From NCBI GenBank assembly GCA_963794945.1, contig CAWCFT010000019.1, positions 2,052-66,051 of the forward strand: DNA of 64,000 nt. The letters run 5' to 3'. Positions 1 to 64,000 of this stretch are shown here, piece by piece. Numbering within the stretch: position 1 is the stretch's first letter; the number at the start of each line of letters is the position of its first letter. The position numbers were made by a program, and so were the translations under genes. This stretch comes from Endomicrobiales bacterium. GTDB taxonomy: Bacteria; Elusimicrobiota; Endomicrobiia; Endomicrobiales; CAWCFT01. The notes beneath the pieces were generated by a model, which saw nothing but the letters and a program-made list of their open reading frames with translations, was not told the origin of the DNA and made no database searches.

Positions 1-863
1 CCACTGTTTTTCCTTCATGTACGCCCGGATGCCGAAATCCAGGTCTTCAGTCAGGGACTTAAGGTTGAAGCCTTCCAGTTTGTACAGAAGTTGTTTGTCC
101 ACAAAAAAATTTGTTCCGCCTATGAACGGCAGATGCTTGAGAAGTATTGGCAGGAACCATTCGTGCGTTATGCCCTGAAATATAGCATAAATCTTATTTA
201 TAGCGCTTATACGGAAGTAATTGCGCACCTGGATCACAGATCCCTGCAGCAGTATGCACTTATCCGGCTCAGTTATATACTTGTTCGCCACGTAAAGCAG
301 TGTACCTTTCTCGGGATGGCTGTCCGCATCATAAAAGCCGACAATATCCGTATCGGGCTCAATGGAGCGCATGGCCCAGTTAAGCGCGCGCGGCTTCGTG
401 GATGGAACGCTATGATCGGTCAAAGAACCCGGATAGCACCCGTCAAAATTCGGTGGCACGCTGACGTAATCTACCAGTTCGGTGTTGTGTAGCTTGTTGA
501 GGAAACTCTTCCGCTCTTCCACGCGATGATGGGTAATATCTCCGGGTTCATTCTCTTCAAGTTCCTTGCCGTCAAGTGCAAAGAGTATTTTTATCCTGTC
601 TTTCGGATAATCAAAGGTGATCATCTTATTGATAGTAGCGGCGATTATGCTCGATTCGTTCTTCGCAGCAATAACTATGGTAAATTTCGGAAGTTCCTTA
701 CCGCGCGCTTTCGCGTTAGCTTCAACGTCGCCGACCCTCAAGGCGGTGTTCCTCTTTTTTCTCCAGTGAAACACGTATGAAAGAATGGCGTACGTTAGCG
801 TTTGGAAAAAAACGCCGCGACAATAACGTTCATCGCAACTATTGAAAAAATGAAATACTTCAT
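1..863 (-). CDS. Membrane-anchored GT2 glycosyltransferase (cellulose-synthase-like), truncated by window edge, frameshift in A7 run at 806-812
   Basis: Manual translation (absent from ORF track): MKYFIFSIVAMNVIVAAF, then after one extra T ...LPKFTIVIAAKNES...FDYPKDRI...KPRALNWA...GFYDADSHP...GGTNFF...LTEDLDFGIR. These are the GT2 D, DxD and TED motifs. Confidence 0.8.
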
Positions 864-1139
864 AAGATCGTGTTACCTCGCGTATCCGGATCCAGATATG
901 TCTAGCGGCTAGTGCTTACAAACACTGTATCGAATTACATTGAAACTGCCTAGTGAACTTTTGAGAATGAATGGATTCATCGTAAAAGGAGAGTTAGTTG
1001 TCCTGTCCGACTCACATAGCCATTTCAGAAAGAATATAGTTATTTGCTCTGGTTATTATAGCAATTTATGCGCTTGTAAACAAATCAAATACTGGCAAAT
1101 CTTATGTTTAACATCGCAAACCAGAAAATTTTTGTCTGG

Positions 1140-2387
1140 TCATGGTTCACAATGGTCGTGTTCGTGGTCATGTTCGTGCTCGTAATCCGTGCCGGGCCCG
1201 GCCGGCTTTCTTTGGCCTGTTTTCTCAAAGTAAGCGTAAAGCGGCGACATTCCGCGAAGCCTGTCAACTACCTGCGGGAAATTATCAAGCAGGTAGTCCA
1301 CTTCTTCATCCGTACTGTATTTTGACAACGACATCAGGATAGACCCCTGCCCGACAGCCGCGTCCACTCCTATGGCTGTAAGCACGTGGGACATTTTCAG
1401 CGCCTTGGAAGCGCAGGCAGAACCACTGGACACGTATATGCCTTTGGCGTCGAGAAGCATGAACATGCCCTCGCCTTCCACAAACTCTATTGAATAATTC
1501 ACATTTCCCGGAAGACGGTTTGCCGGATGGCCGTTGAGGTAAATATATTTTATCTTGCCGGGAAGCTCGTTTATTATCCTGTCCCTCAGCCTTGCCATCT
1601 TATTAGCGTTATCCGCCATCTCGCTTAACGCTATCTCGCTGGCTCTGCCAAGCCCTACTATAGCCGGTACGTTCTCAGTGCCAGCCCGCCTTCCATTTTC
1701 CTGTATGCCGCCGTCTATCTGAGGCGTTATCCTGGTACCTTTTTTTATTACCAGCGCCGCCGAACCTTTAGGGCCGTAAAACTGCGAGCCCGACAGCGTC
1801 AAAAGGTCGGCGCCTATCTTCTTCATGTCAACGGGTATCGTTCCGGCCGTCGTCACCGCGTCCATGTGGTACAGCGAACCTTTTTCGTGTACTATAGCGC
1901 CTATCTGTTCAACCGGCTCTATTGTACCGATCTCTGTGTTCGCGTGCTGTATTGAAACCAGAACCGTATCAGGCCTTATCGACTTTTTAAGCTCGTCAAG
2001 CATCACCGTCCCGTTCTTGTCAACCGGAACCTGCGTAACTTCAAAACCTTCCTGGGTGAGGCGCTTAGCGGCGTTGATCACGCTAAAATGCTCTATCGCG
2101 GAAACTACTATATGTTTTCCCTTCTGCCTGTATGCCGAAGCCGCGCCTTTTATCGCAAGATTATTAGACTCGGAACCGCAAGAAGTGAAATACACCTCTT
2201 CATCCAGCGACCCGGCCAGCTTCGCAACTGACGACCTGGCCGCATCTATCGCGTCTTTGGACTTTGCTCCCAGCTGGTACATGCTCTGGGGATTGCCGTA
2301 GTTCTCTTTAAAGAATGGCATCATAGCTTCAAGCACCCGCTCATCGAGCTTCGTATTAGACTGGTTATCCAGATAGACTTCTTTCAT
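1140..2387 (-). CDS. IscS/NifS-family cysteine desulfurase-like protein (PLP Lys replaced by Gln; His-rich C-tail)
   Basis: YLDN, FTSCGSESNN, IEH, RAGTENV and catalytic SSGSAC are present. SGSQFYGPKG replaces SGHKxYGPKG. Tail EHEHDHEHDHCEP. Confidence 0.9.
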   Translation of the reverse strand: MKEVYLDNQSNTKLDERVLEAMMPFFKENYGNPQSMYQLGAKSKDAIDAARSSVAKLAGSLDEEVYFTSCGSESNNLAIKGAASAYRQKGKHIVVSAIEHFSVINAAKRLTQEGFEVTQVPVDKNGTVMLDELKKSIRPDTVLVSIQHANTEIGTIEPVEQIGAIVHEKGSLYHMDAVTTAGTIPVDMKKIGADLLTLSGSQFYGPKGSAALVIKKGTRITPQIDGGIQENGRRAGTENVPAIVGLGRASEIALSEMADNANKMARLRDRIINELPGKIKYIYLNGHPANRLPGNVNYSIEFVEGEGMFMLLDAKGIYVSSGSACASKALKMSHVLTAIGVDAAVGQGSILMSLSKYSTDEEVDYLLDNFPQVVDRLRGMSPLYAYFEKTGQRKPAGPGTDYEHEHDHEHDHCEP

Positions 2388-2388
2388 T

Positions 2389-2814
2389 TTAATCTCTTAT
2401 TTTTTTAAGTATATGCGACACTTTCTCAAGATGTTCTTTTTCATCTTCTCTTATGCCTTTTATTGTAATGATGAAATCCTTGTCTTCACACACTTTCAGC
2501 ATTTCATCATAATACTTCACAGAATTCGCTTCTATCTTCACGTGGTTTTCAAGCACTTCTCTTATAGAATTAGAAGGTTCCAGCGGCTTAAAAACCCATT
2601 CAGCTTTGACGCCAAGCTCGATCATTTTCATTGCTAGTCGGTCGGCATGGCGGAGTTCCATAACGCTAAAATCATTGAATATTCCGCCTATTTTATCACC
2701 TGAAACCATTTTCTTTCTGAAAAGATCGGCCTCTTTAAGATAAAGAAAAACGTCGTTGTACTCATTTTCAAAAGCAATGTTAAGCAGTTTAATAAACTTT
2801 TCTTTGTTACCCAT
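2389..2814 (-). CDS. Ferritin-like di-iron four-helix-bundle protein (bacterioferritin/erythrin-like)
   Basis: E..ExxH..E..ExxH pattern (ENEY, ELRH, IEAN, EKEH); 141 aa. Confidence 0.8.
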   Translation of the reverse strand: MGNKEKFIKLLNIAFENEYNDVFLYLKEADLFRKKMVSGDKIGGIFNDFSVMELRHADRLAMKMIELGVKAEWVFKPLEPSNSIREVLENHVKIEANSVKYYDEMLKVCEDKDFIITIKGIREDEKEHLEKVSHILKKIRD

Positions 2815-2823
2815 TTCGTCCTT

Positions 2824-2985
2824 TTATATTACCTTTTCAAAAACATCTTTACCAGCTCCGCATACCGGACAGACCCAGCCTTCAGGCAGCTGCTCAAAAG
2901 GCGTGCCGGGCTTAACACCTGAATCCTGATCTCCCAGCTTTGGATCATAAACGTATCCGCAAACCGTGCACTTATAATTGTCCAT
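2824..2985 (-). CDS. Rubredoxin (53 aa)
   Basis: Manual translation [53 protein letters not shown]; AGGAGG RBS upstream. Confidence 0.95.
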
Positions 2986-3037
2986 TACCTGTTTCCTCCT
3001 TGTTTTTCACGCATTTAGCAAGGTACTTATACATGAA

Positions 3038-3066
3038 ATGATATACATTTGTCCTGTTCTTGTCAA
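3038..3066 (-). promoter_or_regulatory. sigma70-type promoter for rubredoxin/ferritin-like/IscS-like unit
   Basis: TTGACA (3066-3061), 17-bp spacer, TATCAT (3043-3038). Confidence 0.7.
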
Positions 3067-3100
3067 GAGCGGGCAATGGAACACTCAACCCAAAAAATAC

Positions 3101-5440
3101 TTATCCTTCATGGCCAAAGCGTCTAATTGAAATTGAGTTCATCACTACCGACACTGAGCTCAGAGCCATAGCAAGCCCGGCAATCATCGGGTTGAGCATA
3201 AAACCGGTTATATTATAAAGCGCTCCGGCAGCTATCGGGATACCTAGAACGTTGTAAGCGAACGCCCAGAAAAGGTTCTGTCTTATTTTGCCCATTGTGA
3301 GGCGGCTTAGTTCTACGGCCTTTTTAACATCGTTCAGGTTGTTCCTTATAAGAAGTATGCCTGAAGATTCTTGGGCAACGTCTATACCCGATCCGAGGGC
3401 TATCCCAAGGTCAGCGCTCGCCAGGGCGGGAGCGTCATTTATTCCGTCACCTATCATCGCCACCTTAAAACCTTTTATTTTTAGCTCTTTAATAAACGCG
3501 GCCTTACCCGCCGGAAGGACACCGGCAGCGACGTAATCTATACCAGCTTCACGAGCAACCTGTTTAGCCACAGCCTCTTCATCCCCAGTTACCATATAAA
3601 CCTTTATGCCGGCCCCCTCGAGGTATTCTACAACCTCTCGGGCATTGTCTCTAATTGTATCCGATAGGCCAAACAGGCCCACCGCACTGCCGTTCTCGGC
3701 AAGCCAGATCATAGTTCTTGTTCGTTGGCTCAAGCTGTCAGCAAACTTCTCCAGGTCGTTCGGTATTACTACACCATTTTCTACCAGAAGCTTTTTCCTG
3801 CCCGCAATAATATCAGAATTTCCTATATTCGCTTTGAGCCCAGCCCCTTCAAGATAAATAAAATCCGTTATTTCTTGAGCGATCATCCCCTTTGCGGACG
3901 CATACCTGACCAGGGCTTCTGCTAGCGGATGTTTCGAATGGCTCTCAATTGAAATAGCCAGAGTTAGCACCCGCGCCTCGTCCTGCCCTTGGGCAACTGC
4001 AAAATCCGACAGTTCCGGCACGCCCCTGGTTATCGTTCCCGTCTTGTCAAAAACCACGGCATCTATATTTTCGGCGATCTGTATGGCTTCGGCGTTCTTT
4101 ATAAGTATACCGTTGTCTGCGGCAACACCCGTAGCGACCATGACAGCCGTGGGTGTCGCAAGGCCCAGCGCACACGGGCACGCAATTATCAGTACCGATA
4201 TCATAACGGTTAGCGCGAAACCGAACTCGGCCCCGGATAAAAGCCAAACAGCAAAAGCTGTGAGCGCGATGCCGAAGACCGCAGGCACAAAATATGCCGA
4301 TATCTTGTCGGCAAGCTCCTGCACCGGCGACTTTGACCCCTGTGCTTCTTCTACCAGCTTTATTATTTGGGCAAGCACAGTTACGCCGCCGGTCTTTGTG
4401 GTTATGAATTTAAAGCTGCCGCTGGTATTTATAGTTGCCCCAATTACCATCGAACCCTTTTTCTTGTCAACCGGGACGCTCTCCCCGGTTATCATCGATT
4501 CATCTACGCTCGAAAAACCTTCCACTACCTCGCCATCGACCGGGATCTTCTGCCCGGGCCGGACGAACACTGTATCGCCTATAACTACATCTCCGGCCGG
4601 GATCTCTTTTTCTATCCCGTCTCTTATAACAAACGCGGTTTTGGGTTTGAGGTTTGCAAGCCTCCGGATCGCGGCGGAAGTTTTGCCCCTGGCAAGGGCG
4701 TTGAGCCAGTTGCCCAGCAGTATAAAAACTATCAAAACAGCAGCTGTTTCGAAATACAGGTTATCGGGCCCGTAGCCCGGCCTTTTCAAAACAATTGCTG
4801 TAGTTACAATAAGGCTATATAAGTATGCCGACCCGGTCCCGACCAAAACAAGAGTATCCATATTGGCCGATCGAGTCTTGATCAGAGCGAGTATTCCTCT
4901 TTTAAAGAACATCCTGCCCGATACCATCACTGGAGTAACAAGCGTCAATTGCAACACCGCTGAGGCCCAACCGCTAAGCATCGTAAACGGCAGTCCTAGA
5001 TGCGAGCCCATCGAAAAATATACAAGAGGAACCGCAAAGCCAGCAGCAGCGTAAAAGCTTTTTTTTACTGAATCAGTTTCTTTTACCCTGGCTTCCTGTT
5101 CCGCTGACCTCTCACCGTTCTCTTCGACTGGCGCGTAACCTGAGCTTAGTATCTTGTCCTTTATCTGTGCCGCAGGATTCTCCGCATGTTTAACTACCTC
5201 ATAACCGGTTAGCATTATTATGTTCTCAAGGTCGCTGACAGAAGTCCTTGAAGGGTCATATTCGACGAATGCCTTTCCTATCGGGTAGTTTACGCTGGCA
5301 TTAACCACCCCGTTAACGCGTCCGAGGCTCTTTTCTACTGTCAATCCGCAGGAAACGCAGTGCATACCTGAAATGCCGATCACGGCTTTTTTTATCAGTG
5401 TGCTATTACCGTTTACTTCGGTTGTATTTTCGCTATTCAT
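3101..5440 (-). CDS. copA: Cu(I)-translocating P1B-type ATPase
   Basis: HMA GMHCVSC, TGES, CPC, DKTGT, HP, GDGIND, YN and MxxSS motifs. Confidence 0.93.
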
Positions 5441-5480
5441 GTATTCCTTGGTTTAGATGCGCGGCCTGGAAGTGGGTATT

Positions 5481-7011
5481 TTACAGCGGCTCTACTCTTA
5501 TCGCTTTTGTCGGGCTTACCGGGCACTTGAACTCGCATATGGCGCAGCCAACGCAAAGGTAAGGGTCAACACTGGGGAGTTTGATGACTTTTCCATTTTT
5601 GCCCTTTGTTTCAATCACTTTTATGGCTTTATCTGACACCGGGCAGTGTTCTTCGCAGACAATACACTCTGTACCTTTGGCCCATGGAAGGCACAGGCGT
5701 TGGGTCAATCCCGGCCAGACCCATTTTTGTTCCCATCTTCTGCTCTTGTGTAAGGGATTCTATGGCTCCTGTCGGGCAAACACTGCCGCAGAGGTTGCAC
5801 TTGTACTCGCAGTAGCCGATGCTCGTGTCGAACCTCGGCGTCCAGATACCCGACACGCCCGATTCAAATATGGCCGGCTGAAGCACGTTGGTGGGACACA
5901 CTTTCATGCAGTTGCCGCACCTTACGCACCTCTTAACGAATTCTTCTTCCGGGGAGCGCCGCCGTGGCCTGATAACTCTTGTTTTTGACGTACCCGCCCC
6001 CGCCGAACCAGCCGAACCAAAAAGCCGCGAGCCAAAAATGAATGCCATGATACCGGAAACATAAACAAGGAACTGCGCTCTTGTAATGCCCTTTTCATCC
6101 GAATGCTCATACTTGAATCGTCTTTTCCCGCCGAACATGAATTTTGAATAACCGCCTGGGCATATATGCGTGCAGTCCATGCAAAGCACGCATTCTTCTT
6201 TTAAGTAGCTGTTGTCGCTGTTTATAGCGTTCATCCTGCACCGGGACATGCATAACGAACACTGGCCTTTACAGGTTCCGGAAGACCTTTCTAGGAGCGA
6301 GAACCTTGACACCACGGCAAGCAGAGCGCCCAATGGGCAGAGGAACCTGCACCAGAACCTTCTTTTCCAGGCAACTGCCGCCAAAATCAGAATAATAACC
6401 ACAAAAACGGCCGCTGTATGCGGGAACACCGTATTGTTCAAAGGTATGAGGTTATCTTTAAAGAAATAGTAAGCCTTTTCTATAACACCGTGGTTTTCCA
6501 TCCTTTGCAGGACAAAAATGAACGCGTTGTCTATTGCCTTATTCAGAAGCGGAAATATGTTAAACGAGAAGGCGCGGAAGAAGATGGTTATAGGGTCTAA
6601 GGCCCATGCCGCCTGTACACCAAAAATCGCAAGCAGGAAAACAGCGGCGAGCAGGATATATTTAACTACCCTGCTTTTTGACGGCTGGCCTTCTTTGTAT
6701 TTCTTGATTATTATGTTCAGAACAAAGGCCCAAAAGTCCTGCAGGGCCCCCAGCGGGCAGAACCAGCCGCAGAAGGCGCGCCCAAAGACAACAGTCATGA
6801 CAAGCACGAGCAGAGCGTAAAAAAGGCCCGCGAGAAATACCCTCTCGGCGAGCGCGGTCGCGAACATTATGAATGGGTCAAGCTTGAAGTACAGCGAAGG
6901 GTTAAGTGTGTTATTAAGCGGGTATTTCGTGGCCCATATTATAAAAACGAGCCAGGAGAAAAATGCTATTTGGGAAAGTCTTCGTATTAAAATGAATCCA
7001 CGCTGTTTCAT
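5481..7011 (-). CDS. Polytopic membrane polyferredoxin (NapH/MauN-like TM region + NapG/MauM-like 4Fe-4S domain); frameshift near 5705
   Basis: FCGWFCPLG and WCRFLCPLG motifs plus several CxxCxxCxxxCP. ORFs 5629-7011 and 5481-5708 join as ...GLAGID/QRLCLPW if one C is removed. Confidence 0.85.
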
Positions 7012-7016
7012 GGTAG

Positions 7017-7999
7017 TTACGCATTTATGTGTTTTATCTTCGCCTTGGCGATGTTCAACGAACCAACGCCCACTTCCGCGGCTTTCGCTATATGCGAGAT
7101 GTTTGCCGGCTTAATTCCGAATAACGTCGCAGCATAAGCATCGCAAAGGACCGGGTCCACACCGGCTATAACCGTGTTCTTTTCCGCGACATCCTCAAGG
7201 TTGCCGCCGCTGGGACCATGGCGGAGAAGTATCCGGTTGGCGTCTATAACTGTCAGGTCGGGATTAATGAAAAGAGTTAATTCCGGAAGCTTCTTTTCTA
7301 TTCCCCAGTGTATCTGGCCCCTTGACCCGCCGCATATACCCATGAGGTTTTTCATCGAAAGTGTCAGCCTTGCGAGGCTATGGTGCTTCGCAATAGGAAC
7401 ATTGATAAAGCAGTTGCACTTTACCGCGTCTTCAAATATGGGCCAGTCCGCCATATCACTCCCCGCGGTCATTACGGCCGGATAGTATTTCCAATCGGGA
7501 ATGAATATCACCGTCGCACCCGCTTTCTTTGCGGCAGCCTGAATTCCGCTGTTGTCGTAGCATCGTTTGGCGTCGTTGCAAGTGTTGTCAAAGACTTTGA
7601 CCGTTTTGGCGCCGCTTTCAAAACACATCTTTACAAGCTCAGCTACGACTTCCGGATTGGTAGTAGCCGCCTGCTCGGGCGACCTGTCCCACCCGATGTT
7701 GGGTTTGACAACTACGGTGTCGCCGGATTTAACGAATTTTTTCATGCCGCCCAGCGCATCCACCGCTTTCCGGGTTGAGGCTGCCGGGGCTTTGCCTGTT
7801 GAAACGGCAAGGTCAAAATCTGTTTTAATGTTTTTCTTCTTGCGCGGGTCGAGCTTTTTGTCGGCCGCAAGAAGAGCCTTTTTACCGAACTTTCCCGAAG
7901 ACACGAGAAATATCAGCCCTAGCCCGAGGACTTTAAGGAAGGACTTCCTCGAAAAAGAGCCGTAAACAGGTTCTTAAGATAATCTTTTTCAATTTTCAT
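7017..7999 (-). CDS. DUF362-domain Fe-S protein with Tat-like signal peptide; frameshift near 7975
   Basis: VVVKPNIGWDR, TTNPEVV, NVPIAKHH, TLSMKNLMG, DPVLCD motifs. In-frame upstream sequence reads EPVYGSFSRKSFLKVLGLGLIFLVSS. ATG at 7999 with AGGAG RBS. Confidence 0.85.
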
Positions 8000-8757
8000 A
8001 AGAATCTCCTGAAGGGTCTTTTATATATATTTTATAAACCGCGGAAGACACAATTATGCTTACGCCAAAAAGGGCTATCATGGGCGCCACGAAAAGCAGC
8101 ATATTGAACACATCTGTCGTGGGCGTAACAACAGCCGCAATAACGCACAGGCCGAACACAACTTCTCTCCACTTGGCTGTCAGGAACCTCGGGGTTATTA
8201 TGCGCAGCCTTGTTAAAAGAGCCGAAACGACAGGCATCTGGAATATGAACCCGCCGATAACCACGATAGAAAGCGCAAAAGATATGTAGCTGGTAAGTGT
8301 TATCGTCGGCGTTGCGATCTCCCTGGAGATGCCCATTAGGAACTTGTAAGCCGGCGGGAGAAGGAATTCATACGAAAACACTGTGCCGCCCGCAAACAGC
8401 AGGGCCGCAGGTAACGCCCAGGCCCAGACCAGAACACCCGCATCTTTCGGGATCGCCGGTTTTACGTAACGCCAGATATTATATATCACCGCCGGCGCGC
8501 AGAGCACCGCTCCGATATAAAGGGACACTTTAAAATAGATATTAACAACGTCGGTGGGGTTTAGCAAGATGAAGTTAGTCAGTTGGCCCGCGGATATCGC
8601 GGGTATTTCTAGGAGATGGATGAAACCCTTGGCTAAAGAACAATCCAGCAAGTATCCCGGCGACAAGGTACGCAACTATGTAGATTATCCGCTTCCGCAG
8701 CTCCTCAAGGTGCCCGATAACGGAAAGGTTATTTGGGCTCGAGTTTATTGTTTCCAT
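7989..8757 (-). CDS. tatC: Twin-arginine translocase subunit TatC (divergent); frameshift near 8625
   Basis: LSVIGHLEELRKR in ORF 8575-8817 continues into the 6-TM body in ORF 7989-8675 (FQMPV, AAVVTPTTD). Confidence 0.88.
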
Positions 8758-8926
8758 CTGCGGGTTTTTCCCCAGGATTTTTTTCTTCCTCTCCCTGTAA
8801 ACCCTTCTTAAATTCATTAATGGCTTTTCCGAGGGATCTTCCTACTTCCGGAAGCTTCTTTGAACCAAAAAGCACAAGGCCTATCAGCATCAGCAACTAA
8901 ATTTCCTGAAAACCTAATCCTAACAT
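8729..8926 (-). CDS. tatA: Twin-arginine translocase subunit TatA with in-frame TAG at codon 10
   Basis: Manual translation MLGLGFQEI*LLMLIGLVLFGSKKLPEVGRSLGKAINEFKKGLQGEEE... Confidence 0.85.
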
Positions 8927-9064
8927 TTTTTCACCCCTTATGGCCCGCCAAAATATCAGTGGCGGAACCCGATCGCCAGCAGACGAACCTTTTTTATCAC
9001 CAATACTGACAAGAGTATTGGATAAATATTCCTTACCGGCTTACCGTCGTATAGTTATAAAAGC

Positions 9065-9093
9065 ATTATAACACCATTGAAATGGCTTGTCAA
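9065..9093 (-). promoter_or_regulatory. Consensus sigma70 promoter upstream of tatA
   Basis: TTGACA (9093-9088), 17 bp, TATAAT (9070-9065) with extended TGn. Confidence 0.8.
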
Positions 9094-9109
9094 CTGCGAA
9101 GACACCGAA

Positions 9110-10054
9110 CTATTTCAAAATATCGCCTTTATGTATGTGGCTGCCCTGTACGAAGTCCCAGGCTGGCATTTGATTCTTATTTTCCGGGTGGACTTGTTCT
9201 ATAAGCAAGTTCCCTTCCCCGCAATGGACAACGAAACCTTTTTGTTTAACAAGTTCGATAATGGTACCCGCCTCTGCCGCAGCTAAATTACCATGATGAA
9301 TAGAAGCTTTCAATATCTTTAATGTTTTTCCTTTTAAGCCACCGCTTCCTATTGTCGTAAAGCCGCCGGGCCAGTTCTTAAGGCCCCTGATAAGGTTAAA
9401 TATTTCCACGGCCGGTTTATCCCACGAAATTTTGCCGTCCTCTTTCTTTATGCAGTGCGCATAGCTCGGTTCGCCAGTTTGCGGGGCCCCCGAATTCTTG
9501 CCGGACTTCAACAACCCCAGAGTTTCGCGCGCGGATTCTATCCCGAGAGGTATCAGCTTTTGGAAGACAGAGTCCGCATCGTCTTCAGAATTAACAGACA
9601 CGCGTTTTTGAACGAACACTGGGCCAGTATCGAGCGACTTCTCTATCCGGAAAGTAGTGACCCCTGTTTCATTTTCACCTTTTACGATCGCCATCTGAAC
9701 GGGCGCCGCTCCGCGGTATTTTGGAAGAAGGGAAAAGTGAACGTTGAAAGTGCCCAGTACAGGTATATTGAAAACCTCTTCCGGTATCAGCTTGCCGTAG
9801 GAAACGGATATACCAACGTCCGGCTTAAGGTTCCTGAGTTCTTCGATTATCTGCGGCGTGAATTTTTCAGGCTGGAAAACAGGTATATTGTGCGCGAGTG
9901 CTATGACTTTTACCGGCGGCTGATGAAGTTTCTTTCCCCTCTCGGCGGGGCGGTCCGGCTGGGTCACAACGCCTGCTACATCGCAGATCTTCAGGAGGTC
10001 TTCTAGAAACGGGGAGGCTATCTCCGGTGTCCCGAAAAAAAGTATCCTCACCAA
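9110..10054 (-). CDS. fmt: Methionyl-tRNA formyltransferase
   Basis: FFGTP, VVTQPDRP, NVHFSLLPKYRGAAP. Confidence 0.96.
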   Translation of the reverse strand: MVRILFFGTPEIASPFLEDLLKICDVAGVVTQPDRPAERGKKLHQPPVKVIALAHNIPVFQPEKFTPQIIEELRNLKPDVGISVSYGKLIPEEVFNIPVLGTFNVHFSLLPKYRGAAPVQMAIVKGENETGVTTFRIEKSLDTGPVFVQKRVSVNSEDDADSVFQKLIPLGIESARETLGLLKSGKNSGAPQTGEPSYAHCIKKEDGKISWDKPAVEIFNLIRGLKNWPGGFTTIGSGGLKGKTLKILKASIHHGNLAAAEAGTIIELVKQKGFVVHCGEGNLLIEQVHPENKNQMPAWDFVQGSHIHKGDILK

Positions 10055-10557
10055 CCCTCCAGCTTTCTTTTCTTTTTTATCTCGCGTTTAAGCTTTTGCT
10101 TTACCAGCCAGCTGAGGTTGTCAATAAAAAGTTTCCCGTCCAGGTGGTCCAGCTCGTGCTGAAGCGCTTTGCTCAATATCCCCCGACCGGAAACGCTTAC
10201 GGGGAAGCCCCTGTGGTCTACCGCTTCAACCGTCACTTCACTGCAGCGCCTGACCTTGGCAACTATCCCGGGCAGAGAAAGGCAGCCCTCTTCGTCAATT
10301 ACTTTGCCTGTTTTAGAAACTATCTTGGGGTTTATTAAAACGATGGGCTCCCTCTTGCCTTCCGGCCTTATATCAATAACGCAAACCCTCGCAGGAACCC
10401 CAACCTGTGAAGTCGCCAGCCCAACACCGGGGGCGGCGTACATCGTCTCGAGCATGTCCTGTACCAGCTGTTTTATGCCATCGCTGATCTCATCGACAGG
10501 CTTGCATTTCTTTTTGAGTATGGGGTCGCCGATCTTCCTTATCTTAAGTATGCTCAT
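10048..10557 (-). CDS. def: Peptide deformylase
   Basis: GVGLA, EGCLS, QHELDHLDG. Confidence 0.97.
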   Translation of the reverse strand: MSILKIRKIGDPILKKKCKPVDEISDGIKQLVQDMLETMYAAPGVGLATSQVGVPARVCVIDIRPEGKREPIVLINPKIVSKTGKVIDEEGCLSLPGIVAKVRRCSEVTVEAVDHRGFPVSVSGRGILSKALQHELDHLDGKLFIDNLSWLVKQKLKREIKKKRKLEGW

Positions 10558-10637
10558 ATATCATCCTCTACTAAAATCTATGCTTATACGTAATTTTAGC
10601 AAATTTTGGGGCTTAGTTAAAGTTCAAGATAATGCTG

Positions 10638-12815
10638 TCATTGAGTGGTATGCTGTTTATCAGGCAGGCTGTTGATGATCCGGAGCGTATCTTTTCTATC
10701 CGACGCATCAGACGTATTGTTTAAGTATATCTGGAAATACTTCCTGCTCTCAGCGTAATTGCCTAAAGCCTTCTCGCTTAGGCCCATATTATAATAGGCA
10801 AGCAGGTAACCCGGATAAACATTTATGATAGCCCTGAACATTTCTCCGGCCAGCGCCGCATTGCCGCTTTCCAGGGCAATAAGGCCAAGCTCGTTGCCGG
10901 CATCCGGGTAAGAGTATTTATCCCACGCTCTCCTGATGTATCTGGCAGCGTCCTCATTTCTTTTCATCGCTCTGTAAGTGATGCCGATGTTATAAAGCGC
11001 CGAGGCGCTTTCTCCATTTGTTTTCAGCAGCATAAGGAACCATTTTTCCGCGTTATCATAATTCTTAATAGAAAACTCAAGGGAACCCATGTTGTTAAAA
11101 GTGGCCTCCAGATCCGGATCAATGGCGAGCGCAGCCATGTATTGCTGCCTTGCGTCATCATATTTCTGTAATCTTACCATGGAAAGGCCTATGTTGTTTT
11201 CCGCAGAACTATAATAGGAAATGACCTGGTTAGTGAAAAAATCGTAACTATCATTTTTTAGGCACGGGTTATGAAAAGAGTACATCTCAAATGGAACTGC
11301 CGATGGCGTGAATTCGTTCTTCGCGGACAACCTGTAGAGCAGCCCGACAGGATAAGATAAGTAGCCTGCGGGAAATTTTCCCGGAAGTTCCGCGAGGACC
11401 GGCCACCTGGAACGGTTAAAATCAAGCAGTTCCCTTGCAAGCTCCTGGCCTGAAGGTATATCCCTGGCTGGAAGGATCTCCGGCCGCCGCTCCTTTAAAA
11501 GTTCGTAGCCCCAGCGCGTCCTGAAATATGCGGCGAGCTTTATATCCGGCCTCTTTGACATTGCATCCTGCATGTACGTAGTTATAAAAGCCGTGGGGTC
11601 GTCCGGGTCATATATTATTGAGCCTGGCGGGGTGGTCTTTAAAATATTTTTTCCATAGTCATAAGCGTAAAAATGTTCCCTGTAGCTGCATAAAGGCAGC
11701 TTGAATAAGAAAAAAACAATAACCAGCACTAAGAGCGCTACCTTTGCCGTAGCGCCATAGTCCAACAGCTTATTAACACCGGCCGCCATGAAGAAAGCGA
11801 ATAATATATCCGGCATTAGGAGATGAGGCTCCAGTATAGGCAGAGTTGTTTTTTCCGAAGGCGAGAGGTTTGAAAGGATAATGAAAAGGGGGCCTGAGAT
11901 AACCAGCGAGATAAAAAGCATTTGATAAAATTTGTCTTTTCTTTTCAGGAACATACCCCACGCGCCGATAAGCGTGGCCGGCATCGTAAATTGGTCGGCA
12001 AGAGACTTAAGGAATACAAGTAGATGCCCTATAATTATAGCCGTAGTCCATGAGAACTTGCTCTGCTCAGGATGCAGCTTCAATCCTCCATAATCAGACC
12101 TTGTTATGACCCTGAGGAAATTTGTTAAATTTTCCGGTTTTCCCCAGTCCGAAAGCGGGTGCGTTGAAGCTCTTATAAGAATAAAAAGATCTATTGACGC
12201 TCCCGCGGCAAAGAACAACAGTGCATATAAATAATCTTTTGGCTCAAGATCGCCGGAGCGGTAGACTAGCCAGAATATGCCGGGCAACATGAAAACTATT
12301 GTCGGATGGTTTGCAAAAGCAAGACCGCTTAAAAAACTCAAAAAAAATGCGGAACTTGCTTTTGATGGTTTCGGAAGACCGTCTTTACTGTAGAATTTTA
12401 AGACCGCAAAATATATCAGTAGTGAAGCGAAAAAAGCGTTTAAAGAATACATCTCCGAGACCTGAGCGAGCCTCCAGTATGACTGTGAAAACGCCAGGAA
12501 CAGAACCGAGGCACAGGCGAATGACGAACCCGAGATCTCAAATATTGCCAGCGACAAAAAATACACACCCAATGCCGCGAAAAACGCCGACATCACGTTC
12601 ATCACGTATCCGCTGTTGGCGAATTTGAACAATGTTATGAATATTTTTCCTGTGAGGACATACAGCGGGTAGCCAGGAGGATGCGCTATGCCGAGAGTAG
12701 AGGCTGCCACTATCAGGTCGCCCGAATCACGGTATGGCGATACGGTGGGATGGAGTGTATACAGATAAACGTAGAACGGAATGAGAAAAAATATACCGAG
12801 CCATATCTTCTTCAC
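10638..12815 (-). CDS. DUF2723/TMEM260-like GT-C membrane protein with C-terminal TPRs
   Basis: DSGDL...LGIAHPPGYPLY, SEMYSL, NHPT motifs; many TM helices; TPR-like repeats. Confidence 0.8.
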   Translation of the reverse strand: MKKIWLGIFFLIPFYVYLYTLHPTVSPYRDSGDLIVAASTLGIAHPPGYPLYVLTGKIFITLFKFANSGYVMNVMSAFFAALGVYFLSLAIFEISGSSFACASVLFLAFSQSYWRLAQVSEMYSLNAFFASLLIYFAVLKFYSKDGLPKPSKASSAFFLSFLSGLAFANHPTIVFMLPGIFWLVYRSGDLEPKDYLYALLFFAAGASIDLFILIRASTHPLSDWGKPENLTNFLRVITRSDYGGLKLHPEQSKFSWTTAIIIGHLLVFLKSLADQFTMPATLIGAWGMFLKRKDKFYQMLFISLVISGPLFIILSNLSPSEKTTLPILEPHLLMPDILFAFFMAAGVNKLLDYGATAKVALLVLVIVFFLFKLPLCSYREHFYAYDYGKNILKTTPPGSIIYDPDDPTAFITTYMQDAMSKRPDIKLAAYFRTRWGYELLKERRPEILPARDIPSGQELARELLDFNRSRWPVLAELPGKFPAGYLSYPVGLLYRLSAKNEFTPSAVPFEMYSFHNPCLKNDSYDFFTNQVISYYSSAENNIGLSMVRLQKYDDARQQYMAALAIDPDLEATFNNMGSLEFSIKNYDNAEKWFLMLLKTNGESASALYNIGITYRAMKRNEDAARYIRRAWDKYSYPDAGNELGLIALESGNAALAGEMFRAIINVYPGYLLAYYNMGLSEKALGNYAESRKYFQIYLNNTSDASDRKDTLRIINSLPDKQHTTQ

Positions 12816-12852
12816 TTAATGCTGATCTCCCGCCTTTAAATGAACCCATACA

Positions 12853-14208
12853 TCACTTTTTAAGAGTATATTCCAGCCTTTTGATCTCATTTTCGATCCT
12901 TTGTTTGTCGAGGTGGTAAGGGTCAAGCCTAAGTGTTTCCTTGAACTGAAAAAGAGCTTTCTCGTAATCGTAGACGCTGTTTTCGTATATGATACCCAGC
13001 TCATAATGAGGCGCCGGGTTCTCCGGGTCAAGCACTACCGCTTTATTGAGCTCCTCTATCGCGCGGGCGGTCATCTGAGCGGCGGCGTACTGTTTGCCGG
13101 TCGTCACAAGATTCTCGGTGCGTATCTTCTTATCCCTGTCCGACATATGCGCGTTTTTGTAGAAAAAGAAAAAACCGACAAAGAAAACCAGGAACACGGC
13201 GACAAGCGCCGAGTATGCTGTTCTTGGGAACCTTGTCAGCATGTTGCTTTCCGGCTTAACTGTTTGTTCCCTGTTGGCTTTGTATTCCTCGGGAAGCACG
13301 GCCCACAATCCTGACGCTATCAAAAACGGCAGGACTGGCAGCCACAACCTAGGCTCGCTCATTATCGTCATCGTAAAGTGAATGATTATAAAGAACGGCA
13401 CGAAGAGCACCGCCCTGCGGATGAACCTGGGTTTTTCTTTGAACTTCCATAACGAAAAGGGTATTAGCGGCCCGAATATGGCAAGGGCAAATGTGTAAAC
13501 CCTTGGGTCGCTTATGTTAGACCCGAGGAAATACATATCTGAGTAGTAATGCTTCATGGAAAATACTTTGCGAAGCGCCGCGTAGGTGAGCATTCCTGTA
13601 ATAAATATCAGCCCTGATTTAAGGGCAAGCGCGGGAATCTTAAGCTCGTCATAGCGGACTAACAGGTATATTAGCGCCAGCAGTATAGCGGTCTCACGAT
13701 TGAGCATAGCCACAAATATAAGCGGTATAAGCCAAATATCTTTTTTCTTTAGGATCAGTATGCATCCTGCGAGCATAAAAAACAGGTTAGGCAGATCCAT
13801 CGGCTGCATATAGTAACCGTAGTACACGAGCGGCAATACCGCGAAGAGGTAAAGCGTGCCCAGCATGCATACGGCCGGCACGAACCAGTAAGAGAGGAAG
13901 ACGTGCAGAGAAGCTGCTGCGAGGAACGTGAACAGTATGCGAAGGTATAGGTAGGATTGCCTGAACGGCACCCCCAGCCTCATCAGCCCTTCGGCTGCGT
14001 AGTACTGCATTATCCTGTATTGTATCGGCGCCGGGGCCTTGTTCGTCATAACCTGCTCGTGCAGGCCTCTGGTAATAGGTTCAACTCTCATGTCTATCAG
14101 CCAGTCATGACCGATAGACGTCGCCACGGCCAGGGTGAAATACGCGATGAACGCCATGCGAGTGAACAATTTTGAAGTGGATTTATCGTTCATGGAAGTA
14201 TTATACAA
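12853..14208 (-). CDS. Polytopic membrane protein (GT-C-like) with C-terminal TPR
   Basis: About 11 hydrophobic helices; QYR, NRET, EPRLW motifs; TPR (LDPENPAPHYELG). Confidence 0.6.
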   Translation of the reverse strand: MYNTSMNDKSTSKLFTRMAFIAYFTLAVATSIGHDWLIDMRVEPITRGLHEQVMTNKAPAPIQYRIMQYYAAEGLMRLGVPFRQSYLYLRILFTFLAAASLHVFLSYWFVPAVCMLGTLYLFAVLPLVYYGYYMQPMDLPNLFFMLAGCILILKKKDIWLIPLIFVAMLNRETAILLALIYLLVRYDELKIPALALKSGLIFITGMLTYAALRKVFSMKHYYSDMYFLGSNISDPRVYTFALAIFGPLIPFSLWKFKEKPRFIRRAVLFVPFFIIIHFTMTIMSEPRLWLPVLPFLIASGLWAVLPEEYKANREQTVKPESNMLTRFPRTAYSALVAVFLVFFVGFFFFYKNAHMSDRDKKIRTENLVTTGKQYAAAQMTARAIEELNKAVVLDPENPAPHYELGIIYENSVYDYEKALFQFKETLRLDPYHLDKQRIENEIKRLEYTLKK

Positions 14209-14220
14209 AACTAAAGGGCT

Positions 14221-16230
14221 CTATAAAAGGCTTTGCGGGTCAATATCTATTGACAATATTACACCAGCGGGAAGGCCCGCGTCCTTAAGCATCCTAGCGG
14301 CCGCAGAAATGTCACCAGCGGGTCCTTTTAATATTATCTGCCACCTGAAATAACCGTGCAGCTTGTTCCGAGACGCCGGGCTTGGACCCAGCATTTCAAA
14401 GGCGGCTTCGCCGCTTTCTTTGTAAGCATGAATAAGCGCTCCGGCTGTTTCCGCGGCCTCTTTTGCTTTTTCCTCTTTTTTCGCGCGCACCATTATGTTG
14501 ACTATTTCCGAGAACGGCGGATAGTGCAGCTCTTTGCGGAACTCTATCTCTTGCTTATAGAACGTTCTAAAATCATGCAGTTCGCTGGCCTTTAGCACGT
14601 AATGCTCCTGGTGCTGTGTTTGTATCACTACCTCGCCGCCCAGGCTGCTGCGACCCGACCGGCCCGCCACCTGCGCGAGTATCTGGAAAGTCCTCTCCGA
14701 TGCGCGGAAATCCGGCAAGTAAAGTGCAGTATCAGCGTCAACGACAACGACTAACGTTACCCTCGGGAAATCAAAACCTTTCGCCACCATCTGCGTGCCG
14801 AGCAGTATATCGAAATTCTCATCTTTGAAATCCCTATACGCGGTTTCATAAACACCCGCTTTTCTTGTTGTGTCCTTATCAAGCCGAAGTATCTTTCCCT
14901 GCGGAAATATTTTTTTAAGTTCTTCCTCGACTTTCTGCGTGCCGATGCCGAAGGCCGATACTTCCCTCGACTTGCAGCTCGGGCACACGCCAGGCCATGC
15001 CTGATGATAATCGCAGTAGTGACACCTTAAACCTTCGGGCAACCTGTGGTAAACCAGCGAGACCGAGCAGTGCGGGCATTGGAATACTTTCCCGCAGTGC
15101 CTGCACATAACACCCGGCGAAAATCCTCGCCTGTTAAGGAACACTATGGCCTGCTCGCGCCGAGCCAGCACCTTGCGCAGGGCTTCAACGGCCGGCTCGG
15201 AAAGTATATTTGACCTTCTGTGAAGCTTCGTTGAGTCCACTAGCCTTACTTTAGGAAGCGGCCTGTCGGCTATCCTGCGCGGCAACTCCAAAAGTTTTAT
15301 AACGCCGTTCTGGGCTTTGTGGAACATCTCCAAGGACGGGGTCGCAGACCCGAATATCGTTATGGCACTATTGAGCCTCGCGCGTTCAATGGCTACTTCC
15401 CTTGTATGGTATGCGGGTTTTTGTTCTTGTTTGTAGCTTGGCTCATGCTCTTCATCTATGATTATAAGGCCCAGGTTCTTAAAAGGGGCGAACACCGCAG
15501 AGCGTGCCCCAAGGATTATCTTAATTTCTCCTTTTCTCGCCTTATCCCAGATAGAGAATTTCTCGCTTGTTGTCACTTTAGAATGCCACAAGCCTACCAC
15601 GCCAGGAAAACGGTTTTTTACGATGGATATGAACTGCGGGGTAAGCGATATTTCCGGCAGAAGGAATACAGCTGTTCGGCCGGCACTCAGCGTTTCTTCA
15701 ATAGCCGAAAGATAAACCTCGGTTTTGCCCGAACCGGTTATACCATAGAGCAGGAATGTGTCGTTCTTTATTGATGTTATGCTTTCTTTGATGTTCGATA
15801 TAGCTTCTTTTTGCGCGTCCGTGTGTTCGAATACTGGTCGCCCCGCTAGACGCACCGGGCTTGGTATAGGTTTGGGAACTGACGGATTTAAAAATCTTTT
15901 TGGCGCTTTTATCGCTGCGGGAACGGCCGAACCAAGCGCCTCACCGAACGAACACATGTATTTCGCGCTTATCCACCTGGCAAGCGTCATTAGTTCTTCG
16001 GTTACAGAAGGCTCTTCATCGAGCAGAGCTATTATGTCCCTGGTTTTCTCGATTGCGCATTCGGGCATAAGGCTTAATATGTAGCCGGTGAGCCGTTTCG
16101 GTCCGAACGGGACTTCTACTCTCATGCCGACTTTGGCTTTGGCCAGAAGGCTTGGCGGTATCCTGTAATGAAATGTTTTTTCAATAGGCAGGCTCAGAAC
16201 GATTTCCGCGAAGAGGTTTTGGGATGTCAT
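14221..16230 (-). CDS. priA: Primosomal protein N' (PriA)
   Basis: Starts MTSQNLFAEIVL; GITGSGKT, DEEH, Cys-rich CxxC pairs, QVAGRSGR. Confidence 0.93.
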   Translation of the reverse strand: MTSQNLFAEIVLSLPIEKTFHYRIPPSLLAKAKVGMRVEVPFGPKRLTGYILSLMPECAIEKTRDIIALLDEEPSVTEELMTLARWISAKYMCSFGEALGSAVPAAIKAPKRFLNPSVPKPIPSPVRLAGRPVFEHTDAQKEAISNIKESITSIKNDTFLLYGITGSGKTEVYLSAIEETLSAGRTAVFLLPEISLTPQFISIVKNRFPGVVGLWHSKVTTSEKFSIWDKARKGEIKIILGARSAVFAPFKNLGLIIIDEEHEPSYKQEQKPAYHTREVAIERARLNSAITIFGSATPSLEMFHKAQNGVIKLLELPRRIADRPLPKVRLVDSTKLHRRSNILSEPAVEALRKVLARREQAIVFLNRRGFSPGVMCRHCGKVFQCPHCSVSLVYHRLPEGLRCHYCDYHQAWPGVCPSCKSREVSAFGIGTQKVEEELKKIFPQGKILRLDKDTTRKAGVYETAYRDFKDENFDILLGTQMVAKGFDFPRVTLVVVVDADTALYLPDFRASERTFQILAQVAGRSGRSSLGGEVVIQTQHQEHYVLKASELHDFRTFYKQEIEFRKELHYPPFSEIVNIMVRAKKEEKAKEAAETAGALIHAYKESGEAAFEMLGPSPASRNKLHGYFRWQIILKGPAGDISAAARMLKDAGLPAGVILSIDIDPQSLL

Positions 16231-16244
16231 AGTAACACTATATT

Positions 16245-16980
16245 TTAATTCGAGTGGTTTAATTTCAGGGCGTCTCTTATCAGCTTCATGTCTTCCCAGA
16301 ACATCTTTTTTCAGGTTAGGGTTACGCAGGAGGGCTGCCGGGTGATAAGTGGGCATAAGTTTTATGCCTTTATATTCAACAAAAACTCCTCTGAGCTTGC
16401 TGATCCCTATTTCAGTCTCGAGCATTCTCTGAGCACTTGAATTTCCCAGTGTGCAGATAACTTTTGGTTTTATCAACTCAATTTGTTTTTTAAGGTACGG
16501 CAGGCAGCAGTTGGATTCTTCTGGCGTCGGCGGCCTGTCATTTCCGCGTTTTTCCGGATCGGAAGGATCTATCATGGGATGGCATTTGACTATATTTGCG
16601 ATGTAAACTTGTTCTCTGCTAAGTCCTATCGATTCGATAATCTTTGTCAGCAACTGGCCGGCCCTGCCTATGAAAGGCTCACCCTTGTGGTCTTCATCAA
16701 AACCCGGCCCTTCACCAACGAACATGAGCCCTGCCTTAGGGTCACCCGTACCGAATACCGCATTGAGCCTGCTTTTGCCCAGCCCGCATTTCCTGCATTT
16801 ATCCACTATGCCTTTCAAGCTTTCAAGCGTGACGTTATCTTTTATCTCAGTGTGCAGAGTTGGTGCTTTTACTATGTTTGCTTTTTTCACAGGCACCGTC
16901 TCCGTTTCGCCCCACAAAAACTCTTCAGCGATGCAGTTTTTTGCGAGGGTTATTGTTTTCCCAAGTGTCGAGCGCTTCAT
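16245..16980 (-). CDS. Family 4 uracil-DNA glycosylase (4Fe-4S); frameshift near 16300 creates an apparent fusion to PriA
   Basis: CRKC, GEGPG, NIVKC, TYHPAALL. Removing one T gives the C-terminus KKDVWEDMKLIRDALKLNHSN*. Confidence 0.88.
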
Positions 16981-17582
16981 CGATAATTCTCTTTGCTATC
17001 TTATTTTTTTCTTCTTCAGGGATAGAAACAATATTGCTGTCCTTATCTATCATCCATACGGCCGCTTTATTGTTGCCTATAACCTCGGGGTAATTCGCTA
17101 TTATTACGTCAAACTTCTTTTTTTCCAGCTTCTCCTTGGCGTGCTTGAACAGGTCATGAGTTTCAAGAGCAAACCCCACGATCACTTTATTCTTTTTATT
17201 CATTCCCGAATAATTCATTATATCCGGGTTTTTGATAAGTTTCAAATTAAAAGGCTGGGAATTCTTTTTTATCTTTTCTGTTTTAGTTTCCAACGGCCTG
17301 TAGTCGGATACGGCGGCACGCGCCTATTATTACATCTGAAGCGGAAAAAAATTCTTTGAACCTGTCGAACATTTCACGCGCCGAGATGACCTTCACTGTC
17401 TTTACACCGTGCGGTGGTTTGATATCAACGGGGCCCGAAATAAGCACTACCTTGTGGCCTTTTTTCCTGGCCGCGTTCGCAAGTGCGTACCCCATCTTTC
17501 CGGATGACGCGTTGGAAATATACCTTACCGGGTCTATGTATTCCCTAGTGGGCCCTGCAGTGATTAGGAATTTTAATTTCAT
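16925..17582 (-). CDS. coaB: Phosphopantothenate-cysteine ligase; frameshift near 17318
   Basis: [25 protein letters not shown]; restored AAAVSDYRP; [11 protein letters not shown]. Confidence 0.9.
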
Positions 17583-17584
17583 TT

Positions 17585-18394
17585 TTACCGCTGCCGCTTA
17601 TTGTCCGATTCTATTATTTTATCGAGTTCCTCATAAAGTATCCTCATCGTGAACGGTTTAATGAGGTATTCATTTGCGCCAAGCCGCATTACTTTTTCCT
17701 TGTCTTCGATGCTCCTGGCCGTTATGACTATGATCGGTATCGGGGCCGTTCCCGGGTCATCTTTTAGCGCCTTCATCACGCTAAAACCGTCTACAAATGG
17801 AAGGTTAAGGTCCAGCAATATCAGATTCGGCTTTTCTTTTTTCGCCGCGAGTATACCCTGTATGCCGTCTTTAGCGCTGCAAACAATATAGCCCCTTTCA
17901 GTTAGCGCGGATGTAAGCATGGAAACCATATCAGGGTCATCATCAACAATGAGAACTTTTTTTCCGGAGGCCCCGGAATTTGCAAGTTTTTCGGCCCGTA
18001 TGATAGCATCTTTGAGTGATTCTGAACTGAACGGTTTCGTTATGTAATCGGCAATACCCAGCCTTAGACATTTGTCTTTTTCGAATACAGCAGAAACTAT
18101 TATTATAGGTATATGTTTTGTTTCCTGGTGCTGTTTTAAGAGCCTTGTTACGAAATACCCGTCCATCTTGGGCATCAGAAGGTCAAGTGTAATTAGGTCC
18201 GGCTTAAGAATGATAGCTTTCTTTAAACCCTCTAAACCTGAATCGGCTACGAATACTTCGTAACCTTGTTGCCGCAGGTATTCTACTATAATAAGTGAGA
18301 CATCTTTATCGTCTTCTATTACGAGTATTTTCTTAATTTTGTGTCCCGAGTTGATAACTTCTTGCTGGCCGATATCGGATTTCTCTTCTGCCAT
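17585..18394 (-). CDS. Response regulator with two tandem receiver domains and no output domain
   Basis: IEDD/LDLLMP/ITKPF and VDDD/LDLNLP/LIKPF. Confidence 0.88.
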
Positions 18395-18433
18395 TAATTT
18401 TCCATAATATCATACTAAAAACGACAGAAGCAA

Positions 18434-19015
18434 TTATATATTGATAATTGACTCCACCTTTTTCAGTATTTTACTTAAATCTGCCAGTTTTCCAATACCT
18501 GTGTCCCCGCAAGCAAGCATGCCCTCTTGCGGTTCGACAAAAATATATCCGTATCTTTTGAGGCGCTTAACGTTATCCTGGGTGGCAGGATGAAGCCACA
18601 TTTTGTCGTTCATTGCCGGGCATATTAGGACCGGCGACCGCGAGGCAAGTATGACACTCGATAGCAGGTCTTCGGCGCGGCCGCAGGCAAAACGGGCAAT
18701 AGCGTCAGCGGTAGCAGGAACAACAACTATAACATCGGCTTTCTTTGCGAGGGAAATATGTTCAATGTCCCATACTGAGTCATCGAACATGTCACGATAA
18801 ACCCTGTTCTCTGAAAGGGTCTGGAGGGTAAGTGCTGTAACGAAGCGTTCTCCGTTCTCCGTGAGAATGCACTCCACGGACGCCTCCATTTTACGTAGAG
18901 CTCTTACAAACTCAGGCACCTTGTACGCGGCTATGCCGCCGCATACTCCGAGCAATATGTTCTTGCCTTTTAACTCTGCCCGGCCGGTGCTTTTATTTCT
19001 TTTTTGGTTTTGCAT
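18434..19015 (-). CDS. coaC: Phosphopantothenoylcysteine decarboxylase
   Basis: GGIAAYK, HISLA, PATA, PAMN, LACGDTGIG. Confidence 0.92.
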   Translation of the reverse strand: MQNQKRNKSTGRAELKGKNILLGVCGGIAAYKVPEFVRALRKMEASVECILTENGERFVTALTLQTLSENRVYRDMFDDSVWDIEHISLAKKADVIVVVPATADAIARFACGRAEDLLSSVILASRSPVLICPAMNDKMWLHPATQDNVKRLKRYGYIFVEPQEGMLACGDTGIGKLADLSKILKKVESIINI

Positions 19016-19328
19016 TTTTCTTCGGAGCCTCTTCTTCGACTACTTCTTTTTTTTCAACTTTTTCTTCGGGAGCCGCGGCATGCACCACTTTGGTTTTTGC
19101 TTTCTTAATATCTTCATAGGTTATGCCGCCGGTCATTACATCGTCCAGCGCTTTTTTCACAAGCTCTGACGGGCTCATGCCTTTCGCGTCGTCTGTTTTC
19201 TGCAGGATATTTAGCCACGCCCAAGTAAGAGCCACCACATCATACCGCCCATTCGGCAGGTCAAGCAGGAACTTGCGTTCCAATTCTTTTAATTCAGTCA
19301 TCACCTTACTCCTTATTATCGCCTTCAT
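18993..19328 (-). CDS. rpoZ: Divergent RNA polymerase omega subunit-like protein
   Basis: Lies between gmk and coaC; GRYDVV...KKALDDVMTGGI resembles the omega RY.LV/AL.EI..G.I pattern. Confidence 0.55.
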   Translation of the reverse strand: MKAIIRSKVMTELKELERKFLLDLPNGRYDVVALTWAWLNILQKTDDAKGMSPSELVKKALDDVMTGGITYEDIKKAKTKVVHAAAPEEKVEKKEVVEEEAPKKNAKPKKK

Positions 19329-19372
19329 TCCCGCTCTCGCGGCATTTAAGCGTATTATGTTTCACAATATAT

Positions 19373-19984
19373 TTAAAATCTCGGAATATTGTTGCGGGTT
19401 ATCCTTTTATGCTCGGCTTCTATAACCGATTCAACTTCATTCTCGGCCTTCCAGAGCTCCTTGTTTATTATAAGGTACTCGTAACGCGGCAGGCTCTTCA
19501 GCTCCCTGCGGGCGTTGTACAAGCGTTTTTCTATGACTTTCTCGTTATCCTTGTTCCTGACCCTGAGCCTGTGCTCAAGCTCTTTCATTGACGGCGCCAT
19601 TATAAATATCAGGACCGATTCCTTGTAAGCCCTCTTGATCTTAAGGCCCCCCTGGACATCTATGTCCATTATAACGTCATGACCGCTGTTTAATACTGCG
19701 TTAAGTGCTTTTTTGGGCGTGCCGTAATAGTACCCGTGCACGAACGCCCACTCCGCGAAACCGCCGGCCTTCACCGTTTTTTTGAACTCTTCCTCTTTTA
19801 GGAAATAGTAATCGATACCTTTCCTTTCACCAAGACGCCTGGGGCGCGTGGTGCAGGAAACGGAGTATTTAAGATTCTTTCTCTTTTGAGACAGATGCCG
19901 GCAGATAGTGGTCTTGCCGGCGCCGGACGGCGCCGAGATAACGAATATCAGGCCTTTTTCTTTCATATTATCTAACCGGTCCAA
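19373..19984 (-). CDS. gmk: Guanylate kinase
   Basis: SAPSGAGKTT, TTRPRR, YYGTP, DIDVQG. Confidence 0.96.
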   Translation of the reverse strand: MDRLDNMKEKGLIFVISAPSGAGKTTICRHLSQKRKNLKYSVSCTTRPRRLGERKGIDYYFLKEEEFKKTVKAGGFAEWAFVHGYYYGTPKKALNAVLNSGHDVIMDIDVQGGLKIKRAYKESVLIFIMAPSMKELEHRLRVRNKDNEKVIEKRLYNARRELKSLPRYEYLIINKELWKAENEVESVIEAEHKRITRNNIPRF

Positions 19985-20042
19985 ATTGGGATTGGAATCT
20001 TATACTATAAAATAATGGAACTATTTGCAAATTCATAACGGC

Positions 20043-20651
20043 TTAATGCTTTGCCAATGCTATAAGCGACAACCCTATAGCCGCAACCGCCAGCCACGGG
20101 GAATGAAGTATTTTGTCTGCATCGTCCCGCCAATCCCCTGTTGCCTGCGCACGCTGATCAAGCTTCGCCTTAATATCAGAGATTTCCGCTTTCACCTGTG
20201 TAAGTTCAGAACTAATATGTTCAGATTCGGCGGATAGGTTATCAATTTTTGACGTGTCCGGCACGGGAATGGCCGATATTCGGTCGTTTAGCAGCTTCTG
20301 ATGGTCCCTGTCGGCTATTTTCAGGTTTTCTATATCGGCGTTTAGCCTGCTGTACCCGGATTTCAGGTATTCTATTTTGTAGTCAAGGTCTGCAATAGCG
20401 TTTAAAAGTTGTTTATCGTCCGCCGGCTCTGCTGCTGCAGCACCTTGCCCTGTGCCTTCAGCAGGCTGAACAGCGGTCGTCGCTGGCGTAATCGTTTCCG
20501 CGGGTACTATGGCGGACGGTGTTGAAGGCTGAACCTCATCCGCGGTATTTCCCTGTGAGTAAGAGAAAGAAGACGAAAACGCTGAAATCGAGAAAGTCAG
20601 AATAATCAAACAGCAAATTTTTTCTTGCAACGTTTTTCGGCTGATATTCAT
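20043..20651 (-). CDS. Exported coiled-coil protein with C-terminal hydrophobic anchor
   Basis: Signal-peptide-like N-terminus, Pro/Ala/Thr linker, heptad region, WLAVAAIGLSLIALAKH end. Confidence 0.55.
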   Translation of the reverse strand: MNISRKTLQEKICCLIILTFSISAFSSSFSYSQGNTADEVQPSTPSAIVPAETITPATTAVQPAEGTGQGAAAAEPADDKQLLNAIADLDYKIEYLKSGYSRLNADIENLKIADRDHQKLLNDRISAIPVPDTSKIDNLSAESEHISSELTQVKAEISDIKAKLDQRAQATGDWRDDADKILHSPWLAVAAIGLSLIALAKH

Positions 20652-20685
20652 CTTTATTTCCTTATAATAGATTTACGTACCGCTG

Positions 20686-21570
20686 TCAGGATATACTGCT
20701 ATCCTTCAATATGGCCTGCATATCTTTAGGAACCGGCGCCTCGAACACCACCCGCTTGCCAGTATCAGGATGAGTCAGAGATATCCTGCGGGCGTGCAGC
20801 ATCTGCCTTGTAAAAGTGTGGTCGCCTACCTGGTCAAGCCCACCGTAAACCTTGTCTCCCAGCACAGGATGGCCGATGTAAACCATGTGGCTCCTTATCT
20901 GGTGGGTCCTGCCGGTAAGAGGATACACCTCAAGAACAGAATACTCTTTTGTCCTCACAATTACCTTGAACTCAGTTATACCGTCCTTTTTCGCGAGCGG
21001 CCCAACGACTATCTTCTGCCTGTCGTTAGGCGAACGCCCCAGCGGCGCTTCTATGCGGCCCTTAACTTCAGATACGCAGCCTTTAACCACTGTAATATAA
21101 ACTTTCTTTATCGTCCTGTTCTGGAACTGCTTGACCAGGCTTTTCTTGGCCCTCTCGTTCTTTGCCGCGACTATTATTCCGGAAGTATCCTTGTCGAGCC
21201 TGTGAACAAGGAATGGAGTGTAAGAACCTTTCGCGCGGCCGTAAAGGGCGTTCAAAAGCGTGCCGTCCCAGTGGCCGCATGCCGGGTGAACCACCATCCC
21301 GGGCGCTTTGTTTACCACCACTATGTCGGCGTCTTCGTAGATTATTTCCAGATCGATATCCTGAGGCGCGACCGTGCTTATCGTCTCCTCAAGGTCTATG
21401 TTTATCTCGTCACCGCATTTTGGCGAATAGTGAACGGTCGAAACACCGCCGTTCACCGTCACTTTGCCTGACTTTATGAGCTTTTGAAAATAGCCTCTCG
21501 AATAGCTTGGTACCGCGCCTGCTACATACTTATCGAGCCTTTCTGCCGGAGTTTCAACTGTGATCTTCAT
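20686..21570 (-). CDS. rluD: RluA/RluD-family pseudouridine synthase with S4 domain
   Basis: VVNKAPGMVVHP, HRLDKDTSG, GRTHQIR. Confidence 0.9.
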   Translation of the reverse strand: MKITVETPAERLDKYVAGAVPSYSRGYFQKLIKSGKVTVNGGVSTVHYSPKCGDEINIDLEETISTVAPQDIDLEIIYEDADIVVVNKAPGMVVHPACGHWDGTLLNALYGRAKGSYTPFLVHRLDKDTSGIIVAAKNERAKKSLVKQFQNRTIKKVYITVVKGCVSEVKGRIEAPLGRSPNDRQKIVVGPLAKKDGITEFKVIVRTKEYSVLEVYPLTGRTHQIRSHMVYIGHPVLGDKVYGGLDQVGDHTFTRQMLHARRISLTHPDTGKRVVFEAPVPKDMQAILKDSSIS

Positions 21571-21574
21571 TAAA

Positions 21575-22339
21575 TTAAACCTTACCCTTGCGGTAGCGCA
21601 TAAAATAGAATACCGCAGCGAGCGCTACTATCACAACCGATATCACCTGTCCCTGCGAGAACACAAGGAACTGCGGGCCGCGGTCATCCCCGCGGAAAAA
21701 CTCCATTATGAAACGCATAGTACCGTAAAGAAAAACATACGCGAAAATCGTCTGGCCTTTCCTGTGCTCGGTCCTGTTGAACCTGTCCAAAGCGAGAAAT
21801 ATCAATAAGTTGCCAATTGCCTCGTACACCTGAGTTGGATGCAGGCAAACACCGGTTGGTGCTAGCGATTCTGGGTTTGTGAACCGCACTGCCCATGGCA
21901 ATGCCGTGGGCCTTCCGTAACAGCACCCGGCAAGCAGGCAGCCTATCCTGCCGAAAATGTGGCCCAAACTCAGCGCAGGAGCCATTATATCGCTGAGGTT
22001 CCAGAAATCTATATCCTGGTTCAGCCGTACAAAAACGATGACCGCCACGGTACCTGCTATCAAGCCACCGTAATAAACCAGCCCGCCTTCCCATATCTTG
22101 AATATATCGCCGATGTTGCGCGAATAAAAGCTAAAATTAGTCAGCACATACGCGGTCCTGGCGCCGATGAGACCGGCAACGATCGTGTAGAGTACCACGT
22201 CCATGACTTTTTCTTGCGAAATATTTTTTGTTTTCGCCATAGAAACCAGGTATTGTAGCCCCAGGAAGAGTCCTATTGCTACCATAAGGCCGTATGAACG
22301 CAGCGCGAACGGACCAATTTTGATTATTGTAGGGAACAT
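21575..22339 (-). CDS. lgt: Prolipoprotein diacylglyceryl transferase
   Basis: GGLVYYGG, GRIGC, HPTQVYE, RFIMEFFR. Confidence 0.95.
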   Translation of the reverse strand: MFPTIIKIGPFALRSYGLMVAIGLFLGLQYLVSMAKTKNISQEKVMDVVLYTIVAGLIGARTAYVLTNFSFYSRNIGDIFKIWEGGLVYYGGLIAGTVAVIVFVRLNQDIDFWNLSDIMAPALSLGHIFGRIGCLLAGCCYGRPTALPWAVRFTNPESLAPTGVCLHPTQVYEAIGNLLIFLALDRFNRTEHRKGQTIFAYVFLYGTMRFIMEFFRGDDRGPQFLVFSQGQVISVVIVALAAVFYFMRYRKGKV

Positions 22340-22349
22340 ATTATCCTTT

Positions 22350-22877
22350 TCATTTCTTCTTCGGGCTCGCGGGCCTAACCGCCCATATAAATATCAACAC
22401 TCCACCAACAGATATGCAAGAATCCGCAACGTTGAAGGAAGGCCAGTGGTAACTTCCCACAAACACATCCAAAAAATCTGTTATCTGACCAAACGCAAGC
22501 CTGTCTATCAAGTTCCCTGCCGCACCTGAGACTACCAGCACGAGCGCTGTTTTGATCAACCTATCGAGATTTGCCGCATTTACGGCGTACCACACCGCAA
22601 ACCCAGCTATGACCAGAATCGTAAACACCATGAAGAAAGTATTCGCTCCCTGGAACATTGAGAACGCGATGCCTGTGTTAGTCAGATAAGTCAGCTGAAA
22701 GAACGGAGCGACCTGCCTTGATTCACCCAAATAGAAGCTGTTCCTTATGGCATACTTTGTCGCCTGGTCTATCAAAACAAGAATGCCCCATGCCGATAAG
22801 GGTTTTAATATTTGCGTTAGAAAATAATTTTCTTTATTTGGCATAAGTCGTGATTTTATCCCAGTGCTTCTACGCAC
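22350..22877 (-). CDS. lspA: Lipoprotein signal peptidase
   Basis: DQATK, NTGIAF, GNLIDR, FNVAD. Confidence 0.95.
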   Translation of the reverse strand: MRRSTGIKSRLMPNKENYFLTQILKPLSAWGILVLIDQATKYAIRNSFYLGESRQVAPFFQLTYLTNTGIAFSMFQGANTFFMVFTILVIAGFAVWYAVNAANLDRLIKTALVLVVSGAAGNLIDRLAFGQITDFLDVFVGSYHWPSFNVADSCISVGGVLIFIWAVRPASPKKK

Positions 22878-25654
22878 CGGCCGCAGAGGTTTGATCCGTG
22901 TTTGTTCGCTGTGCTCACATCCTTAACGTGGCGCCAGCACCTTTCGCATTTAGCGTGGCTGGAAACCCCGGCTGACACCTGAATCTCGCCCGGCTTTGCA
23001 CCCGGGTCGGTCACTTCGGATAAAGCGACATCCCAGGTGCCAAGGACGTTGCATAAAAGTTCTTTGTCTATGGCGCTGAGGCTGCCGTTATCATATATAT
23101 TGACACTTGCTTCCAGGTTAGAACCTATCTTCTTTTCTTTTCTGAGTTTTTCAAATTCAGCGGAAGCATTTTCCCTGAGCCCCATAAGTTTCTCCCACTT
23201 TTTTTCCTGCTCTATTGAGAAAGTATTGCCGCCTTCAACAACCGGGAATTCAGCCAGAAAAACCGACTCAGGCAGGCTCTTGTCTATTTTTCTAAGCTCC
23301 TGCCAGGCCTCTTCCGTAGTGAATGGCAGTATCGGAGCCATCAAACGAATAAGCGCCGAGCATGTTTCCCAAATCGCCCTTTGTGAACTTCTCCTTGCGT
23401 TCGAAGCGGGTTTATCGCAATATAGTATGTCTTTGAGCGCGTCGAGATAGAAATTGCTTAAGAAGACCGTGCAGTGCAGGTTCAACTGCACAGCCGCGTT
23501 ATGGAACTCATATGCCTCATAAGCGCTTGTAACGATCTTTATTGTTTCGTTAAGTTTACTTATCGCGTAACGGTCTATCTCCCTCATGTTTTTATATTCT
23601 ATCGCCTGGCTGGAAGAATAGTCAGAGATATTGCCGAGCAGGAACCTTATAGTATTCCTCATCTTTCTGTAATTATCTATCAAACCTTTAAGTATCTCCG
23701 GCGATATCCTTATGTCCTCGCGGTAGTCGCTGGTCGCGACCCAGAGCCTTAGAATATCGGCTCCATACTGCGCGATTATCTTCTCCGGAGCTACGGTGTT
23801 GCCTATGGACTTGGACATCTTTTTGCCTTCGCCGTCAACCACAAAACCGTGAGTCAGCACCGTCTTATACGGCGCCGCGCCTTTCAAGGCCGAGGCCACG
23901 AGCAATGACGTCTGGAACCAGCCCCTGTGCTGGTCTGATCCTTCGAGATACATGTCTGCTGGCCATGAGAGACCTTCGAAATTACCGCTTTCAAGGACAG
24001 CGAGCGATGAGACACCAGAATCGAACCAAACGTCCAGAATGTCCTGCTCCTTGCGGAAATCCGATGCTCCGCATTTCTTGCACTTTATATCGAGAGGAGC
24101 CATCAGTTCTTTAGAGCTCTTCTCATACCAGCGGTCCGAGCCGAATTCAGCGAACTGTTTTGCTATATGCATTATAAGGTCGTAGTCCAGCACCGGCTCG
24201 CCGCATTTTTCGCAGTAGAATACCGGAAGCGGCACACCCCAGAGCCTCTGGCGGCTGAGGCACCAATCCGGTCTTGTCTCCATCATGCCGGTTATCCTGT
24301 TCTCTCCGTAGGAAGGGACCCAGGAAACTTTCTTAATAATGTCGAGCATCCTTTCGCGGAGGGAATCGTGTTCCACGCTCATGAACCACTGCGGTGTCGC
24401 GCGGAATATCACGGGCTTCTTGCACCTCCAGCAGTGCGGGTACGAATGCGTAAATTTATCCTCAAAGACCAGCTTTCCTTCGTTCTTAAGTTTTTCGATT
24501 ATAAGCGGGTTTGAGGCGAACACCTTCTGCCCCTTGAACTCAGGCACTTCATCTGTAAATGCTCCCCACTCGTTGACCGGAGAGAGCACCGGAAGTTTGT
24601 ATTTTAACCCGACCTGGTAGTCTTCCTGCCCGTGGCCGGGGGCTATGTGAACGACACCCGTGCCGTCTTCGGTGCTTACGTAATCGGCGAGCACACCGAC
24701 TGAATCGCGTTCGAGCAAAGGGTTCGAACAAACAATGCCCTCGAGGCTCTTGCCGGAGAATTCACGGAGTACTTTGTATTCTTTCATGCCGGTATTTTCT
24801 GCAACAACCGCAAGGAGTTTCTTCGACAGGATCAGCCTGTCCGCCATGCCATCTGAGTATGTTACGGACGCCAGAACATAATCAACTCCCGGGTTAAAAG
24901 CGAGAGCTACGTTCGCGGGGAGCGTCCAGGGAGTGGTCGTCCATATGAGCACCGAGGCTTTTTGCTCTTCCGAAAGCACCTCTGGGAATTTCTTTATGTC
25001 GAACTTGACGTAGACCGAGTGAGAAACGTGGTCAGCGTATTCAACTTCCGCGTCCGCAAGAGCCGTCTCGCATGCCGGGCACCAGTAAACCGGTTTCTTC
25101 GATCGGTATATGTAGCCCTTCTTGGCGAGCTCGCCGAAGGCTTTGATTATCACGCTTTCGTATTTCGGGTCGAGCGTCAGGTAGGGTTTCTCCCAATCGC
25201 CGAAAACGCCAAGCCTCTTAAATTCGCTCCGCTGTATGTTTATGAACCTTTTAGCGAAATCCGCAGCCTGTTTACGAAAGGCTATCATCTCCACTTTGTG
25301 TTTATCAAGTTTAAGCTCTTTAAGGGCCTGCTGCTCTATCGGGAGGCCGTGACAGTCCCAGCCCGGCGTGTAAGGCGCGTCCGAGCCGGACATGGACTTG
25401 TATTTGATTATGAAATCCTTAAGTATCTTGTTTAGCGAAGTACCCAGATGTATATGGCCGTTCGCGTAAGGCGGCCCATCATGAAATATGAATTTCTTTC
25501 TGCCTTCATTTTTCCTGCGGACTGATGAATAGATATCTTTCTCTTCCCATGTTTTAAGGAATTCCGGCTCTCTCTGCGGAAGGTTGGCCTTCATCGGAAA
25601 TTCCGTTTGAGGAAGGTTCACTGACTTTGAGAAATCTTTTTTTTCGTTTTCCAT
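22856..25654 (-). CDS. ileS: Isoleucyl-tRNA synthetase (type 1)
   Basis: DGPPYANGHIHLG, KMSKS, C-terminal CERC/CGRC zinc finger. Confidence 0.97.
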   Translation of the reverse strand: MENEKKDFSKSVNLPQTEFPMKANLPQREPEFLKTWEEKDIYSSVRRKNEGRKKFIFHDGPPYANGHIHLGTSLNKILKDFIIKYKSMSGSDAPYTPGWDCHGLPIEQQALKELKLDKHKVEMIAFRKQAADFAKRFINIQRSEFKRLGVFGDWEKPYLTLDPKYESVIIKAFGELAKKGYIYRSKKPVYWCPACETALADAEVEYADHVSHSVYVKFDIKKFPEVLSEEQKASVLIWTTTPWTLPANVALAFNPGVDYVLASVTYSDGMADRLILSKKLLAVVAENTGMKEYKVLREFSGKSLEGIVCSNPLLERDSVGVLADYVSTEDGTGVVHIAPGHGQEDYQVGLKYKLPVLSPVNEWGAFTDEVPEFKGQKVFASNPLIIEKLKNEGKLVFEDKFTHSYPHCWRCKKPVIFRATPQWFMSVEHDSLRERMLDIIKKVSWVPSYGENRITGMMETRPDWCLSRQRLWGVPLPVFYCEKCGEPVLDYDLIMHIAKQFAEFGSDRWYEKSSKELMAPLDIKCKKCGASDFRKEQDILDVWFDSGVSSLAVLESGNFEGLSWPADMYLEGSDQHRGWFQTSLLVASALKGAAPYKTVLTHGFVVDGEGKKMSKSIGNTVAPEKIIAQYGADILRLWVATSDYREDIRISPEILKGLIDNYRKMRNTIRFLLGNISDYSSSQAIEYKNMREIDRYAISKLNETIKIVTSAYEAYEFHNAAVQLNLHCTVFLSNFYLDALKDILYCDKPASNARRSSQRAIWETCSALIRLMAPILPFTTEEAWQELRKIDKSLPESVFLAEFPVVEGGNTFSIEQEKKWEKLMGLRENASAEFEKLRKEKKIGSNLEASVNIYDNGSLSAIDKELLCNVLGTWDVALSEVTDPGAKPGEIQVSAGVSSHAKCERCWRHVKDVSTANKHGSNLCGRCVEALG

Positions 25655-25692
25655 GATATCCCTTATATTAAGCTAAATTATGCCGAGCTTGG

Positions 25693-27476
25693 TCAATCGC
25701 CTATCTTAAGCACGGCAACAAATGCCTCTGGTGGGATCTCAACCCTGCCAAACTGCCTCATGCGTTTTTTGCCTTCCTTTTGTTTTTCAAGGAGCTTTCT
25801 CTTACGCGAAATATCGCCGCCGTAGCATTTAGCAAGCACATCTTTTCTGACGGCAGATATATTTTCGCGCGCGATTATCTTGTTGTTTATCCTTGCCTGT
25901 ATGGGTATCTCGAACATCTGCCTCGGGATCAGGGTCCTCAGTTTTTCCGCCAGGAAATGCGCCACCGTCTGGGCTTTCTCCTTGTGCACTATAACTGAGA
26001 AAGCGTCTATGACATCCTGGTTGATCATTATCTCTAGCTTCACCAGGTCTCCTACCTTAAAACCAATGTGGTCATAATCAAAGGATGCGTAACCCTTTGA
26101 AACTGATTTTAGCGTATCATAGAAAGAGATGATAACCTCCGCCAGAGGCATCTCGTATTTCACTATTATAGTCTTTGTGTCAAGAAAACGAAGAACGGTC
26201 TGTTTGCCACGCTTCTTTTGGCAGAGGTCCAGCACCGGCCCCATGAATTCCGAAGGACATATTATAGTCGCAAGCACGTAGGGCTCCTGTATCTCGATTA
26301 TATCACCGTAAACAGGGAATTTTGCAGGGTTATCTATGTCAGTCGTACCCTTCTGCGTCGTGACTTTGTAAATGACGTTAGGCGCGGTTATAAGCAAGTT
26401 CAACCCAAATTCCCTCTCAGCCGCTCCTTGACTATTTCAAGGTGGAGCGAGCCTAGGAAACCGCACCTGAAACCGAAACCCAGCGCCACCGAAGTCTCCG
26501 GCCAATGGAAAAGTGACGAGTCTGAGAGCCTTAATTTCTCCAGCGCTTTCTTAAGGTTATCGTAATCCGATGTGCTGACAGGATAGAGCCCGGCAAAAAC
26601 AAAGGGTTTTATCTCGCGGTAACCGGGGTGAGGTTTCGTGGTCGGCCTGCTGACCTCTGTTATAGTGTCTCCAATCTTGATATCGTGGATATCTTTGATG
26701 CCGGCAACAATGTAACCCACTTCACCGGCTGATACTCTGTCGCTTGGTATCATTTTTATCCTCATAAAACCCGTTTCCAGTATTTCATGTTCTGCGCCCG
26801 AAGAAAGCATCGTTACTTTCATGCCAGGTTTAAGGACGCCATCCAGTAAACGCACGATTATAATAGCTCCTCTGTAAGGATCGTAAAAAGAATCGAATAT
26901 GAGAGCGGACAGTGGGTCCGCGGCGTTGCCCACCGGAGCTGGAATATTTTTTATGACAGCATCAATTATTTCTTTGATGCCTATGCCTTCTTTGGCGCTG
27001 GCAAGTATAGGTTCATCCGGCACCTCTAACCCCTCTCTGAGCTGAAGGTAAGCGTTGTCTATATCCGCTGTCGGAAGATCTATCTTGTTTATGACCGGTA
27101 TGATCTTCAAATTGCCCTGACGGGCGAGATAGGTATTAGCAAGCGTCTGTGCCTGCACGCCCTGTGACGCGTCGACGACAAGTATGGCCCCTTCGCACGC
27201 AGCAAGCGCGCGGGAGACCTCGTAGGTAAAATCCACGTGACCCGGCGTGTCTATGAGGTTAAGGATATACTCCTTGCCGTTCTCGTCTTTATACTCCATC
27301 CTTATGGCTTTAGCTTTTATGGTAATGCCGCGCTCGCGCTCGAGGTCCATGCCGTCAAGTACCTGCGCGCGCATCTCCCTTAGCGAGATGGTGCCCGTAA
27401 ACTCCAATAGCCTGTCAGCAAGCGTGCTTTTACCGTGATCAATATGGGCAATGATACAAAAATTTCTTATTTCCAT
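25693..27476 (-). CDS. lepA: Elongation factor 4; frameshift near 26415
   Basis: [35 protein letters not shown] split over two ORFs. Confidence 0.95.
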
Positions 27477-27581
27477 GATTATGTTTCTATATTAACAGAA
27501 AAGATTAAGAACCAGTTTTCGGGGAACTGCAAGAACCATCCCGATCCCTGCGCTTAATCCTTGTTCATACTTCCGCCTGCG

Positions 27582-29340
27582 TTACGCCTGAGTGGCCTGC
27601 CCTTTTAGTTCCTGCATTTTGATCTTTTTTATTATTGTTTCGTTATCAGGAGAAAGCAGAATATCCGCCACAAGCGCCTTAGCTTCCAGCAGTGATATGC
27701 TCCTTATTATCTTTTTTATCTTAGGAATTTGGACCGGAGAAACGCTGAACTCGTTAAGTCCGAGGCCTATGAGCACCATCGTAAAGCTCGGATCAGCAGG
27801 CCATCTCGCCGCACATGCCAACCCACTTGCCTGCCGCATGGCCGGAGTCTATTATATTTTTAAGAAGCCTTAGGATTGAAAGGTGAAGAGGCTCGTAGAG
27901 CGATGCGACGTTCTCGTTGACCCTGTCTACGGCCAGGGTATATTGTATCAGGTCGTTCGTGCCGATAGAAAGAAAATCGCATTCTTTCGCTATGAGATCG
28001 GCAGTTAGAGCAGCCGAAGGCACTTCTATCATGCACCCGACCTCGATGTTCTCATCGAACTTCTTGCCTTCGCGCCTGAGCTCCGCTTTTGTTTCCTCAA
28101 GTATAACGTTTGCCGCGCGCAATTCCATTATCCCGGAAATCATCGGATACATGATCTTTATCTTTCCTTCTGCCGAGGCACGCAGTATTCCCCTGAGCTG
28201 TGTCTTGAATATCGCAGGGTATTTCAGGCATAAGCGTATCGCTCTTAACCCAAGAAAAGGGTTATTTTCCGCGGTAAGCCCTTCCAGGCCCATACCGGAA
28301 AGTTTATCCCCTCCCAGGTCTATGGTCCTTATAATAACTTCATAAGGGAGCATCCGCTGAACCACCCTGGAATAATTGTTGTAATGCTCGTCTTCTGTAG
28401 GCAATGTCTGGCGGTTGAAATACAGAAATTCTGTCCTGTAAAGACCTATGCCTTCGGCTCCATGCTTTAGGACAGATTTGTTCTCATCGGGATTGTCAAT
28501 GTTCGCGGCTACCACAACCCTGTGCCCATCAGTTGTCTGAGCCGGCAGATCGCGCAGTTTTTCAAGTTCCCGCACCTGTGCGAGCTGTATCTCCTGCTCT
28601 CTGCGGTAATTATCTATTATCTCGGGGCTTGGGTTTATTATGACCATGCCCTGGTTGCCGTCTATGATGATCGTCGTGCCTTCAAAAACCTGCGACGTGA
28701 CATTCTTAAGGCCCACCACAGCCGGTATTTCGAGGCTCTGTGCGACTATCGCCGTGTGCGATGTACGTCCGCCGATATCAGTTACAAAACCCTTCACGAG
28801 GTTTTCTCGCAGCGATATAGTATCTGCAGGCGTAAGGTTGTGCGCCACAACGATGGACTCTGATGTTATCTCAGAGAGCTCACGCCTCTCCTTTCCAAGG
28901 AGCTGAGCAAATATCTTTTTGCCTACGTCCTGTATATCGTGTTTGCGCTCCCTGAAATATTCGTCATCTATCATTTCAAACGAACGCGTCACTTTTTCGA
29001 GTATCCTGAAAAGCGCGTACTCGGCGTTCACACCTTCGTTTATCCTCTTAACAACGTCCCTCGTAATGAGCGGATCCTCTAGTATCAAAAGGTATGCGTC
29101 AGCGAGCCTCGCGTACTCCTTGCCAAGAGTCTTGAAGATCTTTTCTTGGGTCGCAACCATTTCTGCGCGCGTCTTTGAAAGTGCCTCACGGAAACGATTA
29201 ACCTCTTTTTTCGTTTCGTCCTTTGATATCTCTCTCTGAATAAGGCAAAACTCGTCGTCTTCGAGAAGGAACACCTTCCCGATTGCAATCCCCGGAGACG
29301 CCGGAACACCGTGGAGAATGACTGTAGATTTATCTGTCAT
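27582..29340 (-). CDS. ptsI: PTS enzyme I; frameshift near 27798
   Basis: [33 protein letters not shown] then ADPSFT in the next frame. Confidence 0.94.
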
Positions 29341-29388
29341 ATTTGCCTCACATTTATTGGCAACAGAAAAAAGCTTCCCTCAAAAGGT

Positions 29389-29655
29389 TCACTCTTCCCC
29401 GAAACCGCTTTCGACAAGTTTGCCCATGGACTCAAGCACTTCCTTTTCGTCCTCGCCGTCCGCAACCACCTTAAGATTTGACCCCGCGCAAGCTGCGAGC
29501 GTCATTAAACCCATAATACTTTTACCATCTACTTCTTGTTCATCCTTAATTATTTTAACTTTGGATTTGAACTTCGAAGCCGTTTGCACCAGGAGTGCAG
29601 CTGGCCTAGCGTGCAGCCCAAGCTTATTCTTTATTACAAATACTTTTTCCATCAT
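29389..29655 (-). CDS. ptsH: HPr phosphocarrier protein
   Basis: GLHARPA, DGKSIMGL. Confidence 0.95.
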   Translation of the reverse strand: MMEKVFVIKNKLGLHARPAALLVQTASKFKSKVKIIKDEQEVDGKSIMGLMTLAACAGSNLKVVADGEDEKEVLESMGKLVESGFGEE

Positions 29656-29661
29656 TTTTAT

Positions 29662-30423
29662 TTATCCTTTCAAATATGCAAGTAGCACACTCAGGGCTAT
29701 AACGCCAAAGAACATAAGCGTAGATGAGAACCTGAAGCACCCGAACAACACACTGAGCAGAAAAACACCAGCGATCACAACCATATAGAACACACTCGAA
29801 CCGTAATTGAAAAAATAGAAAATGAAGGCTATACCGAGCACAAGCATACTGACAAGTTTTACAATATCAACCACGTACTGGAACTCTAGGCTTGCTATGA
29901 TTTCCACAATTTTTTTGTGCATGTGGTAGCTGACCCTCAGGCTCCAGTACCTAAAAGACAGCGGCACTATATTGTAGATCAGAATGAACAGCAAAGGCAC
30001 TATTAGCCCGCTTGAAAAACTGCCATACCTGAACAAAAACAGCGCGGTCGATACGGCCACAAGTACGCTGAAAGGCCTCCACGTGGCCCAGAAAAAAGTA
30101 TCCCCTATAGCAGCAAGAGGTCCGGCCATATTGTTCTTAAATATGGTGATCTGTTCTGGATTCGGAGTTTTTCCTTCCGCAACATCCTGCTCAAGCGACG
30201 CGACCATCCCGAATATAAGGTTTACCATATATGGATGCGTATTAAAATAGTTTGTGTGGCGCAGCAAAGCTTCTCTGCGTTTCTGCGGGTCGGGATAGAG
30301 CGACCGCAGTATCGGCAGCATTCCGTAAGCAAAACCTATATTCTGCAGCCTTTCGAAATTCCAAAGAGCCTGGATAAAAAATGATCTCCAAAAAACTGAA
30401 AATAGCACTCTATTGCTTTTCAT
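29662..30423 (-). CDS. Mannose-family PTS IID component
   Basis: WNFERLQNIGF, FNTHP, GPLAAIGDTFFW. Confidence 0.92.
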   Translation of the reverse strand: MKSNRVLFSVFWRSFFIQALWNFERLQNIGFAYGMLPILRSLYPDPQKRREALLRHTNYFNTHPYMVNLIFGMVASLEQDVAEGKTPNPEQITIFKNNMAGPLAAIGDTFFWATWRPFSVLVAVSTALFLFRYGSFSSGLIVPLLFILIYNIVPLSFRYWSLRVSYHMHKKIVEIIASLEFQYVVDIVKLVSMLVLGIAFIFYFFNYGSSVFYMVVIAGVFLLSVLFGCFRFSSTLMFFGVIALSVLLAYLKG

Positions 30424-30469
30424 AATACAGACACCTGCCCCGTAAGTAAGCGTGGCCTCAGCTTGTTGA

Positions 30470-31126
30470 TTAAACTCGTCTAACGATTTCTTCTATCTTG
30501 TTGCAGGGGAACTTACCGTTCCTGAAATTCACAAGTAGCAGACCCAAGCCCAGAACAGGCAGCAGCATCCATGCTAGCCTTAGGCCTACGAGCACATGTC
30601 CCGGCAAATAATGATAAACGAATTCCGTGAGCCATATCCCCGGATAGAACAAGACGATATACAAAATAAAAGCCTTCAGAAAGAATAAACCGAGGCCTGC
30701 GTATATGCCGAGGCTCGTCCTCTTCTCTTTGCCTGCCATTACCCCTTCTTCTACCCAGTGCATTATACGAACATTGGCATAACGAACCAGAATATCTACC
30801 CTGCGGAACAACATCCCTGCCGGTATGCTCAACGCCAGAGCGATAATAACCCCAGCCCTATCGAACGGCAGCGCGTGCAGGCCCCAGACGACCGAGAGAA
30901 TAGCCACAGCTGTTGTCTCGAGCGGGATTGCCGCGCCCATGGGTATAGAACCGATCCAAATGAGCTCTACCGTCATACCCATCCACAGCCCTGTCTTTAC
31001 GTCTCCTAATAGGTAGCCCACAAATGTCGCGCAGACTATCGGCCTGGATATCATGAACTGCCCGAACGCCGTTATGTCGAGACTTAACAGGGCCGCCAGA
31101 GCTGCGATGGTAAATAATCCTGTCAT
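30470..31126 (-). CDS. Mannose-family PTS IIC component
   Basis: QFMISRPIV, GDVKTGL, ELIWIG..PMGAAIP. Confidence 0.88.
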   Translation of the reverse strand: MTGLFTIAALAALLSLDITAFGQFMISRPIVCATFVGYLLGDVKTGLWMGMTVELIWIGSIPMGAAIPLETTAVAILSVVWGLHALPFDRAGVIIALALSIPAGMLFRRVDILVRYANVRIMHWVEEGVMAGKEKRTSLGIYAGLGLFFLKAFILYIVLFYPGIWLTEFVYHYLPGHVLVGLRLAWMLLPVLGLGLLLVNFRNGKFPCNKIEEIVRRV

Positions 31127-31141
31127 AGTTATTCCTTAAAA

Positions 31142-33205
31142 TTATTTTCCCGTCGGGTCTTTTACGTCTATTTTTATATCGAATGTTCCCGAACCCTTCG
31201 CCTCGAGTTCAAGCTTCTTTAGAACAGCTATAACGGTTCCCTGGTATGTCTTTTCAAAACCGCTTTCCGACAAGGACACTGTAACCAGAGGGAACTGCCA
31301 GACTTCCGCCTTTGCCGAAAACTCCATCTTGAGCGAGATATTAAAGTTCTCGTCCTTTCTTTGCCACGAAGAAGCGCTCTTTATAACGGCTTGCTCGTTT
31401 TCAGACGGGCATGAGAATGCGAGGTTGAACTCTGGAGCGAACAACAATGAAACCGCTCTGTCATCGAGGTTAGTGACCGTGTATCGGACTTTTATGCCGG
31501 AATCCGTCGGCGTTATTTCTTTTGTTAGCCCTATGTGAGCCTGCCTGTCTCCGTCCCACACCATGCCGTTCCTCTTGAATATTATCTTCTTGGCCGAAGA
31601 CTCTACCTGATATTCTCCCAGCACGAAATCACCCTGCTCGCCGTACTTAGTGCGTATAAAATCTTCGAATTTTGTTTCCGGATGGATAAAATGATCTATA
31701 AGCGAAGTGCGCCTATACCAATCGTAATTGAGGTATTGATCGAGGTTTTTTTCCTTGACCTTCACCAGGTCGTGTATCGTTTGCACTCCGCTGCCCGCAC
31801 CTTGCGGGTTTGCAATAAATTCTCTGAGGCGCTTGTGGTAAGCTTCTTGCCGCCTTGTAAGGACGTTGGAAAGATTAACAGCTTTCTCTATTATGTCCCA
31901 TTCAAAAAGCGTGCCGCCGCTGTGCGGAGAGAAATAGAGGTTCTGGAATTTACTCTCGTAAATCAATTCGTTTCGCCCGTCGCAGTCGAAATCCGTTTCC
32001 ACGATCTTAGGCTTTGTATCGCGGCCTGAGACGGCTTCTTCCGCTTCTATAAGTTTTTTATAAATGGCCGTCCTGAGGTGTGGCAGGTAGAGCCCTCCGA
32101 AAACACCATGCCAGTATGCGCAGTTGCACTGCCCGGCATAGAGCAGGTCTTTGGCAGCCTTGTGGTTCAGAGATTGCGTGAACTTTTTCGAAGCTCCCAC
32201 CTTCGCACTAATATATGACATCTTTTTATGCATGTTGTTGGATTCCGGGTATTTAGTAAGGAAGTTGCGCCAGAACCCGCCTCGCAGAAAACGTTTCACC
32301 TGCGGGTTGTTCTCGAACTGTTTTACGATACCTTCAAAATCCTCCTGAGAACCGGAGGGCAGTGCCCACTCGGACATCTCGAAGTACGATGCCGTGGGAA
32401 GGTAAATCCTGCCTTCGGGCGGGTAACGGTTCATATACTCAGAGAACGTCAGGGGCTCTATCCATGACAGGTTCTTTTCTACCGCATAGAGGAAATTATC
32501 GAGCCATTTGTCTCCGTAAACATGTTTATTGGTTTCCGGCCACAACCCGAATTTTTCCCCGTCGTCAGCCATAACGAGCACATGGTTTCCGCCCTCTGTC
32601 GCGCATGAACCGAAATACTCGATTGATTTCTCTACAACCTGGAACGGCATATAATAACGAAGCTTCTGGCTTATTGGAAAAATGTTAAGTTTGACCGTTC
32701 GCTCTTCTGTGACGTAATAGCCACGGAGATTTTCTACCTCCAGACCAGCCGCAGCAAAATGAGCGTCGTCAACAACGGTGTACTGAACACCGGCTTCGGC
32801 TAGTACTCTCGCCAAGTGAGGCTCCCACACCCTCTCCGCCAGCCACATGCCTTTGGCGTCATAATTGAAAACTGTTTTTATAAGGTCCGTGAGCTTTTTT
32901 ATCTGACCCGCTTTGTCCCTGTCAGGTATGATAGACATTATTGGCTCGTAAAAACCTCCGGTAAGTATTTCCACCTGGCCAGAGGCAACCATTGTTTGCA
33001 CGTCTTTGACATAGTCCGGGTGCTTGTCCATGATGAATTCCCAGAGTATGCCAGTAGCGTGAAGCGACCATTTGATCTTCGAGTGGCGTTTCATCACTTC
33101 CATGAACGGGCCGTACGCTTCCCTGTAAGCCATCTCGAACACTTCAGGGAAGTTGCCCACCGGCTGGTGGTTATGCATACCAAAAATAAAGTTAATTTTT
33201 CTCAT
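31142..33205 (-). CDS. GH57 alpha-amylase / 4-alpha-glucanotransferase
   Basis: HNHQPVGN, WLAERVWEP, DDGEKFG, QCNCAYWHGVFGGLY; C-terminal beta-sandwich domain. Confidence 0.92.
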   Translation of the reverse strand: MRKINFIFGMHNHQPVGNFPEVFEMAYREAYGPFMEVMKRHSKIKWSLHATGILWEFIMDKHPDYVKDVQTMVASGQVEILTGGFYEPIMSIIPDRDKAGQIKKLTDLIKTVFNYDAKGMWLAERVWEPHLARVLAEAGVQYTVVDDAHFAAAGLEVENLRGYYVTEERTVKLNIFPISQKLRYYMPFQVVEKSIEYFGSCATEGGNHVLVMADDGEKFGLWPETNKHVYGDKWLDNFLYAVEKNLSWIEPLTFSEYMNRYPPEGRIYLPTASYFEMSEWALPSGSQEDFEGIVKQFENNPQVKRFLRGGFWRNFLTKYPESNNMHKKMSYISAKVGASKKFTQSLNHKAAKDLLYAGQCNCAYWHGVFGGLYLPHLRTAIYKKLIEAEEAVSGRDTKPKIVETDFDCDGRNELIYESKFQNLYFSPHSGGTLFEWDIIEKAVNLSNVLTRRQEAYHKRLREFIANPQGAGSGVQTIHDLVKVKEKNLDQYLNYDWYRRTSLIDHFIHPETKFEDFIRTKYGEQGDFVLGEYQVESSAKKIIFKRNGMVWDGDRQAHIGLTKEITPTDSGIKVRYTVTNLDDRAVSLLFAPEFNLAFSCPSENEQAVIKSASSWQRKDENFNISLKMEFSAKAEVWQFPLVTVSLSESGFEKTYQGTVIAVLKKLELEAKGSGTFDIKIDVKDPTGK

Positions 33206-33209
33206 GTTT

Positions 33210-33719
33210 TTATGCTTCCGTTTCCTTTTGTTTTTTTGGTTCGCTCTCTATAACTTCCATTACGTTTACCATGTCATCCGAAGGAAGGACCCTTCCTTCA
33301 AGCATCACGCCGCGCTCCGCTATCTCGCGCAGAGCTGTCACATCATTATCGTCTACTGAAACGTTGCGCAGTATCTGGCGCTTTCCCTGCGAATAGTGCA
33401 TACCGCCCACATTGACCGACGTAAGCTTTATACCGTAACCTAGCAGGCGAACCACATCCGAAGGACGCGATAAAAGCAGCATGACCCGGTCTTTATGTGC
33501 CTGCGGCTCCAGTAGTTTCTTTCCTGCTTCTTCCACTGAATAATTAGTTACTTTAATGTTCCTTGGAACAGCCATACTCAAAAGTATCTGCTGCATTTTG
33601 TCGGCCGCTACCTCGTCGGAAATAACCACTATGTGGTTGACACCGATGGTTTTAAGCCAGCCTTCAACTACCTGTCCGTGAATCAGCCTGTCATCAATCC
33701 TGGTAAGAACAATATCCAT
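33210..33719 (-). CDS. Mannose-family PTS IIB component
   Basis: RIDDRLIHGQV. Confidence 0.93.
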   Translation of the reverse strand: MDIVLTRIDDRLIHGQVVEGWLKTIGVNHIVVISDEVAADKMQQILLSMAVPRNIKVTNYSVEEAGKKLLEPQAHKDRVMLLLSRPSDVVRLLGYGIKLTSVNVGGMHYSQGKRQILRNVSVDDNDVTALREIAERGVMLEGRVLPSDDMVNVMEVIESEPKKQKETEA

Positions 33720-33751
33720 ATTTCTTTTACCTCAAATTGCCACTGCTAAGG

Positions 33752-34159
33752 CTACTTCAATTTTTTCAAGAATATTTCTTTTGCGTTCGCGATATTGCGT
33801 TGCCCATCGCTTATGACTTTCACCGCGAGCCCTTTGATGTCTATGTGGGTGCGGTTGATAAGTGCCGACAAAAGCATATATAGGTTGAGCCCACTAACGA
33901 TCTCAATGTTGTAATCAGTACTGAAAGGTAGGCAAGCATTGCACGGCGTTCCTCCGAGCATATCGGTGAGGATCAGTGTCCCATCGGACGTAGTTATACC
34001 TTTAAGTATCTCTCCAACACGCGCGTGCATTGTAGCGAGGCTGTCCTGTGTAGTGAGTGTCATAGCTTCAACCTCTTCCTGTTTACCTATTATCATTTCG
34101 GCAGTCCTAAGCATTTCCTTGCCCAGTTCACCATGCGTGATTATCAATATCTTTATCAT
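33752..34159 (-). CDS. Mannose-family PTS IIA component
   Basis: ITHG, TDMLGGTP, GLNL. Confidence 0.92.
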   Translation of the reverse strand: MIKILIITHGELGKEMLRTAEMIIGKQEEVEAMTLTTQDSLATMHARVGEILKGITTSDGTLILTDMLGGTPCNACLPFSTDYNIEIVSGLNLYMLLSALINRTHIDIKGLAVKVISDGQRNIANAKEIFLKKLK

Positions 34160-34162
34160 ATT

Positions 34163-35122
34163 TTACCGTCCGCGGCTCACAACTTTCATTATCATGGCCG
34201 CAAGCTTATCAGAGTCGTGGCGGGCGTATTCCTGTCTCGAAACTATGTCGGCTCTTATAACCTTGATCTTCTGTGTACTTGCAAGGTCGATCTCTACTGG
34301 GAACGACTTCTTTCTGGCATATTTCTTAAGCAGTGCCGGCGGTATCCTGCCGCTGTTAGCCACGGCGTAATCAATCAGATTCTTTCCTGTATGCCGCCGG
34401 AGCGCCTCAATGTGCGCGCTTAAGGTGTAGCCAGTTGTCTCGCCTGGCTGCGTCATTATGTTGGATATATAGATCCTTGGCACTCTAGCCTTGAACAGCG
34501 CATTTTTAATTCCCTTGACCAGAAGGTTAGCTATTATAGAAGTATAAAGCGAGCCCGGCCCAAATATCACGGCATCAGCACTGTTTATTGCTTCTATTAC
34601 GCTTGGCCCAGCAGGGGGAGGGCTCGGATATATCGATAGATGCCCTATGCCTGTTGTGCTTCTCGCTATACTTGTCTCACCTTTGATTACCTTCCCGTTA
34701 AGCAGTTCGGCTTTGAGCATCACCGAACGCAAGGTCACGGGAAGCACCTTGCCACGTATCGCTAGAACCTCACCTGCGCGCTCTATACCTGTATCGAATC
34801 CACCTGAGATAGCCGACATAGCCGTCAGAAAAAGGTTGCCGAACGAATGTCCGGACAGAGAGCCTGCGAGAGGGAAACGATACTGAAAAAGCCTCGCCAT
34901 AAGGCTTTCTTTTTCGCTCAGCGCCACAAGACAGTTGCGTATGTCTCCGGGAGGAAGCACGCCAAGCTCCCTTCTTAAGGCGCCCGAACTTCCTCCGTCG
35001 TCAGTAACGGTAACAATTGCCGTTACGTTAGGCGTGTATTTTTTTAGACCTCTAAGTAATGTTGAAAGGCCAGTCCCGCCGCCAAAAGCGACTATCCTTG
35101 GTCCCGATTCGATATTTTTCAT
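34163..35122 (-). CDS. yvcK: YvcK/GlmR (CofD-like) protein
   Basis: GGGTGL, DDGGSSG, PPGDIRN, GPGSLYTS, RHD. Confidence 0.92.
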   Translation of the reverse strand: MKNIESGPRIVAFGGGTGLSTLLRGLKKYTPNVTAIVTVTDDGGSSGALRRELGVLPPGDIRNCLVALSEKESLMARLFQYRFPLAGSLSGHSFGNLFLTAMSAISGGFDTGIERAGEVLAIRGKVLPVTLRSVMLKAELLNGKVIKGETSIARSTTGIGHLSIYPSPPPAGPSVIEAINSADAVIFGPGSLYTSIIANLLVKGIKNALFKARVPRIYISNIMTQPGETTGYTLSAHIEALRRHTGKNLIDYAVANSGRIPPALLKKYARKKSFPVEIDLASTQKIKVIRADIVSRQEYARHDSDKLAAMIMKVVSRGR

Positions 35123-35982
35123 TTCTGACAGCTGTGCATTACGTCCCTGTGATATATCTTGACGGAATACTTGTTGTTCTTTAAATATTTCGCCGCCGCT
35201 TCGGCCACTACCACTGATCGGTGCCTGCCTCCTGTGCAGCCAACAGCCAGGGTCAGGTGGCTCTTTCCTTCCTTGATATAATTGGGAAGAAGGAAATCTA
35301 TGATATCAAGAAGTTTTTTCATGAATTTACGATACAGTTTCTGCTTCTGGACATAATTCCTTACGTTGGCGTCACGCCCTGTTTTCTCGCGCATAGAAGG
35401 CACGTAATTCGGATTAGGCAGGAAGCGCACATCCATGACTATGTCCGCGTCTATAGGTATTCCATATTTATACCCAAAAGATACTAGTGATACAGAGAAA
35501 TTCCTGTTCGGTGACACCTCGAGTTCTCGGGCGAGTATTTCCTTCAGCTCGCCAATGGTCAGGTTGGATGTGTCTATTTCCTGGCCGGCAATGGCGAGAA
35601 TCTTCTCCATCAGCTTCCGCTCTTTCCTTATACCGTCGATAACTCGGCGGCCCAGCGGGTGCCTGCGCCTTGTCTCGGAATAGCGAGCGAGAAGGGTCGC
35701 ATCGTTAGCGGTAAAAAAGATTATCTTATAATTTATGTTCTTTTTTTTGATCTGGTTGAGCACCGAGTCCAACTGGCCTAGCGACTCGCCGGCCCTAATG
35801 TCGATACCAAGGGCCGCATTCTTGAATTTCTCTCCGGACTCCACAACCAAACTTGCAAATTTTGGCAGCAAGGTTATCGGCAGGTTATCTACGCACGAAA
35901 ATCCCAGATCCTCAAGTATCTTGAGAGCCTGGCTTTTTCCCGCGCCTGAAAGCCCTGTAATGATGAAAAGTTTATTTATCAC
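35119..35982 (-). CDS. rapZ: RNase adapter RapZ
   Basis: GLSGAGKS, RYSETRRRHP, DVRFLPNP, GCTGGRHRSV. Confidence 0.94.
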   Translation of the reverse strand: MINKLFIITGLSGAGKSQALKILEDLGFSCVDNLPITLLPKFASLVVESGEKFKNAALGIDIRAGESLGQLDSVLNQIKKKNINYKIIFFTANDATLLARYSETRRRHPLGRRVIDGIRKERKLMEKILAIAGQEIDTSNLTIGELKEILARELEVSPNRNFSVSLVSFGYKYGIPIDADIVMDVRFLPNPNYVPSMREKTGRDANVRNYVQKQKLYRKFMKKLLDIIDFLLPNYIKEGKSHLTLAVGCTGGRHRSVVVAEAAAKYLKNNKYSVKIYHRDVMHSCQK

Positions 35983-36022
35983 GAAAACTACTCCAGGAAT
36001 ATGTTCTTCTTAAAGTTGCTGG

Positions 36023-36958
36023 TTATTTTTGAGACATCATCTGTATCAAACGTTGGTTGAGCTCTTGGGCCGTATAATGCCCCTTGTTCTTGAGCCTCTG
36101 GTTAAGGCTAGCGATCTCGACTAGCACTGCGAGGTTTCTGCCGGGCCCCACCGGAAGCGTTATTTCAGGGACCCTGATATCAAGTATCGTTGAATAATGT
36201 TCTTCTAGGCCAACCCTCTCATATTCATGAGTGGGATCCCATGCTGTAAGCTGAATTACAAGCTCGATCTTTGATTCATCCAGGATAAAACCTATCCCGA
36301 AAAGGCTTCGCACATCTATAATTCCGAGTCCTCTGACTTCGATGTGGTGCCGTATTATCTCTTCACCCCTGCCTTCAAGGATTCCCCCGGACCGCTGGCT
36401 GATCTCAACTATATCATCCGCCACTAGCATGTGGCCTCTTTTTACAAGCTCCAGGGCACACTCAGATTTACCAATTCCCGCGTTACCCATTATCAGCACA
36501 CCCAACCCATAAACACTTACAAGCACTCCGTGAACATTTGTCGAAGGCGACATTTTGTCTTCAAGGTAGAATATCAGCTCGCCCATAAGCTGGGATGTTG
36601 TAAGGCTTGTGCCAAGCAAAGGTACGCGGAATTTCTGGTGGGCTTTCTGCATCTCCGGGAGCGGTTCTAGGCCCCTTGCCAGTATAAAACAGGGGACATC
36701 CGGAAGCGAAAGGACTTTTTCCAGGACTTCTTTCTGTTTTTCCTGCGGAAGGGAACTAAGATATGTGTATTCGCTGGTGCCTATAATCTGTATACGCTCG
36801 CTGGGGAAATTTTCAAAGTACCCCGTAAGCGCGAGCCCCGGGCGGTTCACTTCGGAAACCTTTATAGGGCGCTGGAGCCCTTCGACCCCCGCGAGAAGCT
36901 CAAGTTTCAATTCTTCGTTTTTTTCCTGAAGAAAGGTTCCTACGGTAATAACGGACAT
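36023..36958 (-). CDS. hprK: HPr kinase/phosphorylase
   Basis: HGVLV, GIGKSE, LVADD, EVRGLGII. Confidence 0.95.
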   Translation of the reverse strand: MSVITVGTFLQEKNEELKLELLAGVEGLQRPIKVSEVNRPGLALTGYFENFPSERIQIIGTSEYTYLSSLPQEKQKEVLEKVLSLPDVPCFILARGLEPLPEMQKAHQKFRVPLLGTSLTTSQLMGELIFYLEDKMSPSTNVHGVLVSVYGLGVLIMGNAGIGKSECALELVKRGHMLVADDIVEISQRSGGILEGRGEEIIRHHIEVRGLGIIDVRSLFGIGFILDESKIELVIQLTAWDPTHEYERVGLEEHYSTILDIRVPEITLPVGPGRNLAVLVEIASLNQRLKNKGHYTAQELNQRLIQMMSQK

Positions 36959-37416
36959 TAATAAGCATCCTCATGCTGGATGATCTTTATGACCTCATCA
37001 ACCGATTTAGCTTCCCTGAGCGACTGCCTGAAAAATTTATCTTTAAAAAGCCTGGATATACGTGAAAGCGCTTTAAGGTGCTGGCCAGTGACCTCTACCG
37101 GGCCCACAAGAAAAAACATTAGAAAGACCGGTTCGCCATCAAGAGAATTGAATTCAATGCCTTTCTGTGAAATACCTAGGGCACCTATCTGCTCATTGAC
37201 TGCGTCCGTTTTCCCGTGCGGTATAGCAACTCCCTGTCCTATGCCGGTAGATCCGAGCTTCTCACGTTCAAGCACCGTGGCGATGACCTCGGAGGTTTTT
37301 TTGACCTTTTTCGCTTTAGCGAGCATCTCGACTATCTCGTTGATAGCCGCTTTCTTGTCGTGCGCTTTCAGATCGATCGTAATCGCTTCGGGACACAGAA
37401 AATCCATAATCTTCAT
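36958..37416 (-). CDS. ptsN: PTS IIA(Ntr)-like protein
   Basis: EREKLGSTGIGQGVAIPH. Confidence 0.88.
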   Translation of the reverse strand: MKIMDFLCPEAITIDLKAHDKKAAINEIVEMLAKAKKVKKTSEVIATVLEREKLGSTGIGQGVAIPHGKTDAVNEQIGALGISQKGIEFNSLDGEPVFLMFFLVGPVEVTGQHLKALSRISRLFKDKFFRQSLREAKSVDEVIKIIQHEDAY

Positions 37417-37449
37417 CCGCTTTTAACCTCCATTACAATACTTGCAAGA

Positions 37450-38010
37450 TTACATTTCGGGCTCAAGCAACCCGTATGACCCGTTCTCTTTCATATAAAT
37501 AACGTTTATGAGCGACGTCTCTGCATTTAGGAACATGTAGAACTTGTATCCCATAAGGTCCATTTCCGATATGGCTTCCTTAACGGACGTGGGCTTAACA
37601 TCGAAGCGTTTCACCTCGCTGATGACGGATTCCTTTGCCCTGCTGCTGTCCTGGTCCACTACCGAAAGGAGCCTTGCACCCAGCTTATCAGGCTTTCCCT
37701 TTTTGGATCGGCTTTTGCCTTTTCTGTGGAGCTTTTCTATTTCTTTATATTTCTTGAGTTGTTTATCTATTTTATCCACGGCGAGGTCAATGGCGGCGTA
37801 TAAATCGATGGATTCTTCTTTGGCCCTGAACGTGGATTTGCTCGCGTGTATTACTATCTCCGCGACCTGGCGGTACTTCTCAACGTAGAGTATCACCTGC
37901 GCCCAGACCAGATGGTCAAAATAGCGCTCACATCTTTCTACTTTTTTTCTGACATACTCCGAAATCGGCGGTGTCAGTGCCAGATGCCTGGCTGTGATAT
38001 TGATCTGCAT
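37450..38010 (-). CDS. hpf: Ribosome hibernation promoting factor (long form)
   Basis: DLYAAID, C-terminal EAISEM...FYMF...YGLLEP. Confidence 0.92.
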   Translation of the reverse strand: MQINITARHLALTPPISEYVRKKVERCERYFDHLVWAQVILYVEKYRQVAEIVIHASKSTFRAKEESIDLYAAIDLAVDKIDKQLKKYKEIEKLHRKGKSRSKKGKPDKLGARLLSVVDQDSSRAKESVISEVKRFDVKPTSVKEAISEMDLMGYKFYMFLNAETSLINVIYMKENGSYGLLEPEM

Positions 38011-38076
38011 TTTGTCTCTCCTTTATAACATATTTTTAAAGTCTTTTCAATCATAAATGCAAAATGGTTATAGGAC

Positions 38077-38796
38077 TCAGAGCTTGAATTTCTCACCCAG
38101 GTAAACCCTGCGCGCTTCGGAACTCTCAAGAAGCTCCCGAGCGCTGCCTTCCAACAGTATCTTGCCTTCATAAATTATATATGCTCTATCAATTATTTCA
38201 AGGGTTTCCCGCACGTTATGATCAGTAATAAGTATCCCTAGTCCTTTCTTTTTCAGGTTCGCGATGATACCCTGTATATCATTTACTGTTATGGGGTCAA
38301 TGCCGACGAAAGGTTCATCTAATAGAAGGAACTTGGGGTCAGTGACAAGTGCCCTGGCTATCTCGCAGCGCCTTTTTTCACCGCCGGAAAGCGTCACCGA
38401 GATCTGTTTTGCCAGCTGCGTAAGGCCAAGCTCATCTAGCAGTGACTCTACTTTACGTTTCCGCTCCTGCTTCGTGATAGGCAAAAGTTCGGCAATGGCC
38501 CAGAGATTCTCTTCGACCGTGAGCCCCCTGAATATCGAAGGTTCTTGCGACAGATACCCGATGCCCGCTCGCGCGCGTTTAAACATCGGCCAGTCTGTTA
38601 TGGGATTGCCGTCAAGAAGGACCTCTCCATCAAGAGGTTTTATCAGGCCTACCGTCATATAGAATGTTGTTGTTTTCCCTGCACCATTTGGACCCAGCAA
38701 GCCAACGATCTCGCCCTGTTCTACACGAATATTGATACCGTCGACGACCATGCGCTTCTTGTATCTTTTCTTAAGATTACTGCTTTCAAGAATCAT
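38077..38796 (-). CDS. lptB: LPS export ABC ATPase
   Basis: GPNGAGKT, LSGGEKRR, DEPFVGIDP, TDHNVRETL. Confidence 0.95.
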   Translation of the reverse strand: MILESSNLKKRYKKRMVVDGINIRVEQGEIVGLLGPNGAGKTTTFYMTVGLIKPLDGEVLLDGNPITDWPMFKRARAGIGYLSQEPSIFRGLTVEENLWAIAELLPITKQERKRKVESLLDELGLTQLAKQISVTLSGGEKRRCEIARALVTDPKFLLLDEPFVGIDPITVNDIQGIIANLKKKGLGILITDHNVRETLEIIDRAYIIYEGKILLEGSARELLESSEARRVYLGEKFKL

Positions 38797-39509
38797 TACT
38801 TGTTTCCCTTCGCCGCGCCTTTTTTGTCATCGACCGTCATTACGGCTTTGACGTTGCCCTTAAGCAAAACCTTGTCGCCGCCTGCGAGGAACGTAACTTT
38901 GTCTGCGTTATACTTATTCTGTTTTTTGCCTTCAAAATAGATAACCAGCGGCTGAGGCACCGGCCCTGTCAGTATTACTTTCTTTTCTTTCTGAATTAAT
39001 ATGGCATTAGGAGCGTATGCCGTAACAGATGATGTAATTATCTCCACGTTGCCTTTCCCGTAAATCTCTTCTTTCTTGGAATCGAACTTTATGTTGTCCG
39101 CCCTGAAGATCACTGGTGAGGTCGAAGCCTTGATTGAATAGATTATCTCGGGCTTCCCACCAAAAAGCTCTCCGAGCTCACTGTTCATGTCATATGTCGC
39201 GTTCTGGGAAGACCCTCTCATGGGTTCGCTGTCCTGCGTTACAGAGTAGAACATCACGTTGCCAAAGGCTTCAACGCGGTTATTTACTTTATCCTGAACG
39301 ATCTTGTCAGCGGTGAGCTCATTGACACCCTTATTAACCTTAGCCCCGCCCGAGAATACAACCTTTTTCCCGCTCCCAGTTATTTCCATCTGCGCGCCGG
39401 TTATTATTGTCTTTGGCTCAGCCGCACCAGATAAAACGCTCAAGCGCAACAGGAAGATTACAGAGCAAAGCCAGAAATATTTACCTGACAAAAAGTACTG
39501 TATTGTCAA
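38796..39509 (-). CDS. lptA: LptA/OstA-family beta-jellyroll protein
   Basis: Signal peptide, repeated L.AD.I / GNV strands, located between lptC and lptB. Confidence 0.7.
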   Translation of the reverse strand: MTIQYFLSGKYFWLCSVIFLLRLSVLSGAAEPKTIITGAQMEITGSGKKVVFSGGAKVNKGVNELTADKIVQDKVNNRVEAFGNVMFYSVTQDSEPMRGSSQNATYDMNSELGELFGGKPEIIYSIKASTSPVIFRADNIKFDSKKEEIYGKGNVEIITSSVTAYAPNAILIQKEKKVILTGPVPQPLVIYFEGKKQNKYNADKVTFLAGGDKVLLKGNVKAVMTVDDKKGAAKGNK

Positions 39510-40078
39510 TTGATTCTCTTTTTTGGTGTCAACCCGTCAGACTTTACCTCGACCCGTTGTTTCATTATCGTTATGGTCTCGAGATCTGGAGTAGCCTCCA
39601 TACCTTCACCATAAATGATCTCATCTGGTTTAATGAGTTTCACTTTTTCCTGTGTGACTACTTTTTTAATATCCGACCGATAATGGAGGTTCCTAGTCTC
39701 CAGCCTCTCGTCTTTTATCGTAGTGAGCACGCATCTGCTGTCGCCCCAGATATCATAGTTCTCGGTATTTATCCTGCCGCTGGCAGCAACGAGGGTTGAT
39801 ACGTATTTTCCGTTCTGATAGAATTTTATTCTAGGAGAAGAGAGCAGCACTTTTTTCTCTATTTCAAGGATCTGCGCTGAATCGGCATCCAACACCCAGT
39901 GAGGCAGGCCTTTTTCCGTCTCCGTTACGTTAAACTTCTCTATAGCTTGTTCCGGTATCGGCGGCGGTTTTTCCAGCTTATCTTTTTTCGCGCTTTCAAA
40001 GGAGTAAAACACAAGAAGAAAAATAAATCCCAAAATGGCAATACCGGACATCAACTTTCGTTTACCAAAAACCGCCAT
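39506..40078 (-). CDS. lptC: LPS export protein LptC
   Basis: N-terminal TM, WVLDADSA, jellyroll pattern, synteny; start moved to MAVFGK. Confidence 0.75.
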   Translation of the reverse strand: MAVFGKRKLMSGIAILGFIFLLVFYSFESAKKDKLEKPPPIPEQAIEKFNVTETEKGLPHWVLDADSAQILEIEKKVLLSSPRIKFYQNGKYVSTLVAASGRINTENYDIWGDSRCVLTTIKDERLETRNLHYRSDIKKVVTQEKVKLIKPDEIIYGEGMEATPDLETITIMKQRVEVKSDGLTPKKRIN

Positions 40079-40115
40079 AAGTTTTTCCAGTGTTTCAAAA
40101 ATCAAAAAATCTGTT

Positions 40116-41009
40116 CTAACCGGCCTTTTGCGTTTTCCAACGCTCGTGCATCCACACCCACTGCCCTGGATAAGCACGTATGTGTTCTTCTATAAGTTTA
40201 GTGATCATCCCGGTGTTCTCAAGCACATCTTTCTCATGATCACCGGTCCTTACCAGCTCTATGGGCCCTGTTATAATGGCCTTATGCGAATCATCAGGAA
40301 GCCTTGTGTCCAGCGCCAGCACTACCTGCGCATCGGTTTTAAGCGCTATCGACGCAAGTCCAGAAGGTGTCCATGCTTGTCTTGAAAAAAAATTTACAAA
40401 AACCCCGGGAACTTGAGTGTCCTGGTCAATGAGCATTGCAAGAGTTTCGCCGCCTCTCAACGCCTTGAGCATCTTCCTTGCCGAATCCTTGTCGGAACGG
40501 AAAATAACTTTCATCCCCATCATGTTCCTTAGCTCAAGAAGCATCTGGTTAAGGCTTTCTATGTATATACGCTTCGCTATAACGTTAACGCCAAAACCTA
40601 ATGTTGAAAGCGCGGATCCCATAAATTCCCAATTCGCACAGTGAGCGCTTGCCATAAGAACGCCTTTACCAACGGAGCAGGCCTTTGAATAGCCTTCCGC
40701 GTTCTCTATGCTAATCAGGTTCTTTAACCGATCCTTTGTCAATCTGGGGTAATAAAACACCTCGAAGGCATTCTTACCCTGATTTATGAAAACCTCTTTT
40801 GCTATATTTCTTATCTCGTCTTCGCTCTTTTCGGGGAATGCTTTTCTCAGATTATCTTCGGTTATTGCGCGAGCCTTTCCTACAAGATGGTAACCAACCG
40901 CGCCCAAGAAACCACCCATTTTAACCGCGGAGCGTAAAGACAACAGTCTTACCGATTTAGAAAAGAATAGAACCAGTAAATAGTAGAATTTCCTTATTAT
41001 TTTTTTCAC
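40116..41009 (-). CDS. lpxL: Lipid A late acyltransferase (LpxL/HtrB family)
   Basis: AHCANWE, LIDQD, PGQWVWMHERWK. Confidence 0.88.
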   Translation of the reverse strand: MKKIIRKFYYLLVLFFSKSVRLLSLRSAVKMGGFLGAVGYHLVGKARAITEDNLRKAFPEKSEDEIRNIAKEVFINQGKNAFEVFYYPRLTKDRLKNLISIENAEGYSKACSVGKGVLMASAHCANWEFMGSALSTLGFGVNVIAKRIYIESLNQMLLELRNMMGMKVIFRSDKDSARKMLKALRGGETLAMLIDQDTQVPGVFVNFFSRQAWTPSGLASIALKTDAQVVLALDTRLPDDSHKAIITGPIELVRTGDHEKDVLENTGMITKLIEEHIRAYPGQWVWMHERWKTQKAG

Positions 41010-41554
41010 ATGAATTTAATCAATGTAACTCTTGACGGCAGCTTCCAGTAACCCCTTGCCTTAAGCACGGCTTCTGTTACTTCCCTCAAGACACCTTTAC
41101 CACCGGCATAGGGAGAAATATAGTCGGCTTCTTTTTTTACCTCTTCGGGCGCGTCGCTGGGGCATACACCGAGCCCCACCATCCTCAGTACCGGTATATC
41201 TATAAGGTCGTCGCCAAGGAATACGGCTTCTTCAGGTTTGAGGTTGTATTTTTTCAAAATCGCTTCCATGACCCCGCGCTTTTGCATAACACCTTGATGA
41301 AAATCGTCTATCCCTATCTCTTTTGCGCGGTCGGAAACCTGTTTCGATTTCCTGCCGGTTATCCATGCCAGCTTTATGCCGGACCCCGAACGCTGGATCA
41401 GGTGAAACGCAAGGCGGTCTTTGACATTCCATATCTTTATCTCGCCGCCCTCATCGAATATTATAATCTCGCCGTTCGTAAGCACGCCATCAATATCCAT
41501 GGCGATAAGTTTGATCTTCTTTGCTTTTGACAATATTTTTTTTGATAATTTCAT
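41006..41554 (-). CDS. kdsC: Kdo-8-phosphate phosphatase
   Basis: MDIDGVLT, GDDLID, GGKGVLRE. Confidence 0.9.
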   Translation of the reverse strand: MKLSKKILSKAKKIKLIAMDIDGVLTNGEIIIFDEGGEIKIWNVKDRLAFHLIQRSGSGIKLAWITGRKSKQVSDRAKEIGIDDFHQGVMQKRGVMEAILKKYNLKPEEAVFLGDDLIDIPVLRMVGLGVCPSDAPEEVKKEADYISPYAGGKGVLREVTEAVLKARGYWKLPSRVTLIKFM

Positions 41555-41560
41555 TTTGTT

Positions 41561-41821
41561 TTAACCCACCTTCGGCTGTTCCTGTTTAGGCATGTCTTTC
41601 AGCCACGGGGTAATATCCTTGGGGATCTTTCTCATGTAAGGTTTTAGTATGAAATTGAGCGAAAAGAATAGTACGATCAAAACCACGTATATAACCGCGA
41701 GCGTGGTTGCGTGCCAGCGCCAGGTCGGCTTCCAGACCGCAACCGGGTTCATCTCCGCGCCGCACTTCTTACAAAGTTTGGCTGTTTCCTTGTTCTCTAT
41801 CTGACATTTTGGGCACTTCAT
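41561..41821 (-). CDS. Zinc-ribbon membrane protein
   Basis: CPKC...CKKCG followed by one TM helix. Confidence 0.7.
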   Translation of the reverse strand: MKCPKCQIENKETAKLCKKCGAEMNPVAVWKPTWRWHATTLAVIYVVLIVLFFSLNFILKPYMRKIPKDITPWLKDMPKQEQPKVG

Positions 41822-41857
41822 TTTTCCTCCGAAAGACGCCTTGCAAAACTAATGCGC

Positions 41858-42697
41858 CTACATTATCTTTGGTTTAATAAGACAGTCGATTTTAATTATC
41901 TTGTTTAGCAGATTTTCTAACTGCGAGAGTTTCAGGCTGTTCGCCCCATCGGACAAAGCTTTTGACGGATCCTGGTGAACTTCCAGGAATAACCCGGCGA
42001 CGCCGATAGCCGCAGCAGCCAGCGAAAGCGGCTCTATGAACTCAGGTGCGCCACCGCTCTTATGGCCGGCTCCCTGAGGTATCTGAACGGAGTGGGTCGC
42101 GTCAAAGATTACAGGGTATCCCGTCATTTTCATTATTGGTAGGGAACGGAAATCCACAACTAGGTTGTGATAACCGAACGATGACCCTCTCTCGGATATA
42201 AGCACCTTGCTTCCGCCGGCGCCTTCGATCTTTTCTATGACGTTTCGCATGTCTTCCGGCGCGAGGAACTGCCCCTTTTTAACGTTTACTGGAAGGCCCG
42301 TTTTTGCGCATGCAGTTACGAGGTCCGTCTGCCTGCAAAGAAACGCGGGAATTTGCAATATATCGACAACCTTTGCCACTTCCTTGACATCGGCCGAGCA
42401 GTGTACATCCGTAAGCACCGGAAGTGAGAATTTTTCTTTGACCTTGGCCAGTATCTTAAGTCCTTTCTTAAGGCCCGGCCCCCTGAAAGACTTCGCGGAG
42501 GACCTGTTCGCCTTGTCGTAGGAAGCCTTGAACACTAGTCTAACACCACAGCTATCGGCTATCCGCGACAATCCGGAAGCGAGGGCAAGCGTTTTGGCCT
42601 CGTCTTCTATCACGCACGGGCCGGCTATAAGCACAAGCGGGAGAGAGTTTGAGATCTGGAGGTTGAATTTATCAAACCTTACGGTCCTTTCCTTCAT
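41858..42697 (-). CDS. kdsA: Kdo-8-phosphate synthase
   Basis: [30 protein letters not shown]. Confidence 0.96.
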
Positions 42698-44298
42698 GCC
42701 TGTGTCCTCTTCTTCTTGTAACTCAAGGAAGCAGTGATGAAATCCTTGAATAACGGATGCGGCCGCGTGGGGCGCGATTGGAATTCAGGGTGGAACTGCA
42801 CGCCCACGAACCACGGATGGCCCGCTATTTCCACAATTTCAACCAGCTTTCTCTGTGGGTTCTCACCTGTGATCATCAGTCCCTTGGCCTTTAGCTGTTT
42901 GAGGTATTTGTTGTTGAATTCATAACGATGGCGATGGCGCTCGTTGATCAAACCCTGTTTGTAAGCCCTGGAAGCATTGCTCTTCGGCTCAACCTTGCAC
43001 GGATAGACTCCGAGCCTCATGGTGCCGCCTTTCGACGTCACCTTTTTCTGATCTACCATCATATCTATGACCGGGTATTTCGTGCGTGGCACGAATTCCG
43101 TTGAATGAGCCCCTTTGAGGCCCGCAACGTTCCTGGCGAATTCGATGACCGCGCACTGCATGCCAAGGCATATGCCGAAAAAAGGTATGTTTTTTTCTCT
43201 AGCGAATTTTGTTACTCTAATCTTTCCTTCGATGCCCCTGTCGCCGAAACCGCCTGGCACTAGTATGCCGTCCGCGTCGGCAAGCTCTTCTTCCACCTGT
43301 TCGTTCTCAACGTCTATATATTTGACATCCACCGCCGAAGCGTTAGCGAAACCGCCGTGCTTAAGCGCTTCCCAGATGCTCTTGTACGCGTCCTTGAGCT
43401 CTGTATATTTACCGGCAACCGCGATAGTAACTGTATGGTCAGGGAACCTGGCCGAGTGCACCATATCTTCCCATTCTTTTAACTTGTGTTTCGGCGCTTT
43501 GAGCTGTAGGTACTCGAGTATCAGGTCGTCCATCTTTTGACCCTTAAGAAGCAGCGGGACTTCGTATATCGACGAACCTACGTCCTTTTCATCGATCACC
43601 GCGCGCGGTTCAACGTTGCAGAAAAGTGATATTTTGTTCTTGAGGTCTTCCGTCAGCGATTTTTCCATGCGGCATACTATTATCGAAGGCTCAATACCGA
43701 TCTCACGCAGCTTCATTACGCTGTGCTGGGTGGGTTTTGTTTTCATCTCGCCTGCGGCTCTAATGTACGGTATAAGCGTAACGTGCACGTAAATGACGTT
43801 GCTCCTGCCAACCTCAAGCCGCAGCTGTCTTATAGCTTCAAGGAAAGGGAGGCTCTCTATGTCGCCCACAGTTCCACCGATCTCAACAATTACAACGTCA
43901 TAACCCGGAGCCAGCTTCGTTATCCTTTTCTTTATTTCGTTAGTAATGTGCGGAACGACCTGAATTGTCTTTCCGAGATAATCGCCCTTGCGTTCGGCGT
44001 TTATAACGGTCTCATAGATAAGGCCGGAGGTAATATTGTTCTCTTTCCCGGTCTCAATATCTATGAAACGCTCGTAGTGCCCGAGGTCGAGGTCGGTCTC
44101 TGCTCCATCGACGGTCACAAAGACTTCGCCGTGCTGGTACGGAGACATAGTGCCGGGATCGACATTCAAGTACGGGTCGCACTTGAGGACGTTGACCTTG
44201 AGTCCCCTGGCTTTGAGCAGGCAGCCAACCGAGGCCGCCGTAATACCTTTTCCCAGAGACGAAACAACTCCGCCTGTAACAAAAATGTACTTCGTCAT
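42694..44298 (-). CDS. pyrG: CTP synthase
   Basis: [23 protein letters not shown]. Confidence 0.97.
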
Positions 44299-45024
44299 TT
44301 AATGAGCCTCTCTATCTTTCGTATGTCCGACGGCACGTCAACACCAAAGGAATCCCTGTCAGATATCACTACTTTGAGCCTGCCGCCTTTCTCGAGGATC
44401 CTCAGCTGTTCCAGCTGTTCGGCCTTCTCAAGTTTGGTCTGGCCCCAATTAGCGAATTTAAGCAGGAAACCTCTCCGGTAACCGTAGATCCCGATATGTT
44501 TGAAATAGCCGATCGGACTTGAGGAACGCCTCGGGTACGGTATCGGATAGCGCGAAAAATACAGCGCGTTGTGCTCGTTATCAAAAACTACTTTTACTAC
44601 GTTCGGGCTTAACAGTTCTTTTTTGTCGCGCACCGGAAATGCCGCTGTCGCCGCGCCAAGCCCTGGATTATTTTGCAAAACGGCGCGCTATCTTGTCTAT
44701 GAGCCCCGGTGATATTACCGGTTCGTCGCCCTGTATGTTTATTACTAGCTGCGCGCCTTTTGCCGCTTTCCTGACGGCTTCGGCGAGACGATCGGTCCCG
44801 CTCTTGCAGGCCTTTGAGGTCATCACGGCCTTCGCCCCGAAACCTTCGGCTGCTCGGGCTATCCTCAAGTCATCGGTCGCTATTATGACGTCCGTGAGCT
44901 TCCTGCTTTTTTTTGCCTGGCGCCAAACGCGCTCGATCAGCGTCTTGCCGGATATCACAGCAAGCGGCTTGCCGGGAAAACGTGTTGAAGCGAACCTCGA
45001 AGGTATAATGCCGACTATTTTCAT
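44295..45024 (-). CDS. kdsB: CMP-Kdo synthetase; frameshift near 44685
   Basis: [32 protein letters not shown] split over two ORFs. Confidence 0.93.
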
Positions 45025-46010
45025 TTGCTCTTATTAAAATTCTGTATAGCAGAACGCAGCTCATCCTGTGTCGCTGTAGCTGTTCCCAGTTTCGCAACCA
45101 CTATGCCCGCCGCGAAGTTCGAGAGTTCTGCCGCTTCGCCGAGTTTCGAGCCGGCCGCCAGCGACAGGGTCAGCACCGATATGACGGTATCTCCCGCGCC
45201 CGTAACATCGAAGACTTCTTTCGCCCTCGTCGGAATGTGTTTGATCTTATTGCCAGGCTCAAAAAGCGTCATGCCTTTTTCGCCGCGGGTTATAAGCACA
45301 GAATCCGATGAAAGTTTCTTAAGTATTTTTCTGCCGAGTTCGTAGATGTCTTTATCGTCGCTCACGTCGCGGTAACGCATGCCGCCAATAGCTTCCATAA
45401 GGTTTGGCGTAATGCAGGTGACTTTCTTATAATCCATGAAGTGCTCAATCTTGGGGTCTACGGTGATCGGTATGCGGTAACGGTGCGCCAGAGCGATAGC
45501 TCTTTTGAGCAGCGGGCCGTCTATAACGCCTTTTCCATAGTCTGATATTATTATCGCATCGGCTGTCGAGGCGGCATCTTCAAGCCTCGCGCAGATGGCG
45601 CTCTGAATGCCTTCAGAAAAACTTCCTTTCACCTCTTTATCTACCCTTACCACCTGCTGGTGCTGGGCGATTATTCTGGTCTTTATAGTTGTGGGCCTGG
45701 CGTTATCGGTTATTATACCTTCAACATCGATATTCTTTGCCCTAAGGCCATCCTTAAGCTGTTCCGCTTCCATATCGCTTCCGACAACTCCCAGAAGGAA
45801 TGCGCTTGCGCCAAGGCTAGTTATGTTGTTCGCAACGTTACCAGCTCCGCCGAAAGCATTATTTTCCCTGGTAACCTCAACGACCGGCACAGGAGCTTCC
45901 GGCGATATACGGGAAACTTTTCCCCACACGAACCTGTCAACCATTAGGTCGCCTAAAACGAGTATCTTCTGCTTGTTGAACCTGGAAATAAACTGGGTTA
46001 GCCTGTCCAT
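45021..46010 (-). CDS. hldA: D-glycero-D-manno-heptose-7-phosphate kinase (RfaE domain I / HldA)
   Basis: RISPEAPVPV, SDYGKG, DVTGAGDT; no nucleotidyltransferase domain. Confidence 0.9.
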   Translation of the reverse strand: MDRLTQFISRFNKQKILVLGDLMVDRFVWGKVSRISPEAPVPVVEVTRENNAFGGAGNVANNITSLGASAFLLGVVGSDMEAEQLKDGLRAKNIDVEGIITDNARPTTIKTRIIAQHQQVVRVDKEVKGSFSEGIQSAICARLEDAASTADAIIISDYGKGVIDGPLLKRAIALAHRYRIPITVDPKIEHFMDYKKVTCITPNLMEAIGGMRYRDVSDDKDIYELGRKILKKLSSDSVLITRGEKGMTLFEPGNKIKHIPTRAKEVFDVTGAGDTVISVLTLSLAAGSKLGEAAELSNFAAGIVVAKLGTATATQDELRSAIQNFNKSK

Positions 46011-46055
46011 TTTTTCTCCAATTAAAGATTAATTATTCAAAATTCATATCTTCGT

Positions 46056-46994
46056 TCAGCTATCCATCAACGCTGCGTAAAGCAGCGGCAGCATTATCTC
46101 GTGGTGCCCTGCAAAATCGAACCCCTGACCGCCGTCCTTCGTGGGCCTTGAAACTATGTTTGTTACCGGCCTGTACTGCCGGATCATGTCGAAGTTCGCG
46201 GTCGTAAAATCAAATACCTTGTGCCCGAGATTCCTTGTGACTGTAAGAGCCTTCAAGAATATCTCCGGCATAATGACGGCGCTTCCAAAATTCATAAGCA
46301 CGCCACCCTGACCAAGCCGCGAAACAGAAGCAGCGAAAAGCAGAAAATCCTGGTAGCTGGCCGATCCCCAGGCGGCTCCGTCACACTGCGGGTGCTGGTA
46401 GATTATGTCCGTACCAATGGCCACGTGGGTCGTTATTGGAACGCCGAGCCTGTACGCGCTTGCGTAAACGCTAAGGTGCCTGTTAGGCAGCTTTTGTTGC
46501 TCTATTTCCTGGCCTATCGTAAAGCCAAGCCCCTGCGATTTCTTGTAGGCCTTTATGGCAGCATTGTTCAAGAACTCCCCGGTCTCACGCGTCATGCCGA
46601 ACGAGCCATCTTTAAGCCTTGCCTCTACATCTTCAGATGTAAAACCTGAATACGCGAGCTCGAAATCGTGAATTGATGAAGCGCCGTTGCTTGCGAAAGC
46701 TGTTATAAAGCCTTTATCGGCAAGGTCAATGAGCAGCGGAGCCAGCCCGCACTTTAGCACATGCGCGCCGAATGTAAAGATGACCGGCTTGCCCCTCTTT
46801 TTAGCTTTAATAATCAAGTCTACCAAATTCTTAAGGTTTTTTCCAGCAAAGATGTCCGGCATAGACCGCAGAAAATTTTTAAATCTCACTGGTTTTTTAA
46901 GTGTTTTGGCAAAATCTGACTTATCTACCTTGCTGGGGCGTTTGTCGAGAGAAACTGTTTTGATCTTACTTAAATCTATGGGATTGTTGACCAC
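46056..46994 (-). CDS. Uncharacterised deoxyhypusine-synthase-like (DHS fold) protein
   Basis: VIFTFGAHVLKCGL...ASNGASSIHDFE...HVAIGTDII...NFGSAVIMPE follows the DHS-like NAD-binding pattern. Confidence 0.6.
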   Translation of the reverse strand: MVNNPIDLSKIKTVSLDKRPSKVDKSDFAKTLKKPVRFKNFLRSMPDIFAGKNLKNLVDLIIKAKKRGKPVIFTFGAHVLKCGLAPLLIDLADKGFITAFASNGASSIHDFELAYSGFTSEDVEARLKDGSFGMTRETGEFLNNAAIKAYKKSQGLGFTIGQEIEQQKLPNRHLSVYASAYRLGVPITTHVAIGTDIIYQHPQCDGAAWGSASYQDFLLFAASVSRLGQGGVLMNFGSAVIMPEIFLKALTVTRNLGHKVFDFTTANFDMIRQYRPVTNIVSRPTKDGGQGFDFAGHHEIMLPLLYAALMDS

Positions 46995-47017
46995 TTGAAC
47001 CTCCGGCTTAAAAAGGA

Positions 47018-47824
47018 CTATTTTAATTTCATGCTTACGAGTTTCGCTTCAACAGAGCCAACAACGATTTGCGAGCTAAGCAGTACCGGCACCTTCTTGG
47101 AGTCCGCGGTCAACCAGACCAGCAATCTTCCCTTTTGCTGAAATATACCAGCGTCTTCGCGAAGGAACGGCTCTACTACAAAACAGTCAAACTCGCCGGC
47201 CGGAACAGTGACTTTCTCTCTCCTCAATATCTGAATCTTGAGGGGCCACGACTTGTCGCCGGAATGCGCGTCCAGTATAACGTCTTTGCCCACTTCGATT
47301 TCTTTTGTGCGTAAATAGAACATCGATGAGAGCACGTCTTGCGCGAACGCAGGTATAGTTCCGGTCTTACTCGATTCAAGTATTGTAAATGTGTGGTTGA
47401 TCTGGTCAAAATCTATAGTTTCATTATGTTTTTTATCATTCTCGTCATTAACGCTTTTATATTTAAGCGAGCAGAGGCTTTCTATGTCTATCCAGGACTC
47501 GTTGGTGTCGCGAACTCTGTAAAAGTTGTCAAAAAATGGCGTCGACTCGGCAGCCGTCGCTATGTGATAAACTTTACGGCCTCCAATCTCCTGTATGCTT
47601 TCAACAGCCATATTAGCGTGCCCTACTACAATGAATTTCCACGCGATCTCAAATTTAAGGTCTTCACCTAGCTCGAAAGCGCTATTGGTGGTCTCATGCC
47701 TCCAAACAAAATCTGTTTTAAGACCTGCCTGCGCTGGTGCCGTTGATAACAAAACCGGGACATCGCAAAATGCCGCCGGGCAAAGACAAGATAAGATCGT
47801 GAGAACCATCAATAATCTTTTCAT
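47018..47824 (-). CDS. DUF3108-domain exported protein
   Basis: Signal peptide; GEDLKF, DVLSSMFYLR, VPAGEFDC, WLTAD..KVPV. Confidence 0.75.
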   Translation of the reverse strand: MKRLLMVLTILSCLCPAAFCDVPVLLSTAPAQAGLKTDFVWRHETTNSAFELGEDLKFEIAWKFIVVGHANMAVESIQEIGGRKVYHIATAAESTPFFDNFYRVRDTNESWIDIESLCSLKYKSVNDENDKKHNETIDFDQINHTFTILESSKTGTIPAFAQDVLSSMFYLRTKEIEVGKDVILDAHSGDKSWPLKIQILRREKVTVPAGEFDCFVVEPFLREDAGIFQQKGRLLVWLTADSKKVPVLLSSQIVVGSVEAKLVSMKLK

Positions 47825-48411
47825 TTAGAAGAATGCCCCCCGAGGCTATCTGTTATTATCCACTTCGCCGCGCCGTAAATATTCTTTTCTATCCTGTGTG
47901 GTTCGGGTATAGAGCGGTCTTTTATGAACTTTTTGTATTCGTGCCTGCCGTGGCCGGTCAGTACGAACACGCCTTTGCCTCCCATTTTCCTGCCTAGGAG
48001 GAAGTCATTCGTATGGTCCCCAATACTGTATGATTTTTTAAGGTCTAGCTTGAATTTCTTTTTTGCGAGCTGCACGAGGCCTAGATTAGGTTTGCGGCAG
48101 GAACAGCCCGCGTCAGGTACGTGAGGGCAGTAGTAGACCGCGTCAAAACCGGCGCCTTTTTTCTTAAGCAGTTTTTGCAGGTGCGCATGGATCTGTTTGA
48201 GTTTAGTTTCTGTGAAATAACCGCGCCCAATACCGGACTGGTTGGTGATGAGGATAAGCTTGAAACCCGCGCCCCTGAGAAGCTTCAGCGACCGGATAGT
48301 TTGAGGGAACAACTCTATATCTTTTATCTTACTGAGATAGTCTTTCTCTTTTATTACCGTGCCATCCCTGTCGATGAAGACCGCCGCGCTACCCTTGTTT
48401 TGTTTTCCCAA
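47821..48411 (-). CDS. gmhB: Heptose 1,7-bisphosphate phosphatase
   Basis: DRDGT, TNQSGIGRG, CPH..CSCRKP. Confidence 0.9.
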   Translation of the reverse strand: MGKQNKGSAAVFIDRDGTVIKEKDYLSKIKDIELFPQTIRSLKLLRGAGFKLILITNQSGIGRGYFTETKLKQIHAHLQKLLKKKGAGFDAVYYCPHVPDAGCSCRKPNLGLVQLAKKKFKLDLKKSYSIGDHTNDFLLGRKMGGKGVFVLTGHGRHEYKKFIKDRSIPEPHRIEKNIYGAAKWIITDSLGGHSSK

Positions 48412-49406
48412 AGTCCGGCTCCATTAACAAACTCAAGCTCGATCTCAAGCGCGAAAAATCTTTCGGCTTCTTTGTGGGGCAGGAGGCTCAAGAGCCCTTT
48501 TATCCTTACCGCGTCTTTTGTGGTCGTTATGACCTTGTAAACAGTGTCCAATCGCTTGATCTCGTCAATATTATACCAATGATGGTCGCGAAAATCAAGC
48601 TGGCGGACAGCATTTATGCCGGATTTTTCCAGCAATTTTTTAAATCCAGAATTATCACCGATGGCCGATATGGCCGTAAAGGGTTCGTTTTTGAAATCCT
48701 CGAGTTTGAAAACCTCGCCGTCAAGCAGTCTCCTTAGACGGACCGGGGCGTATTTTGCCCTGATAAGCTTGCCCTGGCTATACACGGCTATCCTTTCCTC
48801 TATTTCCGAAAGCCGGCTTTCCGTCACCATGTCAGAGCTGTTTATGACAATGAGGTCAGCCCTTTTGAGCGCGCTGACCGGCTCCCTCAATATGCCCGCA
48901 GGGATAAGGAAACCGTTGCCGAAGGGATTTAAGGCGCTGACACATACAATTTCGAGATCCCTTTCGATCTTCCAGTGCTGGAAACCGTCGTCAAGGATGA
49001 AGATATCAGGCGAAAATTTTTCCATGGCGAAATACGCGGCCCCGATCCGGTTCTTCCCGGCCATAACTACCGCTCCTGGCACGCTTTCCGCCATCATGAA
49101 AGGTTCATCCCCCGATATCTCCGGCGGCACAAGTGGAATCTTTCCGTCTGAAACAGCGATAAACGACACCCTTTTGTCTTTCTTGAAATATCCCCTTGAA
49201 AGAATAGCAGGCTTGAAGCCGTGGCTCACAAGCTCATGAGCGAGTTTTATCACACACGGGGTCTTTCCCGTGCCTCCCCAGGTGATGTTTCCTATGCTGA
49301 TAACAGGTTTTGGCAGTTTGTGGCTTACGATAATGCCTCTGTCAAGCATGGAAAGCGCCCTATACATGAGCGAGAATGGATAAAGTAAACGTGTATCGAA
49401 TTTCAA
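48354..49406 (-). CDS. lpxK: Tetraacyldisaccharide 4'-kinase
   Basis: GNITWGGTGKTP, SRGY, GDEP, LDDGFQH, DHH, TTKDAVR. Confidence 0.93.
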   Translation of the reverse strand: MKFDTRLLYPFSLMYRALSMLDRGIIVSHKLPKPVISIGNITWGGTGKTPCVIKLAHELVSHGFKPAILSRGYFKKDKRVSFIAVSDGKIPLVPPEISGDEPFMMAESVPGAVVMAGKNRIGAAYFAMEKFSPDIFILDDGFQHWKIERDLEIVCVSALNPFGNGFLIPAGILREPVSALKRADLIVINSSDMVTESRLSEIEERIAVYSQGKLIRAKYAPVRLRRLLDGEVFKLEDFKNEPFTAISAIGDNSGFKKLLEKSGINAVRQLDFRDHHWYNIDEIKRLDTVYKVITTTKDAVRIKGLLSLLPHKEAERFFALEIELEFVNGAGLWENKTRVARRSSSTGMAR

Positions 49407-49425
49407 CTATTTTCTCCTGTTATAA

Positions 49426-49533
49426 ATAAACTTCCCACGAGTTTACACTCGGGGTATTAACTGCTTCAAACTTCGTTTGTCCAATATCAAAGATATTGGA
49501 AGTTTATCCATCTCACGAGCTTACGCTCGGAGA
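49426..49533. mobile_element. Short palindrome-associated element resembling IS200/IS605 ends (PATE-like)
   Basis: Two related hairpins in the same orientation (CCCACGAGTTTACACTCGGGG 49434-49454; CTCACGAGCTTACGCTCGGAG 49512-49532), plus ATAAACTTCC/GGAAGTTTAT IR and a TCCAATATC-AAA-GATATTGGA hairpin. Confidence 0.45.
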
Positions 49534-49611
49534 ATTTTTAAGGATTTCTTAAAATAAAATGAAAAACTTTAAATATCTAAGATCGCTCTTTATCTTAAAT
49601 TTTTCAATTCT

Positions 49612-50412
49612 TTAATTTGTTATTTCTTTTTCCCAGAGCTTTATGTATTTCAAGGCCGTGTAATATGCGTACAGCGATGATAGCACCAAACCGTGAACAC
49701 CATCTAAGAAACCCCGTTTGGCTATGTACATCCGAAAGAACATCGCGAGCGGGTTTATAATTACATTGTGAGCCTTGAACTTTTTGCCCGACGCGGACAT
49801 CTCTTCTGCGCGCAGGGCTGAATAGCGCTCCATTTTCCTAAGGTACTGGTCGAGGTTGAGGAACGGGAATTCCAGCGCGTGCCCTTTCAGGCGCGAAAGT
49901 GTTCCGTTAAGCTCAAAAGTCTCGTGAACTAACTGTTCCGTATACTTCATCTTCTTGCGGTTAAAGAACTGCGGCTGGCGGTAGTCCGGGTACCACCCGC
50001 AATGCCTTATCCACTTGCCCATGAAATGGCTCTTACGCGGGACGTAATACGCGTCGGCGTCCGGGCCCTTTTCAAGGAGGCCGAGCACTTCGTTCTTGAG
50101 CTCTTCCGTGCATCTTTCATCCGAATCGATGCTAAGCACCCAATCGTTCGAGCACTCCGCGATAGCGTCGTTGCGAAGCTTGCCGAAGCCTTCGAATTTC
50201 TTCTGGACTATCTTGTTGGTATATTTCCTGCAGATCTCCACCGTGCCGTCGGTAGAAAAAGAATCCAGAACGACTACCTCATCCGCCCACTTTACGCTCT
50301 CAAGGCAATCGGTTATCTTGTCCTTTTCATTGTAAGTCAACACGAATACCGACAGTTTAAGCCTTTCCATTTTTATCTCCGATTTCATCGTATACTTTGA
50401 TAACGCCGTCAA
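49612..50412 (-). CDS. GT2 LPS core glycosyltransferase (WaaE/KdtX-like)
   Basis: LTYNE, DSFSTDGT, IDSDE, GWYPD, GFLDG. Confidence 0.88.
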   Translation of the reverse strand: MTALSKYTMKSEIKMERLKLSVFVLTYNEKDKITDCLESVKWADEVVVLDSFSTDGTVEICRKYTNKIVQKKFEGFGKLRNDAIAECSNDWVLSIDSDERCTEELKNEVLGLLEKGPDADAYYVPRKSHFMGKWIRHCGWYPDYRQPQFFNRKKMKYTEQLVHETFELNGTLSRLKGHALEFPFLNLDQYLRKMERYSALRAEEMSASGKKFKAHNVIINPLAMFFRMYIAKRGFLDGVHGLVLSSLYAYYTALKYIKLWEKEITN

Positions 50413-51472
50413 CCATCTTATCCATGCTGAAATTTTCCCTGACGAACGATGCCGCTTTCTCCCCCATGTTCTTGAGAAGCTCTTTATTTGAAAGCATCGT
50501 TATGATGACCTGCGCGATAAGCTCCGAATTCTTAGAAGGTATAAGTATACCTGTCTCGTAATCCCTGAAGGTTTCAGGTATGCCGCCGATGTTCGTGCCT
50601 ATCACGGGCTTGCCCATCCCCTGCGCTTCCACCATCACCTGGCCAAACCCTTCGGTGTCCCAGGAGAGGAAACAGAATATGTCCATCGCGGCTATGTATT
50701 TCTCAATCTCTTCCTGGTAGCCAGCGAATATCACTTCATTCTGCACGCCAAGCTTCTTCGCGAGTTTTTTTAAGTCGCTCTCTATGTCGCCTGTGCCTAC
50801 TATCAGGAACTTAGCCTGCGGATACCTTATCTTGACTATCTGCGCGGCTTCGATAAGGTATTCCTGCCCTTTCCCTTTTGGCCTGTTCATCGCCGCCGCG
50901 GTACCTATCACGTATTCATTTTTAAGGTTATATCTTTCCCTGACATCTTTACCGGAAACGTTAGGATTGAACCTTTCAAAATCCGTCCCGTTATATACGA
51001 TTTTCACTTTTTTTGCCGGCACCTTGTCCACATCCATAAGGCCTTTTGCCACAGCGTTGGATATCGCTATTACACTGTCCGCAAAATGATAGTGCGTGCG
51101 GGAATAAAACCTGTGCGGGAGCTGTGCGTGCCTGTGGAACACTACCTTAAGATTCTTTCCGAATAGCAGTTTCATTACTATGCATGTCCAGAAAACCTTC
51201 CCCTGGTGCGCGTGGAGTATATTTATCTTCTCTTTTTTTATTATAAGGAACAACCCCACAAGCCCGCCTGGAGCGAACGAGCCTCGTATTACAAGCGCCC
51301 GTGCCGCAAGCCCCAGCTCTTGAGCCTTTTTGAACATATAACTGTCACCCGGCGCCGCGATGAAGTTCTTTATCCCTCTTTTCTCAAGCGTGGCAGCGAG
51401 GGTCAGCATGAGTTTCTCCGCCCCGCCCGCCGTCCATGATGAATAGATGTGCAGCACTCTTTTTCCCGTCAT
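50357..51472 (-). CDS. GT4 glycosyltransferase
   Basis: GGAEK, KGQEYLIEA, EGFGQVMVEA, GGIPE. Confidence 0.9.
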   Translation of the reverse strand: MTGKRVLHIYSSWTAGGAEKLMLTLAATLEKRGIKNFIAAPGDSYMFKKAQELGLAARALVIRGSFAPGGLVGLFLIIKKEKINILHAHQGKVFWTCIVMKLLFGKNLKVVFHRHAQLPHRFYSRTHYHFADSVIAISNAVAKGLMDVDKVPAKKVKIVYNGTDFERFNPNVSGKDVRERYNLKNEYVIGTAAAMNRPKGKGQEYLIEAAQIVKIRYPQAKFLIVGTGDIESDLKKLAKKLGVQNEVIFAGYQEEIEKYIAAMDIFCFLSWDTEGFGQVMVEAQGMGKPVIGTNIGGIPETFRDYETGILIPSKNSELIAQVIITMLSNKELLKNMGEKAASFVRENFSMDKMVDGVIKVYDEIGDKNGKA

Positions 51473-51490
51473 AATTATATCCTAAATTTG

Positions 51491-51994
51491 CTAATCCTTC
51501 CCTTTTTCCCAGAGATCATTGAATTGTTTCTGGAACTCGAATATGAGCTCATTATCTTCAAGGAACACGGCATTCTCGTAATTGTAATGTTCGGCTCCTG
51601 TAGTCCAGTTATACGAGCCTGTGAACACCAGTTTAGAATCGAATATCGCCACCTTGTTATGCATTATGCCGTCCCTGGGAGCGGATATCTTCTTTACATC
51701 TACCTGTCCAGTTTTCAGGGTTCTGCACATGGATTTTGGTTCTTCTGTTTTTGACTTATCCAGGAGCACCCTTACCCTCACGCCTCTCTCACGCGCTCCG
51801 ACAAGGCTTTTCGCGAGTTTCTTGGAAGTAAAATCATAACACATAACATCAATTGAATCAACGCAAGCATCGATTTGGTCGGCTATCCTGTCCTGGATCT
51901 TTCCGTTAGGCGAAAAATAGACCTGCGGCAATGAAAAAAGCGCCGCGGTAATTGCGAACGGGAGCAGAAGTGCCAGGCCTATTTTCTTTTTCAT
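51491..51994 (-). CDS. Exported single-HKD phospholipase D / Nuc-like protein
   Basis: Signal peptide; FSP, MHNKVAIFD, GSYNWT, NYEN. Confidence 0.85.
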   Translation of the reverse strand: MKKKIGLALLLPFAITAALFSLPQVYFSPNGKIQDRIADQIDACVDSIDVMCYDFTSKKLAKSLVGARERGVRVRVLLDKSKTEEPKSMCRTLKTGQVDVKKISAPRDGIMHNKVAIFDSKLVFTGSYNWTTGAEHYNYENAVFLEDNELIFEFQKQFNDLWEKGKD

Positions 51995-52000
51995 GTTATT

Positions 52001-52720
52001 TCAAACACCTATGCTTTTCCGGACAAGCGAGAAATATTCTTTGGCAGTAGCTTTAAAATATGTTTCGGCGTTCTTAATGCCGTGCCCTTTGACCTCGGCC
52101 CAGTATTCGCCGAGAGATCTAGCCATTTTCACGTAATCCCTTGTGGCTATCTGAGACCTGTAGCATTCTATCGCCTGTTTTTTCTTTTCCCACGCTCTTC
52201 CGATGTCCACCAGAACGTTGGGGTAAAGAGGGAACCGAACGGGATAAGCATATATCATAAAATCTGCTTGCTTGTCCGTATATGCCCCTGCAAGCGCCGA
52301 GTTGACCGCCCTGTGGTCCTCGTGGTTATCGATAAAGAACGGGATAAAAACTATCTCTGGTTTCTTTTCATCTATTATAGATGCGAGCCTTGCGCCGAGG
52401 CCTGCCTCACTTTTCAGTGTTTCGATCTTGTAGCCCAACTGCAAGCTGTCGCTCACGCCCAGCGCCTTAAGGGCCTCGGCGGATTCGTCTTCCCTTATTT
52501 TTCCATCAGATGTACAGAAAACAACACTTGCTCTGCCATTGTTCTTCGCATGTAGGAACACAGTCCCGCCGCAACCTATGGATTCGTCGTCCTGATGCGG
52601 AGCAATTACAAGCACATTATTTACCGGCAGTCTCTCCTCTACAGGAAGAGAATACTTTAAATACGGCTGAATAAGTTCATATAGCCCGAACATTTTTTCA
52701 TAACGGATGAATGAAACCAT
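52001..52720 (-). CDS. PIG-L/LmbE-family deacetylase
   Basis: APHQDDE, HEDH, YRSQ; start moved to MVSFIR because the upstream part is repeat-derived. Confidence 0.85.
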   Translation of the reverse strand: MVSFIRYEKMFGLYELIQPYLKYSLPVEERLPVNNVLVIAPHQDDESIGCGGTVFLHAKNNGRASVVFCTSDGKIREDESAEALKALGVSDSLQLGYKIETLKSEAGLGARLASIIDEKKPEIVFIPFFIDNHEDHRAVNSALAGAYTDKQADFMIYAYPVRFPLYPNVLVDIGRAWEKKKQAIECYRSQIATRDYVKMARSLGEYWAEVKGHGIKNAETYFKATAKEYFSLVRKSIGV

Positions 52721-52755
52721 ATTTTCCTCACATGTTAGTTCTTTCAGAACTAACT

Positions 52756-52843
52756 GATTACACAGATTAAAACAGAGATTACACCGATTATACCTGCCTG
52801 AATGCACTAATCTGCGTAATCATACGTTGTAATCTGTGAAATC
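52756..52843. repeat. GATTACACAGATT-type inverted intergenic repeat
   Basis: GATTACACAGATTA and GATTACACCGATTA, then TAATCTGCGTAATC and TAATCTGTGAAATC. Confidence 0.65.
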
Positions 52844-52864
52844 AAGAATAGAATTTATTCTATT

Positions 52865-53758
52865 CTATATTTTTACCGGCTTATAGTTCATGTGGCTGTT
52901 TAGAGGCAGCGCCCTCGAAAAATCTTTCAGCGCGCGTTTCAGGCCCCTTTTCTTTAAGTACTCGAGCCTGCACTGCTTAATAAAAGCTTCCGAATCCCTG
53001 TTGACCAGCGCTTTCATGGCTTCGGGGTGTTTGCCCTTAAACTCCGAAAGGTTCCCGAGGTCCGAGAAAAATTCTTTTATCTCCTTGCCGGAGCAGTTCT
53101 GTTCAATCCATTTGTCATCGTGCCACAGCTTGTGGAACGACCTTACTTTTTCCGCCATAACCTCCGGCGGCCTCGCCCAGCCGTAATGGTAAATATGCGC
53201 TCCGCAGTTCGCGGCGTTTATCTTTTTGCCGTTCTTCCTGAAACCCTGCGCGTCTCCGTGAGAAACTATGCCGCGGTTATTCCTGATAATCCTTACTTCG
53301 CGCTGGTACCAGTTCCTTCCGGCCTGCACCGTAAAGTAGCTTCCGTAAAAATGGACGTACTCGAACGCGATGCCTTCTATGTCGGGATGTTTCTCGCAAA
53401 GCTTAAGCGTGTTCCTGACCTTATCGAACTCGCGCTCGTCCGCTACCTCATCAGACTGTATATAGAATACCCAGTCTCCGGAACATTCTTTCAGAACGAT
53501 ATTTGTTTGCTCTGAAAGAATAAGCCCGCCGGACCGTTTGGACATGTCCCACTTTGTGTCTATTATCTTTATCTTAGGGTCGTTTATCCCCGTTATCCTA
53601 TCGCGGGTGCCGTCATCAGAATCGCCGACACCAACGATAAACTCGTCGCAAATAGGAAGCATCGACTTTATTGATTCAATAAAAGGATATCCGTATTTTA
53701 CTCCGTTCCTGATTATCGCCGCGCCAGATATTTTCATATTAAAGTGTCCGTCAGTCAT
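52865..53758 (-). CDS. GT2-like glycosyltransferase
   Basis: YPFIESIKS, SDDGT, IQSDE, YHYGWAR. Confidence 0.8.
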   Translation of the reverse strand: MTDGHFNMKISGAAIIRNGVKYGYPFIESIKSMLPICDEFIVGVGDSDDGTRDRITGINDPKIKIIDTKWDMSKRSGGLILSEQTNIVLKECSGDWVFYIQSDEVADEREFDKVRNTLKLCEKHPDIEGIAFEYVHFYGSYFTVQAGRNWYQREVRIIRNNRGIVSHGDAQGFRKNGKKINAANCGAHIYHYGWARPPEVMAEKVRSFHKLWHDDKWIEQNCSGKEIKEFFSDLGNLSEFKGKHPEAMKALVNRDSEAFIKQCRLEYLKKRGLKRALKDFSRALPLNSHMNYKPVKI

Positions 53759-53802
53759 TATTTGTTTTTGACCTTTCCCCTTTTAGGCCGCCAATGAGCG
53801 GA

Positions 53803-53976
53803 GTATTTTTCAGGGCAGGCCGGCCTTGCTTGTTCTGAGTCCCGCAAAGCGGGACGAGTTTGCAAGGCCGCTGGAAAATACGCAGTGAATGGCCTTCAGG
53901 GGCGCATTTCTTTTCCCCGATATTCTTTGTGCGCCCAAAGAAAATCGGGCCGGGGCTGCAGGGGCGGGAAGCCCCG
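53803..53976. repeat. Nested REP-like palindromic element
   Basis: GTATTTTTCAG/CTGGAAAATAC, CGGCCTTGC/GCAAGGCCG, GTCCCGC-AAA-GCGGGAC, CCCGATATTCTTTG/CAAAGAAAATCGGG. Confidence 0.65.
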
Positions 53977-53990
53977 CGCTGTTAAAGCTG

Positions 53991-55190
53991 TCAGGCTTTT
54001 GAACTTTCATCGCGGCAAACGCGTAAAATCATCCCCGTCACCCAAAACACTTCCATTGCAACACCCGGGCCGCGCAAAAGAGTGTCGAAATTGTCACCTA
54101 TCAGAAGCCCTGCGAGCCCCCAGAAAAATCCAAACGCAAACACGTTCACGGAGCTGTCTTTATCAAGCATCACCGGGACAATCCGGCTAAAAATATGAAC
54201 CATAATGATAACAAATATTGCCAGCCCTGCCAAACCGAAATCTGCCGTGAGGTTCAAATAGAACAAATGCAGCGCCGGATGGCGGCCCAAAGTCGCCTGT
54301 TCGGGAGGAAGGCTATTGAAATATTGTTTTTGTTTTATTCCCAACCCTGGGCCGAACCCGAATATAGGCCTGGCTTTTATTTCAGCAAGCGCTATCTTGT
54401 AAAGATACAGCCTTTCCGATACATTATTATCTTTTAGGCCCGTGCGCTCAAACCTGTAATGCACGGCGGGATTGTACTTGTATATGATACCGCCAGCCGC
54501 GCCAAGCAAAAATACGAATATCAACAAGTATTTCGCCATGCCGTTCTTGACAGCCCATATCACGGCAAAGGATATGTACACTATAAATCCCGCGATATAA
54601 TAGCTTCTAGACCCGGTAAGTACAAGCGCGAAAGCATATACCGCTGCTGGGATAAGCGGTATCAATCTCGTTATCCCCGCATCTTTCGAGTAAACTGAAA
54701 TGCCTATCAGGAAGAATGAAATGAAAATGCAAAGCGAACCAAGAGCTATGTGCGAACGTCCTGCCTGAAGGAGCCCATCCCTTACAAGGTTAAAATCACC
54801 GTGCACTACTTTCGGGAACATCCCGAAATACGCGAGTAATGCCAGCGCTACTACCAAAGAAAATACCGCAAAATATATCAGCAAAGCCTTACGCGCCTTG
54901 GCGGGGTCGAACACAGCGTACCCAAGCACAAAAGGAACCACCCAGTGTGACAGATATCCCACCATAGTCCCAAACGCCGCCTTCGGTTCTCCGGAAAACG
55001 GCACGAGCAGCATCCCGTAAACAACAAATATCAAAAGCCACGAGAACACCGGCTCATCAATTATCTTTCCCCAGTATTTCCACATAAGCGCGACAGACAG
55101 CGCCGACGCTATATACCCCACCACATTACTGATAGGCATCGCCGCCGCGAAGATGTAATTAAGAACCATGCTGATGTTTTCTATCATCAT
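53991..55190 (-). CDS. O-antigen ligase family (WaaL-like) protein
   Basis: Multi-TM; TGSRS, ERLYLY..A, PIFGFGPG, HLFYL...DFGLAG. Confidence 0.82.
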   Translation of the reverse strand: MMIENISMVLNYIFAAAMPISNVVGYIASALSVALMWKYWGKIIDEPVFSWLLIFVVYGMLLVPFSGEPKAAFGTMVGYLSHWVVPFVLGYAVFDPAKARKALLIYFAVFSLVVALALLAYFGMFPKVVHGDFNLVRDGLLQAGRSHIALGSLCIFISFFLIGISVYSKDAGITRLIPLIPAAVYAFALVLTGSRSYYIAGFIVYISFAVIWAVKNGMAKYLLIFVFLLGAAGGIIYKYNPAVHYRFERTGLKDNNVSERLYLYKIALAEIKARPIFGFGPGLGIKQKQYFNSLPPEQATLGRHPALHLFYLNLTADFGLAGLAIFVIIMVHIFSRIVPVMLDKDSSVNVFAFGFFWGLAGLLIGDNFDTLLRGPGVAMEVFWVTGMILRVCRDESSKA

Positions 55191-55233
55191 TTTGTAACCC
55201 TGAGTTAATTGAAAAAACCTATTAAAATGAGCC

Positions 55234-55331
55234 GTCTTTGCGAATCCCGCAAGGCGGGATGAAGCAATCTCGTTTTCCTACGCAACAACAAGATTGCCGC
55301 GTCGTCTCGCAAGGTGGGACTCCTCGCAGAC
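55234..55331. repeat. REP-like element (GTC.TTGCGA...GCAATCT / AGATTGC...TCGCA.GAC)
   Basis: Inner hairpins ATCCCGCAAGGCGGGAT and GTCTCGCAAGGTGGGAC; arms GCAATCT/AGATTGC. Confidence 0.7.
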
Positions 55332-55392
55332 ACAAAAAAAAGTATTTCAAATGATTATACTTATAAATTTTCGCAGTACAAATAATACCGCT

Positions 55393-56197
55393 TTACAACT
55401 CCGAAGAATCAACAATGCCCAGCATAATATTTCTATCGAGCATGCCCAATTCCTTTTTATCTTCCAGGAACCTCTCGACATCCTTCTTTAAAGCCGCGAA
55501 ATCAAGTTTGTTTATCTTCTGCTTGAGAAACCCCCTGATATTTTCCGGATTCAATTCGCGAGGCGCCCTCTGTTTGCCTGACCGCGTTATTTAACAGTAA
55601 ATAATTCGGCTTTATCTTCCTGCCAAAATACCAGACAAAATCATAAAAATCTCTGCCCTTTGAATACTTCCTGAAAAAACAGGCATGCAGTTTTGTCGCG
55701 AAAAGGGACGGCAGGTCAAAATGGTTGACTGCAAAAATATATGAAGAACTCACGGGCGTTAATTCCAGTTTCCATCCTTTGGGAGGATTGGTGTCAACCT
55801 CAAGCTTTACCGCGAGCTTTTGTTCCTTGATATTTGAAAGCCCTAACTCGCTTAAAAGCCCGGGGAATTTTATCATGCCGGAATTCACGATATTTTTATC
55901 CCTTGCAGGCATTTCCGCTTTAAGCCCGTAATTTTTCAAATCATTTTCAAGCGCTTCGGCCATGGATCCGAACGAATACCCTTTTGCTTCTATAAGGCTG
56001 AAATCAAGGTCTTCGCTGAACCTTTTAAGGTCATAGAGTATCCTTAAAGCCGTGCCGCCGACAAAAGCGATATTGTTAAAATATTTCCGGTCAAAAATTA
56101 TCTTCAACACCAGCAACTGCAGGAATTCCCTTGTTTTGTTAAACTTTTCTTCGCTTGAGGAAGCCTGCGATATTTTCTGCCTGATAACATCTATCAT
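55393..56197 (-). CDS. abiEii: Type IV TA toxin, AbiEii-family nucleotidyltransferase; compensating frameshifts near C-terminus
   Basis: FVGGTALR..Y...RFSEDLDF, KLEVD, TKLHA, KGRDFYD; frame-corrected tail ...LDFAALKKDVERFLED...SEL*. Confidence 0.88.
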
Positions 56198-56832
56198 TTG
56201 CGGCCTCTCATCAGCTTTATCAGGTTTCCGGTTATTTGATCCAGTTTTTTAATTCCGAAAACTTCGGAATATTGACACAACAGCTTATCATCAAGGCTCT
56301 CAAGGTTTTGAAAACGATAAGATTCAACCGCCTGTTTTTCCTCGCCCGCGTTAAACGCGGCAATATTAAGATATATAAAATCAATTACCGCTTTTTCCGG
56401 TTTCGCAATAAAATACGACAGGTTCGATTCATCTTTCATTTCTTCAAAACCGGTAAAATATTCCGGCTTTACGTGCTGGTAAACGAAATTTCCAAAAAGG
56501 TTTTTAAAACTATTGGTCTTTTTTGTTGTCACACAGGTAATATCATGCACCCTTTCAGGGATTATGCCGTAATGCCCAAGCGCGTATTCCAGGCTGATAT
56601 AGGAAGGCTTGTACAGCTCACAGCCCATAAACATTCTGGAAGGGTTAATTTGTTTGTCGGCCTCCCGCAAAACGTACATCCCACCTTTCTTCAGCCTTAC
56701 TATGTAGCCTTTCTTAAGCCAGCGGGAAAATTGTATCCTGTTCGAGCGTGAAAACACACCGCTTAATTTAAGAATGTTGCTGTCAATAAATGGGAATTTC
56801 GCCGCGAAAGCCCTGAATTCTTCATATTTCAT
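56194..56832 (-). CDS. abiEi: Type IV TA antitoxin, AbiEi family
   Basis: N-terminal wHTH (RWLKKGYIVRLKKG.Y), PSYISLEYAL..YGIIPE, PEKAVID; ATGA overlap with the toxin gene. Confidence 0.88.
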   Translation of the reverse strand: MKYEEFRAFAAKFPFIDSNILKLSGVFSRSNRIQFSRWLKKGYIVRLKKGGMYVLREADKQINPSRMFMGCELYKPSYISLEYALGHYGIIPERVHDITCVTTKKTNSFKNLFGNFVYQHVKPEYFTGFEEMKDESNLSYFIAKPEKAVIDFIYLNIAAFNAGEEKQAVESYRFQNLESLDDKLLCQYSEVFGIKKLDQITGNLIKLMRGRK

Positions 56833-56902
56833 AATATTTCTCTAATACAACATATATGTATACTTACAGAAATATTATAGCACGTGGCGGTTTATAAGTC
56901 AA
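56831..56902 (-). promoter_or_regulatory. abiE promoter with 23-bp inverted-repeat operator
   Basis: TTGACT (56902-56897), 17 bp, TATAAT (56879-56874). IR arms 56831-56853 and 56856-56878 match at 18/23 positions, with a perfect outer 11 bp. Confidence 0.75.
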
Positions 56903-57631
56903 TCACCTGTTCTCCGTACCCGCTCCGGTGTAAAAAGCGTAATGGGTATCTGTGGTCGTTCTGTAACCAGTATAATATTTTTTCGCGATGGCGTCTACAA
57001 GCGGGTTGGTCATCGCGTTAAGGAACGTGTAGTTTATGTTATCTTTCAAGTGGTGCTGGCTCACGTGGTAACGATTGTTCATCAGTATCCCAACCCGGCC
57101 AAGGAACCGCTCGAACGCGTTGGCGTTCGGCACGTGGCAGAGATAATGAGAAACCTCCGCAACAGACGACAGGACAGAAAAATAAAATATTCCCCATTCG
57201 GCAACACCGGCCACTCCGCCAAACCAAACAGCCGCGACAGCGGCAATCTCAAAAAAAGCAAGCCATATCTTGGAACCAGACTCGTGGTAATACACGGCCG
57301 CCAAAGGTTTAATCTTATAAGCCGGCGTCCGGTGATGCAAGTGGAAAGCCGCTATCAATGGCCCAACTGGCGACAAGTAATCGTCGGCGTTATCCATGTA
57401 CATATGAACCAAACCGTTCACGAAGTCCGCCAGGATGAATGCTGTCGCAAAAGCCAACACCTGCCTGACAAACCCAATTGAAATATGGAACACAAGCACA
57501 CCAAGCACAGCCTGGCCGCCCACGTTTACAAAAGAAACCACCCGCCCGATCCAGACATAAACCGGAATTTTATCGTATTTTTCCATAGCAGCATTGTACT
57601 GCCGTTGTTTTTCCGAGACTAAATCAGCCAT
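56903..57631 (-). CDS. CarF/TMEM189(PEDS1)/FAD4-family lipid desaturase
   Basis: ADFVNGLVHMYMD, FHLHH, HYLCH, HVSQHH, NY...NPLVD histidine boxes with TM helices. Confidence 0.85.
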   Translation of the reverse strand: MADLVSEKQRQYNAAMEKYDKIPVYVWIGRVVSFVNVGGQAVLGVLVFHISIGFVRQVLAFATAFILADFVNGLVHMYMDNADDYLSPVGPLIAAFHLHHRTPAYKIKPLAAVYYHESGSKIWLAFFEIAAVAAVWFGGVAGVAEWGIFYFSVLSSVAEVSHYLCHVPNANAFERFLGRVGILMNNRYHVSQHHLKDNINYTFLNAMTNPLVDAIAKKYYTGYRTTTDTHYAFYTGAGTENR

Positions 57632-57711
57632 TGTCTATCCAATTCAATATTCAAGACCTGACACTGGAACTACTAATCAAATTCTTCTCTATGCTCAATC
57701 CTACTGAGATT

Positions 57712-58431
57712 TTACTTGATTTGCATCAGCTCCCATTTCTGTGTGGCTGTATAAGAAAAAAGAAGAAAAATTTCAAAAAACTTATTTTTAATGTTATTTT
57801 CATAATTATCAAATATCTCTTTTGTGCCAACTGGTAAAGGGACGAATATTACAAGAATAATATTACTTTCAAAATCATAACTATCAACCTTCTTGGCTTT
57901 TTTAAACAATAATTTATTTAAAGCATCAATATATGGTGAAGTTCCTATCATAATACCATGAGGCTTTTCTGAACGTCCATTTAGTATTTTGGCTACTTCT
58001 TCATCGGAATACAAACGAGTTATTTCAATACCTAGCTTTTCCGATGTCAATGTATCACTAACAAGAAAATCTGGTCTTTCTCGCTTATCAGTAATAACAT
58101 AATTAGTTTTACGAAGTTCATTGTATGATTCGAGAAACTTTTTACATAAGTATTTTTCATTAAGGCTCTTATCCCTAGCGAGCGGGGAAAGTATTTCAAT
58201 AACTTTCTGTTTGTTTTTATGTACAGTTTCAGCGCCAGCAATCCCAGATTGTGCTTCTGATAGCCCTTTATTATCAGCGAGAAGCTGAAGAAGATTTGGA
58301 ATATTAATCAATTCATTAAATGCACAGATTAAACGTTCTTGTGTAAATGAAGTATCATCATTTAAATAGATATCATTCTTGACGAGCACCTCATCTATCA
58401 ATTTGTATTGATTATTTAGCTTTGAATTCAT
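57712..58431 (-). CDS. AT-rich hypothetical protein with PD-(D/E)XK-like nuclease motif
   Basis: NEKYL...ERPDFLV...LGIEITRL; start at 58431 overlaps the upstream stop (ATGA). Confidence 0.55.
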   Translation of the reverse strand: MNSKLNNQYKLIDEVLVKNDIYLNDDTSFTQERLICAFNELINIPNLLQLLADNKGLSEAQSGIAGAETVHKNKQKVIEILSPLARDKSLNEKYLCKKFLESYNELRKTNYVITDKRERPDFLVSDTLTSEKLGIEITRLYSDEEVAKILNGRSEKPHGIMIGTSPYIDALNKLLFKKAKKVDSYDFESNIILVIFVPLPVGTKEIFDNYENNIKNKFFEIFLLFSYTATQKWELMQIK

Positions 58432-58754
58432 AATCCTATTTCCTCTATGATACATTTTTCATGCACAATCAAAAAACATGGTTCGCCAAGCTTGACCTTT
58501 CTATATTGATCTGTGTAATTGTCGTGAATGCGAATACCCTTATTATTAGCGACTTCCAATTCTTCGGATTTGACATATTCACCACATACTGCACAGATGC
58601 AATGAATCTCGTACCAGTGGTAATTTTTTGCAAATTCAGTCGCTTTTTTAACTTCGTCTTCTTCCATTTCCTTGGTAAGGTCGTTAATTGTGACTTCTAT
58701 TTCTTGCTTACACAATTCGCAATAATATTTAATTACATTTTTCATGTTTATCAT
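58428..58754 (-). CDS. Small zinc-finger protein
   Basis: CELC...HWYEIH and CAVC...HEKC; AGGAG RBS. Confidence 0.6.
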   Translation of the reverse strand: MINMKNVIKYYCELCKQEIEVTINDLTKEMEEDEVKKATEFAKNYHWYEIHCICAVCGEYVKSEELEVANNKGIRIHDNYTDQYRKVKLGEPCFLIVHEKCIIEEIGL

Positions 58755-58772
58755 CTCCTCTTTTAATGAGTG

Positions 58773-59216
58773 TTATTTATCTTTTGGCTTGTCCGGTATA
58801 ACATCATCAAAAGGATTTTTCTCCTTATCCGATGTTTTAGGCGGGTTACACTGTTGCTTATCAGGAACGAATGAATCTTTCACAGGCTCAGGGTTAATTT
58901 TTTGGGGTTTAGCTGATAAAAAATATCTCTTAAGACGATCCCAAAAAGATAATTCAGCTTTAACTGGAAGAAAAGACAAGTCTTCGGATTTAGCGGAAGT
59001 AAGTTCATCCTCAGTGAATGTTCTAACAGGTTTTTCTATTGATTCAAATTTTCCTGACTCTAAGCTTTCTACCTTGCCCGTTATTCTGTTACACCTATAT
59101 CTTATAAGTCCATATTTTATTTCGGTAAAATAATATTTTGGATACATTACATAGAATAGTACCGCCGCCACACACAATACAAGCACTGCTAATAAGGCTA
59201 TCCTTATTTCTTTCAT
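58773..59216 (-). CDS. Hypothetical membrane-anchored protein
   Basis: N-terminal TM, YRCNRITGKVE, low-complexity tail; AGGAG RBS. Confidence 0.55.
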   Translation of the reverse strand: MKEIRIALLAVLVLCVAAVLFYVMYPKYYFTEIKYGLIRYRCNRITGKVESLESGKFESIEKPVRTFTEDELTSAKSEDLSFLPVKAELSFWDRLKRYFLSAKPQKINPEPVKDSFVPDKQQCNPPKTSDKEKNPFDDVIPDKPKDK

Positions 59217-59287
59217 AGTACCTAATCTCCTTTTCCATGCTATTTATATTTTAGCATAATAGGGTCGGGGCTTGCATTCATACATTT

Positions 59288-60406
59288 TCACAACAGCCCC
59301 TGGTTTTTAAGGTCTTGTTCTGTTTTGGCTATGTATTCTTCCAGGGTTTGAAAGCCGTTGGCTTTGGCTACTGGTTCAAACTCGGTGCGGCCTTCCGGGG
59401 TTTTAATCTTTTCCTTGGCAAGGTTTAACATATCAACCTTTTGTTGATTCGATTTCTTTATTATGTCCTCTATGCTTTCTTCCGCAGCCGCAGGCCCGCC
59501 ATTGCGGGTCTCCGAACTGTTTGCTGGCATAGCCCCCTCATCTCCACCACTAAGGCTTTGGCTGACAGGCCCACCTTCTTCATTTTCTGGGCTTTTTGCC
59601 TTTCCCTCAATGTCCAGTGTATTACCCCGAACTTGTTGCGAAAGAGTTTGGGTGACATTGCTGTCGGCCTTGGCATGGGATTTTGTAGTCTTCTTCCTTG
59701 GCAACCTGCCCTGCGACTTTTGGGCCTGTTTCAGAGCTTTTTGTATATCATTTATGTGGTTCTTGGCAACGATTGGGTCGTCTATACCATGAGTGTAACT
59801 TAGGTGAGCGGTTACCCTTTTGCCGGCCTGTTTCACATAGCATTTTCCAGCCTTGGTGGCAGGTGCGTGGTCGACCACGCACCCCCCTTCCCCTACTGAA
59901 TCTATACTAACTTCGCCTGCTTTGACCTTGGCCTGAACATCTGCTGGGGCGCTGGCAACCTTCAGGTAGGCGCGTACCTGCTTCTCGCTTTTGCCTATCA
60001 GCTTGCCTATATCCCTGGTTGACTTCTTGTCCTGTTCGCTAAGCTTCTTGCAGGCAAGCATAAGGTCCAGATTGTTCAGCCTTTTGCGCTCCACGTTTTC
60101 AATGAAATTTAGCCTTAACACCTCTTCATAGCCCGCTTCTGATTCGGGTATGGTTATGGCAAGTATGCCGTCCCACTTAAGGATTATTGCGGACGTTAGC
60201 CTGCGGAGGCCGGCTACTACAATACGTTCCCCCGTAAGCCTCAACCACAGCACAATAGGGAACTTCTGGCCTTCCGCGGCCAAAGATTTGACAAGCTCCG
60301 CCACGCTTTCGGGAGTGATGTCCTTGCGGAACTGGAACATCCTGTTTTCGGAGCCGATGTCCGCGATCTTAACCCATTCTGCCTTGTACTTTGAAAGGTC
60401 GATCAT
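59288..60406 (-). CDS. Orphan ParB/Spo0J-family protein
   Basis: QFRK, ELVKSL..EGQKFPI, AGLRR, IENVERKRL, HTH (STRDIGKLIGKSEKQVRAYL). Confidence 0.82.
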   Translation of the reverse strand: MIDLSKYKAEWVKIADIGSENRMFQFRKDITPESVAELVKSLAAEGQKFPIVLWLRLTGERIVVAGLRRLTSAIILKWDGILAITIPESEAGYEEVLRLNFIENVERKRLNNLDLMLACKKLSEQDKKSTRDIGKLIGKSEKQVRAYLKVASAPADVQAKVKAGEVSIDSVGEGGCVVDHAPATKAGKCYVKQAGKRVTAHLSYTHGIDDPIVAKNHINDIQKALKQAQKSQGRLPRKKTTKSHAKADSNVTQTLSQQVRGNTLDIEGKAKSPENEEGGPVSQSLSGGDEGAMPANSSETRNGGPAAAEESIEDIIKKSNQQKVDMLNLAKEKIKTPEGRTEFEPVAKANGFQTLEEYIAKTEQDLKNQGLL

Positions 60407-60478
60407 TGCTAACCTCTTTTAAAGCTAATATCGAATCGGCAATTTGACAAAACAGTGACGTAGTTTTCTTCAACAGTT

Positions 60479-60509
60479 AGCTTACGGCTTAAAACTTACA
60501 GCTTACAGC
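60479..60509. repeat. Degenerate 7-bp tandem repeat (AGCTTAC)
   Basis: agcttac ggcttaa aacttac agcttac agc directly after the sulfatase-like stop codon. Confidence 0.5.
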
Positions 60510-62872
60510 TAGTTAATATATCCCCACTGCTCAAGCATCGATTTCAACTGTTTTGGCGAATTCTTCAAGTCCTCATAAGAAACATTGTCTTTCGTAAATA
60601 TGCCGAACAGGAGGGCTGGGGTCTTATCATCATTATAGCTCTCAGGCATGCCTTTGTAGTAGGGCCTGTCTTCAGGCTTCACCTCAAGCGACTTGTTTAT
60701 AGCAACCCCGCTTGAACCGTAAAGGACATCCGAAGGCTTTATCTGCCTGCCGTCAATTGTGCCGGATATCTGTATTTCAGCCTGTACCGGAACCATGGTG
60801 AACGAAATACTGTCGCCGCTCGCCAGCTGAGCTGTGAAACTTCTTTTTGTTTTTGATGTAGTAGCCACCTTTGTATCCGCTATATCTATAACCCCACCGG
60901 CCGAAACAGTTATATTGGCTGTTGAACCTTTGGGACCCCTGTAAACTATCCTGTTCTCCTCATCGCGGGCAAGCACGGCATCCAGGAACCCGCGCATTTT
61001 TGCCAGCTCCGGGCTTTCGGTGAACGCCAGATTGTTAAGGCACGCAGGATCCTTTTGAACATTATACAATTCTTCCGGTATAACTGTCTCTTTAGGGAAC
61101 CCTTCCCTGGGCCTGAAATTGTCTATATATAGGTATTCGTCTTTCCAATAAACGCCGTAGTTCGTCACGCCCTGGTGAAAGGTTACACCTTCGCTGAAAT
61201 CCTTGCCGTCCATGAGGCCAAGCAGGCTCTGCCCCTTGAACTCCGGAGGCGTTTTGATTCCTGTCATTTCTGCAAGCGTAGGGGCAAGGTCGAGCAGCTG
61301 GACTTTCCTTTCAATGGCCTTATGTTTTTTTATGTTCCAGAATATCAGCGGGACGTTCACGTCATCCGGTGTTACGTTGACACCGTGAGAGTGGAACCAC
61401 ACGGTTTTCTTTGTCCACTCGCCGAATCTCGTGGGCCAATCATAAACGCCCGACCGGAACGCGAGGCCGTGGTCCGCGGTAACTACAACCACCGTGTCTT
61501 TGAACGCCGGCGACGACTTGAGGTAGTCTTTAAGTATCTTAATGTAATCGTCGTGATATATTATGTCGCCGCTGTAGAGAGCGTCGCGCAGGTTAGTGTA
61601 TTTTCCTGACTTGATAGTCCTCCACAAATAACTTAATGGCGGCCTGTAAGGCCCGTGCGGCCCGTAGTAATAGACCAGCAGGAAGAATTTCTCGTTGCCG
61701 TGTTTCGCAAGCCAGTTGATGGCTTCCTGCGTAACGTGCGGCGGGCTGTAGCCCGACTGCTCCAGGTTCTCGGCCTCGTCAAACCCTATATCGCCCGAAA
61801 GCCCGTGGCCGTCGCAAAACAGCGATACTGAACCTATACCCGCCGACCTGTAGCCGTTCGCCGCGAACATCGAAGGGATGGTGGTTATCTGTCTCTTATA
61901 AAAACTTTCTTTCTCGGCTTTTGAGAGGTCATAATGCGTGGCTGTTTCGGGCATCTCGAACGAATAGCGGGAAGACATGAACGAGTAAACCGAAAGTTTT
62001 GTGTTGTTGCCGTTTGAGAACGCCCGCTTGAAATCAACACCCTCAGACGCCATGCCGCAAAGCACGGGCGAGAATTCCGGTATCATATGCCCGCGCTTGA
62101 ACGAGTCTATTACGATAAGTATAACGCTGGGCTGCCGCTTTGACGCTGACGCGCTTTTTGAGTAAACACACGGCTTGCCCCAGAAAGAGAGAGCGGTGCC
62201 GGAATCCTTTTTAGTGACAAAAATTATCTTGACCGTTTTTCCTGAGTACTCTTTTAAATTAACCTCGGCGTAGTTCCATTTCCCGTTGTGGTCTTCTATG
62301 CCCGGCTTAAAATATTTTATTATGTTCTTGTAGAGCGTACCATAATAGTTCCATAAGTACGGCTTCATGGGTTCCACGTGTTTCGCGAACACTATATTTT
62401 CTTTCCCTTCCGCGCCCTTTACAACCACCGAGAACTCCGCGCCGCTCATCATAAACCCGTTGACCGCAGAGATAACACCGTAGTCAAACTTAAGTATCGG
62501 GTTCTCGGGAAGCTTGAGAGAGTACTCTATGCTCGCAGGAGCGGGTGCGAATATGCAGTCACGGTGCACAGTTTTCAACGGGAACCAACCCAACGAAATA
62601 TGCATGTTCAGCGGGCCGTTGTGCAGGGCCGGATAATCTTCCTTGTATGGATATTTATCAAGGTATTTCGAACCTTCGCTTAAGGCAGGCATATCGATAA
62701 CTGCGCCGGTAATATTCCTGGTCATATCAAAATACAGTTCTTCCGGTATGCCGTCCGGTTTTGATGAGGTGTCTATATCAGGCAGCCTCTTATCGTTAGG
62801 AATGATAAAAAAGATATAAAACGCCGTGAACAGTAATAGAAATGCGCCGATGACTGCAATTGTTTTCTTCAA
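60509..62872 (-). CDS. Membrane-anchored sulfatase/alkaline-phosphatase-fold protein
   Basis: VILIVIDS, PHGPY, VTADHG, VPLIF, DLAPT, ELYN...DP; no C/SxPxR motif. Confidence 0.82.
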   Translation of the reverse strand: MKKTIAVIGAFLLLFTAFYIFFIIPNDKRLPDIDTSSKPDGIPEELYFDMTRNITGAVIDMPALSEGSKYLDKYPYKEDYPALHNGPLNMHISLGWFPLKTVHRDCIFAPAPASIEYSLKLPENPILKFDYGVISAVNGFMMSGAEFSVVVKGAEGKENIVFAKHVEPMKPYLWNYYGTLYKNIIKYFKPGIEDHNGKWNYAEVNLKEYSGKTVKIIFVTKKDSGTALSFWGKPCVYSKSASASKRQPSVILIVIDSFKRGHMIPEFSPVLCGMASEGVDFKRAFSNGNNTKLSVYSFMSSRYSFEMPETATHYDLSKAEKESFYKRQITTIPSMFAANGYRSAGIGSVSLFCDGHGLSGDIGFDEAENLEQSGYSPPHVTQEAINWLAKHGNEKFFLLVYYYGPHGPYRPPLSYLWRTIKSGKYTNLRDALYSGDIIYHDDYIKILKDYLKSSPAFKDTVVVVTADHGLAFRSGVYDWPTRFGEWTKKTVWFHSHGVNVTPDDVNVPLIFWNIKKHKAIERKVQLLDLAPTLAEMTGIKTPPEFKGQSLLGLMDGKDFSEGVTFHQGVTNYGVYWKDEYLYIDNFRPREGFPKETVIPEELYNVQKDPACLNNLAFTESPELAKMRGFLDAVLARDEENRIVYRGPKGSTANITVSAGGVIDIADTKVATTSKTKRSFTAQLASGDSISFTMVPVQAEIQISGTIDGRQIKPSDVLYGSSGVAINKSLEVKPEDRPYYKGMPESYNDDKTPALLFGIFTKDNVSYEDLKNSPKQLKSMLEQWGYIN

Positions 62873-62894
62873 TTGTAAATATACCTCTTTTCTC

Positions 62895-63017
62895 TGTCAT
62901 ACCCGAATGTCTATATCGGGTATCCATTTCCAAAAATGATTCTTTTATGTTGTTAGTATTTAAGGCATTTATATTATTTTAGTTATGGATTCCGGATTAC
63001 GAATTTCCGGAATGACA
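62895..63017. repeat. REP-like element (TGTCAT.CCCG...ATCCA / TGGATTCC...GGAATGACA)
   Basis: TGTCATACCCGA-ATGTCTATA-TCGGGTATCCAT and ATGGATTCCGGA-TTACGAATT-TCCGGAATGACA flank an AT-rich spacer. Confidence 0.7.
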
Positions 63018-63027
63018 CCTTCACTGT

Positions 63028-64000
63028 TTATTTCTCCTGCACCGCGAAACCGTTCTTAAAAACTATATTCTTATCCTTTGCCATGAATTTGAATAACTTT
63101 TTCTTAAGCTCTTCGAGTTTACTTGAATTTTCCCCTGAAATATCGTTGGCGAACGCGGGGTCCTGCTCTTTATCGTAAAGTTCGTATTTTACGCCCTGCC
63201 TCTCCGGGACGTATATGAGCCTGTACCTGCCGTCATCAACCATCCTGTGTTTTGCGGTGTTTATCAGAGGCTCGTACTCTTTTTTGAGGACAACCTCGAG
63301 GTTGTGTGTGTAATCTATATTGGAAATAGCTGTTATATCGGGGTACATTATCCTTTCTTTCTGAAAGAAACCTCCGGAGATGTCGCTGAACCATATGCCG
63401 GTCTCGGCAAAAGCGAATAAGCCCAGGCTGCTTTTTTTGCCTTCGAGCAGCGGCATGAGGCTCTGCCCGTCCGTATCCGCGGGAATACTTAAACCCAGAT
63501 ACTCGCGCAGCGTGGGCGCGAGGTCGATGTTCCTCGTAAGGCATTTAACCTCTTTGACGTAATTGTTTTTCCCCGGGAAGCTGATCACAAGCGGGACGTT
63601 AAGCACATCGTCGCCGCGCAGGTGTTCCCCGTGGCCTACGTACCAATTGTTTTCGTAGAGGCTTTCGCCGTGGTCGGCCGTGATGATGACAATGGTATTA
63701 TCCAGGCAGCCCCGCTTATCAAGATAGTTCAATATTCTGCCTGCTGCGCTGTCGAATGCCTCAACAGAACCGTCATAGAGCGCGCGTACCTGGTCAACGT
63801 CCACAGGCGAAGCCTGTTCATCGGTATATATCGCGGGAGGCCTGTGGTATTTGTACTTACCGCTGTACGCTGGGTCAGTGTATTTCTGGTAGTACGGATA
63901 CGGCGCCGCGTAAGGAAAATGTATATTCGAGAAGAACACGAAACAGAAGAACCTGTCTTTTCTTGTAAGGCCTGACAGCGTGTCGATTGTTTCATCGGCA
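63028..64000 (-). CDS. Sulfatase-fold protein, 5' end outside window
   Basis: HFPY, LYDG, TADHGE, GHG, VPLV, DLAPT, ELYD...DP. Confidence 0.85.
   Translation of the reverse strand, partial: ADETIDTLSGLTRKDRFFCFVFFSNIHFPYAAPYPYYQKYTDPAYSGKYKYHRPPAIYTDEQASPVDVDQVRALYDGSVEAFDSAAGRILNYLDKRGCLDNTIVIITADHGESLYENNWYVGHGEHLRGDDVLNVPLVISFPGKNNYVKEVKCLTRNIDLAPTLREYLGLSIPADTDGQSLMPLLEGKKSSLGLFAFAETGIWFSDISGGFFQKERIMYPDITAISNIDYTHNLEVVLKKEYEPLINTAKHRMVDDGRYRLIYVPERQGVKYELYDKEQDPAFANDISGENSSKLEELKKKLFKFMAKDKNIVFKNGFAVQEK

Follow-up and report, generated by a model that had tools for sequence, protein, structure and literature searches.

The window analysed here, a stretch of 64,000 nucleotides from a contig of an Endomicrobiales bacterium, encodes on its minus strand an IscS/NifS-like protein that lacks the Schiff-base lysine of cysteine desulfurases. 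The gene stands last in a predicted operon with the order rubredoxin, ferritin-like protein, Lys-less gene. The features of the locus are the following:

1140..2387, minus strand: Lys-less IscS/NifS-like gene, an intact ORF of 415 aa with ATG start and TGA stop
1782..1787, minus strand: codons of Ser201-Gln202, TCG (1787-1785) and CAG (1784-1782), which replace the His-Lys of SxHK
1413..1415, minus strand: TGC codon of Cys325 in the mobile SSGSAC loop, the same Cys being present in 120/120 homologues and 112/112 loci
1143..1238, minus strand: C-terminal extension, residues 384-415, YAYFEKTGQRKPAGPGTDY and then EHEHDHEHDHCEP, conserved in 51 family members
2389..2814, minus strand: ferritin-like di-iron protein, 141 aa (PF00210, E 5.4e-10; PF02915, E 7e-5)
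2824..2985, minus strand: rubredoxin, 53 aa, first gene of the operon (NF045768, 93.5 bits, cut-off 90)
3038..3066, minus strand: promoter-like site TTGACA-17-TATCAT, 11/12, the best in a consensus scan and a consensus match only
3101..5440, minus strand: heavy-metal (copper-type) P1B ATPase (TIGR01525, 621 bits; TIGR01511, 596 bits)
814..839, minus strand: terminator-like hairpin of 10 pairs followed by a T run, likewise a consensus match only

The stop codon of the ferritin-like gene lies 1 nt ahead of the ATG of the Lys-less gene. The promoter-like site sits between the stop of the ATPase gene and the start of the rubredoxin gene, and the terminator-like hairpin follows some 300 nt past the stop codon of the Lys-less gene, with no minus-strand ORF of at least 60 aa between positions 863 and 1085. 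The P1B ATPase, a similar form of which is encoded upstream in the related loci L021, L024, L025 and L074, is an upstream neighbour, likely with a separate promoter. Searched against the PDB, the ferritin-like protein gives weak bacterioferritin matches (E 4.5e-5), and its gene occupies the same position in 4/29 relatives and 4/57 metagenome loci. A rubredoxin gene is found within 700 bp upstream in 18 of 63 metagenome loci and also upstream in many relatives. The predicted co-transcription with these two genes suggests a link of the Lys-less gene to iron supply or oxidative stress.

The first-pass annotation of this DNA had claimed that the Lys is lost (SGHK to SGSQ) in an intact ORF, and the codons at 1787-1782 together with the 415-aa frame bear this out, the translated ORF reading LSGSQFYGPKG around Ser201-Gln202. 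It was equally right about the further differences DAVT, NQSNT and NTE, all of which are present when the window gene (YLDNQSNT, HANTEIGT and MDAVTT) is checked against the canonical paralogue of the same genome (HNATT, HANNEVGT and DAVQ), and about the retained SSGSAC Cys and IEH His, which are Cys325 and the stacking His100. Absent from its list is the loss of the Arg of the canonical 'VRFSF', which corresponds to Leu351; it also passes over the C-terminal tail, the rubredoxin and ferritin-like genes ahead of the Lys-less gene and the separation of that gene from IscU. Besides the Lys, the PLP/substrate positions swapped are thus Ser201, Thr179, Thr151 and Leu351, in place of the canonical His (of SxHK), Gln (of DAxQ), Asn (the second one of NNE) and Arg (of xRFS). 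The pyridoxal ring and phosphate still have their binding residues, namely His100, the ring Asp (Asp176), Ser72 and Thr237.

The protein matches PF00266 (aminotransferase class-V) over residues 4-366 with an E value of 6.7e-75, and its AF2 monomer model (mean pLDDT 91.6, residues 324-328 of the Cys loop being of low confidence) superimposes by Foldseek on IscS (E. coli and A. fulgidus), NFS1 and NifS structures with TM scores of 0.86-0.97. The best NCBIfam match is TIGR03402 NifS, which at 488.6 bits stays below its cut-off of 530.75; other equivalog cut-offs are missed as well (NF010611, 398.8 against 548; TIGR02006, 381.5 against 643.2). By PF00266 and by AF2/Foldseek the protein has the class-V fold of a type I cysteine desulfurase, and of the features of an active one it has the loop Cys and lacks the Schiff-base Lys, the other pocket residues and a score at the equivalog level. 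E. coli IscS and human NFS1 share its fold (TM 0.88-0.95, about 40% identity) and also have a C-terminal segment past the last core helix, but unlike the window protein they are active PLP enzymes.

Among the best 120 homologues none has Lys in the respective column (Q in 100, E in 8, S in 5, A in 4, P in 2 and T in 1), and the same holds for 112 related loci (Q 53, V 44, P 4, T 3, A 2, M 2, L 2, R 1, E 1), all 112 of which retain the equivalents of Cys325, His100 and Asp176. A column as varied as this (Q, V, E, S, A, P, T) contains no evident functional substitute. In the sequence alignment the surroundings of the site contain a single conserved Lys, that of FYGPKG, which is common to canonical enzymes too, and the family-specific Lys328 and Lys331 adjoin the Cys loop and not the pocket. 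The equivalents of canonical His201, Gln179, Asn151 and Arg351 are found in 89-99% of 118 Lys-bearing relatives, a reference set that was chosen for the Lys and hence has it in 118/118, as opposed to 0-5% in the Lys-less family. The xRFS Arg, the binder of the substrate carboxylate, is 99% conserved among the Lys-bearing relatives and is Leu or Val in the family. As judged from these alignments, several coordinated losses have occurred, far beyond chance. The family is under strong purifying selection: average column identity across 51 members is 75%, and in the comparison with locus L048, which is 82% identical to the window locus, pN is 0.099 as against a pS of 0.722.

These comparative data refute a sequencing error or a decaying pseudogene, to which we assign practically no probability. 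Nothing beyond the missing Lys speaks for such a reading, whereas the frame is intact, the same losses recur in all 120 homologues and 112 loci, pN is far below pS and the family-specific tail is conserved. Coverage by public runs (three soil-metagenome runs, with small shares) extends only over 1233-1721 and 2305-2337, the codons at 1782-1787 lying outside it. A search of genome contigs with the single protein gave 8 related loci, 3 of them family members. The family is near-universal in the order and class of the window (e.g. f10, 68/70 genomes; f11, 9/9), is present in many anaerobic bacteria and, judged from source names, has members in several other phyla. Collecting K->Q homologues, as the first-pass annotation had proposed, accordingly yields a large Lys-less clade, and one with a conserved IscU neighbourhood.

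Among solved structures, the one closest in sequence is that of Archaeoglobus fulgidus IscS (4r5f/4eb5, with an E value of about 1e-118 and 48-50% identity), the precedent to which the first-pass annotation had appealed. In agreement with that annotation, this protein is described as having no desulfurase activity and as contributing a Cys to the ligands of the cluster on IscU (PMC7585200, PMC8918507), with the nuance that it still holds PMP non-covalently (PMC8918507). A. fulgidus IscS (IscS2; PDB 4eb5/4eb7/4hvk, D199K variant 4r5f) and the window protein have in common the type I desulfurase fold, the replacement of His-Lys (by Asn-Asp and Ser-Gln, respectively), a Leu in the position of the Arg, the retained loop Cys and a gene family paired with IscU. 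They differ in that A. fulgidus IscS is archaeal, has 382 aa and ends at the SPLY motif without the extension of the window protein, and in that it keeps the Asn of ANNE, for which the bacterial Lys-less family has Pro or Thr. Different from A. fulgidus IscS, too, the bacterial protein belongs to organisms that also carry a canonical Lys-bearing paralogue. In FastTree and IQ-TREE quick trees, in which P0154, with 431 bits to 4eb5, represents the A. fulgidus type, the Lys-less family and the A. fulgidus-type clade form separate groups. However, an AU test does not reject one common clade of the two (p 0.463), and we therefore make no claim of independent bacterial and archaeal origins, though the trees suggest them. 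A second archaeal case is IscS1 of Methanosarcina acetivorans, which is described as an IscS paralogue without the catalytic Lys, encoded together with an IscU although the organism possesses an active IscS as well; a mode of action like that of A. fulgidus IscS has been suggested for it (PMC7585200). By this description it resembles the bacterial family in being Lys-less, in standing with IscU and in having an active IscS alongside; it is archaeal, uncharacterised and reported insoluble (PMC7585200).

Could the window protein still be an enzyme, working with non-covalently bound PLP or PMP or with another base, in desulfuration or in a different reaction or on a different substrate? Since the residues holding ring and phosphate are kept, non-covalent PLP or PMP and residual or different chemistry are conceivable. 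The conservation of His100, Asp176, Ser72 and Thr237 speaks for this, as does the PMP reported for A. fulgidus IscS (PMC8918507). Yet the Lys column is variable, and so are those that once held His, Gln, Asn and Arg, which indicates relaxed constraint in the pocket rather than a new catalytic residue. Moreover, the Arg that is 99% conserved in the Lys-bearing relatives has given way to Leu or Val, and A. fulgidus IscS and its D199K variant are reported to be inactive or PMP-bound (PMC8918507). We therefore regard retained catalysis as very improbable.

The next gene downstream, on the same strand, is IscU in 26/26 loci of the same order whose sequence extends at least 700 bp beyond the Lys-less gene (tblastn tally) and in 50 of 68 metagenome loci, and Pfam NifU_N is confirmed in the loci of 20 relatives as well as in L010-L012. 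The loci often adjoin, in addition, a rubredoxin, Fur-family regulator, ferritin-like or DsrE2-like gene. In the genome of the window IscU is not adjacent but lies on contig 13, and the canonical Lys-bearing paralogue is also encoded off the contig; homology to L048 stops just past the stop codon of the Lys-less gene, and there is neither an IscU remnant in the window nor DNA common to window positions 700-1300 and the IscU locus. With the adjacency broken in the window, the partnership with IscU is drawn from the relatives. The genome has two NifS-like genes and one IscU (TIGR03419 NifU_clost, 208.8 bits). A canonical IscS/SufS elsewhere in the genome, for which the first-pass annotation had suggested a search, thus exists in the form of the Lys-bearing paralogue, which carries SAHK, DAVQ and VRFSF. 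Such a paralogue is also present in 5/5 relatives checked.

The loss of the catalytic residues and the conservation beside IscU suggest that the protein most likely aids Fe-S building without being an enzyme. We consider it reasonably likely that it is a non-catalytic IscS/NifS paralogue that serves as a structural partner of IscU in Fe-S assembly. By analogy it is probably a bacterial variant of the known inactive-IscS kind, that is, a non-catalytic IscU partner supplying a Cys ligand. A Lys-less dimer would dock IscU, and Cys325 would act as a ligand, or as the point of sulfur hand-over, for the nascent [2Fe-2S] cluster; the sulfur would come from elsewhere, be it free sulfide, the canonical Lys-bearing paralogue or a DsrE2-like carrier. 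The Lys-less clade, its purifying selection and its IscU neighbourhood support the earlier view of a repurposed IscS-like protein rather than an error, and of the options then offered the adjacency of IscU favours a Cys ligand or a persulfide carrier.

The latter option would make the protein a persulfide relay, in which Cys325 would pick up sulfane sulfur, supplied by the canonical NifS/IscS or a DsrE2-like carrier, and hand it on to IscU. This overlaps with the structural partnership proposed above, the difference being the role of Cys325 in an adaptor for sulfur transfer or as a donor of a ligand. Cys325 and its flanks are invariant, and possible sulfur donors are encoded nearby in part of the family: a canonical NifS directly upstream in five relatives (L027, L029, L030, L031 and L034) and in 4/46 metagenome loci, and a DsrE2-like gene within 1500 bp downstream in 20/60 metagenome loci. 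The DsrE2-like gene was identified in L022 by PF13686 (E 4.5e-45), has a Cys117 shared by at least 90% of 19 sequences, and in 8 of 68 metagenome loci is itself directly downstream, without IscU; the genome of the window has one such gene, on contig 13 and roughly 8 kb away from IscU. Then again, each kind of neighbour is confined to a minority of loci, and the Lys-less gene of the window stands next to neither. IscU normally receives its sulfur straight from an active desulfurase, so that a relay would be an extra step without demonstrated need. We think a relay possible but unlikely.

Alternatively, the inactive paralogue may be a brake, competing for IscU or forming heterodimers with the active desulfurase, and would in this way tune Fe-S assembly to iron or oxidative status. 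That a canonical paralogue co-exists with it in 6/6 genomes examined, that many loci have a regulator of the Fur family or of the Rrf2 type next to them and that the window operon includes rubredoxin and a ferritin-like protein are consistent with such control. However, the order of Lys-less gene and then IscU (26/26, 50/68) fits the main partner of the scaffold and not an occasional inhibitor, and in 2/5 relatives it is MnmA, not IscU, that the active paralogue is linked to. Both the proposed competition and its tuning to iron or oxidative status thus appear improbable to us.

The C-terminal extension sets the family further apart. Its pattern is KTGxRxxAGPGTDY followed by Glu/His repeats; F387, K389, G391, R393, P398 and G399 are invariant in the 51 members, and A396, G397, T400, D401, Y402, H404 and H406 are at least 90% conserved. 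The corresponding columns are gaps in the 118 Lys-bearing relatives, none of which has the AGPGTDY or the Glu/His repeats, and residues 398-415 are disordered in the AF2 monomer model (pLDDT <50). From its composition and conservation we suggest, more speculatively, that the acidic, His-rich tail would bind a partner or a metal such as Fe(II) close to the IscU site. One may go further and imagine a desulfurase-independent bacterial Fe-S module, in which the Lys-less protein docks IscU, ligates the cluster through Cys325 and, as a built-in iron chaperone, delivers Fe(II) by its Glu/His tail. Rubredoxin would then act as the reductant that mobilises iron from the co-transcribed ferritin-like protein, and the sulfur would come from free sulfide or a DsrE2-like carrier and not from cysteine. 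To this we give rather little credence. The canonical desulfurase present in every genome checked means that dependence on sulfide is not required.

Another known system close to this one is the clostridial-type NifS-NifU or 'MIS' minimal ISC system (MisS-MisU), a two-gene unit without chaperones or carriers. The genome of the window resembles it in having a NifS-like gene with TIGR03402 as best NCBIfam match, an IscU that passes TIGR03419 and no match to SufBD (PF01458) in an assembly that is 86% complete. MIS is described as including an active cysteine desulfurase (PMC12192291, PMC13066941). In the family described here, by contrast, the protein paired with IscU is devoid of the catalytic residues and scores below the TIGR03402 cut-off, and the active paralogue is encoded elsewhere.

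Lys-less IscS has so far been discussed as an archaeal curiosity of A. fulgidus and M. acetivorans, and among the open-access papers searched no title or abstract describes a bacterial Lys-less IscS family or such a tail. Here a large bacterial family with the same loss of Lys is the partner linked to IscU, with the active paralogue elsewhere. If its members are indeed non-catalytic partners of the scaffold, the annotation 'cysteine desulfurase NifS' would be wrong for hundreds of genomes, and models of minimal ISC/MIS systems that assume an active desulfurase beside the scaffold would need revision for these anaerobes. The Glu/His tail and the rubredoxin, ferritin-like, Fur and DsrE2-like neighbours offer testable handles on the source of the iron and, likewise, on the route by which sulfur reaches IscU in sulfide-rich anoxic habitats.

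The IscS-like gene of the window encodes a protein in which Ser201-Gln202, within LSGSQFYGPKG, replaces the His-Lys of type I desulfurases (codons TCG, 1787-1785, and CAG, 1784-1782). The protein has the class-V aminotransferase fold (PF00266, E 6.7e-75). Its top NCBIfam model, NifS TIGR03402, gives 488.6 bits against a curated cut-off of 530.75, and none of the NCBIfam desulfurase model cut-offs is reached. The first-pass annotation had described a change from SGHK to SGSQ in an intact reading frame, accompanying changes to DAVT, NQSNT and NTE, and retention of the SSGSAC cysteine and of the stacking histidine of IEH. This description is correct, because comparison with the genome's own canonical, Lys-bearing paralogue, which that annotation had advised looking for, shows the same losses and retentions: HNATT, HANNEVGT, DAVQ, SAHK and VRFSF of the paralogue correspond to NQSNT, HANTEIGT, DAVT, SGSQ and ILMSL, while loop Cys325 and His100 are kept. 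The last pair of motifs adds a further loss, that of the canonical Arg. The roles given to these positions (Schiff base, ring stacking, substrate carboxylate binding) are those of E. coli IscS, and the present analysis bears on how well the positions are conserved. The features concerned are:

3066-3038 (-), promoter-like site TTGACA-17-TATCAT, the best of the region, 5' of the rubredoxin gene
2985-2824 (-), rubredoxin, 53 aa, seen in intergenic DNA (NF045768, 93.5 bits)
2814-2389 (-), ferritin-like gene, its stop one base ahead of the ATG of the Lys-less gene
1140-2387 (-), Lys-less IscS-like gene, intact, 415 aa
839-814 (-), terminator-like hairpin downstream of the Lys-less gene
contig 6, L001 (own genome) 1417-2670 (-), canonical paralogue

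Gene order and the predicted promoter and terminator sites together indicate an operon of rubredoxin, ferritin-like protein and Lys-less IscS. The related locus L048 (82% identity) has the order Fur, rubredoxin, ferritin-like, Lys-less gene, IscU; its homology to the window ends just past the stop codon of the Lys-less gene, and no IscU remnant was found in the window. Elsewhere in the window (5629-7904, -), two genes 5' of a copper-type ATPase may encode a redox module: one product is a DUF362 protein (7017-7904), the other a membrane polyferredoxin of 460 aa (5629-7011, -) that carries Fer4_5 and 4Fe-4S dicluster domains. LepA (EF4) is present as two ORFs with a 4-nt overlap (25693-27476, -), one with GTP_EFTU and D2 domains (26400-27476, -) and one with EFG_C and LepA_C (25693-26403, -), so that the gene either is genuinely split or carries a frameshift or an error of assembly. 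A 919-aa ORF (14221-16980, -) is an unusual fusion, in which a complete PriA helicase is preceded at the N-terminus by a domain of the uracil-DNA-glycosylase superfamily (PF03167, residues 76-225).

Loss of the lysine is general among relatives. In the best 120 matches of a word-indexed search (64-100% identity) the aligned Lys column holds Q in 100, E in 8, S in 5, A in 4, P in 2, T in 1 and K in none; the former His is never H, and the former Arg is L (106), V (7), T (6) or M (1), with Cys, stacking His and ring Asp kept in 120/120. Similarly, 112 related loci (29 from same-order genomes, 80 from metagenomes and 3 from genome contigs) have Q in 53, V in 44, P in 4, T in 3, A, M and L in 2 each, and R and E in 1 each, and all retain Cys325, His100 and Asp176. 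Set against 118 representatives selected as Lys-bearing, and hence 100% Lys, the Lys-less proteins with a conserved C-terminal extension (the tail family) depart at precisely the positions conserved there: Thr of NATT (94%), Asn of NNE (97%), Gln of DAxQ (97%), His (89%), Gly after PKG (97%) and Arg (99%). The tail family has invariant residues of its own (Q34, F101, R109, D225, F302, K331, Q347), and comparison of the window's gene with L048 gives pN 0.099 and pS 0.722. Judged from these sequences, the protein is under strong purifying selection though the old active-site columns are now variable; that an error or a pseudogene accounts for the missing lysine is hardly credible.

Past the last core helix all members share Y-x-x-F-x-K-T-G-x-R-x-x-A-G-P-G-T-D-Y followed by Glu/His (Asp) repeats, in the window's protein EHEHDHEHDHCEP. 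Among 51 members F387, K389, G391, R393, P398 and G399 are invariant and A396, G397, T400, D401, Y402, H404 and H406 at least 90% conserved; the pattern is matched in 104/112 related loci. These columns are gaps in the 118 Lys-bearing representatives, and the tail is absent from the other Lys-less bacterial relatives P0122, P0127, P0137, P0139 and P0181. The AF2 model (mean pLDDT 91.6) has low confidence at the Cys loop (324-328) and over residues 398-415. The acidic, His-rich composition suggests that the tail might bind metal. The window's protein ends in His-Cys-Glu-Pro (1143-1154, -); a Cys near the C-terminus occurs also in close homologues P0002-P0004, P0006, P0008, P0009 and P0011, not in most of the family.

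The conserved neighbourhood that the first-pass annotation proposed to look for exists. IscU lies directly 3' on the same strand in 26/26 same-order loci with at least 700 bp downstream (tblastn); Pfam NifU_N is confirmed for 20 of the 26, and also for L010-L012.

Neighbours of the Lys-less gene in metagenomes (80 loci; denominators are loci with enough flank)
IscU directly downstream: 50/68
DsrE2-like directly downstream, without IscU: 8/68
Neither IscU nor DsrE2-like downstream: 10/68
DsrE2-like within 1500 bp downstream: 20/60
Rubredoxin within 700 bp upstream: 18/63
Ferritin-like protein upstream: 4/57
Fur-family gene upstream: 7/46 (three query proteins, probably an undercount)
Canonical NifS directly upstream: 4/46

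Most same-order loci have a Fur-family or Rrf2 regulator upstream, and many have rubredoxin immediately 5'. Neighbours such as rubredoxin, the ferritin-like protein and Fur point to a possible connection with iron or oxidative stress; that the Lys-less protein itself is regulatory we consider improbable. In one genus (L027, L029, L030, L031 and L034, from genomes G018, G019, G021, G033 and G055) canonical NifS directly precedes the Lys-less gene in a cluster with IscU and an Rrf2 regulator. Such NifS neighbours and the DsrE2-like ones suggest a persulfide relay through Cys325, a possible but rather unlikely role that overlaps with that of a non-catalytic IscU partner.

The genome's single IscU (contig 13, passing TIGR03419) is 88.5% identical to that of the relative L022, which adjoins the Lys-less gene there; about 8 kb separate the IscU gene on contig 13 from a DsrE2-like one. 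SufBD gave no match in the own genome, which is 86% complete, so this does not establish absence. On contig 6 of this genome, an ArsP-type permease that has Cys-rich motifs comes after the canonical NifS-like gene (L001 148-1233; PF03773, E 7.5e-49). Family-level matches (54-72% identity, E 1e-100) occur in 56/60 same-order genomes; at that threshold G007, G010 and G016 have matches of at most 46% identity and G008 none. In five genomes seemingly with the Lys-less gene alone, searching with PF00266 revealed another gene of higher score, with His-Lys, DAVQ and Cys in 5/5. MnmA (tRNA 2-thiouridylase) directly follows the canonical gene in 2/5 of these relatives (L130 2670-3683, G039; L133 2673-3782, G005), an arrangement suggestive of an active paralogue devoted to thiolation of tRNA. 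Across the phylum 101/301 genomes match at E 1e-120, clustered in the order and class to which the window belongs (groups f10, 68/70, and f11, 9/9), with none in f20 (0/92), f24 (0/30) and f29 (0/32).

The best solved match is Archaeoglobus fulgidus IscS (E about 1e-118, 48-50% identity, TM 0.86-0.97), in which Asp replaces the lysine, whereas the window's protein has Gln202. According to PMC7585200 and PMC8918507, A. fulgidus IscS, with this Asp, has no desulfurase activity, holds PMP and contributes a Cys as ligand of the [2Fe-2S] cluster that IscU carries, sulfide being proposed as the source of sulfur; Methanosarcina acetivorans IscS1 also lacks the lysine. The lysine is missing in 21 of the best 150 50%-identity representatives. 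In trees restricted to rows of 370-440 aa (FastTree, 149 rows; IQ-TREE quick, 63 rows, taking 38 of the 118 Lys-bearing rows) the tail family forms a clade (support 100), a point that the first-pass annotation had raised for K->Q homologues, and lies inside a mostly Lys-less bacterial group. Both trees place apart the A. fulgidus-type group, which includes P0154 (431 bits to 4eb5) and P0148 (in whose sequence cluster is an Odinarchaeum protein); a single common clade of the two is not rejected by the AU test (p 0.463).

The likeliest reading, which we hold to be probable, is that the Lys-less protein partners IscU without being catalytic, as A. fulgidus IscS does; residual chemistry with non-covalent PLP or PMP seems very improbable. 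As judged by titles and abstracts, no description of the bacterial Lys-less IscS family or its tail was found in the literature, and the reviews consulted count an active desulfurase among the components of MIS, the minimal ISC system. Close homologues, whose source names include Elusimicrobia/Endomicrobiales, Planctomycetota, WOR-3, Desantisbacteria and Thermodesulfobacteriota, are all annotated as cysteine desulfurase. On this family the label is probably a widely propagated annotation error, and the family bears on Fe-S biogenesis.
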